64,000 nt of DNA. Source: Laetmonice hystrix (Eukaryota). Of this stretch, positions 1 to 64,000 are shown piece by piece. The DNA is taken from positions 9,114,001-9,178,000 of the forward strand of contig OZ249438.1 of the NCBI GenBank assembly GCA_965235115.1. The letters run 5' to 3'. Position numbers and translations under genes: made by a program. The first letter of the stretch is position 1. Each line of letters starts with the position of its first letter. The notes beneath the pieces were generated by a model, which was not told the DNA's origin, searched no databases, and saw nothing but the letters and a program-made list of their open reading frames with translations.

Positions 1-3000
1 GTCTCCACATGTTTTTCTAAGTGAATCCATTCAACATGTCAACAACGTGTCAGCCACCCCTCTCCCTTAACATGTTAAAACATGTTTAGCATGCAAACCC
101 GCCGACGAAAAAAATAAGGTAAACGTTTAGCATGTCACGCATAACCCACAAAACATGTGATGATGGCATGGCCATCACGGGGACTTCCACATGGAAACTT
201 ATATGAATGGACTAAGTTGAAACCTTACCCGTATTTTGAAGTTTGGTTAGGTGTGGGTGTGGAGTTTGGTGGCATAAATAGAGGCTCATGACTCATGGAT
301 AGCCCTGTCAAATTATAATGCAGGTTATGCATTTTGGACGTCATTATCCTTTGATATTCATAGAAAGCTTTGTGTAGAGAGATCTGTTCAATTTATACAG
401 TAATTTGATAGAAAATCGGGTCGTATCTTGGCTCTTTTTGACAGTGTTGAATCAGCTGATCGCGTGTGAAAACGGAATCAGGAACATTTAACGTGGCAGT
501 TCTGTTATAGCAAATTTACAATGTTGATAAACGAGGGTAAAATCGTGTCGAAAACCTCAAAACCAGCATCCATTGATCCGATTTAAAGATTCGGCCCAAA
601 TTACATAATATCGGACAAATGGGTCGGGAATAGTTGCTGTGGTGAAGGGTGGGTGGGTGGGTGGTTGGGGAGTCCGTTCTACTGGTGTTCATATTGATCG
701 CTGACATATTTCAAACATGCTGTCATTGACCTTCTATTACTGGTTGGGGTTTTATGGCTGAGATCGAAGTTGATCCAAGCCATCGATATTCTAGGTATAA
801 TCCATGGAGAGTTGTGACAAGCCAGTCACTGAGTGAAGGCCGGTCTGCAGCGCTATGGGGTCTGGGGGAAAGTAAATACTGGCACAAGGTACTCGTGAAT
901 GAACTACTCTTGTGAATGGATAGGATGAGAAAATACTCAAGTGATAAAAAGGGAATAAAAAAGGCTAAAGTAGTGCAAATTACAGTTCAGGTCCTTAATT
1001 TTTTGATAAAAAGGGTGCCGTATGGAACTTTATTATGTGGTGTGAGATCAGTAGCAATGGATTCTACTTTGTACATTTGGGATCTTTATTGGGACAATAG
1101 AATTGGAGGAAAGGCGATCGTTCTCTGGGACTGCGTCCATCAGAATTAGGCGTGGTGAGTGACATGGAGGTTATAAGGTAATGGTCGCTGTCCTGCCATC
1201 TGTTACTGGATTATCCCATTGTCATCTGCCCTTGATTAAATTGTCTACTTGAGGGCCATTTGTCACTAGTGGACCGACCTTGGAAACGGAGCACCTTGTT
1301 GTCATGGCAACTCACAGCGGTCTCAGTTCATTTTCTTCCTTGTGAATTTGATATATATTGCTGAATTACGTGCTGATTGTTATGGAATGTTGCCTTTCAA
1401 CCTTTAATTGTAAACCTCTATTCAGAGCTCTGCAAAATTGTTAGTTTTCTGTTTATGGTTCTGTGAATTCTCCAGCACATCACATTCCACAGAATACGAG
1501 GGCTGCGTTAATTTAGGACACACAGGATGTTTACATATTACAGCAACCACTTTTTCGAACCAAGAAGACATAATGACTGCTGGGCAGTTAAAAGTTATAA
1601 ATGATGTCGATGACGTTAATTTTTGATGAATTTTCAGGCCAGGTCAGCTTGCCTTCCCACCGCCCGGAGGATGGATGTGGGGTGTCGGGTTTCATTACGG
1701 TTAGGCCTAGGATCAGGATCAGTTAATCTTTAGTGCACGGAATCTGTGACAATTACCCCACCTGGAAAGAGACCGGGTGCACTTACCAGGAATTAGTACG
1801 ACTGACTTTTAACTATCATTTGAACATTTGTCAGTAAGGACAAAGTTCTATGGTGTACATGTTGTACATCCAGTTGCACTGCAGGAAGGAATACAACTTT
1901 ATAGTGTGATGTACGCTCACTTGTTGTAGAAGTGGGTTTAACGAAGTTTGGAAGTTTAGCGGAAATCTATTAAGCGTGTATCGGAATATTACGTAGCCTA
2001 CATCTATGTAAGGACGTGCCATCGCAATGTGAAGTCGCGACACCGCATCCACCTGACTACCTCAGGATGCTCAGCCGACCTACCCTGCAGGTTACCTCAC
2101 GGAATCTATTCTCCGACCGTGCCCAGCCTTCCTAGAATTCCCCATCTGTACCAGTGCCAGGTTTTCTAGGAGTGTTGGCCCAGTGTTGTCCAGACCCCAC
2201 TCTACCAATCACAATTGTTTACTCTCACCGGCACGGCCATCAGGGCAGGATGTTGCACATGGGAGTCATGGCAAAACTTAATGGCAAAAACATCAGAATT
2301 CCAAGATAAAGTGTAGTTGGAAATTTTAATTGCATAGCCACATAATATGGGGATCTGAAAATAAGCAACTTTTAGGACAGTTCTTGGTTATTTGGGAAAC
2401 CAGACGTGATTATTAAAGGTGAGTAGTATAGTGGATCTTATAAATTATTTATTAAAGTGATGATGGGTCCCGCAACATAAAGTCGCTAAAAGCCACATCG
2501 GAGAACTGTAGCCAGCCAATCCCAGTGGCCGATAGGCAGTTGTGGTATACCCCCGTTTCTATGGATGTTGTGAGGGGCCCCTCGACTAAATCCGTGTCAC
2601 CCTGCCCAAGGCAGACTTTTTGCAGGAGATGGGCCTATTGTCCATAGGGCCATCTCAGCGTATTGAAGGGGTTCTATGGACGCCTGGCATGAGACTACCA
2701 ACCCCCTGGAGGGTAAAACCCTTTATGGCTACCATGGCAACGGGCAAGATTGATGGTTTCCCAGTTAGGGCCTGCGGTATGTAACTGGTGGGTTAATACA
2801 GTGGTTGAGTTTTCGGGGACATGTTAGTTGCTGTTTTTAAGAAATTGCGGTTGAATGGCTTTATCAAGGGTGGCTAATCATTTCAGTGGTGGCCGATAAG
2901 TGTTCTTGCAAAGCCATCAACACTGCAACGGCCATCTTTAGGAAGTGCAGCGATAAAGGCAGTAAGGCCTATCAACCTGCTTTTCAAAAACATAATCTGG

Positions 3001-4298
3001 GCTCGCCTGGGTGAGTCTAACTTCTGCATTGATATCTAGAGCGTATACTCTGTTCAAGTGATGAGAGAATCAAGAAAGTCGGGTTTATTTGCTCGAGATG
3101 ATCATCACCGGTTTGGTAGATCGGGACTACCCCAAAACATGTAGCTTGGAGCCTCAGACGGGGTCAAGGAACTGGGTCCAGGCAGCAGCTGACCTGACCC
3201 ACTCTGACCTTTGACACCCTTGTGGCTGCCAGGAGAAGACGTGCATGCCTGTGACGTCATAACGTCATGAATGTGGCCAGTCGGATGCCAGCCCTAGGAC
3301 ACTTAACCCACCCAGACTGGCTGTATGTAATATATATAATGAAAGGGTGAGGGAGTCCTGTAGAGATCAAACAGTATGGTGTTCACCGCTTGACGTGAGG
3401 TTTTCACGTTGTGGCGTGTCGTCTGCTGGAGCTGGCAGCGAGCCGCACGACGTTACGTTATAGACGCGCGTTCTTGGCGTGCTCTGGTCCTATAACCAGT
3501 CTGCAAAGGGAGAAAAAGCTATCTTGTGTGAGCCAGCATGGTTGTTGGGAGAAAAAAAACACCTTGGTTGAGCAGAGCAAGGGTGGATCTAGTACACCAT
3601 GTGTCTGTATACTGCATGTATACTCTGTACACTCCATGTAGGCCTATACACTAAAGTAAAGGGCCTCTACGTCCAACCGAAAATTGAAGGCTCTTGTGCC
3701 TGCATGTCTTGACACTGAGAGAGTGACTAGTTTCGACGTGTATTTGAGAATTGTAGGGGATTGTACTGGGAGACTAACTGGAGTCGACAGGTATTTGACG
3801 GGGTATGGTATTTGCCCGAGCCAATGATAGAAATTCAGTTGATCATTTCCCAGCGGGGGCACTTACCCGGCTAGTCGGTAATTATCGGCCTGTACACACA
3901 GTGACAATAACGTATGTGTTGGGGGTACGCTAGATTGGGCTGGGCCTGGTCGAGCAGTGTAATGATAATAATTTACAACCTTGGGGGTGCCCTGGGTCGG
4001 GGAGGAGGGAGGTTGAGGAATGGCAGGGTAAGGCAGGGTTCTCCAAGTTATACAGTGGTGTACTTGTAAGGTGGGAACTGTTTTTAAAAACACTGAATAT
4101 TCAGAAACTGTCGACTTTCCAATATCATAGACTCTATATTGTACTTGCAGCGAGTACGTGGATATGTTATGATTGATTGGATTGGTATCATCTTTGGTTC
4201 ACCCTTTGTAGGCTCAATTAAGCAGGATCAGGAACTAATCTCTTGTCTTGCTGAAAAGCTGACCTTCAGGCAACAGCGGAGCCTTTGTGTACTATGGC

Positions 4299-4439
4299 CA
4301 ACCTTTGATTATCTGACCAAGTTGACTCCAGACGATCAGGACCCGGGGGTGGGCCTCCGTTGATGGGTCAACCTTTGATTATGTGGCCAAGTTGACTCCA
4401 GACGATCAGGACCCGGGGGTGGGCCTCCGTTGATGGGTC
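4299..4439. repeat. 70-bp tandem duplication (2 copies)
   Basis: caacctttgattat...gggcctccgttgatgggt at 4299 and 4369, near-identical. Confidence 0.95.
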
Positions 4440-7400
4440 GGTGGGGAAAGTCTACCAATGGATGCAACTAACATCAGATACGGAAATGTTAATAAAAGCG
4501 GACATGTAGTTCAGATTTGGGCAGGGTTGGGGGGGGGGGTCACGGTGGCTGGCTGGGAGGGGGGAGGGAGAGGTTCATGTACCCGTACTAGCCTACTAGC
4601 GGGACAATATGCATTGTTATACGACAGTTACTGGCCTAGTGATGGTGCACTGCAAAAAAAACTTGTGCTAATAAAGCTTTCAGACTGAATTATCAGTCAT
4701 GATAGGTGAGCAACCAAATGACATAATGGAGCGGACTTCCTGTCCGGTTACCATGGCGACGACGCGTTGCTCTATTGTATGATTGAACCAGGGACTTGTC
4801 GCAATTGAGAACGCTGCTGAAGGGGCCAGGGGGTAACACCCTGTCTGCATTCATTTATTTAAATCGTGCATCATTGATCTTTTGACCTGTAATGGGGGTA
4901 GGTTGACATACCCTGCCATGTTGGTGGCGCGAAATAAGGGTTCTCATTTCACGGCTGGTGGATTGAGTACGTGATACCTGTTTGACATGACAGGCATGAG
5001 GGTGGGGTGGGGGAGGGGGGGTGGAGTTCTTGGGAGTCGGTAAGGCTTGTAGTCTATAAGGAGTGTAAGGTTGATTTAATCATTCGCAATCAGTAAGATC
5101 TGACATAACCCATGAGTTTGATATGTAGTAGTATTATTTGACTAAATAGATTCGTTAAAGATATATGTTTCCCAGAAATACTGATGTAAAAATCTATTTG
5201 ATTTTTTACTGAGAAAAAGACTTCCTTATATTAGTGGATACAAATTTCCATGAGCACTTATGTGCTCGGGTAGATAATAATGAAATTATAAAAAGAAGTG
5301 ATCTCTAAAAAATCTAGGACATACCATGGTAATTAGGTGAGGGTGAAATCTTGGATCTTTTGAAAAGACACCCTGCATATTGGTCTGACCTGTTTACGTA
5401 TATATGCCGAAACAGATCAACTCCATATTTCGATCCATCCGTATGGGTTTGAGTTCTGCCCAAACCCGACCCCATTTGTCGATGGTAATATTGTACGGTA
5501 CGACACTCATGCACAGTCATGTAGTTCGGGGAAGGCTAGACTTGGAGGCGGGTCAGTTAGGGACAGACAAAGGCTGGGTCCGTGCCAATGTTTACAGACT
5601 TGCTGAGTACTCGATTGTTGAAGTAATAGAGACCGGCTGCTGGTCGCCCCGAGGTCCCTACTCAATTTAAGGTGTAAATATACACACTATGGTCACATTG
5701 TAGGAACGGATCAGCAGCTGTAATGTACATGTACGGTTATTACGGGTACTAATATGTAGTATATGTGGACAAAAGGATGCTAATGTCCTACAGGTATTGA
5801 ATCCTTTTATAGGTGGCTTCTAAAGTGATTCTCGCAACTAGCATTTAAATTGCTGAATAATTGGCATGATTGCTTCATTTGACAACCATGAGATTGAGAT
5901 GGCCCAGGGGGTTGTGTTCAGTGGATGATGGTATTTGGAAACTCTGTTGATTGTGTAGAGATGGCAACTTGGCTGGATGGTTGGACCCCAGCAAAACCCA
6001 GCAGGGTGGAGGTAGTAATACTATGTTTCATGAATCAGCAGTTATTTTAATAAAAGAAGAAGAGAAAATGCTGTTTCCTTAAAACTCCCGCTCCAGTATC
6101 TGGGATGTGTTAGGCCTATTGTCAGTCGTACCTTGGCTAGACCTCCAAATGTTTATGGTTCACGGTGTTGATGGACAGACTCGTTCTAAAGACATTTGGT
6201 GTCATGGAAACATGTTATGATTCTGAAGTTTATAAATGTCGGTACGATCAGAGCAGTAGAAACATTCCTCCGTGTCGCACACACAGAAAGCGTGCACAGA
6301 TGTGTGTATAAACACACAGTGAACCTATTTAGTGGCGACCTTCGCGAGTAAATGGTGATGTTAGTTCCACATGCTTGGCAGATGATCTTTGTGTGAAAAA
6401 TGACACTCATGTTACTGCAGCATGTAAGAGGGGGATTTCACGAAATGTTGTTGGAGAGACGGTGATTTGGTGGGGGTATTTTGGCCCGGAGCCCCCAGCC
6501 CCCTCCCTCCTTCTGTCGGCGTGGATCGTCTGATGTGAGGCCAGTAATAGTTCGGCCGGCCCACCTCCTCCATTGACTGTTTGCTCGGCGGCGCCCCACA
6601 CCGCCCCCCACACCGCCCTCACAGGAGGCCGGTCAACTGGCCCCGGGCCAGCAACCACACTCCGGCCGGGACGGGGGACAGCGTGGGACGGTGACAGGTC
6701 GGTTACGTCGTCTCAGTTCTTCTGTTAAAACTAGCCGTAATCTCAAGCGGAAGGAAGCAGTCGGTAAAGATTGCATAATCTGACATTCCTGAGAAAAACT
6801 TGAACTGAAAGTGAAAAAGATGGGATTGTCTGGAAAGGCTCCTATTGACTATGTGGTGGTGCAGTCTGAGAAGGGTAAGAATGGAGACCCCACCAGCCCA
6901 TCGGCCTTGAGGTTGAGAGGGCATTACAGCACATCAAATTTTTGGGCTGAAATTGCCTTAAATTGGATTTAATTTGACACAGTCTTAGAGAACCCATACT
7001 TTGGATAGCTAAATAAACTGATACGCAGATTTCAGCCAACCCATTACACACCAGTTTGGCTTCTGACTGAATGATCAAGTTTGAAATTTAAAAAAGTAAC
7101 CAATAAAAGGAGAAAAAACTTGCCTTTGGTGTTTGACAATTTCTCCCCACCCCATGCCCAGGGTATGAATCACCTAGGACAGAAGTGACCCGGTTCTGGA
7201 GTCCGGGCGACAGGTGCTTGGTGCATCAGTATTAACAGAACAGGTGTGGCTGTTTGTGGTCATAAAATAATAGCCTGAATAATGGACTGAAGCTCTTAAA
7301 AAGGGGAAGAAAAATTACCCACTTTTCATAGCACATAGTAATGTTGGTTTTTTACGGTTGAATTGAGGTGGAACGATATCTTTTTATAAGTGGAGGCACT

Positions 7401-7850
7401 TTATCAAAAGGCCCTATGCGAGTGTATAAAAAAAATTGATGTACGTTCACAAAGCTGACAGGACCTGGTTGGGTCACATCCCGATCTTTGGCCGTCGGTC
7501 AGAGTCTGAGGACATGAATGAACCAGATGGCTGGAGCCAGGTTTACGAGGGCCAGTTTCGCAGGTCAACGGGGGAGCATCAAATGTTTGGTGCAGTAAGG
7601 GCGGAGTTTGCAAGTTATTAAAGGACTCCCTGCCTCTCCTCTACTGTTTAAATTTTAATTCTATGTAACACTGGGGGAGTTTGAGAGCCGTTTCGGAGTT
7701 CCGGTCCTTGATCCGACTGACTGTCAGTTAGCAAAGGCAGGGAAACCAAACGGCAAGGGTTGGAGTGTACAGGAGGTGTGATAAATGGATAGCCCAGGTC
7801 TATCCTTCGTTCCGTTTGCAGTCAGTGATGTGAGGGGCCGACCTGTGGAC

Positions 7851-8020
7851 GGGACCCACCTGGGTGTGGGGCGCACCTGGGCGTGGTGGGACCCACCTGG
7901 GCGTGGTGGGACCCACCTGGGCGTGGTGGGACCCACCTGGGCGTGGTGGGACCCACCTGGGCGTGGTGGGACCCACCTGGGCGTGGTGGGACCCACCTGG
8001 GCGTGGTGGGACCCACCTGG
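7851..8020. repeat. 20-bp minisatellite gcgtggtgggacccacctgg, 7 perfect copies plus a degenerate lead-in
   Basis: Exact 20-nt period from 7881 to 8020. Confidence 0.97.
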
Positions 8021-11000
8021 TGGGATGCGATTAGAACATCTCGCCTGGATCTAATTACGCCATGCCCACCTGGTGTCGAGTTCTATATTTTTATATATAC
8101 TGGATAGACTTTGTCTGAGCTTCCACTTGTCTCTAAAAAAGTAGGTGGAGCTTTTTTCAATAGACTCTGGCTTGGCTATCTGAAAAACGCCGGGCCAAGT
8201 CCCTGGCGGCAACGAGCTGCCTCAGAGATGGCCATGCAGTCAGCCCCCACCAGGTGAACATACACCATTTCAAGAACGTTGCGGTGTTTTAGTCGAATTT
8301 TCTCAGTCTTGAAATTAATATGGCTTATGTTTTCCCCACTTTAAAGTATAAAGTATAACGTTCGATATTGAGGGTTGAAGTAAAATTAAGTTGGACACAA
8401 AATGAGTTTGGTGGAGAACGTGGTAACCTGACTTGCGGTCAGAGGTGACACTGGCGTTAATTCGCTAGATCTTCAAGCTGTCACGATTTTGATTGGATCA
8501 TCAATATTATTATTTCGTGGGGTCAGTTTGCACTGGGTGACCCCGGGCTGACCGGCTTTCACACACTCACGTGGTCAGGCCTGCATGTGTGATGTGTTGG
8601 TGAGTTTGGTGTGGAGAGGACAAAGGATCCTGGACTCATCGCTGACTGGTCATCGACACAGAATGCCGCCGGGTTAGTGCAGGTCATGTTAGTCCTGTAT
8701 TACAGGCCTGAAAATCTGAGAAAATGAGAAAAATTAATAAATATATTTTTTTAAACTTGAGAATCTATATCGTCCAATGAATGTATTGATTGGCCTCCTT
8801 CACCAAGTACATGTAGTCTACCTGAGGGGCGAAGGGACATGTTGCTGGCAGGACCCAGTGTCAGGAATCAAGTCAGGTAGAAAATGAAAACAAATGGCGG
8901 GTGTGGTGGCAGTAAAAGTTTTATTGACGCCAGCAGGGAGGATCTACAGTTGTTAGGAATGGGATGTGTTGGTACAACGATACCGGATAATCCAAGGTTT
9001 TACACTCGTTGAACCCAAGAAGTCAAGTAGAGCACCAATTAGAATGAACAATCACTTCCACGGGACCTTCCCAGTCAGATTAGGTCAGACAAGGTGAAGT
9101 AGAAATTTTTATTTTTTTCCATATCCTGTTGTGAGCTTTGGAGTTTTTGTTAAAAGGATTACTGTAAATAATAGGGCATTGTAAAGGCAGATCACACACA
9201 CGAGCGCCAACCCAGTCGCTACCTGTAGTCACCAGTATCCCCTCCAGGTATGTAGTAGACCGTGATGTAATATTGGACAAACATTATTACATAAAAGTCC
9301 ATGTCAGTGTGTTAAAGTCAGAGAAACGTGCGGCTTTCATGTGACGTCAGTTACGTAAACGCGCAGCGGAATCAGCGCCCTCTGGCGTGACCGCGATGTG
9401 TGTGGGGAGTGTTACATAATCTGATCTCAGACAGGCTCGTCATCTCGTATTTCTCTCATGTCTGTATTTACGTACAGAGGAAATCACAATCCGACTTATT
9501 TTACGCTCGTGTTATTTATTTGCTCAGTTTGAATCGAACCAGGCACGTCACACACGATAAAGTTTTCTTGAAAGATGTGAGAAATAAATTAAAATGAATG
9601 ATATTCAGGCCCGTTTCTGGGACCTGTCGTTGATCCTCATGTCTAGAATGTTAATGATATTGGGGCCTAGAGGCTGAGATAGGCTAACTTTGTAAATCTA
9701 CGGCCTATAGATATGTGAAATTAGGGAGATCGACTATCAGGCACCTTGTATATGGGGGTTTTGGGCAGTAGGGTGTTGAGTGGGGCAAGTTTTTGGGCAG
9801 GATCTGGCAGACAGTGTAGCCACCCCTACTAGGGAAAAAGTCATCTTTTATGAGGGCAGCACGGGCAGTAGGCCGACTATGAGAAACCGTTAGAGCAGAT
9901 ATTTAGACCTTCTCTGGAAGTTGGAACAAGCGGTACAGACCGTACTTAAACCCTGACATTGAATGTTGTAAAATATGGTTATAGCTGTTAGTCATCATTT
10001 CAGGGCAGTTTGTACCAGTTTAGATGGATTTCAAGTAATTAGTTATTTTAATGAATTCCTGTCTGACTAGACGCCCTTTGATTACCGAGCAGAAATCATT
10101 AAAAATTCAATGTCTGGTGTTGATAAGAGAAACTCAGCCAGATATTTGACATGGCGTTCCGGTTCAATGGAGCTTGTTTACGGTAGGTGGTCCGGTGGAA
10201 TCCCACTGGGAGACAGAGAGCCGACATCACCTGGGAGATTTAAATCTAGGATTTCATGCATGGTCAGCTTTTGAACTGATTCAGGGCTGTGGGGGACGTT
10301 TGTGATTGACAAGGATGTCTGAAGGTCACAGCGGTTCCCTGGCTCATATACCAGTATTAGTATTAATCAGGAAGAAATACCACCTACCACCAGCACCGTA
10401 CGAAACATGATACAATGCCCCCTGTCTTATCTACCGACTTAACCCATGGTTTGTTGGGGTTTACACTGAAGAATTTGATGAATGATGACACGTACCGGTT
10501 TCACTGTAGCTAAAATTCCTCTGTCTCAGGCAGTTACTTATTTTTAGAAGGCCTAATGTAAAGTGATTTGACATCGATTCTGTATATTGATTCTATATAC
10601 TCATTTGGATTATCTCATCTCTTGTTCGGCAAAATGTAGTCAGTGATTACAAAATCCATGTAGTTGGAGTCAGGTAATTTCAAGGCTTAAAGTTAATTTG
10701 TGCATAAAAGAGTAAGATAATTAAAAGTTTTTTTTCGGTTTGATTATCATCTTTAGCGCGAAGATTACTACCTGTGGACGCTCATACGTTTGATGTCGGC
10801 TCCGATGATTTTATTCAGACTGTCTTGAGGGACTTTGCGGTGTTAATATTAATTCAAGTATTTTTTATCCAAGAGCGATAAACCACCCACTTTTATTTCG
10901 TTGTCAGTCGTTAAGATTACGGCTTGCATGATCGGCATGTACTCATGTGATTTTATCTCTTCCAGCAATCTATACACACTGTGAAAAAGAAACCCACAGT

Positions 11001-12669
11001 AAGTGATCTAAACAGTTGGGGGAGGTTTAACCACTGCTAACGTAACCATAGAAACTGCCAAATTCACCCCTCACATTTACTGGCTCACCCTCCTGTAAAT
11101 AACCCCTAACCCCCTTACCCAGAGGTCACATGACAGTGCTTGACACATGGCGGATCATGTGACGTTGGGGTAAGTCGTAAAACGTTAAGCACTTGTAGAT
11201 GTAGTATTTGACAACAGCTTTTCTTACTGTAGCTGCACCTCTCACTTTGTCAGGATTCTGGATAGCGTTTAAGGTACATTGCTTAAATGGCCATTGATAT
11301 ATGTCAGAGGAGAAAAAAAATTCTAATTGTGTGTAATTAAGTGAAAAAAATATATATGTAAATAACAGCTTACAACGGGAAAGGCATAGGAATGGCCATT
11401 TAAACAATATGTTAAAGTTGTTTCATATTTTGAAGAACCGATTAATATAGCCTATTTTAAGACTCAGAATAGAAGAATGTCGGGAAAGCCTGACTGTATA
11501 GATGACCAGTCATGTTGTGCAAGGTTAAAGTGATCAGAGGCTATTTGTAATTTAATAATGTGGTTTACGTTTGGTCGGGTCGAGTAATATAATCAAGCTT
11601 TGTTTATATGAGTACAGTTAAGTCAGGTCAGTGCAATCGCCAACTTCAGTTAAAAACCTACACTCTGGTGTCTAGGGTAAGGTTGATCGTTTAAATGATG
11701 GTGAGGTCCCTTTACCCAAGTTGTAAATTTACGTATTTAAACCAAATATTCAATTTTAAGAAATCAAGTTTCTCCTGTCTTGGGTCTGAGTTAATTTATA
11801 GAATTAGTTGTGTAGTTTTTAACATCATTGTCCGTAAAGTTGCGTGTGTTCGGGTCGAGTACCATAGTGATGATCTGTTGTCCACTGTCAGCTTCAGTTA
11901 CCCTGATAAATCTGACAAGAGGTTGCCTGTCGTCTATCATCAGCTTTAGCTACAAACGGTGGCCCAGAGCGAGCTGCTATGAGGAGTGTATAGCGATGAG
12001 TGTACGCGGTAGTTAGCCACGTGCCTGAGCTCATGCAATCCAGAAAATATCGTCTCTGCTGGTCGTACTGCCACAGTGGAAAACGCGCTGTCATAGCTGT
12101 ACACGTGGCAGACGACCCCCTCCCCTCCCCAGCCGCCTCACTCTCACACATATACATATAGAACCAGGCTCATCCCCTGACTGCTCATCCCGGCATCATG
12201 GTTGACCTTGACCGTGGAAACCATGGCAACCAGGATGGCCACTGACGAGGCATTGGTATTTGTGCATGAAAACATGGCGCTCGAACGCGGCAAGAAGTGC
12301 GTTGCTATGCCAACATAGGAGGAATTCCTAAAGGATGCACTTAGTTACACTTCATCAAACCATGCCAGATAAATCAAAGATCGTGGGATATGAGTTTAGA
12401 GAAGGGGTGTGGGCATTTTACCGGCCTTACTCAGGGTGGGTAGGGGATCGTTCTATGACACTGGCAGCAGTCTATAGGCTATGGTGGAGGTGATGGAAGA
12501 GAATCATAATGGTGAGATGCCGAGAGGAGAAAGCACTGTCTTGATAAACGTTAGCGCATTCATATTGACACATGTAGAAATTTAAAAACTCGCTTGAATG
12601 GAGAATACATGCTTTTGTATTTTCTTCCTCTTTCGCTCCGTTTTTAAGGGAGAGTTGACAGTTCGCAAA

Positions 12670-13255
12670 GCCGGTGTCACATCGAAAACTGACCCCCGTG
12701 GTAAATTGACCCCCGGGTCACTTTTCCACAGTGGAAAAGTGACCCCCTCTGTGGTAATCTGACCCTCAATGAAAAGTTAAGATATGTCTTGTTCTGTATG
12801 TATGGTTTATATTTTATACTTATGGAAAGGATACAAAACATGTTTTTGTTCATGGCGTACTCAATTTGTCAATCTGCTCAATTTGCAAATAACATTCATT
12901 CAAATAGACCTAACCCTAAACTTACCTTAACCCTAACCGAGGGCGTACAGGTAGCACCCGTATCTGCTGGTTTGCCCTTTTAATTTGCCGGGTAAATTTG
13001 GAAATTGACGAATTGCAAACACCCTATTTTCAAATTGTGCATGTCGGCAAAGTGAGTGTACTACAGGCTTAAAAATTGTTGAAATATACTAAGAAGCAGG
13101 AAAATCACGATAGGTTCCAATGTAAAGACGTTATGCCAAATATCTATGTTATTAAACATGGGTCATTTTTCTACAGGAGGGGTCACTTTTCCACTGTGGT
13201 AAAGTGACCCGGGGGTCAACTTTACCACGGGGTCACTTTACCACATCACACCGGC
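12670..13255. mobile_element. MITE-like non-autonomous DNA element with ~95-bp imperfect TIRs (superfamily not assigned)
   Basis: Left gccggtgtcacat..tgacccccgtggtaaattgacccccgggtcacttttccacagtggaaaagtgacccc.. (12670-12765) matches the reverse complement of 13160-13255; no coding capacity; no clear TSD. Confidence 0.85.
12854..13024. mobile_element. Possible small element nested in the MITE, with short imperfect TIRs and a telomere-like CCTAAC core
   Basis: ggcgtactcaatttgtcaat versus revcomp ggtgtttgcaattcgtcaat; internal cctaaccctaaacttaccttaaccctaacc at ~12909-12938. Confidence 0.4.
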
Positions 13256-13479
13256 ATCTCGATTGTTCTAACATTGCAGGACTATCCCTCCCCTGTGAGG
13301 TGTTGAGGAAAGTCTTCTTCCCAACCTTGAAGCGTTCACATGGTGCAGGGGTTTACAGGTTATAAAGGCTGTCTATAGTATGGGAAGGAAAAAGGGGTTG
13401 TCAACAAAACTTAGTTGCACGCGATTTAGGGGGGAGGTCGAGGCGAGGGGGCACACAGCACTATTCCCTCTGGTTGCAT

Positions 13480-13592
13480 GTTTACCGGCGACTTGCTGCA
13501 CAACGGTGGTTTTCGCGGGAAACTCCCGTTCCCTCCACTATTCAAATTGAACACCTTGATATGACCTTGGCTATAGCTGAGACGTACAATCG
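13480..13592 (+). mobile_element. Decayed V-SINE/RUDI-like SINE body and 3' part
   Basis: gtttaccggcgacttgctgcacaacggtggttttcgcgggaaactcccgttccctccac...gatatgaccttggct resembles the V-domain core GGTGGTTTTCTCCGGGTACTCCGGTTTCCTCCAC and its tail as I recall them. Confidence 0.55.
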
Positions 13593-15763
13593 TGAATACC
13601 TGGCTGGTTATGACACGCGTGCCAGGTCAAGTATAGCTCAGACTGGCAGAAGGTCTGTCACTTGTCGGGATCTATGGACTGATAAGCCGACGATCCGAAC
13701 CGGTAGGAGTGCGTAGTTTATGGCCCGTACACCCCTCAGATGATGGCGATGACAGACGAGCGCACACCCCACACATACTCCAGACCCAGTTATAGCCCAG
13801 GTGTCAGCCATCAGTCAGCTCAGGTTGACCTGGGGTCACCAGGAAACGACCTCCCGCCAGTAACTCTTGTGGTAACTGGCCATCAGAATATGAAATTATG
13901 AAAACAAAAACAGTTGTGTCCGGAGGATTGGTAGCAGCACTGGAGTTGAATGTAAATGACTGGGTTTTTTTTGCTGAAACTGTGATAAGTATTGATAAAA
14001 CCTGGTGAACCTGGAAGGAAAACTTTTGGGACTTTCTGGAAACAGAAGTGATTGGTTGCAGTAGTGTCGGTAAGTTGCGTGTGTCGTGAAAGGGGCCCGG
14101 GGCTTAAAGCCCGTTCTGAGTTTGCCCACCACGATGCGCTAGTAAACACTCCAGCCAACATGAATGTTAAGGAGAGAGTTTGTGAGATGGTTTGGTTCAA
14201 GTTGAGTGAATCCCAGACTGGGTGACTCTCTCACGGTAGGTAGGGAGGTGAGAGGTATCAGAGGAGGCCAGTTGACATTGGCAGGAGAAGGTGGTAGCTA
14301 GGTGTATATATATTGTCATGGTATTATTAACCGACCTCTCCAACACTTGGGGTTCTAGTGCTGCCGCTACATCGGCATACATTGGTTACATTTGCGTTTC
14401 CCCCCGCATTTTTGAAAGTTCAATTTATTTCGAGGAATGAAGGGATCACGTAAAATAAATCCCCAATCAGATGCTGGTAACGACGATAAGAAAAGCTATG
14501 GATAGCATTATGTGCCCTCCCTCCAAAAAAACCTATCCAACACGTTGAAAATGTTCTGAGGATGATTCCCTCCCAAGAGTTTTACTAGGATATTGCCTTG
14601 CCCAAGTACAGATCATTAGACCACCTGCCCGTGGTTTCACCCTAGGGGTCCCGTGTCAAGTAGAGAATAGGTCAGAGGTGATTTATGAGGTTTGATTGAA
14701 AGAATCGGGTCACGCTGACCTGATTTTGGGTCCAGTCGCGATGAGATAAGGTTTACGTTGATAGTTTTAGCTGGAGGGTGCCAGCATGAGGTGGAGTATG
14801 CGGTGCCCGGAGGGGGTTGTGTAACTGATGGGGCTACAACTATTGTAGGGGCGGGGGTGGTAGGGTCTGTGGGGCCCCTAAAGGTTAAGTTGATTGATTA
14901 GTATGTGACAGGCGCCGGTTGGTAAAAGGCGGGTTTAGATACGTGAATGAACCGGAATGAAGGACCGAGCCAGACTTGTCACTTAAATTTATAACCTGGG
15001 TTAGAGTCTGATCAACATTGATTTCAGGGTTCGGTCTTTGGCATCGATTCGTCACATTGCAGACAGGTTAAGTTAGCCCAAAGTCATGATTTAGTCATGA
15101 ATGCTCTTTTTACTCCTCCTCTAAAATGTCATTGAACAAAAAAAAAACGCAAACTTTTTTGATTACTCTTATGAATAGTTGTCATTAATGATATCGATTT
15201 TGTAAACGACCTTACTTGTTCTATTGTAAAATATGACGGTTGTCATTTTGATGTTGGGCGTGGCAGTAGGTTGTTTAGGTTTGGGGTGGAGTAGGCAGGT
15301 GGGGAGGTGGGGAGGTGGGGGTGGAATAGAATATGAAATTTGTTTTGTACCTGAGAATCCCCTAGCCTGACGTGTGTGACTCAGAGCCCAGGAGGCCGAC
15401 ACGTGCACTACGAGCCGATATCGTAATTTAAACATGTTTGAGTAGTAATTAAGTAGCATCACTCGGACCGGCTGTCCAGGGCTGCCCGCCGGCCGATAGA
15501 TGATATATATTTAATTAGGTTTACTTTGCGGACCGCTGAAACCAGAGTCTGTTGATGACAAGAGCTTAGAAAGGAAAACTGATGTTCAGTCAGAATAGTT
15601 GTAGACAGGGAGACGAAAAGGTTATGATCAGACATCAGTCAGATATATGATTAGGTCGTAGTATACTCATTGAGTCATTGGGTCTAATGTTGAGAAAAAG
15701 TACTTGTAGAAATGAAGCTAAAAAGCTTGACACAGATGTGACCGTGGTGTGGCACAGCGGTGG

Positions 15764-15839
15764 GTGTAATGTGGCTCAGGATGAAGTGTAATGTGGCTCA
15801 GGATGAAGTGTAATGTGGCTCAGGATGAAGTGTAATGTG
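15764..15839. repeat. 22-bp tandem repeat gtgtaatgtggctcaggatgaa, ~3.5 copies
   Basis: Units start at 15764, 15786, 15808 and 15830. Confidence 0.95.
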
Positions 15840-18800
15840 TCTCCAGCGTGGCCCCAAGATTTCCAGGTTTTACAGATTTTTCAATTAATTTAGAGTTAAG
15901 CCTGGAGAAGATTCCAGACGAAGGTATATTTACATGTAGGCCTAGGCCTGTGTGGTCAGTGAGACTGCTTGATTAGTACGTTCCGACGAGTACCTCGATT
16001 CTTAGTTCCTATCTCAAGGTCAACATTAGAGAACCCAATACTGGACCACCCCGGCGAGGTCCTATCTATACTCTGATATAATATACAGGGCCGACCTCAC
16101 CTAGATATCGACGTGGGCCGTGTTACCGTATTGACCCGCCGCCGACCAGCCGTACCTGATCCAGCCGGGCGGCAGGTAAATGGTCCTCGAGTCGTGGCAC
16201 CCCTCCAAAACGGCACGCCCTCCATTTAAAACTTCACACAAGTTTTCACTGGGGTAACACCATAGAACGGATAACTGCACCCCCCCCCCCATCGGTTCAA
16301 TTTGAGAAGGATGGATAGGGACAGTTGTTGAGGTGGAAAGTGGGTGTAGCTCCTCCTCCTGCTCGTGGTACTGCTGTTCCTGGTCCTCCTGCTCGTGCTA
16401 CTGCTGTTCCTGCTCCTCCTACTGCTCCGGCTCCTGCTGTTGCAGCTCCTCTCCCCCTCCTCGACCCAGCCCGCTTCCCTATATATCTTGCCATCCCTAA
16501 TCATATTTGAATGTATTTCTCCATGATGCATGCACATCGTGTCGGGACATGATCGGATAAGGCAGGTCGTTATCCGAGTATTAGAGGAAGGTGTGCCAGA
16601 CAGTCCCCAATGGTGCAGTCGGCACACAACTTTCTCGTAATTAGCCTGAAGGTTAAGGATGTGTAATGGCCTGCTCAGAATCAAGCTGCGATTTACGTTG
16701 TCAAGTGACTTTATAATAAAGCTGATTAGAATGCTATACTGGCTGCATCGTAAACCTCCAGTTCTAAGTCTATATATACACCAGAGTTAGGTCTATTTAC
16801 GTACATCCCGGTTAACGGGTGAGCTAAAGACAATAGTAGTACGTCAGTATAGTAGAGGTAGAGCAATAAGGATAGAATTTCCGTGAATTACGATCGATTG
16901 GATACAGGCCAAGTGTTATCGGTTCATCTCGGTGACATAGGTCATACAGACTGTGGTGTTGGTCAGTTTGACTTTGGCTGGCCACAGAGTACAGTATATA
17001 TACCGGTACCTACAGAATTCATGATTAAGACAACAAGCAGCTGTAAGCAGTGTACGTGCCATGGTACTGAGGCAGTAAATCTATATGGAGGGAGGACGGA
17101 TTTTTATCAGTGCTCATGGAGGACAAATCACAGGAGAGATGGAGTTAGCATGAGACCGATTACGTCACCATCTTCATGAGGTTACCTCGGTCGACAGATG
17201 CGTGGTGATATACAGGCAATATTTGAGGACTGGTAGGGGAGGCAACTTGGTCCAAGGGCATAGCGTCGGCAATATTTCTTATCTACACTGGGTGAAGGTG
17301 ACGTGGTGTAACTTTTAAACGGGTCGTGTTTCGACTAAACGTTCACCTAGGCCTGAGTGGATATTTCACTGACTATATCGAGGTTCACCCAGGTGAAAAT
17401 TAGGTGAAAATTTGTCAGACTTCACTCAGCGTCAGTGGTGTTTTTTGAATCAAAAGTATAATTCTTTATACACCCAGTAGCTCCGCTTGAATTTTTTAAA
17501 GAGGGAAAGTGACTATTTGTTTAAGTTTAAGATTTGGATCACAACAGGGTTGGGACCTGGAAATAATTGTGTTCACAATTGTAGGTGTGAATAGGAAGTA
17601 ACAATCCCAAGTCCTTGAATTAAAAGAACTTGAGTAAAAGAACTACCAGTATTAACGTAAAACAGAGTGATTGGAAATCACAATAATGAATATAGGTCTT
17701 TGTTGTACCGAACTCACTTCTAGGGGAAAAAAAGAAAAAGTTTTCTGGATATCAATCAGGCAGACGGCATGTCAACATGAAAGGCATTTTGTGGATACAA
17801 GTTCATTAATTAATTAAGAATTATTGACCATAATTCCAAGTGTCAGACATCAACAGAAGATCAAAGGCCCAACAGATGCGAAAGTGATTTGAGATTGTTT
17901 TATGTGGGGCCGTGCAGTTCACTCCGAGCCCCAGGGAAAGCGAAAAGGCAATAATTTGTCATTTACTTATTGAATGTTGTGTGGTGCTGATTTGGCATGC
18001 GGCAAAGGTTTATCCGTGGTGGCAAAATTGTGTAGCTAAAGCCAGACATGTGCCTTGCCGAAACCGGAACGGATATGGGATGGATCGAGATGGGACGTTT
18101 ACGGGGATGATGGTTAAAAAACGAGAAGACGTCACATAGAGAAGACGTGTCATGTTTCGTAATGTTGGCATCAGTTTTGTTGGATAGAATATTCAACAGC
18201 TATGAAAACATGTTATCAGGAAGTGGATAAAAAATTGATGATTTAATGCCAATGTTTGGCAACTGGTACTTCTAAAAAACCCGGGCAGATCCAGAAGAGG
18301 TAACTGTGAACCTGTTTTATTGTTGCGGTCGAGGAAGGAGCGCCGTCCTTCCCTCTAAGTCACCCCCTGGATCCACGGCTGTTTTGACCTTGAATGAGAC
18401 TTCGAAAACGGAAGGAGGAAGCCATTTGGCTGTAGGCCCCCACACATAGCCGATGTTATCGTAGCTGTGTGATATTGAGAACCCGATACACTGGACCTAA
18501 ATAGTGAGGTCTTGTCAGGGGCTGGGGTCACGACCTCTGCTGTCACCTGACTTTATTCTGTCAGCTGATTGGTTGTCTGATATAAACCAGACCTGCCATA
18601 GTGATGGACCTGCTAACAGTGGCCCCCGCCGACACCCTCAACCTGCAAACTTTAGGAGGACGCCCCACGTTGAATCCCTTACAGGTGTTTGGGTCAGGGG
18701 GCCACCACACTGGAGGTGAGGGCACCTGCTGAGGGGTACGACCCCCACCGGAGGGTCACCTCATGTTGCTCCTAGCCCCCTGGCACCGCGTCTGAAGTCT

Positions 18801-19541
18801 GTTAGCTCCTACACCTCCATAGGTTAGAGACAGACGGTCAGAGAACAAAGAGTGCCAGTAGGGTTATGACCCTAACCCTTTTTTTTGAAGGGGTAGGATC
18901 AGAGAGTTGGGGTTGGGAGGCGGTTGTTGACCAGACCGGTGGATAGGTCACCCAGAACGGGTGCTACGGTTCACTCCCATTGTATGGCATAGAATACAAA
19001 GGGCTTGAGTGACCAGTCTTTTATTGCACTGCAATCTGTACATTTATGTACCGGTAGTTATGCTGGTGGGTTCTGGGAACGTTGGTCGCTCAATTTATTA
19101 TTGTATCGGAACACAATAGTTGTGATTTTCTTTGAATTTTCAACAGGAAAACTTTTTGACACTTTAAGTCAATTTCATAAATATTTTGACTAGTTTCCGC
19201 AGGAAACAGGATGGCTTGGTACACAAAAAAGATGAATTCACATTGTTTTAAATGCAGCTATGGGTGTGACTCGTATAAATTAGATACTGAGACCCTAATA
19301 AAACACAAAATAAGGGTCATTCCCAAGCCCGTCATAATAACTCTCATTATGCCATCTATAGGCTGAGCTGAACATGGCACAAAACAAAACATAGGACCAC
19401 AGTGTCGCGGTTTTTTTTACCGATAAACCTGTTGATAAAACACCCGTGATCTTATGGCAGATACATATGGAAACCATTGATTTATTTGCACTTCAACCGT
19501 TGCCCTGGAAAAAAAAATCAGATATCCTGAAATATTCCTGA

Positions 19542-19838
19542 AAATGTCTTGGAAAGCTCCCATGAAACCCTTATAAATATCTTGGAAAGCTCCCATGAAA
19601 CCCTTATAAATGTCTTGGAAAGCTCCCATGAAACCCTTATAAATATCTTGGAAAGCTCCCATGAAACCCCTATAAATGTCTTGGAAAGCTCCCATGAAAC
19701 CCTTATAAATATCTTGGAAAGCTCCCATGAAACCCTTATAAATGTCATGGAAAGCTTCCATGAAACCCTTATAAATATCTTGGAAAGCTCCCATGAAACC
19801 CTTATAAATGTCTTGGAAAGCTCCCATGAAACCCTTAT
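19542..19838. repeat. 33-bp minisatellite tcttggaaagctcccatgaaacccttataaat(a/g), ~9 copies
   Basis: 33-nt period; ends ~45 nt upstream of the exon A acceptor; explains the ORFs at 19417-19923. Confidence 0.97.
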
Positions 19839-19883
19839 TTTGACCCCCAGTTTATATGATTATTTGCATTGTGTGTGTTACAG

Positions 19884-20048
19884 TCGACGGAGAGTGACCT
19901 TTCGTACGACTCGGACGACCTGATCCAGACCAAAGTATCGTTTGCCGAGTTCATCCAGCAGTACAAGGAGCTCACCGATTGGCTCAACCAGATCCAGCTC
20001 GTCACCCGACGTCAGAGCTCCAGTCTCTCGGAGAAATACCTCAACCAG
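19884..20048 (+). CDS. Internal exon A (165 nt, phase 0/0) of a spectrin-repeat protein, klarsicht/AKAP6-like; STESDLSYDSDDLIQTKVSFAEFIQQYKELTDWLNQIQLVTRRQSSSLSEKYLNQ
   Basis: Acceptor tgtgtgttacag| and donor CAG|GTCAGT; C/G-ending codon bias; spectrin helix A pattern (F..Y.EL.DWL..I); joins in frame to exon B. Confidence 0.9.
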
Positions 20049-21600
20049 GTCAGTCTGGCACTGTATGGAATCACTGCTGGTCAGCGGACAAAGTCGTGGG
20101 AAAGGAAACAGATCAATCTGGACCTGTTTTCTGATTTCCTGTAAGAGCCCTGTAGTGTGGCTCTGAGTAGGTACAGGTTAACAAACAAAAAACAGGACAG
20201 TGGGGTTATTTAATATGGCTTGAGCTGTCCAAAATAAATAAACAGGTAAAAAGGGATGACTCGTACTTGAAATTGATATATTTGATATATTTTAACTGCA
20301 AGCATTATCGGTAAATACCGTTGAAAATTTTTACATGGGAATCGATCAATATTTGATTTTCGTTTGATCTACGATTTGTGACCTTAAATATTTATTTCTC
20401 CCCATTTTGTGACCATCCGCCCAAGAGTTAAGACATAAATCACTACATGATACGAGTTGAGAGCAGAGCCCCAGTGTCGTGTGACCAGCCCGTGAGATTT
20501 CTGTGATATGACTGACAACCCCTGGTCTACCTAACCCCCGTACACTTGTTTATATACCGGTGGGGTATCTCAAGACCACTCAAACCCCAACATTAGACAC
20601 CCCACGGGAGGGCTGAGATCTGACACCCGGGGATTTGTTAGCACCCTCGGTGGGGTGCGCAAAACGCCCTCTTTTATACCCGTACATGGGTCACAATGAA
20701 TCGGACTTACCGTGCAAAGGTTTTATACCGACATTCGCTATGGAGTCTTACGAAGAACTATTTATTGGTGGAAAGTAAGATTTTTAAACATTTGGCGATG
20801 GAAAAGATTAAACGGGAATAAGAGAGCAAAATAAAGAAACATGTATAAATCTGTTTATTTTTAAGTGATACTTACTCTGGTGTATCTTAATCACAATCTC
20901 AAAATGCAAACATAAAGGTTAACTGTTATAAGTTGAAGTACGATTATCAGGATATTTACGGTAACAATTTCTGATACACTGTTACACTGACTGATAGCAA
21001 ACTTTCCACAAAACATCCCTTCACACCTGCCTGGTAGTGGGGGGTATCTTGACTGACAGGAAAGTTATGGGGGGGGGGGGGGGGTGAATCTCTCTTCACC
21101 GCACGATGACGGCGGGCCTGGAGAGCCTTAAAATGGAGATTTTGTGGGTGGAAGTTCCAGTTCGCAGTCATTTGAATTGTCTGGCTAAGAAGATGGTAAT
21201 ATGAAATGAGAGTTTATTAAACTCTTCAGGACTGCATATGTGTAGAAGTTAACAGATCGGGAGTAACCCCAAGGAAGCTAAGGACCCCCAAGGACGACCA
21301 ATATGGACAGAGCAATAAGTCCAGGACGGGGACCTACAATGGGAATGGTTCATTAAATGAGATATAATCGAGGGGGGAGGGTTACTGGTGGTCCGGTACA
21401 GTCCACCTTGAGCCCCAGCCCGTAAAATTATGCGGTTTTGGGGTGTATAAGTGAAAAATGCTGGTTATAACGCTTAATATCCAATTGAGGATGCTGCTAT
21501 TTCGTCTTTATGGCGTTCGAAGAAAAAATATAGGGGAGAGGAGAGATAGTAAATAAACTAAGAAACTTGAAAACTTGCCCCATTCTACTTAAATATGTGG

Positions 21601-21650
21601 TGTTTGACTGCTTTGGTTGTATTTGTACCCTCAGACGTACCATGAGGAGA
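21601..21650 (+). other. Diverged direct duplicate of the exon B acceptor plus the first 16 exonic nt (decoy 3' splice site)
   Basis: ttggttgtatttgtaccctcag|acgtaccatgaggaga versus the real ttggttgtgtttacaccccccag|acctaccatgaggaga; AG at 21633-21634, 336 nt upstream of the real site. Confidence 0.85.
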
Positions 21651-21655
21651 CCATG

Positions 21656-21959
21656 GTGTTTGTCTGACTGTGTTGGTTGTGTTTGTCTGACTATGTTGGT
21701 TGTGTTTGTCTGACTGTGTTGGTTGTGTTTGTCTGACTGTTGGTTGTGTTTGTCTGTGTGTGTTGGTTGTGTTTGTCTGACTGTGTTGGTTGGTGTTTGT
21801 CTGACTGTGTTGGTTGTGTTTGTCTGACTGTGTTGGTTGTGTTTGTCTGACTGTGTTGGTTGTGTTTGTCTGACTGTGTTGGTTGTGTTTGTCTGACTGT
21901 GTTGGTTGTGTTTGTCTGACCGTGTTGGTTGTGTTTGTCTGACTGTGTTGGTTGTGTTT
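21656..21959. repeat. 23-bp UG-rich minisatellite tgtgtttgtctgactgtgttggt, ~13 copies, abutting the exon B acceptor
   Basis: 23-nt period with small indels; no AG dinucleotide between 21650 and 21968. Confidence 0.97.
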
Positions 21960-21970
21960 ACACCCCCCAG

Positions 21971-22169
21971 ACCTACCATGAGGAGATGCTGCGCCGCTCC
22001 CCGCGCCGTAAGGTGTTTAACGACTACGCCAAACAGTTGATGAGGAGGTACCCGAGCATGAAGGATGAGATCAACCTCCGACTCCAGCATCTCAACCGGC
22101 AGTGGCAGACCGTGGAGAAGGCCATCTCTCCACGGCAGGGTTACCAGGACGAGGCCACCATGCTCAGAG
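21971..22169 (+). CDS. Internal exon B (199 nt, phase 0/1); TYHEEMLRRSPRRKVFNDYAKQLMRRYPSMKDEINLRLQHLNRQWQTVEKAISPRQGYQDEATMLR
   Basis: Acceptor tacaccccccag|, branch-like CTGAC with A at 21942, donor AGAG|GTAGGC; spectrin helix B/C pattern (I..RL..LN.QW..V); the final G joins AT of exon C to give Asp. Confidence 0.9.
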
Positions 22170-23633
22170 GTAGGCCACATTGTCACCGGATAGGGGATGG
22201 GAGCAGGGGACAGTTTTATGTGTTTACCTTGAAAGTGAATAATGAATTAAATCATTCTTGGCAAGGATTACCGGTTAAAGCAACGAGACGTCTCGTTGGT
22301 TAAAGGGAAGAATGAAAATTATCCACAACTGAAAAGACCACCAGAAACCCTCACAAACAGCAAAACTATAACTCCCCCCCCCCCCAAAAAAAAGCCAGTC
22401 GTTGGCCTGATGTTTCTAAATACGATGATAAAGGATTTAGTAGAGGAACCATAAAATTCAGATATATTTCACGGTTCCATTTGGTGTTTAGGGCGTGAAA
22501 ATGTAATTTTTTAGGGGTATGAATTTATCGGGAGAATTTATCAAGGAAAGCTTCATGAAGTACAATCGACAAGTCACTTGGTCGGTAAGGTTCCCATTCC
22601 CCAAGGTCTGAGATGTAGATCGAGGTTGATTATTATGTTAAGAGGATCATGCTATGAATGTGAAGACCTCGATACTTGACGGGAAGTAACCTTCCCGGTG
22701 AAGTGGGATGTGTTTTCACTGCCGGCTTACGGCTAGTATTGGGTGTCTGGTGACACACGCTGTAATCCTATGTAATCATTGGCTCGGTATTAGCTCAGCT
22801 CCTCCCGTTTTCTGGGTCAAGTACGCCGCTGTTGACTTGTTTATAATGGATCAGTGCGCTGTTTATAGTCGGAAAGTGGGTGTTTGGCGCGGGTTTTTTA
22901 TATTCCGACATGGTGCCGTGTGTTTGTGTGACTACCGACCGTCTCGTGTATAACAGTCGAGAGATGAGACCATTTAAATGATCGTGCCAATCAGGGCAAA
23001 GCGTCGTCGTTCTATGGTGTCATGATACGGCGAGGAGTGGAGAAGTGGGAGTTCATAAATAGGAGATATTTTCCGTCGTTGGTATGCATGGGTTTATTCA
23101 TAAGGACCCCAGGGCAACCGGTACTCCCTCGGAAACGTCCTTCTTACACGAAAATGGAAGAAAAGAAGGGAACAGAAATTAGAATAAAGGAAAAGACTTC
23201 AAAAATAAATACTTGAGACGAATTGGTCTCAGCATTTGAATATGGAGGGATCGCAAAGTATGCCAGTATTTTATAAATCGCCAACGGCATGGTTGGCAAA
23301 CTGAGAAATATTTTAAAAGGCAGAAAGCAGGAGTTGTGTAGGTGAGCCGAGGATGTTGTGATTCATGTACACCACAGGAGGTATTGAAACATACATACAA
23401 AGTCACCGCAGGCTATAGAATGTCGGACCTGGAATTGGCAATCTCTTAGGTGCAATTTAGCTTACTCACATGGTGTGCAACATACTTGGCATCATGTGTG
23501 TAACTTCGGTGCTCCGAGGTGTAAATGTGTAAGGCATAACCTCAGTGAAGTTGACGGAAGTTTGTAAGATGAAGTGTGAAAACTGTGTGGGAAATTCTGA
23601 GTCAGGAAAAGAAGGAAGTATGTTCCAATCACT

Positions 23634-23770
23634 GAGCCACACTACAGGGCTCTTACAGGAAACCAGAAAACAGGTCCAGATTGTTCTGTTCCCTTTCCCA
23701 CGACTTTGTCCGCTGACCAGCAGTGATTCCATACAGTGCCAGACTGACCTGGTTGAGGTATTTCTCCGAG
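23634..23770 (-). repeat. 137-bp inverted duplicate of 20027-20163 (last 22 nt of exon A, its donor, and 115 nt of intron)
   Basis: Reverse complement aligns without gaps, with 3 mismatches (at 20106, 20113, 20134); sharp boundaries; no TSD. Confidence 0.95.
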
Positions 23771-25027
23771 TGTTTGAAATACAGGGTGAGTTTGAGCGGT
23801 CAAAGGTTTGAGGGTTTTGGCGTGTGCGGATGAATAGGAAAACCCAAGATATCAGGGCCTTTGGTTTCAAAGTCACACCTGGAATTTTTCTTTTTCTGAA
23901 AATCGAGTACGCTTTCTAAAATAAACTTAGTCGAGATTCAGCCGAAAGCCTTGCTCACTGATCGTGTCATTTGGAGAAGACTGTTTACAACCCGCCAGAT
24001 GGCGTTCCGGTGTGGAGTGGTTGGGTGCCTGGAACGTTTCACTCTCGACTTTCGGCGGCGCACCTCCATGCCTGCTGTGTCAGGAGTTGGCAGAGTCTTG
24101 GCAAGGGGGTACGGCCGGACGTCCTTGGGCACACTCACCCCCTAAAACTATAGAGGAAAGTTAGGGTTGTTGTTGCAAGCCCGGTCCTGTCGTAAGTGCA
24201 TTGGGCCCAAGGCCCAGCGTGGACTCGGTGAAGTAGAAAGTACAGTGGTGGTCCATTGCCAAACAGGGACCACCTTGCAGTGGTAGATGAGGGAAAGATG
24301 AGATCGACGAAAAGCTTTTAATTTCAAAATGTCAAAACATACAATATTGTATATTAGAACCAGATGTTTGCTGTTGTGCTCCTTATTAGGCCTATGTTTT
24401 GTTGACATCCATCTTTGAAAATCATGTGTATAAGCTTGTTAGAGAATTTACGAAAGTGAAGGGAAAAGGGTTTTATGACATAAAAATTGTAGCATGCATT
24501 CTTATGACTGGAAATCAGAACACTGCATGCTCTGTCGACACTCTAAACACTCTAAACACTCAAATGGACTTGGATAACATTGTTTCGGCAGACGATAGTA
24601 CTGCCGCCTGGTGGGCGATATTATTACCAAAAAACCTTATTTGCGGAACCGCCATCTGGTGTGAAGGACCCGGAAATACATTGTACGGTGGCCGTAACAA
24701 ACTCTCCAGGCGCTGTTTCATTCCCAATTAACCTGGTCTCTTTTGACCAGGAAGTCCAGGCGCGTGTCGGGGAGTTGGTTGACTGCCACATGGGCGACCC
24801 CCCCCCCCCACTTGCGACAAATCCTGCACTGTATACGGGCCTGATTTCATTATGATTTCATTATCTATAGACCTATTAAGCACGATAATTTATGAAGTAC
24901 AATGAGACTTATCGCAAGGTTTATAACAGGCCCATTGGGAAGGGAGATAGACCAAATGATTCCTAGCTGAGTCCCTGTGTAAGATAATTAGACTTAACGA
25001 AATGTGGCCGTTTTCTCGTATGTATAG

Positions 25028-25152
25028 ATCTGGCGGAGGACCTGAACGGTTTGAAGACGTGGCTCCATGACGTCGAGAGTCGTCTGCTGCCGCTCTGTGT
25101 GCGCGCCAACTGGACCAAACCGGAACTCGAGGCCAAACTCAAGGATCACCAG
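25028..25152 (+). CDS. Internal exon C (125 nt, phase 1/0); (D)LAEDLNGLKTWLHDVESRLLPLCVRANWTKPELEAKLKDHQ
   Basis: Acceptor ttttctcgtatgtatag|, donor CAG|GTGAGT; spectrin helix A (L..WL..VE..L); phase matches exon B. Absent from the ORF track because it is short and lacks a start codon. Confidence 0.9.
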
Positions 25153-25511
25153 GTGAGTACTGACGTCCGGCGGTAAACTACGGAACTACTGGTACACCCG
25201 TGGTGGTTTTTGTCAATCAACTCTGTTGGCCCACAGATGTCGCTGGCAAACACAGCCGCATACGCCCCCTGGAGTGTGGGAGATGTACCGCTCCCGACTG
25301 CCTTCAAGGAGCCTTACTGAAAACATTGTAGTTCCAGTTTGTGTACAGATGATGAATTTCTTTCAGGTGAAAGGGAAGAGTGACTTTGTGATTATGACTG
25401 AATCCAGCGGATATTCAGTAGTTGGGTTCGATGTCTACTCCTTCGTTTAGATTTTGATTTTGGCAAGGATATGAAGGGTGCCAGGTAACCTATTGTGTGC
25501 GTTGGGAACAC

Positions 25512-25565
25512 TGCTGCCACCTAGGGGTTTTGTACTGCACTCTTACTTGGCTCTAGGTGGCAGCA
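25512..25565. promoter_or_regulatory. Pair of divergent CTCF-like motifs forming a perfect 13-bp inverted repeat with a 28-nt spacer
   Basis: tgctgccacctag (25512-25524) and ctaggtggcagca (25553-25565); motif match judged by eye only. Confidence 0.35.
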
Positions 25566-26299
25566 CGGTAGGGATGTTATGCGGGGTTACCGGTAAGAGG
25601 TAAGCAATTTATCCAAGCCCAGAGAAGTAGTTTGGGTTTGTCTAACATAAGCGTCACAAGCACATTGGCACCGTTGCCGTTCTACTGCTTTATTACTATG
25701 TTATTAAATATGCCTAAAATTTTTATAAGACCTTTTAGAAAGGTCATGTCACAGGACCGCCCCCCCCCCCCCCCAAAAAAAAACAGGGACTGGAGAGGAG
25801 GGGATCAAGCATTCAGTGCTATATTTATTAACTGCTGGATCAAGTATTGGGAAGTTTGGAATGAAAATTGTCCTCTCGGTCACCGAATTGAGATATGTCA
25901 AATAAAACGTGACTCATCCTAAGCCTGAATGAGAAATATCATCAGATCACTGACTACGAGCTAAAAGTTTAATACTAAATTATTTAAAATTTTCCGTTGG
26001 TTTCAAAAGGATCCAATTTAGATTGGAGTCATGTTGTCTGGACACAATCCCAGATATGATCTAGATTTTTCCCCCTAGAACTTGACTTGGTAATTGAAAT
26101 GTTGGACCAATCTCATGAATATTTGGTGGCCTTAGATGACGGATAATGTAGTGTGTGTCTTCCTAGCTGCCATGTTTGTTTAACCATGGCGGATTGTTAG
26201 TCTGTAGTGGTGAATCATGTCCTGTAGAGGAGCAGACGTGGGAGATGCAGGAGAAATATCATTTTGCTGCCAGGGACAAAAGTTGGTTCTTTTTGTGTA

Positions 26300-26620
26300 A
26301 AGGAGGTTTGAATGGCCCGGTCCAAATCGTGACTGGTGGATTTGACTTTGTAAGAGGATTGTTCGACGTGTTTTTGCAGTCACTTGATTTGAGGAGGGGG
26401 AGGGTAAAAAAACCTGGTCGGGTTGATTTCGCAGGGGAGAGTTTGAGTAAAAGCGGAAGTTTTTGGCCAGGTACATCGAGAATGGTGGAGGGACAGCAGA
26501 GGGTGTATATGTAGCGCTCACCAGATGGCCCCACCGATGTCGGTGTTTGGGACGACTTCAGGGACCCGGCGATAGGTAAGAGACCATAGAGAGGGGTGTT
26601 CAAACATCCTGGGGTAACAA
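26300..26620 (-). mobile_element. Possible relic of the 3' end of a CR1/L2-type LINE ORF2
   Basis: Frameshifted translation TPLYGLLPI.. / YIYTL / VPPPFSMYLAKNFRFYSNSPLRNQPDQVFLP is loosely like PLF..L.IL..FMYK..LP..F..YF..N..H.Y.TRN...LHLP. Confidence 0.3.
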
Positions 26621-26711
26621 ACGCCACCCCTGCACACACTCCTACCCCACTGACAGGCCGGCCCGGCAGTCACATCTCAGTCAGAGTGGTATCTGATAGT
26701 GCCGGTAGTAG

Positions 26712-26725
26712 CCTCCAGGGGGCGC
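26712..26725 (+). promoter_or_regulatory. CTCF-consensus-like motif
   Basis: cctccagggggcgc versus consensus CCASYAGRKGGCRS; similar motifs at 9374-9387 (-), 23992-24005, 59262-59275 and 62371-62384. Confidence 0.35.
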
Positions 26726-29700
26726 GGCGGGCGTATGTCAAGTTTTTGTTTTGGTCGTCTGCCGCCTGATTTCCCACTCAGGTGATTTGGGTGAGTCACA
26801 TCACACGCAGCGGTTCTTTGTCCACGTGAAACTTAATGGCGAATACCTTTTTTTCTTCTTTTAGAAATCTGACAAAAGGGTTCATTGAACGTGTAACCAG
26901 GTGGATGATGGGAACCTTCAGGGCGAGATCAGTCTGGGTGGGAAATTAAAACACGGACAATAGAGCGAGTTAAAAAAGTTTGAAAAGTTTCACCCTTTAA
27001 TTTCAAAGACGGAGTGTGAGGGGGAGGAGTGGTGTAAATAGAGTACTTCATGATGAAAGTTAGCTCATGTTTCAGTCAGTGAGAACCGAAATGGACTTTT
27101 GGACGTTAATAATCATAAAGTAGTCAATAATTAACAATAAATCGTGACTTTGACACTGGAGGGGCATAATATTATGGTGTTCAGGAAAGTCATCGATTTC
27201 ACAGGTGAGTCAAAAAAGATTTTTTTCTCAAAAAGTCAGGAAATGTAATATTGTTTGCTGGGACGTATAGGTATCGCCGATGGTAGACTAGTTCATGGTT
27301 TTCTTTTTTTGTGTAACGGAAAATTTTGAATCAAGTTTGTGTAAAAAGTAAGCCCACGTCTGCAAGAATTGGCGCGGGAACGTTTAGAGGGAAATTATTG
27401 AGGACAAAGTACATTTTGTACTTGCCGTTCGTAGATAAAGTTCCACACAGCGCATTCAATCATTTGTATGATCAATGTCTGATTAAAAACAAAAATGGAC
27501 GCAAAGGGGAAACATTAACATAAATTTTATGTTGATGGTATCCTTGGATGCAAACAAGATAAAATTAGGAGAATCGATATTGGTTTATTATCACAGCCAG
27601 CTGGGTGACTTTGCCCTCAGTACATAAACCGGGAGGTCGCCGTGTATTATGAGTCAATATTAGCACTCGCCAACGCCTAACTTTGTGAGACAGCAGGAGA
27701 CACTTCCAGCAGGGTTATGATGGATGGAAGAAGTTTAAGTCAAGGGAAGCTCTGTTTGCGGACACCGATCTAAGGGCATTCATTATTATTAGGCCCACAG
27801 CTTTTGTTTTCATACAGGGCTCCCGGGAAGTTCCCGGAGAGGGGTTTCTTATAGTATTATGATCTACCCTATCCACGTCAGATATAACCCAGACAAGGTT
27901 AGCTTTTTATTTTCTCTCTAAATGTCCTAAAGCCCCTCCCCCCTTCTATAAAAGAGCAAAAAATCTCAGTTGAAATCTTGCGTATCTGGCGAATATAGGC
28001 CTATATCTCTAGAACAGGATTTTGTTTAATGCTTTGTCATATAGAGTTTGAGAAAAGGGAAGCTATAGTACATCTGTTGATCGAGATGGTCCATTATTAT
28101 CATCTGTTCCCAATTTATTACCACCTGCTACTACATCAAGCCATGGAGGATGATATACAACACTGAAAGTGCACGAAATCAGTCTCACTGGTCGTGTGAA
28201 TGGGATACCTCGAGTGCGTACCAAGGTCATGAATAATTCATGAGCTCCATGCCCCAGGCAACCAATCAGAAGCGTAGGGTGTAGTGGCGAGGTGACCGTG
28301 CAGCAGTCGGTGTTTCCTCGAGCATGTAACGGCAGCCCTGTCCGTACAGACCCGGTCAATCCAGGTCCCACAGTCCGCTCTCTCTCAGGGAAAAAATAGT
28401 ACCCTCCGTCCACCAAAAACAGCTCAAGCGTGACCGCACCCCCTCCCCTCACCACCACCCGAGATTTTAGCGCCAAATTCAGGTGCGGACAAAACCGGGG
28501 CGGAGGGCGCCATGTGATGGAATTACCCGACGTGAAGGCTTTCATACCCCGGAGATTTCAGGGATTGTACTCTCACAGAGCCGATGGGATCCTGCCAACA
28601 TGGACACAGCGGGCGGCTACTGGAGGCCGTGTAGTAGGTAGGTGGGGGAGAGATTTGTAGGTCCTACAGTGGGAGTGTGTTTTTCTCCCTGCCATGCCGC
28701 CTGTGTGTTGTTTCTCAGGTGTGTGTGCTGTGAGTGTGGGGTGGTCGGGGTGAGTCACACTGCTCATAGCCTACTGTAGACTATAGACCGGTGTATATTG
28801 CCCCTGTGTCTGTGTGCCATTGACGGACCATCAACACATTGAAACGCACTGTCGGCATGGCCTCCTGAACTGAAGATGCCTCTGGTTAAGATTCTGTTTG
28901 GAAAACATTAAGGACGGGGGGAGCACCCCGGCCAGGATTTTGAAGGGGGCATGACCTATTAATTGACTACATGTACTGACAGGCATGAGGTATGGAGGCA
29001 GATGGCCCAATGATGCCTCCTATAAAATAGGTAGCCCTACCTATTGCCTGATTGTGGTGTCCCAATATATTGAACACATTCAAACGCATCCAGAAAGATT
29101 TCAGAAGTGAATTTCTCAGAATTTGTGTAGATTCAGAAACCACAACACAGTTGGTAGACCTGCTAACAAACGGTACCTTCCTTCAGTTCATAATGTGATA
29201 ATGACATACGCCTTTGACCCTCAGCGTCTGTTGGCCGGGATCGGTACCGGTAGGTCTAGGCCCTAGATCAGTAAAGTCTGTAGACGAATGGGCCTACTGG
29301 TATATAATTTGTATGACCCATATATTTCTAGGTGTGTCTGGTCGAGTTACATAATACTTACGTAACGTCCCATATAGTACCAGATAATCGTAACATGTTG
29401 GGTCAGATAGTGACATATATACTTATGTCACTATATGAGTTGGTTTCCCACCTTGTTATGGAAACACACGGACACAGTGAACAACACAAACATAGAAACC
29501 CCGTGTAGAATGGTCGCTTCCTCAAAACCTCATAACCTATTCTAGCCGTGACTTTTCGGTGACACTGAGTTCCATTTATAAAGTTGGATCATGAACTTCT
29601 ACCTAATCCCTGTCAGCAAGCACTGTTTGAGCGGCTTTCTGCATGCCTGCATTTAGACACAGCTCACCCACCCCAGCCAATAATTGTACCAGTCCATCTG

Positions 29701-30689
29701 TAACATGTACAGGGTCATTGCCTCGATGACCTGCTGAAAGCAGGTGTGGCCAGGGTCAAGTCTTGACCAGAGCTGTTATCAGGGTTATATTTATTTTACG
29801 CTCTGTCGGCAATATTTCACCCATTCTCATGGAGTGAATGCAAATTTTAAACATTCACTCGTGGGGCCTACTGGGCCACCGTGTGTCAGGGGGCACTTAG
29901 ATATAGATACAATTATAGTAGTACAGTACATTATGAGAGGTGGGGGTAATATTTACCCTGAAGGTCGTCGGTACGGAGAGGGAGGGTCGGGTCTGTGGTG
30001 GATCCAGGCCTGACTCGGATCAGATCAATATGATCGAGGCATGACGGTCAGGATGATGAGTGGTTGGTGAATGAGTGAATGAGTGAGTGAGTGAGTGGTG
30101 ATCGGTCAGTTATACCGTACGCCGGCTGGCGCAGTGTTTGAATGGGATCGTTGGTACACAACTAAATGCCACGTGGTCTACCCATATTGATACAGCAGAG
30201 CGATCCTGCCATTGACTGGTTAGGATTCCATATGGAACTGGGAGGTATTTACATGCAGTCTATAAATTTGTGTAATTAATCTGTAACGTGAGAAGCTATG
30301 TAAGGTCAGAGATATAGGAACGCCACTCATTTTAACGTGTTCGGGAGGTTATGTTGATTTTGAACTTTTTCAAGCTGTGTTTTCCTGTATAAAAAAGGCC
30401 CTTTCGATGCAATTTCTCCTGATTGCATTATAATCCAGAGATGGGTTAGCCAATTGAAATCCAAACCAAATATGTTTATAATTAGATTGGGCCGGGGTTG
30501 CTTAGGTCAAGCATGGATCTTTCGTAATGGTTGAAGGAACGCCTCCATGCATAATTAAAATGACGTATTTGATCCGCGGATTAGCATTAATTGCCAGTAC
30601 TCCCCTACATGAGGATCTAGGAGGAAATTCCTTATTTTGAGCCTGAAGTGGCACCATTCTCAGACTTCCGAGGGCTTGAGGTGGCACAG

Positions 30690-30790
30690 TGTACCAACGT
30701 ACCCAGGCCTGCGGACTGAAAGAACATGGCATGATTATATCATCAGGATCATCCCACAAGGGATTATCTCAAATGGGGTCAGTGTTTGCG
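30690..30790 (+). mobile_element. Possible LINE RT C-terminal relic
   Basis: TYPGLRTERTWHDYIIRII resembles KYLG..LDE.LTW.DHI..I. Confidence 0.3.
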
Positions 30791-32867
30791 TGCTGGAGCG
30801 TCACACCCGGGGGATTACAGGCTGATTTACATGGACTAGGATTATTCAGCGGGGGTGTAAAAAATGGCTGATCATGGGGCAGAGACGCTGTAGTTGTAAG
30901 GGTCCATGGTGTTGTTAGCATATAGCCACCCTCTAATGGAGGTATAGACGAGCAAGGTTAGGGCCTACTGAAGCTTGGAGTACATGTACATGTTATTTTG
31001 CGAAGAGACAGATATTTTTAGTATAGTAGTTTACAAGCGCTCACGAGGAGGACTTCCTGCTAAAGCGGTGCAGACATTGGAGAAGGTATGTGACCAAGCT
31101 GGGTTTGAATGGTCAGTTTGAAACACCTTGACTTGAAGGTTGTGAGTTATATCAAGTTCAGGCTGTGATGGCTGCCAGGGATGTTGGCCTCAAGTTGTGA
31201 GAGGATCTGGACTGGGCAGCTCGGAGAGGGAGGAGAGGATGAACAGATGGTCAGGCCGCCCAGTCATCTGTGGTTACATCTCGAGATCCTAAAAGCTGTA
31301 GGTTTTCAGTGCCTCTAAACTGTGTACATTGCAGATTGTGTGATATAAGCACAATACCGTTATCTCTTAATCTGAATTGTCTATAAGAATATCCCATACT
31401 TGGAGAATTAGGTCAGGTCAGGTCAGGAGTCAGGAGATTAGAACTGGAAGGAAGTAGGTCAGGTATTGATGATTTTGATGAACAGAAGGACCCTTTTCCA
31501 GCAGTAGGAGGAGCCTCTTCAAATCCTATTTTAAGATTAGGGGTGTTGGCAGTGAAGCTGGGAATGGAGGGAGCCAGCCAGCAGGTAGAGTTCAGACCTC
31601 AGGGTGCCAGAGAGGGAGAGAGGGAGTAAAGAGAGAAGATAATGGAGTAAGATGAGTAGGTGTGATTAGGGATTCAGAAGGACGGTTAGGTGAAGGAGAG
31701 AAACCCTGTCATTTAGTCGGGAGACGAAATCATGTGATGTGACAGTTTAGTAGGCAAGGGATACTTGGATTTTCAATGCATTCATTCATTCATTGTTTAG
31801 TGCATTCATTGTTTAGTACATGGGTGTCACAGGAACGGTAGGTCATGTTTTTGGTAAAGGAATTCAGTTTTAAATCACATGTTAAGCTTACAGTATGGAG
31901 TATGAGTTTTATGGTGTGAAACCAGAAAAAGAAGTCTGTTGTGTGGATGTGATTAGTGAATTGATGATACCCAGACATGGAAGCGTTCTCAGATGGTTGA
32001 GTTTTATAAGAATCAGTCTTGTCTTCACGGAAGATCAGTACCGGGTGAGTTGGTTGTTTGTGACCCAGAGTGGTAGACCCGACCGGCAGCCGGTTTCCCA
32101 TTTTGAAAATTCCGCCATTTTAGAAGTTCCGAGTATTATTTTTGCGCTTGCGTCAATGGACTGGCCGTAAATAATGTGATATTGGTGGTGGGATGGATAC
32201 ATAGTGAGGAGAGAAAAAGTTGATCGATGATAATTGGCAGTGTTTCCATGACGTAGTTCTATGGATGGTAGTTCTGACAGGGGCTGGAATCGGTTTACCT
32301 ATGGGAATGTGTTATGATTGGAGTTGTCATGGTAACGGGTGCTGGGGTTGGGTCACGCATGATGCAGTAGTCGGTCATGCAAGAAGGCGAGGAAGCATGC
32401 GACTTTTTGCTCTGTGACTTCATGGCACGGGGAGAAATAATTGTTTGGGGAGATAACGATATGTTAACGAGTTGTCATGGAATGGGGCACCCCCCCCCCC
32501 CCCCCTCCAGCCAAATCACCACCAAAAAAGTGGTTAAACCACTCAGCTGAAATCATAGTGGTGAGCTGATATAATGCTGTGGTCGTAATATTGTACTTGT
32601 TACATTTTAATTACGTGAGGTTCCATTGTATAACTTCCAGGGCAGCGCATAGCGAGGTCTGCATTAGTTGAAATAGATAATTGGGAGAAGGTCCAATGAT
32701 TGGTGTATTCTTCGGTCGCCTTGTCACTTAGCTCCGCAATGCATCAATCTGCTTATACTCTCCCTGATGGAGTGAACCTTGGATATTTGTAAGGCAGAGA
32801 GTAATACCTGTTTTACAAAATCCACCGATATAGTACTCGAGCCGTTCCGAGGTGAGAGTTGTTCACT

Positions 32868-32958
32868 GGAGCCTGCCCAGCTCACTCACTCACCCTAGCA
32901 GAGAGAGGTGGTGGAACCTGCCCAGCTCACTCACTCACCCCAGCAGAGGGAGGTGGTG
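32868..32958. repeat. 45-bp tandem duplication (2 copies)
   Basis: cctgcccagctcactcactcaccc(t/c)agcagag(a/g)gaggtggtg at 32872 and 32917. Confidence 0.9.
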
Positions 32959-33513
32959 AATGCACTGAGCGACCCCTTGGACGACCGTATGAAGTGACCA
33001 TCCAGATGGCACGGTCTGAGGGCGGCAAATAGTCTTTGATCCGCTTTGTCTGCCGCCTGCTCCCTCTGAGGTCCTTGTTTGTTCTCCGCCAGCAGAGGAC
33101 TTTCGGAATGACATGTCGTGTGACCAAGAGAAGGGGGGAGGGGGTCAATGACTGGCCTTACGGTGGCTAAGTCATGTTATCCTTTTATAGTACAAACTGT
33201 TTTTATAAATTATGACCTTTAACTACTGTGGGTATTACTTAAAATCCGAGATAAGGAATTACTTACGACCGCATCTCCCTTCATGGATCTTACTTCGTCT
33301 GGAAAGCCGTATGGGGGGGGGGGGCACTTGCACCCTAGAAAAGCGGGAAAAACTGCCCTTTCTTAGGTCCCCTAAGTACCCTTTTGTACCCCATACTGCC
33401 CCGTTGCAATTTTGGTAGAGTATGACCTTGCAGAACCACGGCTTGCTCCATGAATTTAAAGGTCCCTGTGGGCAGTATGCGTGTTTTACCCTCCGCGTAG
33501 GCCTGGAATACGT

Positions 33514-34402
33514 GGTGAAGGTGGATTGTGGAGCTGTGCGTACAGGTGGATGTCGGGAGGGAGTGGGGAGACTGAAGGATTGAGAATGCTGACCGGGCTC
33601 GATGGTCTGTCCGGTGAAGGTGGATTGTGGAGCTGTGCGTACAGGTGGATGTCGGGAGGGAGTGGGGAGACTGAAGGATTGAGAATGCTGACCGGGCTCG
33701 ATGGTCTGTCCGGTGAAGGTGGATTGTGGAGCTGTGCGTACAGGTGGATGTCGGGAGGGAGTGGGGAGACTGAAGGATTGAGAATGCTGACCGGGCTCGA
33801 TGGTCTGTCTGGTGAAGGTGGATTGTGGAGCTGTGCGTACAGGTGGATGTCGGGAGGGAGTGGGGAGACTGAAGGATTGAGAATGCTGACCGGGCTCGAT
33901 GGTCTGTCCGGTGAAGGTGGATTGTGGAGCTGTGCGTACAGGTGGATGTCGGGAGGGAGTGGGGAGACTGAAGGATTGAGAATGCTGACCGGGCTCGATG
34001 GTCTGTCCGGTGAAGGTGGATTGTGGAGCTGTGCGTACAGGTGGATGTCGGGAGGGAGTGGGGAGACTGAAGGATTGAGAATGCTGACCGGGCTCGATGG
34101 TCTGTCTGGTGAAGGTGGATTGTGGAGCTGTGCGTACAGGTGGATGTCGGGAGGGAGTGGGGAGACTGAAGGATTGAGAATGCTGACCGGGCTCGATGGT
34201 CTGTCCGGTGAAGGTGGATTGTGGAGCTGTGCGTACAGGTGGATGTCGGGAGGGAGTGGGGAGACTGAAGGATTGAGAATGCTGACCGGGCTCGATGGTC
34301 TGTCCGGTGAAGGTGGATTGTGGAGCTGTGCGTACAGGTGGATGTCGGGAGGGAGTGGGGAGACTGAAGTTTTGAGAATGCTGACCGGGGGCGATGGTTT
34401 GT
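33514..34402. repeat. 99-bp minisatellite, ~9 near-identical copies
   Basis: ccggtgaagg at 33611, 33710 and onward; source of the 359-aa and 388-aa ORFs. Confidence 0.97.
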
Positions 34403-35080
34403 CGTATCGTGTTCAGACGCATCATGTCAACAAGAGTCTGGGCCGCCGGGCAGGGTTCTATTCTCAGGCTAATATTAACATTGGTTGGTGCTGTTGTAGC
34501 ATGTCAGCTTGCCAGGCCAGAGAAAGCGGCAAGGCGTTATGTTTAAAAAAAATTCCATGATTATATCGCTTACCATCTTGTTCCCCGTCATGGAAACGAT
34601 CATGTTTTATTTTTCAGGCGGAGAGGATATTAAGGGTTGAACCTTTGGCCTAGTTTATGAGTACACATCAATAAGATGTATAGATCCTGATATTGGACAG
34701 ATATTGGATTATCCTAGCCGGTTGGAATAATCCAGTTATACTGTCGACTGACCCTCAACTCAGTCCATTCAAGTCGAGTCAGTCGGCTCAAACACGACAA
34801 GATTTGTCTTTCACCTCATTCCTACCTGAGGAGGTCACGTGACTCGCCGTTACCCTGTTCTCTGGGGGTACATGTTGATGGGTTACTAGGGTAACCAGAA
34901 ATGATGATTCTGGACAGGGTGGTGGGGTGGTGGTGTAGGGGGTGAGGGTGAGATTCTGACAGTTCCCCTTGGGGATCCTCAGCAGCCAAGTGATGAGAAT
35001 TCATCAGGAGAACCTTCTAGGTCCCTTCTCGGTCTTTTCTTCGGTCAGCCAGTCTTCATATCAGCGAGGCCATAATTTGG

Positions 35081-35290
35081 TTGTTAAATGTTCAGTCACT
35101 AGGCCGAATTTTTGACAATACCTGTAACAATGCAGTTCTTTTAGGTTATTTGTTAATTGGTATTCATCCCTTATGTTTGTGAACAATATCTTTCCAAGCA
35201 TTCCATCTCCACACTCCCTGGTTTGATCTGAAGTTTCCAAGATATATCACATTTGGGAACACAAGTGGAAGTATTCATTAGGAGTTATAT
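35081..35290 (+). mobile_element. Possible relic of a LINE APE endonuclease N-terminus
   Basis: Across a frameshift and a stop: LLNVQSL ... IGI / VCEQYL ... LPG ... GTQVEVFIR, in the order of the APE motifs N(V/I)QSL, CET.L, IPGY, GGGVAIYIR. Confidence 0.25.
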
Positions 35291-36070
35291 TTTCCTAGTT
35301 TCACTGTTAACAGTTTTCCCATGTTCGCTGTGCTGTCAAGGCACCTCGCCATTGGTTTTATTCATTAGATCTCTCAGTACTCGAGTGACTACAAGTTTGA
35401 TCATTTGGCCGGACAGTGAATCACGACTGGCGGCCATAACTTGACCATAAAGTGACCATAACTGTCGGTGGCCGGCAGGTCAGTTTGACCGACATCCGAG
35501 AGCTGGCCACTGCTCGCCGCCCCTTTATGTAAAACGGCTTTACGGGACTAATCTACGGCCTCTTCGGAAAGTGTAAAATGCAGAGTTGGGTGGGGGCGCC
35601 AATAATCAAATCTGCTCCCCACATCACACTGCGTTCAGAATAATTACAATATTTTAAATTTGACTCGGTCATTTCATGCTGCAGCACTTGCCGTCAAATA
35701 TACTGCTACAGTGGTAAGGCTGGTGGTAAGACAATAGTTAACCGGTCCTAAACAAACACCGTCAGACAGGGGACTTCTGGAGTTACCGGTCCCTGTACGG
35801 CCACGTTTAGACAGAGAGAGATAAAAAGGAAGAACCCTAACAACATTCGGAAAGTTATGGAAATTTGGTGTGAGCACAAAAGATTTTATGTTAATTATAA
35901 AGGCATGAACCCACACGCCGTAGTGGTCCTTTTTGTGGTTTCTTTCTCCTCCCAGGTTCGGTCAGGTGGGGAGTTTAGACAGTGACTACATCTGTTCAGT
36001 GGTGTATACATGTACTTGTAGTGTCACACACCCATACCCCTACCTCCGGTATTATAAATTGACGCCTCCC

Positions 36071-36630
36071 ACAACTCGCGGCCAGTCGACGTCTGATACC
36101 GGGAGGAGTACCACGTCCAGTTACAAGTGTCAGTTTACGGTTAGAATCGTAACGAATAGACAGACGGCCTGATACAGGTATGTGACGAGTTCATCCTCGC
36201 TGAGTGTGGAAGGTGAAGGTTACAGATCATGTCTGGTCTGAGGAGGCCGCGGCAGGTGGACAACTCGCGGTCAGTCGACGTCTGATACCGGGAGGAGTAC
36301 CAGGTCCAGTTACAAGTGTCAGTTTACGGTTAGAATCGTAACGAATAGACAGACGGCCTGATACAGGTATGTGACGAGTTCATCCTCGCTGAGTGTGGAA
36401 GGTGAAGGTTATGTCTAGTATGAGGAGGCCGCGGCAGGTGGACAACTCGCGGCCAGTCGACGTCTGATACCGGGAGGAGTACCAGGTCCAGTTACAAGTG
36501 TCAGTTTACGGTTAGAATCGTAACGAATAGACAGACGGCCTGATACAGGTATGTGACGAGTTCATCCTCGCTGAGTGTGGAAGGTGAAGGTTACAGATCA
36601 TGTCTGGTCTGAGGAGGCCGCGGCAGGTGG
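36071..36630. repeat. ~185-bp unit in 3 tandem copies (periods 189 and 182)
   Basis: acaactcgcgg at 36071, 36260 and 36442; highly similar copies. Confidence 0.97.
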
Positions 36631-37569
36631 GTTGTCTAGGGCGCTTTTGTGGTGATCTGTCTGGGTTTGCATCCCAGTCGTGCTTTATCATGTGGAAAGG
36701 TTTGTTAAAATAGGTTGGTGCAGGATGGTGGTATGACACAGATCTATTAAACTCCCAAAGTGTCCAACTCCAATTTTTATTTGCTATTTTCTATTCAAGA
36801 GATAATATTAGATGAACTCTGATTAATATCGGATGAGAACATCAATAAAAATACACTCGGAAATATTGTGGACATGTATGTTCAGTCTGTTAAATTTAGT
36901 TCTAAGCGCCTTATTTAGACTCAACCCCTGACCCCGAGGGTGAGAGTCAGCAGGTGTCACCTTGGTTGAGGTCAGGGCCAATACCGTGGTTATGGCACGC
37001 CCGGGTACCGTTAGTTCACACCTCGGTCTGAGGACCCCTCCCCCGGCCTGTGGTCACAGCTGGCCGCCATGTTTATATAGTCGTCACTGACTTACGATTA
37101 CTGAACGCAAACAAACATAGACCATCACCTGGTCGTCATAGAAACATACAGGGAGGATGGGGGTCGTGTTAGCTTTGATGGAACAGGGATTTACCTTTGT
37201 CGGACTGGGATGGAGGTGAGGGGTTGTACTGTGTGCAGGTTTTTGAGGTACCAACTGGAACCATTAGTTCTCACGGGGAGGAGGTGGTGATGGGCCTTGT
37301 TGTATTGTTGTCATGGTTACCATCTGGTGGTCGTTACCCAAGGTAGTGGTGGGTGTCTTGAAAAAGACCAGGAACAGATGGTGGGGGGGGGGGGGGGGTG
37401 TCTCCACCAGTAAGGCAGTAAGGTGCACCTTCTTCTTTACAACATCGGAGGTGTGATGGCATGTTGTAAAGACGAAGTGTAGGGATGAACAAAATTGTTG
37501 GTCACTGTGGCAGCAATTCAACACGGAATCTTGGGGAGAACCCTGGAATTACAGACGTCAGATGGTGGC

Positions 37570-37790
37570 AATGTCGCCCAGGGTTATTCCCTGAGGTGTA
37601 TCTCTATCCTGGATGAATTTTCTCTATATTATAATGATATAGTCGAACGGGTTTATGTGTGCTATTATACGGAGGGAATATTCCCGAACTACCTAAAGGT
37701 GGGCCATACAACACCCCCCGACCGGCAGTGGTGTGTAGGTCGGTTTTGATGTGGCCTAGAAATATTTTTCTGGACTCCAAACAACATGGC
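37570..37790 (+). mobile_element. Decayed CR1/L2-type LINE ORF2 fragment (RT N-terminal region)
   Basis: CYYTEGIFPNYLKVGHTTP (37669-37716 for TEG..TP) matches SL..GIFP..LK.A.V.P; followed in a shifted frame by RSVLMWPRNIF, similar to RPISVLP.FSKIF. Confidence 0.5.
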
Positions 37791-38588
37791 CATAAACCAG
37801 GTGTGGGTAATGTACATATACCTGTCTTCACACCTGGACATCACCTGGGGAGGTACACGTGGTGGACGTCACCCACTGCCTGGGTGGGGGAAAACTCTAG
37901 TGGTAAGGGGGGTTCGGGTTGATCCACCCCACTCCCCTGAGGCTGTGAGTGGGAGTACTTGGGAACAGACAAGTACAGCTTGACCCATCGCCTCTACAGG
38001 AAGGCTCAACACTGAGATAGGATCGCTTGAGGCTGATTACTTACCCACTTTTGCGCTCTGACTTTACTGTGGCCATAGGGAAAAAGGAGAAAGAATATTG
38101 CTTTAATTTCAAGGCCGTTGTAGAAATTATAAGGCTACCTCACTGAAATTGAATTCTATTTTAAGCAGAGATCAAGACCATGAGTCGAGAGAGGACAGAG
38201 ACTACTTGAATCCCTTAATAATATTTTTTTCAATTTCTAAGTAATAAATGTACAAAAAAAGTCTATCTCAGTATCCAGCGGGTTTCTGCAAATTTTCAAC
38301 CAAAGAACAAGAAGCAGGGTGTGAGACGCAGATATGTGTTGGTGTGGTCTGTTCACGCAGATGTAGACTTTACCTGGTCAGTGAAAATTGCCAACCAAAA
38401 AAAAAGAAGAAGAGAAAAAAAAATGAGAAAAGATAATAAAGTCTGCCCATACCTGGTACAGCTTGCCACCAGCACACAGGTGATGGCGCCAGGTGAGAAT
38501 TGGTTTGATAAACCGACAGTAGCCGTAGTCTGGGACAGTAATTATCGGATCGGACTGGGCCAGGCCGTCAGCTGGGGCAGGGCAGGCA

Positions 38589-39451
38589 GGTTTCTAGTGG
38601 TACCGGTAAGTCAGGAAGGTTTCTAGTGGTACCGGTAAGTCAGAAAAGTTTCTAGTGGTACCGGTAAGTCAGAAAGGTTTCTAGTGGTACCGGTAAGTCA
38701 GAAAGGTTTCTAGTGGTACCGGTAAGTTAGAAAGGTTTCTAGTGGTACCGGTAAGTCAGAAAGGTTTCTAGTGGTACCGGTAAGTCAGAAAGGTTTCTAG
38801 TGGTACCGGTAAGTCAGAAAGGTTTCTAGTGGTACCGGTAAGTTAGAAAGGTTTCTAGTGGTACCGGTAAGTCAGAAAGGTTTCTAGTGGTACCGGTAAG
38901 TCAGAAAGGTTTCTAATGGTGCCGGTAAGTCAGAAAGGTTTCTAGTGGTACCGGTAAGTCAGAAAGGTTTCTAGTGGTACCGGTAGATCTAAGTCAGAAA
39001 GGTTTCTAGTGGTACCGGTAAGTCAGAAAGGTTTCTAGTGGTACCGGTAAGTCAGAGTGGTACCGGTAAGTTAGAAAGGTTTCTAGTGGTACCGGTAAGT
39101 CAGAAAGGTTTCTAGTAGTACCGGTAAGTCAGAAAGGTTTCTAGTGGTACCGGTAAGTTAGAAAGGTTTCTAGTGGTACCGGTAAGTCAGAAAGGTTTCT
39201 AGTAGTACCGGTAAGTCAGAAAGGTTTCTAGTGGTACCGGTAAGTTAGAAAGGTTTCTAGTGGTACCGGTAAGATAGAAAAGTTTCTAGTGGTACCGGTA
39301 AGTCAGAAAGGTTTCTAGTGGTACCGGTAAGTCAGAAAGGTTTCTAGTGGTACCGGTAAGTTAGAAAAGTTTCGACTGGTACCGGTAAGTCAGAAAGGTT
39401 TCTAGTGGTACCGGTAAGTCAGCCAGGTTTCTAGTGGTACCGGTAAGTTAG
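38589..39451. repeat. 29-bp minisatellite ggtttctagtggtaccggtaagtcagaaa, ~30 copies
   Basis: 29-nt period with a few indel variants; each unit has the palindrome taccggta and G|GTAAGT. Confidence 0.97.
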
Positions 39452-41639
39452 GGGCACTCTATGGTAACTTAGCGGTAAACCTGTGGCGTGGTGGTTTACA
39501 ACTACCGGCATCTTGGTCTCATCAAGATGGTCGGGCGTTCCGGGGATGAACTAATTTCGCACGGACATTATTGGATTAGGTGGTAATCCGCTCAGACCCC
39601 ACGGGTCAAAGGTCACACAGAGAGGAGAAATGGAAGCGGTGTCTATAGTCGGCGTTTTCAGGGCATGGTTTGAAGTTAGCAAAAAAGTAGGGAAAAAACA
39701 AGAGGTTGCGGTGTTCTGCCTTTAGAAGTCGCAGATCTGCCCGTTGGACGAGCGTCTGGTCATTAGAATAGAGAGTGAGTCAATGAAACGTGTAAATAAA
39801 TAACGAAGCTCTTATTTCTTTTTCTCAAAATCAAATATTGCTAAGGGCATGTCCCAGAATCATACTGGGGGTAACCGTAGTGCCTTACTCAAAACTATGC
39901 CCCGCCATGTATTAATTACTCCGCCTCTCAGAAATCCTCGGGAGGGCCTAGTGAAGTTCAGTTATGGATGTGAAAATATTCAACCAGTAATATTTCATTA
40001 TATGATTATATGAATGTTACTATGTTATCCTAAGGAACCATGCAGGTGATGACAGAGCTGGGGATTTCCCCACGACTGACATGTCATCTCAGAAAATAGT
40101 GGACCTAAATCCGAGAATTTCCATAGTCAGCGAGTAATTTCCATAGTCCAGTCAAGTGGAGCCCTGTGTTAGTCTAGTATTCACTTACATCATCCCATTA
40201 CACAGTCCCGAGCCATGGCACGCGGCGGTAATAGAAACCCACAAACGGGCTGATATTAAAAACGTCATACCCAAGTCCGTTATATGTCATATTTATTCCG
40301 CTCAGTATACCTTTCTGTTGTTGATATATACCAGCATGTCGTACTGTGGTATATTTTTATATTGGATGGTATGACGTGGGTGGGAACAGCTGTTTTCACC
40401 ACCTCATTATGAATACCAGTAAGGTTGTTTACCGTCGTCAGTCATCACTCAGTCGGCATAGATGGTCTGAGTCAATACGACTGTGAGGACATCGTGGGTT
40501 GGATGAGGACCGTGGGGATGGGCTACAACCAGGCTAGACTTCATCAGGTTACAGATGGGTTTGTGTCCGTTCACTTGGTTCATCGGATATCCACTCTCTC
40601 TCTCTCTGCAGCTGGGTCATGGCGTTTGTATGTCAAGTCGTGTCTGCGACACTCAGCGTAAGAAGAACCCTTGCCATTTTACCAGAAGAGTCGGGGATTG
40701 CCTCCTGATGGCGGGTTTCTGGCTCACTTTATCCTCGTTAAATCCATTGCAATAGGTCCCGTGACTGAACAAAGTTAAAATGTTTGATTCTGGCCTTGAA
40801 TATGGCGGAAATATTGCTTATAGGAATAGGTTTCAGCAGGAAATAACATGCTAGGTTTCTGTTGTAAAACTTTGCAAGGAAAGTTATCTCCAAAATGTAC
40901 TTCAGACGATTTTCCAGTCCAGCGTTTTTCCCAGTGCGGTTAACCATGGTCACCGCACCGTTAAGTTCAATATGTCTGTCTAATTGGCCACTTTAAAATA
41001 TGAATGCTACATTAATCCCATATGTTGTTCACTGACATTTAGCAGAATGCTCTTGTCAAGCTTTATGTGAAAAAAACAACGTACAATTTCGACTTTGCTG
41101 GTTTTTATCCAAACCCGATCAGCGGGTGCGTGAACTTTACATGTGATGACAACCTTTACATTGGATCCTCGAGGCCACACGGCCAGACATTTACACAAAA
41201 CACAATCAAATGGTCACCGACCGACTGCTTTGATTTCTTTTCTCTGTATCCCTATTTGAGATATTAATTTGCCATTCACCGCAGACAATTAGTCATTAGC
41301 GGATGCTGAGGGTGGACGGTTTGCGATAATTAAAACCAACCAACTGTTTGAGGGGCGCTGGCCGGTTCACCGAGGTGTCTCTGTGAGTACAGTTGTGGCC
41401 ACCAGGGAGAGGTCGTAAAGCTGGACAATGGCCGGCGTGGGAGAGTACAGGCAGCTGACCAGTGGTCAGTGGCTGGGATGGCCAGGTGCTGTGGACAGCA
41501 TGGTGGGGTTGATGAATGACCGGAGGGCAGGGACACAGTCCGGGAGGGTTTACTGATGACACTAGCAAACATTAGGCCCGGGGGCTGGGTAGTTGTCACC
41601 AGAGACGGGGATCTGGGGCGGGGGTACTGCTGCTGCTGG

Positions 41640-42070
41640 GGTGTAGGGTGAGGATTTCAACTTTTTGACTGGGAGCGAAAGGGCTTTTTGGAGTGGGGGT
41701 TATTGTGATGGGGTGATTTTTGAACCGGCGGGGGGGTTATATGAGTTGGTTGAAGCAAAGTATGCGGAGACAGAGCGTAGCAGCCTGAAGACGGCCATCG
41801 ATTGGACGAGATGTGGCAAGAAGTCGGTGAGAGGTTAGCGGAGTGTGGGTGGAGGCAGTTGGAGGCTGGGCGTATGAAGTTGACAGCTCGTAATACTCAA
41901 CAATATGGGCACTGCCTAGGCCCTGGGTGCCGCAGGTGGAAATTTGATCATGATGATTTTCCAGGTTGTAATATGGCGATCTGGCTTGTGAACAGATGAA
42001 AGAATGACGTTGTGATAAGACATGTGTAAGGGTAGGTTCATCAATGGTACCTACAATATGTGTTTTCTAC
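41640..42070 (-). mobile_element. Decayed L2-clade LINE ORF2 C-terminal fragment
   Basis: One frame reads HIVGTIDEPTL..FICSQARSPYYNL..ISTCGTQGLGSAHIVEY..RRFKNHPITITP, in the order of the L2 motifs LGV.FD..L, IC.SA..HL.NI, L..A.I.SRLDY, R..HITP. Confidence 0.45.
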
Positions 42071-42941
42071 CATAAAGGGTTTCCGAGTTGGGGTTGCTGG
42101 GTACAGTGACCCAGTGGCCTACATTCAGGATTGGGAGGGCGGGATCAAAAAGGTATTTGATCCCACTGGTAGGTTCCACCCCCACAAAGAAGCGATGCAA
42201 TTATCAGTAATGAGAGTGTGCCCCACTAGGGTACTTGTAAGGGTGCATTGTTTTGGTGGTGGCGGGCAGTCGGGCGGTCAATTAAACCCCCAGCCGGTGG
42301 TTTCTCTAGGTAAAGATGTAAGGTTATGTAAATACTGAAGAGACCAGCTGTACCTTTGTGACATTTAGAACGGTGTGTCTGCGACATTAAACTCATTGTG
42401 GGACAAGTCTACTTGACGGACGTTGCACTGTCTGGGTTAGTGGGGTGGGGGTAATCCCGACCTCCCTGAGACGATTAGTTAGGTTAATCAGGGTGTTGGA
42501 TCATTGATCCATGACATCAGGTAGAGTCAGTGGGGTGGAACGAGATGGGTGAGGTATTATGGGAGAGGTGGTCAGTCGCTGTTTTACCAGCAGAGTACGC
42601 CGGTGTAGGATGGTAGGTTGGCGTGACAGTGGGCCCTTACCGTACTTGGAGGGGTTGACCGTACCCCCTCCCACAACACTCCTTCTGTCGTCTGAACCCT
42701 CATATAGAAACCCCCCATTGAACCCCCATGACCCATCGTAACCCTGCTGTAATGGTCAGTGTGCTGACCTCAATGACCAATTAGTGACCAATACCCAGAT
42801 CAGCCATTGAGTGTGGAGATATTGAGTGAGTGTCAATCAATACTGGGGACACAATACGTTTACTTCTACCCGGAGGGATTCAGGTTAGCGCTTGGATCAT
42901 GATGACGCCCTGAATGAAAGAGATCGGTGGGTATTAGGAAA

Positions 42942-43384
42942 GGTCAGATCTGGGAAATAAACCAAAGGTACAAGTGGGTCAGATTGGAAAATAAACCAGA
43001 GATACAAGTGGGTCAGATCAGGAAAATAAACCAATGATACAAGTGGGTCAGATCAGGAAAATAAACCAAATGTACAAGTGGGTCAGATCAGGAAAATAAA
43101 CCAATGATACAAGTGGGTCAGATGGGAAAATAAACCAAAGATACAAGTGGGTCACATCAGTAAAATAAACCAAAGATACAAGTGGGTCAAATCAGGAAAA
43201 TTAACCAAAGATACAAGTGGGTCAGATCAGAAAAATAAACCAGAGATACAAGTGGGTCAGATCAGGAAAATAAACCAATGATACAAGTGGGCCAGATCAA
43301 GAAAATAAACTAAAGGTACAAGTGGGTCAGATCAGGAAAATAAACCAGAGATACAAGTGAGTCAGATCAGGAAAATAAACCAAA
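42942..43384. repeat. 35-bp minisatellite gtcagatcaggaaaataaaccaaagatacaagtgg, ~12.5 copies
   Basis: 34-35 nt period with substitution variants. Confidence 0.97.
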
Positions 43385-44109
43385 ATCGCGCCCTGCACCC
43401 CAAACCATACCACAACTGACAGGGTTCGTATCATTTTCACAGGTCAGGGATTCGTTGAACTCCATGAGGTTCCGTTCCAACTCCAAGCCTCGGAATGCTG
43501 GGGGGGGGGGGGGGGGGAGGAGGGTGTCATTGAATGTGGGGGGGGGGGGGTAATTCAATGTCGGGTGATATATGATCGCATGACAAATACAATGTATATG
43601 GTGGTGATTGTCAGGTATGTTGTCATGGGGTCTATTGTTTCACACTGCCCCGGGTTGTTAATAAACAAAGGTAGCAGTTATAGCTTTTTGTACCGGAGTG
43701 ACCTGTAGAGTGGATGGTATAAAGTACAAATCGGCCTTTGTCGGCTCCAACATTAGGTTGTTCTTTTCGAATAGCTCAAAGGTACAAAAATGTTACTTTC
43801 GATCGTATAGTTTTCATGAATATGTTGTTTTCTGAAATGGGAGAAAAAGTTTCCTTTGTCGTGAAAAGGAATTCTGGGAACGCGATAATTAGGTTAATGA
43901 TATTTATTTGGTTTTGAATAAATATTATCACAAACACCAGGGATGTGTGTATACCCCGGTCGGGTAAATTTACCAGCGTACGGAGGACATATCCCCCCAG
44001 TTGTGAGAGTCATGAAATATTGAGGTGGGTTTCACACTTAGTCTGTGTTAGAATGGAGTCGGAAGGAACAACTCTCTGTTCTCCCGGAAACCTGGGTGGC
44101 TGGTGGTCT

Positions 44110-44720
44110 TGACATAGACAAAGTGTGATCTATCATTTAGAGAGAAGGTGGGTTTGTCAATAGTACCTTGACCTACCCCACTTAACGATCAATTTAAGTG
44201 GTCACCTTCGTTAAGTAGACCCTTCCCCCACACGTACAAATTAACAGCTGCCGAGATGGATCCCAACTTCTCGATTGAAGGGTGCCGATCGAAAACTGTG
44301 ACAAACACGGATATGGGATCACTGTCGATCTTGTATGGGTGTCACTTTGACACGTGATCTGGGGGAGATCAAAGGTCAAAGGTGAAGATGAGGGCACGTC
44401 AGAGGTGTGAAATGTGCGATCCCACAGTGGGTGTCGGGGTGGGGTCATGAGGGTGGTTACAACGGGGGGTTAGTTACAGGTACGCTAATTGATGGTAATT
44501 ACCTGGGGTCAGAGATTCCGTTTCAGGTAAAATTGGTGGTGTCGATGGTAGGTTACAGGTGTGCGGGCAGGAAATGATCAGGTATCGAATGAACAAAGGT
44601 AGCGGAGATTTGGCAGGCGCGACCTGGCCAGAGATATAGCACCAATGTTGCTCACCTCCGATTGGGAAGAATACCGAAATGTTAGCGTGCAATGATGCTA
44701 TAATTTGGATACTTTTCAAT
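44110..44720 (-). mobile_element. Decayed CR1/L2-type LINE RT fragment
   Basis: IASLHANIS ... SPLPLFIRYLI ... TPPILPETESLTPGNYHQLAYL (similar to V.PI.K.GD..P.NYRPISLL), then SGVGQGTIDKPTFSLND (similar to SGVPQGS.LGP.LF..YIND) at ~44130-44185. Confidence 0.5.
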
Positions 44721-46039
44721 ACAATTATATGGTTTTCCTGGAAGGAATTTTTATATCGCGAGCACACAATGAGAACTGACTAACACCAAACGAGCCGTTT
44801 TGTGGAAAATAACTCTCACAGGGTAAGATAGGTAGCATACCATTTCATCAGGGACAAGGCAGCGTTTTACCATTGGCACCAGTGGCCGGGGGCAGCGAGT
44901 GCACGGCCCACATTTACTTCAGTCTGAGGATGGGAGGGGGGGGGGCAATGGGACGTGAGAGGGATTATGGATTATGGATTATACGTGCACGTGTAATCCG
45001 GGTACTAGGACACTAGGGTCACACCTATCCCGACCATGCTGCACACTTGAAAGGATCTAAATACATTATGCCGGTTACGAATTGAGTAATAGGCAGTAGA
45101 CTTCAAAATAATTTTTGATTGTACAAATATACACTGATATTTCTGGAGAAGAAGACAATTATTGCAAATCTTTTAAGAGGAAATTTAGGGGAGATGATGT
45201 AAGCATGTTTTTTAGTGGCGGTATTTGACAACTGTAGGGTTGAAGTAACAGTTGGCGGGTTAAAGAGAACCTTTCTGTAGAGAAACGACATGTATTATCT
45301 GGCCAGGGTTTATCAATCATGTTGTGGTTGGGGTAGTTTGTCACCACATTTGTTTCCCATAATGCCCCCCTCCGCGACTCGGTGATCTTGCGACAGGTGA
45401 GGAATGTATGGCGATCTCTGCTGTGGAAAAAACTACCTGCATGAAGGCATTCCAAATTGGACCAATTTTTTGCCATTGACAAGCCCATCAATTATTTAGC
45501 AGTCGCTGTGTGGGATATTTCGAGCTGAAAAGCAGCCTCCCGTAGTGACAAATAGATTCACGCGTTTTTAAAAGGCAATCTTTGAACTTATAGGAAGGTC
45601 GACTGTTTTGGTTTTTTTTCCTGTCACTGAAACCGGTAGGTGAGCACTTCTTTGAATGTGAAAAAGGGCATTGAGTGATGGAGTCAAATACGAAAAAGAA
45701 CAACAAAAAATAGTTAGGCAAAAAAATGAACAGTAAGCAATTGTCACTGAGTGGGTGAATCATTTAGAGTTAGCTGCATTTTTAACGTACAGCACAGCGA
45801 TAGAATGCAATGAATAAAAGAAGAGCTTTTTGAAGTGGCTGAGAGGTAACTCTGCATGGGTAGTTGCCGCAGGCTGTTTACGATGTCTAACGACGAGTGA
45901 TATTTTCATCCAGTATCCATGGCTACGTCAATTTGAAGGTGTCAAAAGTTCTTCTTAGTTTGAACTAATCACTGGCTATCTATTCGAGAGCTCGATTTAT
46001 TGGCTGGGAAAAATTGCATATAAATATTTGCAGTTTTAA

Positions 46040-46561
46040 AGGGGCATGCTATGAAACACGTTTTGGAGGATTTCCCGGAATTATCCAACATGACCGTGTA
46101 ATAGGGATCCAAGTCCTACCACAGCATTTTGTCCTCCGACGTGTTTTCGCTGCGTATGCAGCACAAGTAGGTTCTATACGACCAAACCCATAGATTTCTC
46201 CCGATAGCACATCTCCCGCCATAATTTGGTAGACAACCTCGCATCAACCCGTGTAATCGCGTACTGCGTTACATCCTGCGTGTGCACTCTCTGCATGTGC
46301 TTATAGTCACATGCTTCGCTTAGTTGTAAACAATTCAGCAGTTGCACTCGATCGTCCGGCATCAGAATGCCACCCAAAAATATTTTGCGAAATCGGCAGA
46401 GAAGCGGGCAAGGGAGCTTCATAAACTTTGATTTCTCACGCAAAATCAAACTGATAAGTCTGTCTTTGTTTACCAAGCAATTTTAATGAAGGATCTCTTT
46501 ATGTAAACAGCAAAAGTTCTTTGAAATACCGATTTTTCACGTTTTCTCATAATATGCCCCT
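46040..46561. mobile_element. Kolobok-like non-autonomous DNA transposon (522 bp)
   Basis: TTAA at 46036-46039 and 46562-46565; TIRs aggggcatgctatga and revcomp aggggcatattatga (13/15); RR...YY termini; non-coding. TTAA TSD is shared with piggyBac, but piggyBac termini begin CC. Confidence 0.8.
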
Positions 46562-48530
46562 TTAACGAAGAAAAACACACCCGACGTCGGCTTCGGTGAC
46601 GGTGTAAACGGCCGGGCGCATACAAAGAATGAAGACTTAAAGACAGGGTACCACTGGGTATAAGTTATTGACAGGTTATTGGGATTAGATACAATAGTTT
46701 GGGAGGGATTATCATCATCAACAGGCTGGCACTGGAAGTGACTCAGAGCTAGAACACATCAGACCGGCGCCGGTTGGACGCACAACCCGAACAAAATGCC
46801 CTAGGTAAGCTCTACCGGTGGTTAAACCCGGAGAGATTATATCCCAGTTTTTTACGGAAAATCACTCAGCCGTGAATTGGGTTTGAGGCGTGAGACGGTG
46901 CATCTCCAGTGGAGCGGAACTGTGTTGTGCCTACCGGAACTGTTGGGAGGCTGTCAGCAGTGTTGCCCTAGGAGACAGGTGGTAGGATGCTGCCATTAGA
47001 GCCGCTAACTCAGGCTGCCACGCTTACTGTACGTCAACATTGGAAAATTGGGTTGGGAGCTGTTCTCTTGTCTTCACAGTTAGCTGCACATTGCGTGGGG
47101 CACAAGCCCGTGGGTTACGTAAGGGAGGGGCGGTGGGTTGTAGAAACAATGGTAAAATTATAAGTACCTTCCTTACGTCATGCCATCTGCGGTACCATCT
47201 GTATTAATAATATGCTCTGAGGTGTTGAAAGAGGTGTTGAATCAGTGGAAGATTGGTGATGATTTAGTAAATCCGACATTTTCATTTTTTTGTTATCAAG
47301 AGGGATTGGAGATCCTTATGTGTGAGGTCTTACAAGAAAATTGCATTTGGGAATGAGATGGAATTGATGGGTTTTCTATCCCCGATCTGGCCCGGCGCTG
47401 TCAGGGGCAATCATTGATAGTTAGAGAGTTACGTCATACAAAGTAATGGTTGAGACGCTGAGCGGGGTGGAGAGGCAATGAATGGCCGGATGAGAGGGTA
47501 AAACCCTGCCATGGATTGGATGATTCGATCCAGATTATACGACCTTTGACCACCTCGGACCACGTAGTGGTGATGAAGCCGTCTCATTGAAAGTTTGGCT
47601 GTGTATTGTGATTGAAGCGGCTGAATGCTACCCGCTGATTGGTTCATTGACGGCGTCCCACACCATTCCCGGCGTGCACCTGTATTTACACAGTACTGGT
47701 CACGTGATGGGAGCCTGGTGCTTTGACCAGACGACCCGATCCCTGGCCCAGCAGTAGTTGGCGTGTCTGGTTGACGTAAAGGATAGCGTGTTCAGGTAGA
47801 GGGCAGGGCGGCGGAGGGAGGGTGGGATCCATCAGTTGATTACACAACATCCCCAGGCCGTTGGTTCTGGTCTCCCGTGTGATGATGATGGGGGGGGGGG
47901 GGGGGGGGCTGGAGTTGTACAGGAACAGTCGGGTAAAGCAGCGAGTTCCCAGGTGGAATTTTATGATGAAATGTCCGGGGATTTGAATTTACTTGAAAAA
48001 AACCCGCAAAATTGTCCCCAGTATTACAATGTAATACTACAGCTTTGTCATGTTCAGTAGTCATTAGCTGTTGTATAATGTTCGATCCAAAAAACTCCAG
48101 TGGCAGATGGAATTAGTATCCGACAAAAAAACTAGAAATGAATTTTGCGCTTCCATTACTGGATGACGTAATGACTGGCTCATGTAACCGTGACATGCAA
48201 GGAGCCAATCATATGGCCGTATACATCCGACCGACGAGTCGGTTGTTGGAGGCGCCACAAGTCAGCCTATACTCGGCAAAGTTTCTGGACACAAACCGTT
48301 TAGATTCTCGTAATGTAACAGTAATGGAGGTAAAATGGAAAAGTTTTATTATTGTGGGCTTCGGGTGTTCCTGGGGTATTGTGAAAGTAAGCAATAAAGC
48401 AGTAAAGAATACATGGGGGGTGCGACAGAAAGGTTATTTTGTGAGGGCATTTACAAGTATGGGCGCCGACCGATGTCGAACCTCGTCACGGTTTTCCCCG
48501 CAGGCAGGGAGATTGTCCTTTTCGATCTGC

Positions 48531-48787
48531 ACATTACACACTCATAGACTCGCTGTTTGACATTACACACTCATAGACTCGCTGTTTGACATTACACACT
48601 CATAGACTCGCTGTTTGACATTACACACTCATAGACTCGCTGTTTGACATTACACACTCATAGACTCGCTGTTTGACATTACACACTCATAGACTCGCTG
48701 TTTGACATTACACACTCACAGACTCGCTGTTTGACATTACACACTCATAGACTCGCTGTTTGACATTACACACTTATAGACTCGCTT
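48531..48787. repeat. 29-bp minisatellite gacattacacactcatagactcgctgttt, ~9 copies
   Basis: ctcatag at 48541, 48570 and onward. Confidence 0.97.
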
Positions 48788-49062
48788 TGAGCTACGTCCA
48801 TGATTCAATCATCATGGGGTAGTCGGGAGGTCGTGTATATTTAGACTTTGGCCTTACCTTTCAACTTAACAGATTGTATGTAAGTGAAAAAATCTATAAA
48901 TTGAGTAGTAAGTACGTGTATTCATGTTAACCAGATGGGGTTACCGTTAGCATAGTTTTCTAAGAAACTTTATGACTTGCAAATACATGGACATTTGGTG
49001 ACGCGGTATCGTTTCGTGTACCAAGGTAAACAAAGTTTCTGCCAGAGTCTGGTCTAGCCAAA

Positions 49063-50770
49063 TGGCCGACACACCAGTGGGCCATAGACCCAACCCATTG
49101 TCAGGTACACAGGTAACTCTAGTAGACACACCAGTGGGCCATAGACCCAACCCATTGTCAGGTACACAGGTAACTGTGGCAGACACACCAGTGGGCCATA
49201 GACCCAACCCATTGTCAGGTACACAGGTAACTCTGGTAGACACACCAGTGGGCCATAGACCCAACCCATTGTCAGGTACACAGGTAACTCTGGTAGACAC
49301 ACCAGTGGGCCATAGACCCAACCCATTGTCAGGTACACAGGTAACTCTGGTAGACACACCAGTGGGCCATAGACCCAACCCATTGTCAGGTACACAGGTA
49401 ACTCTGGTAGACACACCAGTGGGCCATAGACCCAACCCATTGTCAGGTACACAGGTAACTCTAGTAGACACACCAGTGGGCCATAGACCCAACCCATTGT
49501 CAGGTACACAGGTAACTCTGGTAGACACACCAGTGGGCCATAGACCCAACCCATTGTCAGGTACACAGGTAACTCTAGTAGACACACCAGTGGGCCATAG
49601 ACCCAACCCATTGTCAGGTACACAGGTAACTGTGGCAGACACACCAGTGGGCCATAGACCCAACCCATTGTCAGGTACACAGGTAACTCTGGTAGACACA
49701 CCAGTGGGCCATAGACCCAACCCATTGTCAGGTACACAGGTAACTCTAGTAGACACACCAGTGGGCCATAGACCCAACCCATTGTCAGGTACACAGGTAA
49801 CTGTGGCAGACACACCAGTGGGCCATAGACCCAACCCATTGTCAGGTACACAGGTAACTCTGGTAGACACACCAGTGGGCCATAGACCCAACCCATTGTC
49901 AGGTACACAGGTAACTGTGGCAGACACACCAGTGGGCCATAGACCCAACCCATTGTCAGGTACACAGGTAACTCTGGTAGACACACCAGTGGGCCATAGA
50001 CCCAACCCATTGTCAGGTACACAGGTAACTCTGGTAGACACACCAGTGGGCCATAGACCCAACCCATTGTCAGGTACACAGGTAACTGTGGCAGACACAC
50101 CAGTGGGCCATAGACCCAACCCATTGTCAGGTACACAGGTAACTGTGGTGGACACACCGGTGGGCCATAGACCCAACCCATTGTCAGGTACACAGGTAAC
50201 TCTGGCAGACACACCGGTGGGCCATAGACCTAACCCATTGTCAGGTACACAGGTAACTGGCCGACACACCACGGCCATAGACCCAACCCATTGTCAGGTA
50301 CACAGGTAACTGTGGTGGACACACCAGTGGGCCATAGACCCAACCCATTGTCAGGTACACAGGTAACTGTGGTGGACACACCGGTGGGCCATAGACCCAA
50401 CCCATTGTCAGGTACACAGGTAACTCTGGTAGACACACCAGTGGGCCATAGACCCAACCCATTGTCAGGTACACAGGTAACTCTGGTAGACACACCAGTG
50501 GGCCATAGACCCAACCCATTGTCAGGTACACAGGTAACTCTGGTAGACACACCAGTGGGCCATAGACCCAACCCATTGTCAGGTACACAGGTAACTCTAG
50601 TAGACACACCAGTGGGCCATAGACCCAACCCATTGTCAGGTACACAGGTAACTCTAGTAGACACACCAGTGGGCCATAGACCCAACCCATTGTCAGGTAC
50701 ACAGGTAACTGTGGTGGACACACCAGTGGGCCATAGACCCAACCCATTGTCAGGTACACAGGTAACTGTG
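49063..50770. repeat. 57-bp minisatellite, ~30 copies with a variable 7-nt block
   Basis: gacacaccagtgggccatagacccaacccattgtcaggtacacaggtaac plus tctggta/tctagta/tgtggca/tgtggtg; source of six long ORFs on both strands. Confidence 0.98.
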
Positions 50771-52564
50771 GTGCACACTTGTGATGGTGACATATTCAGA
50801 GATAAGCGGTCTGACGTCACCCATTGTATGTAACACCGAAAGTGTTCCTTGCTGACATATGATAACGGTGATGTTACTATTATTATGAATGTATTAGTAT
50901 TAAAATGACATCTTGTTGTAAAATGGGTTCGAAATAGGACAAAAACAACTTTATTAGTGGGAACTTTTTGTAGTACTTGAGGTGAAGAGGGAGATAATTT
51001 ATCAGGAATAGCGGGGGAGAGTGACCTTTTTATGTTTCACCAAACGTCTGGATCATCTTCTCACTGTCAGTTTACAGCCGAGTCAATATTTTAAACCAAT
51101 ATGTAAACCCTGATGTTGACAGTGAGGTGTAGAGATGGGTCAATATTGGCTGGGGGTACGTGAGTGGCCAAACGAGATACCGGCAAAATAAATCTTGCAC
51201 TTTCAACAGTTGTAGCATGGGACAAAATAAGAGGGGCATGACCAAAGTTAATATTGCACACTCTTCATTGGTAATTTTGGCCGTGTGAGCTAATGTGAAG
51301 TGTGAACTCAAACATTAGTAATATGTTATTTTATTGTTGTATAAGTTAGATGAAACTTGTGCTGCGTGCTTACCCCTCAGTATAACGGTAACTTGTTACC
51401 AAGATACATGACAACGTTGAAGTGGATGAAAACAGATTTCCTGATATACCCGGTAACCTGACCAGTAAGTGCCGCCGTATGATTACCCAATCCATATCAG
51501 GCTTTCAAACACAGGTGGCGAGACTCTGGTGCTGGGGGTTTTGCTATGCCAAGTTTGAACCCCAAGCGATCTAGTCAGCTATATGCACTGAAAGGCCTGG
51601 TGACCGGGGGGGGGGAGGGCGGGAGGGGGGGGGGGGTAAGACTGGATTATAGGAGAGGATCATCTCTGACTATCCATAGAGGATAACATACCTTGTTGGG
51701 AACGATTGTGAGGGCAGGGACCTGTTTACAAAAACCTCCACAGCTTGGCTTGGGCATAGGTCAAGGACCATCGTGGAGCAGTCATATGTCCTGGGTTTTA
51801 TTTATAGAACGTTCTCTTCATATGACAGGTAATCTGCTGGGAGTCACAGCGGAGATAAGCTGTCAGCAAGCTGTGTGATGTGATCGGAGTATTTTATAGA
51901 GAGGACATTGATTTATAGACTTGTGCTTAGAGAGTGGAGTATGACCTAATGGTGACGTCATATAATAACGTATACAATTAAAGGTTTACCATGTAAATCT
52001 ACAGGTGTTATTATTATATGATGAGATTAAAGGGGCGTTGAGAATAAATCAACCGACCTCAAACCAATCAGTAACTCAGTCATGGCAACCATGTTATATG
52101 AATAGATGGATTAATAAGTTTCGGTTTGAATGTTTCCTTACTCCTGACAAGAAACAATAATCTAACATCTTTTAATTCGGTCCGAATTGATTGTTTTGTG
52201 ATTGATTGTGTACAAACCTTGCTAGATGTATAATTGTATACTTTATGTGCTGCCTTTGATTCCATTACGAGTTTCTTTAAGGCAGAATTGTAAATAGATA
52301 CAAAAAAATATGTACCAAATGTATTTATAATCATGATGGTCACGAATTTAAGACGTTTATTCCCATTTAGGTGAATATAGCTTTGCAACCCTTTAACCTT
52401 AACGTTACAAAGTGATTGATAGAACCAAGGGATATGGTTGGTATCCAGGAAGAACCACTGTAATCAGTATGCAAACACCAATATGTTTAATGTTATCTTA
52501 AGTTCTTGACTCCACCGCCGTCTCTTGCTTGCCGTATTCCTCACTCCTGTTCTCTGTTCGGCAG

Positions 52565-52789
52565 GCCTTACAGCGGGACATCGAGTCGCACTCTAAGATC
52601 GTGTCGGCCGTGCTGAAGTTGTGTGAGCACCTACAGAACGACAAGGACGCGTGTTCGTCCCCAGACGAGGGAGAGGAGAAGGATACACTCCAACTGGTGG
52701 CAGTGAACCTCGAGCGGCGCTGGCACTCCATCTGGTTACAGAGTCTCGAGTGGCAGTGTAGACTGGAAGAGGCCATCACCCACGGAAAG
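52565..52789 (+). CDS. Internal exon D (225 nt, phase 0/0); ALQRDIESHSKIVSAVLKLCEHLQNDKDACSSPDEGEEKDTLQLVAVNLERRWHSIWLQSLEWQCRLEEAITHGK
   Basis: Long polypyrimidine tract ending gttcggcag|, donor AAG|GTGAGT. The C-D junction gives KLKDHQ-ALQRDIESH, a typical spectrin helix B. LERRW..WLQSLEWQCRLE resembles my recollection of klarsicht/AKAP6-type repeats (not database-verified). Confidence 0.9.
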
Positions 52790-55228
52790 GTGAGTCACCT
52801 TAATGTGCCAGTTTGGGTTTTTTTTGGTGTGTGTTTTGATTTTTTTGGTCTCTTCCAGCTGGCATTGTTGTCGTCCACAGCTCATTTGAACGTCGTCTTT
52901 TGTTAGTTCAGGTGGTTATTTGAGTATTTCCCATGAATGGTTAAAGAATAAAAAATTTTTTTTTGAGTTCTAGGGTTGGTTTGGGGATCAGGAAGGGCTC
53001 ATAATGGTTTGAAATATAAGTCTGCAAAAGTAGGGATCATTTAGGCGTTGATTGATGCCTCACGCAGGAGGGCTTGGTTAATTGGTCGAGGCAGGAAATG
53101 AAATATGATATCTGGCAGTCTATGAACGTTATGGTCTCTATATCTCATAGTTACTCTGCTAATTGGTAGCGAGACCCATCTCTATTGGGATTTGTCTTTG
53201 TTATCAGAGCCAACACGATCACTGTATCACAGTCCAGTGTTAACGGAAAGGGACAGGTTGGATACTAGTGATTATTAACACCTATTGCATGGTACACACC
53301 CTACCTGCAACCATACAAAGTCCTGCTCGATTATTTGTTACTTTAAGTATTATTTGTTATCTGGGCTTGCAGTAGAGCTGGGGGTCATGACCTTGGTATA
53401 TCTCAGGCTGTTTGTGTCCGTCCAAGTGGTTCCGCTGGTCACTTTCTCTGTACAGACAAACACGTGCAAGATTGAAAATGTTGACCCTAGGAGGTTGTCA
53501 TACAAAGTTTGTTTGCCTGGACTTTCTAGAAGTATTGAAACAAGGCTTTGTTATAAATAGCGGCAAGGTTTCTCACTCTGGCTTACTTCCGGCTTTGGCT
53601 GGTTTGACCCCACCAGACCGACGGTCCGGGTGGATGTCAATATTTCACCCTCCTAGTATTTGCTCTGGTTTCAAACAGTGAATTTGCCGGTGTGGCTACT
53701 TTGATCTCAGATCTAATGGTCTGCCAATTCCTTGACTCGACAGTTCTTCGACTAGGTTTAGTATATCACGATGTAACTGTAAAATATTATATTACCCCCC
53801 TAATATAAAAGTAGGCATCTGTGCGGATAGCTATTTTTAGAGGGAAAGTATACCGGTAATCTGTGTTGATTGGTGGGCCGTTATCACGAGGGACTGACTG
53901 TGACCAACTTCATGGAGTCCAACAAGGGCCTACACTTAACGGGCACCTAGAAACGATAGCGACTGCTCAACGGTCAACAAGGTATACAACATTTTTTGTA
54001 TTTTTCCCCTAAAAATTCGGTAGGTAATGATCACTCTTACTTGAGTGAAACATCGAAACCTACAAAAAGCATTTTCACCTGTACGACCAGGTATTTTTCC
54101 CGGAGAGAATCCAGACGTATTGTTCAGAAGGTAAAGCAAGAGTTGAGACAGGTGTGAATATCCTGTGTTAAGTGTTCCCCAGGTAACGCCGGGTGAAACG
54201 ATTGTATGGGAGGAGGACCCGGCAGGCGAGCGGCGCTGTTGTCATGGGCGGCCGCTTGGCGCGCTGCCATCGCAGTCTCGTTTTTCCTCGCGTGGGTGAA
54301 GCGCGTCACGATTCTGATTACGTTGTAAAGTTGTTTGACCATTTTCTGTTTTTATTATTGTCATTATTTTCTCCCTGTCTGACCTAGATTTATGAGGAGA
54401 GATTCAGCGCCCATATTGCAATAATTATCAAGTAGGGGTTTGTTTCCTGTTGAGTGATAAAAAACGGGAACGCTGTGAGAGGAGGTTTTGTAAAATCACG
54501 ACACCCGGTTATGACAATGGAGGTGTGTTGTGCCATAGTGGTGCGATTTATGATCTGGGACAGCAGCCAAACAGCAACGGCATCTAACGCGTCCCTGTCC
54601 AGGTCGTAGTCTTTGATGTGAAAGAGAAAGGGATCGTTTGGAGAGAAGATGATTGTCTTAGTGTAGATTTAATCTTTTCCTGTAATCTTCAGGTGTCTTT
54701 GCAGTCATTAGCAATAAGTAAACGTCAGTAGGTAGGCCTACTGAATGATGAACACAGAAAAAGGAAAAAACAAAGTCGGAAACTCCTAAATGGAAGATGA
54801 GTTTTGGTATTTTTGAGAAGTTGTATTATAAGATGTGAGTTGAGAAAGAAAAGAGCGTGTGTGTTGTTGTGACTTTGAAGGTTTACGTAATGGTATATGG
54901 AGATCCGTGGTGGAGAGATTGGCAGGATGGCAATGATAATTAGTGTGTCAGGTGTGACGGTAAGTCGGTCACAGCGCCACCAACCTGCAGGTGTATGTAT
55001 GCAGGACACCTGTCCAAATTACACATCACCCTCCCGACACTCCCGCCAGACCTGAGGTCGGTCAGGTGTTTGTGGTGCTGGGGTACGACCACAGGTTGGT
55101 CGTTCACTGCAGATTTATTCATGGAAAGCCAGGAAAGTTCTGAACATTTCTAGTTAACAGAATCTAGGCCTAGAACTCCTGGACAGGGGTTTTGAATTAA
55201 CCGAAGAGCCATGGCAATCCAGTTGAGA

Positions 55229-55348
55229 GGGCCGCAGTGACTCCGTGGTATAAGTCTCTGGCTGCTGATCACAGAGATTCCTACCTCTAGGTTCGAGTTA
55301 CCTAAGTACTTACAGCTAGGTAGGTGGTTTCCGCGGGTACTCCGGTTT
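55229..55348 (+). mobile_element. Decayed tRNA-derived V-SINE/RUDI-like SINE 5' part
   Basis: A-box-like gtgactccgtggt, B-box ggttcgagt (55290-55298), then V-domain-like ggtggtttccgcgggtactccggttt (55323-55348). Confidence 0.6.
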
Positions 55349-55383
55349 ACAGTTATAAAAAACCACTCTGACCGTGGTCCTAG

Positions 55384-55527
55384 CTGATCAAGACCCCCTT
55401 GCTGTTCCCCGGCCTGATGGAGTCCGTGAAGCTTGCAGTTCCCACAATGGACATCGATCAAAGCCTCACGGATCCACGCTGGATCCACAGATATTCCAAC
55501 AAGGTGCACTCACTGACCCTAACTCAG
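55384..55527 (+). CDS. Candidate additional or alternative exon (144 nt, phase 0/0); LIKTPLLFPGLMESVKLAVPTMDIDQSLTDPRWIHRYSNKVHSLTLTQ
   Basis: ggtcctag| ... ACTCAG|GTACGG; open frame; 35 of 48 codons end in G/C like the real exons; phase compatible with exon D. Weak polypyrimidine tract and no recognisable homology. Confidence 0.3.
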
Positions 55528-55628
55528 GTACGGGGTCGTGTGGGCCGAGTGCCAGTCCCTGTCCCTGTCCGGCTAAGATAATATGACGTCACATCAATGT
55601 CACATTTTGTCTCTCAAATATGTAGTTT

Positions 55629-55690
55629 GTACTTGAGGTTCAGAGAATCGGCGGAATGGGTACTTGAGGTTCAGAGAATCGGCAAAATGG
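55629..55690. repeat. 31-bp tandem duplication (2 copies)
   Basis: gtacttgaggttcagagaatcggc..aatgg at 55629 and 55660. Confidence 0.9.
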
Positions 55691-56584
55691 GCACTTAGGA
55701 ACTGCTCAAGGAAGGAGGGTGTAAATATTTTCAAACATGCTTGAAAGGGGCAATCCTAAAGGGTCCTTAACTTCTAATAACTTTTGCCGTTGTCGTGAGA
55801 TGTTTCATGGAAGGTGAAGGTTGGAGCATGGAGAAATAATTGTCAATCAACATTACTTAGTGAATTCTTGCTGCGTATCGATACTCCCACAGTGAAAGTC
55901 TTGGAACATGACCACGGGGATTTTTGAGACTACCTTTCTGCATACGTGATAGAAAATGTCACACGGCATTGTATTTTTTGGGGGGGAATAACCACTGGAC
56001 CGCTAATATTTGATATTATGTTCGTAATGAAAAGGGGGCTAGGCTCACTGCGTGGTGGACGGCCTGTGTGGTAACACGTTGATCCTACCCACGTAGGCTG
56101 GCAGCAGCAGCAGGATTCGGACCGTGCCACCATTGTCCACCCCACCCAGACGTGTACCGTACTGAGGGAGGACAGGTGCCGGTGTGCACTGACCGACCTC
56201 CAGGCCGGGACTCGGTGTACCCCGGACACAGGGAGGATGCCTGTCGGTGAGAGAGCGGCAAGGTGGTCGTTGGCAGCGCGCCCGTTTGGAACGCTTCCGT
56301 ACTAAAACCCGGGTTGTAACTGGTGCCAGGATTGATGTGCAGGTGTACGACCGTGACTGGGGGGTTGAGGGTCGGGTCGATAGGTCAAGGGATGGAGGTA
56401 GGAGGGGGTGGGAGGTCCATGATGATGGCTAGTCGGGACGCGATGGGTGTTAGTACCGGAGTTGGGAGGTCAGGGTCTGACGTGTTTGAGGGGTGGTTGA
56501 CATGTTCGTGGCAGACAGACTTATCGAACTCAAGGTTAAACTTCGTCGGATCATGTCATTTCTACAAAAGAAGGAGCCATAAAA

Positions 56585-57311
56585 TTAGCTATTGCCAGTT
56601 TGGACGGAGATTGTTGGCAATGCTGTTAGGTTAGTTATTGCCAGTTTGGTCGGAGATTGTTGGCAATGCTGTAAGGTTAGCTATTGCCAGTTTGTTCAGA
56701 GATTGTTGGCAATGCTGTAAGGTTAGCTATTGCCAGTTTGGTCGGAGATTGTTGGCAATGCTGTAAGGTTAGCTATTGCCAGTTTGTTCAGAGATTGTTG
56801 GCAATGCTGTAAGGTTAGCTATTGCCAGTTTGTTCAGAGATTGTTGGCAATGCCCTAAGGTTAGCTATTGCCAGTTTGTTCAGAGATTGTTGGCAATGCT
56901 GTAAGGTTAGCTATTGCCAGTTTGTTCAGAGATTGTTGGCAATGCTGTAAGGTTAGCTATTGCCAGTTTGGTCGGAGATTGTTGGCAATGCTGTAAGGTT
57001 AGCTATTGCCAGTTTGGTCGGAGATTGTTGGCAATGCTGTAAGGTTAGCTATTGCCAGTTTGGTCAGAGATTGTTGGCAATGCCCTAAGGTTAGCTATTG
57101 CCAGTTTGTTCAGAGATTGTTGGCAATGCCCTAAGGTTAGCTATTGCCAGTTTGTTCAGAGATTGTTGGCAATGCTGTAAGGTTAGCTATTGCCAGTTTG
57201 GTCAGAGATTGTTGGCAGTGCTGTAAGGTTAGCTATTGCCAGTTTGGTTGGAGATTGTTGGCCATGCTGTAAGGTTAGCTATTGCTAGTTTGGTCGGAGA
57301 TTGTTGGCAAT
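56585..57311. repeat. 46-bp minisatellite ggttagctattgccagtttg(g/t)tc(g/a)gagattgttggcaatgctgtaa, ~16 copies
   Basis: ccagttt at 56641, 56687 and onward; internal inverted repeat attgcca/tggcaat. Confidence 0.97.
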
Positions 57312-60300
57312 TCTGAGTGCTGGGTGATGTAGTGGTTGCAGTTCGACTCTGGGCTGTTTTAGCTAGTAGTATACGGAAATGTGGCTTTGTATCGGGGCTC
57401 CGTCCGGCCCCCTTACCACAGGCACCCCAGGGGTGGGGGTGGGTTGAGTCGGGGGGTTGATGGTGCTAATTATGCGGCGGTAACACAAATTTACCCCGGG
57501 GGGTACGGCCACGGACTAGGGCTCGTTTAGTTCAAACAACAAATTGATGGACTCTCAATTAACAGGTTAGCCCAGATGGTATCATAGACTTGCAGACAAT
57601 GGCGTGCGAGTGTTGGATAATGATTATTTACTGAAGTGTTTGAAAATGTGGGGAGTGTGAAAGAGAGGACACGGAAGGGGAGGGGAAACTCCAAAACAAA
57701 AAGCTGCATGGCGTTGGAAGGACAATGCAGGATATAGACACGCCTTATTTGTTTAAGTTGGGTAGTTGATTGACTTTTGTCTTTGTGGAAGACTTTCGAC
57801 AAACCTGGAAGTTTGGTATAGAGATCGATACTAACCACAACCGTGAGGTGACCAGAGTGTTAAGTATAAAGTAAGTTGCGCTTAATCAATGGGAAAGAAA
57901 AAACCTAGGTCTGTTAAAGCGAGTGTATTGGTCTCTCTTGTTTTAAGTATGTTTACAATAATAGTCCATTGTGCCAACAGCAGTCCTGAAACGTGCAGAG
58001 GTACAATAACACGGCATTAATTACATGTACTAGAGTTGGAGTAAGTGCTTAACATTACCCATAACCCCCCCCCCCCCCAAATAAAAACCCCCCCCCCCCA
58101 AACTTTGTGCATGACTTTTTTTTAACGAAAACAAAGAGTTCGGCGAGGAGAGTAACCTTTATTTTATACGGAAAATCTTCAAAAGGTAACTTGACATGCT
58201 CATAAAGATATAAATTATGACCCTTATATTGTATCGATTTATGAGGATGGCTTTGATGTACGTTTGGAAGGTTCAAGTAGGACGGAGAACATCTCAATTA
58301 TAGCGGTACAACCTGTCACATTGTCACCGTCGGGGGTGAATTGCTGGATTCTGGCACCAGTTGGTCCACCATTGTAGTACCTTATCAGGGCACCAGGTGT
58401 CGCTGACCTTTGACCGGCGTCCAATTGTGATGCTCCTTGACACTGGTTGGTTGACCAAGAGGCTGCATTGTCCAGCACTGGCGGGTGGTCATTGTGTGGG
58501 CAGGGGTAGGGCCAGCGACCCCCAATAATTCTTCAATTTCAGGGGTAACATGTGGGTTTCGCCAGAGGGGGTTTGGTTGGTACTGCCCTCTCGTCGTTAC
58601 ATCTATAGACGGGTCAGCTAGTGTTGGTGCCGGTGGTCATTGTGTATACTGACCATAGCAGGCGATTCGGGAGAGTACACTGTCCACGTGTGACTATTGT
58701 CTCTTTGATCAGTGGAAAACTCATCCATAAAGCTGTCGGTTCTCTGTTGCCATCCAGTCTGACTTTCATCCGACGTTTTCTCAAAATTAGTTACATTTAT
58801 TAATCTTTGAGGAAATACGGGAGGCGGTATGGAAGGATTTTATCAAAACTGTCCAGAAATAAATGAGCAATTAAAGCGAAAGTTTTAATTTAAGGGTGGG
58901 TGTGGTTGGGGCTCTTCCGTTTTAATTTGTCACTGATATGTCTATTCATCATTATTTGAAATATTTCTGAAATCCCTGAGATGTGCCCATTAGAAGGGAG
59001 ATAGAGGGGCCTGTTTGAGGGAGCAGACGTTGATATGATTTGAGGGTTGTAAATTATGTCGCCTGGAGATCACTTCCTGGACAGATGGCGCCACCGTGTG
59101 GTGGGAGCCTCGGTTTGGAGCCACGCCTCCAGATCCCGCCGCGCCGAGATCTCGCGGTAGCCTGGGATGGCGCCACCATTTACCTCCCGACAGACCCCGA
59201 CCGGCTCCAGCGTGACTCGCGATCGGTCTCAGACAATGGCGGGCGACAGTTAATGATTCTCTCACCAGAGGGCGGGTCAGGCGGGGGCGGGGGCCAGCGG
59301 CATCAAAGTACAAATTGATCACCCCTTGGGCACTCTTGTCAATAATTGCCCCCGTTTTTTACCCCCAACTAACAGCAGTTTTTTCTTCTCATCAGTCAGT
59401 CTGAAAGTTTACCCACGTCTGTGTTTTTTACTGTCGGGTTTGGCGGGGCAAGGTGTGAAGTTATGGGGTGTCTGTCTTCTCAGGGAATAAAAAAAACAGA
59501 CGGTGCGAGGTGGCTGGTCGTAGATAGAGGATTATCACATGTTAATCAACGACCTATCAGTTGACCCGACTCGGTTAATATTACAAATAACGCATTCTAC
59601 AATCCTTCTCAATAGATCTCGGCATTTTCTGGTATTCTGATATGAAAGGGCATACAATCTCTAGGTCCCTTCATAATGAAAGTGTATCGCCCCAGATGTA
59701 GACAGTTTCTTCAAGATCTTCTTTGGCAAGTCATGTCAGACCACAGGAGAGAGTCCATGGGTGGGGAGTATACCGAATATAGCCCATACAATTTTCCATT
59801 CATAAACGCCGTACTGAAATAAACTACGCCGTATTTGGACCTTCCCCTGGGATTTATAGAAGTACTGTGGGGGGTCTGTCTCTGTGGGGCCTACAGGCGC
59901 CCCCGGTCCTGTTACCTAGGTAACCGAGGTACAGTTCTAGACTCTCCCCCCTCCGGGCCGCCCGCATACAGGGTCCATTGATACGGGACCACTGAACGGC
60001 TCATTATGACCTGCTGGTGTGAAATGAGGACTCATTAGATGGACACAGTTCACGGTCCATCACGTTCAGTTCACTTAACTGGAAGGAAGGATTTACGACA
60101 ACCTACCTACAACCTGAGGCTGCGGGGGTGACCATCCTGTCAAGTCAAAACTGCCAAGGATTTATTCTTGCGGTGAATTTCTGTGTTGGTATTTAAAGGA
60201 GATCGTTAGAGTGTCGATCGATGCGCATGAGAAAACTACTGATCTAGAATTATTTATTTTTCTGTGCTATAGCCTGTGTAATTTTATGCTATAAGTTCCC

Positions 60301-61070
60301 AATATTTTGTCTTTCCTCAATGAGGCCGACATGAAGATCATGATAAGACGTGATAAGTGGAAGTCTGCACAGCAGTAAATTTATCACAATGAAGTTTTGA
60401 GAGAATAAGTGAACTCATTACCAGCATGGTGCCAACACTTTGTTAGTCGACGAGTAATTCTGTGACCGGTCAAGAGGGTTACTTACGACTAGCCTACAGT
60501 ATCCCGGGTGGAAGTGAATACCCGCGTCCACGTGCCTCACCCTTCCCTGGGTGGAGCCAGGGGCTGCGGGGCACGCCCCCTACCCTGACCCTTACCTCGA
60601 CCCCCATGCTGGAAATTAGCCCACCTCAGCAATTAACTAAAATCATCTCTTTAACTTACCATGGCAACACGCTAACGAGCGTCGGTGTGGGACACACACG
60701 GTTGTGGATCCAGTGCGGGTGTTGGGGGTGGACTGGGGTCCCATGTCGTGTGTGGACTTTGGTCCCTCAAGCCACACCCCCTGGTTAGGACGTTTAGTGG
60801 GGCACGGTGCCGGCTGATTTGACCGCACCGATTTGTCAGATCTCTGGGAATTATAGTCGTGTCTTATCTCTGATCGAATCTTACATTAAAGCATTAAGTG
60901 AACGGGTGGTTTGATATCAGATATCATCTGACATTGATGACTGGGGAAATTATAGAATGGCTAAGGTCGTGATTCGGAACTGATTGACATTGATGACAAT
61001 TGTGGGAACTTTTTATTCGGATTGCCCTGAGCGGAGGGTGGGCAGGGGGTGGGGGTGGAAACGGCACCAA

Positions 61071-61209
61071 GTGGCAAATCTTTATCTGCACCCAGTGGCA
61101 AATCTCTGCACCCGGTGGCAAATCTTTATCTGCACCCGGTGGCAAATCTCTGCACCCGGTGGCAAATCTTTATCTGCACCCGGTGGCAAATCTTTATCTG
61201 CACCCGGTG
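61071..61209. repeat. Alternating 24/20-bp tandem repeat gtggcaaatc(ttta)tctgcacccg, 6 units
   Basis: Unit order is long, short, long, short, long, long. Confidence 0.95.
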
Positions 61210-64000
61210 ACTCTATCCGATACAAGTCGAGTTTTTGCTGGTGTCATGCGCGGGACTTAAGGCTTTGTTTGGACATTGTCCCGTCGCGAGATCCCGCTTT
61301 GATGTGGTTTCTCCTCCTCCTCGCTCCTTGACGCTTTGATGCCAGAAAACCCGTCTCCTAGCAACCAGTAGCAGATGCGCCATTTTGTTGATGTTGGCAG
61401 AGCGGTCGGGACGAGAAGTTGGTATAAAAGTGTGGCCTCATTGTACTTCCCGGACTTAGAAATAATGTTCATTGTTTTCACATCTCGCAAAGACGACATT
61501 TTGACCAGAACGGGATTGTTTTTCCAGTCGAGTAGGAATCCTGAAAATGTGGAGAGACAGAATTTTTATTTCCTTTTTCGCGTCGTTTTCTTCCTGGATG
61601 TGTTCTTATGAACAGCTAGTGGAGTCTTTTCAAAATGAGGTTGCTTTCATGTGTGAAATGTACTTCAGGCATGACTAGTCCTGTATCATGTCCAAATGCG
61701 GGGTATAAGCTAATTTTGTCCTCTTATTCATGGTTTATTAGCTCGGCTCAGCTCCTAGTCGGAACGTTTCATGAGATTGATAAAGTGAGAACGACGCGAG
61801 ATTGGTCGGAGCATTTAGATTTGTATGGGGTTCTCAGTTTGGACAACACGGGGGCCGGGGTAAGAGAACCCTTGTTAAACGTTAGGGTGTGCCACGTGAA
61901 GGAAGTGGTCAGGGGTTGTGAGGTGTGAGCCCAGTAATGTGTCGGTCGCTGTCACAGAATGGGCATTAATATTGGGCAGTGTGGGATTACATGGCTAATT
62001 AGGTCAATATTGGCGGAGGAAATGGGCAGAAGGACATGACGTCAAGGACGGCTTGAGTGAGGTCAAAGGTCAGGGTCGGCTGAGGACCACAGATGTACTC
62101 TCACGTTCTGGGCATGCTGAATGATGACAAGATATAGATTTTGTTGTGTTCAGTTGTTGGACTCAAACAACGCGTTTCTAAGTCGGATGAGCCAACTAAA
62201 ATGAATGAATGAGTAAAATCAGAATGAATGAAAATCAGACAGAAATCATTCAGTAAATTTGTCACATTGAATTGTGATGACATATTATAAAGGGCCCCAT
62301 AATTTTGTTAAATAATATTTTTGATGAACCTGTGTTCATCCCGCCGAGACTGTCCGGTGACCAGCCTTGACCACTAGATGTCGTCATTGTATGGGCCCCT
62401 CATTGAGTCGGATCGCTAACAGCTGGGTTGCGTGTGAGACGATCCGGAGGGTCCTATATCAGACGGTCGACATTCAGATAGCAATCTACAATCAGAACAA
62501 ATTACTACGTTCTCCTGTCTGTATGGAGGCCATAATAGTGTCTGGCAGGTTTCAAAGGCATCGCTAAATGTGCACAGCCAGGAACTGTGGAATTAAGACG
62601 TTTTGTTCAAGCGATCAACGCACGGTTCAGTGGCCTGTGAAAACAAAAGCCCCATGAGAGGCAGCAACAAATCGCCTGCTTTGTCTCACAGAAGTCGGGG
62701 TATATTAACGGGAGCGATGTGTTGAGGGATTTCATTGGTTGCATGCGAGGGGTTGTGAATAGGTCACATGGCACGTTACATGAGGGGTGAAAGGGAGGGG
62801 CATAGTTTTATCAACGGCGCTGTCGCATGCTGAGAAAATTACAAACCAGAAATTTTCTGTTCATAATCACTAGGCTGAAGTCTTCGGGATACTTCATCAA
62901 GTGAGTGATTAGGAAAGATCATTGCTGCAGCGGCAAAAAGGTTAGGACAAAGAGTCGCAGAAAGGAGCTCTCCCAAACTGTAAAGTTTCTGGGCAGGGGT
63001 CAGTGAGTGCAGAGTGATGGTAGACTCTCGTGTCTGTCGGGGTTGGGGTAAGCGCCCTGGGTTTCACAATGATATAACAATACGAGCTGCACGTGCGTTA
63101 TTGTAGATATGTCATGCTATCGGTCCAAGCCTGCACCTGGGTACCGACGTCTTGTAGTCGATACCTGGGTCTTTGTGGTAGGTAGTGGGTGAATAGGTAA
63201 CTATGGTAACAGGGGTTGACAACGGGGTGTTCTGGTGACCTGGGGGGCGTCATATCGCATGTCGTCAGGGCGAGATAGGAAGCAAAGGTCGCTATTTGTT
63301 AACATGTTTAACATTGAAGGATTTGTTTGAAAAATTTTGAAGTTGTCGTAATCAGTGATTCGGTGAGGGTATAATAATATTAGTCAAGCCGGGAAGTGTT
63401 TCCACGTGTAATGTTACTATGGTAACGCTGGTTACGGTTCACTAAAAATAGACGTCGTTTAACAACATTGGGAACGCTGTCTTTGGTTCCGAGGTTTGGT
63501 GATAGTATTGTCCAGCACATAACATGGGGCGAGGACTTGAATAAAAGCGAAACGTTGCGTTGGTATAGCAACGGCATCTTTGGCATATCCAAACGCTGAA
63601 CGTGTTTTGTTTACAGGATCTCCAATAGTTTTTTACAGCGTCAAAACTGAGAACGCAGGGTTTTAAGATTCATTAGGTAAAAACGAAGAAATAACGAGTA
63701 ATAAAACAAAGGCAGTTAAAATTGATAATTTTCCAATTAAAACTTGATATTTTAAGGTCAGTTTATTGATTGCTTTCATTGGTCACCTGTTGACCAGCTG
63801 TTGTGTAGAGATGAAAGAGGGCAGTTATATTACATGTGATGGCCGTCAAAACCTCGGCCCGAGCTGTAGTACAGTATTCAGTGTGATTAGTATGCCCCCT
63901 GGTGGTTGTGCTGGTAATATCCTGTGGTTAGTGATCACAGTCCCAGATCAGCGGCACAGGTGACACGTTCTCATTAACTAATGACAGGAGATAATTTTTA

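What the first reader, a model, noticed from the sequence alone, without database searches (positions are those of the whole stretch)
20027..23770. Recent inverted copy of exon A's 3' end and donor site: an ECS-like duplex looping out exon B
Seen in the sequence: 20027-20163 and 23634-23770 are reverse complements over 137 bp with only 3 mismatches, sharp ends, no TSD and no recognisable TE. The copied segment is the last 22 coding nt of exon A, its CAG|GTCAGT donor and 115 nt of intron. The 3470-nt loop contains exon B. In pre-mRNA the mismatches would be A20106:C, U20113:U and A20134:C. Established: long exon/intron duplexes with intronic exon-complementary sequences direct ADAR editing (GRIA2 Q/R and R/G sites; the R/G adenosine lies at -2 of a 5' splice site); A:C mismatches are favoured ADAR targets; duplexes can also mask splice sites. 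Inference: this duplication may have created a new editing or splice-masking switch. Candidate recoded codons are GAG/AAA/TAC/AAC/CAG, including A20047 at donor position -2 (Q to R). It could alternatively promote skipping or circularisation of exon B.
Basis: partly seen in the sequence, partly recalled or inferred. Interest (0 to 1): 0.72.

Follow-up and report, generated by a model that had tools for sequence, protein, structure and literature searches.

The report
Young inverted copy of an exon end
A 137-base piece spanning the end of one exon and its splice donor was recently copied, upside down, into the next-but-one intron of an invertebrate nuclear-envelope (KASH/spectrin) gene. It is real and would fold into a very strong RNA duplex, but it looks like a young, probably still segregating DNA-repair scar rather than an evolved editing or splicing switch.

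Summary
20027-20163 and 23634-23770 are reverse complements (134/137) with sharp ends. Arm 1 is the last 22 nt of exon A, the CAG|GTCAGT donor and 115 nt of intron. Exon B lies in the 3470-nt loop.

The segment has exactly two copies in the 627-Mb genome, and both 500-nt flanks of arm 2 are unique, so it is not a transposon. Read-derived contigs of two runs cross arm 2's left junction and carry its three private letters, so an assembly artefact is unlikely.

The gene encodes a lophotrochozoan spectrin-repeat KASH protein. Two related species have exons A and B but no inverted copy. One read contig looks like an allele without arm 2. The codons in the duplex (LSEKYLNQ) are invariant in most relatives.

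The pre-mRNA would fold into the duplex (-275 kcal/mol; 134/137 pairs in the global optimum), and the genome has ADAR-type genes. No RNA run exists, so editing, donor masking, exon B skipping and circularisation are all untested.

Best reading: a young templated inverted insertion made by template switching during repair or replication, neutral or mildly harmful. It is a nice natural experiment, not a demonstrated switch. An earlier first-reader note of this scan (s1-347155, not followed up) describes a similar inverted exon-plus-intron copy elsewhere in this genome.

The parts
19884..20048 (+). Exon A of a spectrin-repeat KASH-protein gene (55 codons, ends in phase 0 with ...SEKYLNQ)
   Evidence: Translation. 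tblastn with the Octopus and Tubulanus proteins P0013/P0014. Orthologous exon in L006 and L007.
20027..20163 (+). Arm 1, the source: last 22 nt of exon A, the CAG|GTCAGT donor and 115 nt of intron A-B
   Evidence: It is taken as the source because it sits at the conserved exon end that relatives also have.
20049..21970 (+). Intron A-B (1922 nt). Holds the intronic part of arm 1 at its 5' end, and a 23-nt minisatellite with a decoy acceptor at 21598-21970.
21971..22169 (+). Exon B (199 nt, spectrin repeat), enclosed by the two arms. Skipping it shifts the frame and gives TGA after 5 codons in exon C.
   Evidence: Pfam Spectrin E 2.7e-5. 113 homologues. tblastn. Frame read.
23625..23633 (+). Nine letters (CCAATCACT) beside arm 2. 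The putative empty allele has only AC here. AATCACT(G) also occurs in arm 1 at 20070-20077, so this may be a second short templated filler (weak).
   Evidence: inference.
23634..23770 (-). Arm 2: the inverted copy of arm 1 (134/137), inserted in intron B-C. It lies 1464 nt after exon B's donor and 1257 nt before exon C.
   Evidence: Junction confirmed in read contigs. Absent from relatives.
25028..25152 (+). Exon C (125 nt)
   Evidence: tblastn; sequence and splice sites; blastn match to L007.
52565..52789 (+). Exon D (225 nt), after a 27-kb intron

Best explanation
Arm 2 is a young templated inverted insertion. During repair of a break or a stalled fork in intron B-C, a 3' end switched to a template 3.5 kb away on the same chromosome. 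It copied 137 nt across the exon A/intron boundary in the opposite orientation and switched back, leaving a few filler letters. It is specific to this lineage and probably still polymorphic. It has most likely not been selected for any function.

Shown: the two-copy structure, the sharp ends, the unique flanks, support from reads and absence from relatives.

Inferred: if both arms are present on one pre-mRNA they pair into a 137-bp duplex. That duplex would be a promiscuous ADAR substrate, mainly in the intronic parts. It would also bring the two introns flanking exon B together, which modestly favours back-splicing or skipping of exon B. These are by-products, neutral to mildly deleterious, and are limited by splicing of intron A-B before arm 2 is transcribed.
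For: - **Copy number:** exactly two copies in 627 Mb and unique flanks. There is no TSD and no flanking homology, no Rfam family and no protein homologue of the ORF over arm 2.
- **Age:** divergence is 3/137 (2.2%), of the same order as the allelic differences in the same 4 kb (about 48 substitution rows, roughly 1%).
- **Reads:** contigs X1 record 8 and X2 record 16 cross the left junction.
- **Possible empty allele:** the X2 loose end before 23769 aligns 17/20 with 23605-23624, directly beside the insertion (1 in 1000 shuffles reach it). It then runs straight into the right flank, as an allele without the insertion would. Shared AG would give 2-nt microhomology.
- **Relatives:** L006 and L007 have exons A and B but no inverted copy.
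- **No older structure:** the intron next to exon A is not conserved in relatives.
- **Base rate:** in 264 kb sampled here, the only other young inverted repeat is a multicopy TE terminus.
- **Known process:** templated inverted insertions with microhomology that accumulate as germline variants are described in PMC8421209.
- **Folding:** duplex -274.6 kcal/mol. The global optimum of 19884-23850 pairs 134/137 cognate positions, and forbidding long-range pairs costs 191 kcal/mol.
- **ADAR:** ADAR-type domain architecture is present.
Against: - The empty-site allele rests on 30 printed letters of one contig, and contig depths do not fit a simple heterozygote.
- No contig was reported that joins 23633 to 23771 cleanly.
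- The template lies 3.5 kb away, whereas the detection tool of the cited study only searches for templates within 100 bp.
- Microhomology at the left junction is not evident.
- The two relatives are fairly distant (exons 74-83% identical, introns unalignable). They date the copy only loosely.
- Absence of selection is inferred from youth. It was not measured.
Confidence: 0.65

Rival explanations
1. The main real-world effect is on exon B. The arms act like the complementary intronic repeats that flank circularised exons. They loop out exon B and raise back-splicing (a 199-nt circular RNA) and A-C skipping. Skipping is out of frame (TGA after 5 codons), so it lowers productive mRNA on the allele that carries arm 2.
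For: The geometry matches. 115 nt of arm 1 lie in the upstream intron and arm 2 in the downstream intron, 1807 and 1464 nt from exon B's splice sites. The duplex dominates the predicted fold. The frame consequence is read. It is established knowledge that inverted repeats of 30-40 nt or more in flanking introns are enough to drive circularisation.
Against: There is no RNA data. Arm 1 sits at the extreme 5' end of the upstream intron and includes the donor. Once intron A-B is spliced, which is possible before arm 2 is made, the intronic part is gone. The size of any effect is unknown.
Confidence: 0.15
2. One reading: the copy created an ECS-like element that directs ADAR recoding of exon A codons (for example Q to R at A20047) or masks the exon A donor, working as a new regulatory switch.
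For: There is a near-perfect exon/intron duplex with two A:C mismatches. ADAR-type genes are present. The GRIA2 Q/R and R/G sites are an established precedent for exon/intron duplexes directing editing.
Against: The copy is absent from relatives and there is a likely empty allele. LSEKYLNQ is invariant or nearly so in relatives, so recoding is expected to be disfavoured. Long perfect duplexes are edited promiscuously, not site-selectively. U1 binding and A-B splicing can precede transcription of arm 2, which lies 3.6 kb downstream. No RNA data exist.
Confidence: 0.07
3. The copy was carried in by a mobile element or by reverse transcription of unspliced pre-mRNA (gene-fragment capture or LINE template switching). 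A first-reader note suggests this for an inverted SGPL1 exon copy elsewhere in this genome.
For: An earlier first-reader note (s1-347155) reports a similar exon-plus-intron copy joined to a LINE stub. The copy contains unspliced exon-intron sequence.
Against: Both 500-nt flanks are single-copy. There is no poly-A, TSD or terminal repeat. The ORF over the region has no homologues.
Confidence: 0.05
4. The hairpin is processed by Dicer into endogenous small RNAs that act on the gene's own pre-mRNA.
For: A 137-bp near-perfect duplex is long enough for dicing. Hairpin-derived endo-siRNAs are established in invertebrates.
Against: There are no small-RNA data. Only 22 nt are exonic. The locus is young and single.
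Confidence: 0.04
5. Assembly artefact: arm 2 does not exist in the animal.
For: Inverted chimeras occur in long-read data. All three runs come from one sample, which may be the assembly's own.
Against: Read-derived contigs from two runs cross the left junction and carry the three private letters. The arm-1 contig breaks where a second copy predicts, and depth about doubles over the shared part. Three mismatches are not what a chimeric read would produce.
Confidence: 0.03

Closest known systems
Templated inverted insertions from template switching (MMBIR/FoSTeS-type MMB-TIs; filler DNA of theta-mediated end joining)
   Same: A short inverted copy of a nearby template on the same chromosome. It has no transposon hallmarks, little or no microhomology and possible extra filler letters, and it occurs as a germline variant (PMC8421209).
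   Different: At 137 nt with a template 3.5 kb away, it is longer and more distant than the events that study's tool was built to find (templates within 100 bp). The mechanism here is inferred from the scar alone.
Intronic exon-complementary sequences of ADAR targets (GRIA2 Q/R and R/G sites)
   Same: An exon end and its donor are paired with a downstream intronic complement, and adenosines lie near the splice site.
   Different: Known ECS duplexes are short, imperfect, conserved over long times and lie in the adjacent intron. This one is 137 bp and near-perfect. It is young and lineage-specific, and it lies one exon further downstream. Editing has not been observed.
Inverted repeat pairs (e.g. 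Alu pairs) flanking circularised exons
   Same: Complementary sequences in the introns on both sides of a single exon, within 2 kb of its splice sites.
   Different: The arms are a unique duplication rather than dispersed repeats. One arm overlaps the upstream exon's donor. No back-splice reads are available.

Membership tests
Templated inverted insertion (template switching in repair or replication) | The insert is an inverted copy of a nearby sequence on the same molecule | tested here: met
   134/137 reverse complement, 3470 nt apart.
Templated inverted insertion (template switching in repair or replication) | Not a mobile element: two copies only, unique flanks, no TSD or terminal repeats | tested here: met
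   Positive control with a TE terminus.
Templated inverted insertion (template switching in repair or replication) | Microhomology at the junctions | tested here: inconclusive
   2 nt (AG) at the right junction, but only if the X2 contig is the empty allele. None is evident at the left junction.
Templated inverted insertion (template switching in repair or replication) | An ancestral empty site exists | tested here: inconclusive
   Relatives lack the copy, but their introns are unalignable. One contig suggests an empty allele.
ECS-directed ADAR editing site | Exon/intron duplex in the pre-mRNA | tested here: met
   Predicted only: -274.6 kcal/mol, and 134/137 pairs in the global optimum.
ECS-directed ADAR editing site | A-to-I changes in RNA against DNA of the same individual | not testable with these tools
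ECS-directed ADAR editing site | The complement and duplex are conserved across species | tested here: not met
   No inverted copy in L006 or L007. The intron next to exon A is not conserved.
ECS-directed ADAR editing site | The organism has ADAR (dsRBD plus deaminase) | tested here: met
   A_deamin matches lie downstream of dsrm matches on the same strand on contigs C5, C21, C18 and C11.
Repeat-driven exon circularisation | Complementary sequences in both introns flanking the exon | tested here: met
   Arm 1's intronic part is at 20049-20163 and arm 2 at 23634-23770, around exon B at 21971-22169.
Repeat-driven exon circularisation | Back-splice junction reads | not testable with these tools
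   No RNA run.
Transposon with terminal inverted repeats (MITE or fold-back) | Multiple dispersed copies, TSD | tested here: not met
   Two copies in the genome, and no TSD.

The most novel reading that the evidence does not exclude
A newborn exon/intron duplex that is still segregating and is caught at birth. On carrier alleles it would be edited by ADAR within codons that are otherwise invariant, or it would switch exon B between linear, skipped and circular forms. That would be a natural before-and-after pair showing how ECS-type editing sites or circRNA-producing introns arise from a single repair scar.
Probability: 0.12. Interest if true: 0.6.

Novelty: new member of a known kind. Interest (0 to 1): 0.3.

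Why it matters
How the intronic complements of ADAR editing sites and the repeat pairs of circular-RNA exons first arise is mostly inferred from old, conserved cases. Here a single, datable mutation has placed a 137-bp perfect complement of an exon end and splice donor one exon downstream, and alleles with and without it may coexist. If so, carriers and non-carriers of one species would give a clean natural test of what such a duplex does to editing, donor use, exon skipping and circularisation. As it stands it is one structural variant without RNA evidence, so its present value is as a test case rather than a discovery.

Tried and rejected
- **Transposon origin:** rejected. There are two copies only and the flanks are unique. 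Rfam found nothing in 19000-25500. The 136-aa ORF over arm 2 has no homologue.
- **Assembly artefact:** made unlikely by read contigs across the left junction.
- **Search for RNA evidence:** the run search returned three runs of one sample, none recorded as RNA. The reads were contigs only, so no editing, splice junction or back-splice could be read.
- **Search for close relatives:** P0001's contig is only 501 nt. Only L006 and L007 could be examined, and their introns do not align with the window.
- **Local fold of arm 1 alone:** not special (z = 0.36). Only the long-range pairing matters.
- **Mismatch pattern:** two transitions and one transversion. This is too few to read any direction or wobble bias.
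- **Literature:** a search for a described origin of an ECS by inverted duplication found nothing specific.
Full report
**1. The observation**

The window holds one strong inverted repeat, 20027-20163 against 23634-23770. It is 137 nt long, 98% complementary, with 3470 nt between the arms. It is the only high-identity inverted repeat of 50 nt or more in the whole 64 kb; the other pair found is 79% complementary. When the arms are aligned with 37 nt of flank on each side, identity begins and ends abruptly at these coordinates. No duplicated target site is visible.

The three differences are A20106/C23691, T20113/T23684 and A20134/C23663.

**2. The gene**

Exon A is 19884-20048. It ends in phase 0 with ...SEKYLNQ and is followed by GTCAGT. 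Exon B is 21971-22169, 199 nt, and matches the Pfam Spectrin repeat at E 2.7e-5.

A full HMMER search with exon B found 113 homologues. The long ones are proteins of 1400-1540 residues. They include Octopus proteins that UniRef names 'KASH domain-containing protein' and an uncharacterised protein of the nemertean Tubulanus polymorphus. Both example proteins end in a KASH-like ...PP(P)x tail.

tblastn with these proteins places four exons in the window:
- exon A, 19884-20048
- exon B, 21971-22169
- exon C, 25028-25152
- exon D, 52565-52789

Arm 1 is therefore the last 22 exonic nt, the donor and 115 intronic nt. Arm 2 lies in intron B-C, 1464 nt after exon B's donor and 1257 nt before exon C. 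Exon annotation rests on homology and splice consensus. No RNA of this species was available.

**3. It is not a mobile element and not an artefact**

- A search of the animal's own 627-Mb assembly finds the 137-mer exactly twice.
- The 500 nt on either side of arm 2 are single-copy.
- As a positive control, the only other young inverted repeat in 264 kb sampled around the window turned out to be a transposon terminus, with more than 1600 candidates in the same kind of search.
- Rfam finds nothing in 19000-25500.
- The ORF that runs over arm 2 has no homologue.
- Read-derived contigs from two runs (X1 record 8, X2 record 16) span 23188-23721. That covers the left junction and all three letters private to arm 2.
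- The arm-1 contig of these runs stops at 20056, exactly k-1 letters into the repeat. Depth roughly doubles over the shared part.

All three runs come from one sample, which may be the assembly's own. This is support at the level of reads, but not from an independent individual.

**4. Age and distribution**

The arms differ at 3 of 137 positions (2.2%). That is of the same order as the differences between the read contigs and the reference in the same 4 kb (about 48 substitution rows plus indels, roughly 1%).

Two related species could be examined on long contigs. These are L006, with exons 74-78% identical in DNA, and L007, at 80-83%. Both have exons A and B, and L007 also has exon C. Neither has an inverted copy of the exon A end anywhere in 14.7 and 20.4 kb. 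In six relatives the protein reads ...LSEKYLNQ (one has Y in place of the final Q), and the read-through into the intron diverges at once. So there was no older conserved structure here, and arm 1 is the source.

One contig of run X2 matches the window from 23769 rightwards and carries 95 other letters before that point. Its last 30 letters align best, within the whole 4-kb stretch, with 23605-23624 (17/20). That is the sequence directly left of the insertion, and 1 in 1000 shuffles reach this score. It reads like a diverged allele in which the left flank runs into the right flank without arm 2 (...TATGTT-AC-AG|TGTTTG...).

Run X3 fits a second haplotype that differs in the arms:
- its arm-1 contig runs unbroken to 20112 with private variants;
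- it shows no depth doubling;
- nothing is laid on 23636-23735.

I treat this as suggestive only. The contig depths do not fit a simple heterozygote, no clean 23633-23771 joint was listed, and holes in contig data prove nothing.

**5. Origin**

The scar has these features:
- an inverted copy of a nearby template;
- sharp ends and no transposon features;
- perhaps 2 nt of microhomology (AG) at one junction;
- a few extra letters (CCAATCACT) at the other. Seven or eight of these recur in arm 1 at 20070-20077.

This fits template switching during break repair or replication. Such events are described as templated insertions linked to MMBIR, which accumulate as germline variants (PMC8421209). The distance to the template (3.5 kb) and the length (137 nt) exceed what that study's tool targets, and the mechanism is inferred from the scar alone.

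A first-reader note of this scan (s1-347155, no follow-up recorded) reports a similar inverted exon-plus-intron copy in another gene of this genome. I did not test that case.

**6. What it would do in RNA**

The two arms pair with -274.6 kcal/mol. In the minimum-free-energy fold of the 3967-nt stretch 19884-23850, 134 of 137 positions pair with their cognate partner. Forbidding pairs that span more than 1500 nt costs 191 kcal/mol. Arm 1 alone has no unusual local fold.

The genome carries ADAR-type genes. Deaminase-domain matches lie downstream of dsRBD matches on the same strand on four contigs. From established knowledge, a long near-perfect duplex is edited promiscuously rather than at one site. 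Complementary sequences in the two introns flanking an exon also favour its back-splicing and skipping.

Skipping exon B (199 nt) shifts the frame and gives TGA after 5 codons in exon C. The duplex can only form if intron A-B (1922 nt) is still unspliced when arm 2, 3.6 kb downstream of the donor, is transcribed.

The codons inside the duplex are invariant in most relatives, so recoding there is more likely to be harmful than adaptive. None of these RNA-level effects could be tested. No RNA run holds the stretch, and contigs cannot show editing or junctions.

**7. Verdict**

Youth, lineage specificity, probable polymorphism and the conservation of the affected codons all make it unlikely.

The best explanation is a young, neutral to mildly deleterious templated insertion. 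Its RNA consequences, if any, are by-products. Exon B circularisation or skipping and intronic hyper-editing are the most plausible of these. It is a new member of a known kind of mutation. Its interest lies in being a possible natural with/without experiment.

Noticed in passing
window 21183-21771: In all three runs a contig joins 21183 to 21771, skipping 587 nt with 9 other letters between (depth 37-57). A reference-like contig also covers 21144-21683. The decoy copy of exon B's acceptor (about 21625-21650) and the first half of the 23-nt minisatellite therefore seem to be missing from one allele. The feature noted as s1-353785 would then be polymorphic too.
   Followed up: partly
L007:9820-9900 (relative), beside exon B at L007:9986-10183: A related species also carries a degenerate copy of exon B's acceptor and first 60 nt or so. 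It lies about 140 nt upstream of the real exon and has a 5-nt gap. Duplication of this acceptor has thus happened in more than one lineage, or it is old.
   Followed up: partly
window 19471-19866: A 33-nt minisatellite of about 12 copies (80-97% alike) ends about 17 nt before exon A's acceptor. It gives long spurious ORFs on both strands.
   Followed up: no
window 23634-23770, + strand: Read in the gene's sense, arm 2 offers a pyrimidine-rich stretch followed by CAG (about 23680-23725) and a GAG|GTATTT donor-like site (about 23755-23762). A short cryptic exon is conceivable. This was not scored and there is no RNA evidence.
   Followed up: no
window 12663-12765 / 13160-13262: A second, older inverted repeat (103 nt, 79% complementary, 394 nt apart), possibly a small TIR element.
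   Followed up: no
window 33260-34560 and 48950-51040: Two long minisatellite arrays give open frames of 360-450 codons on both strands. They lie in the 27-kb intron C-D.
   Followed up: no
L021:1170-1256 / 1778-1864 (G000:C3:9239170...): An 87-nt inverted pair 521 nt apart belongs to a very abundant, very young element. There were 1658 first-look candidates, many at 97-99% identity, on many chromosomes and clustered on C12 around 27.6-27.8 Mb.
   Followed up: partly
G000:C21:15856814-15878401 and G000:C5:28038678-28045845: Two loci each have two dsRBD matches followed by a complete adenosine-deaminase domain in two exons of equal layout, presumably paralogous ADAR genes. Further ADAR or ADAD-like loci lie on C18, C11 and C7.
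   Followed up: partly
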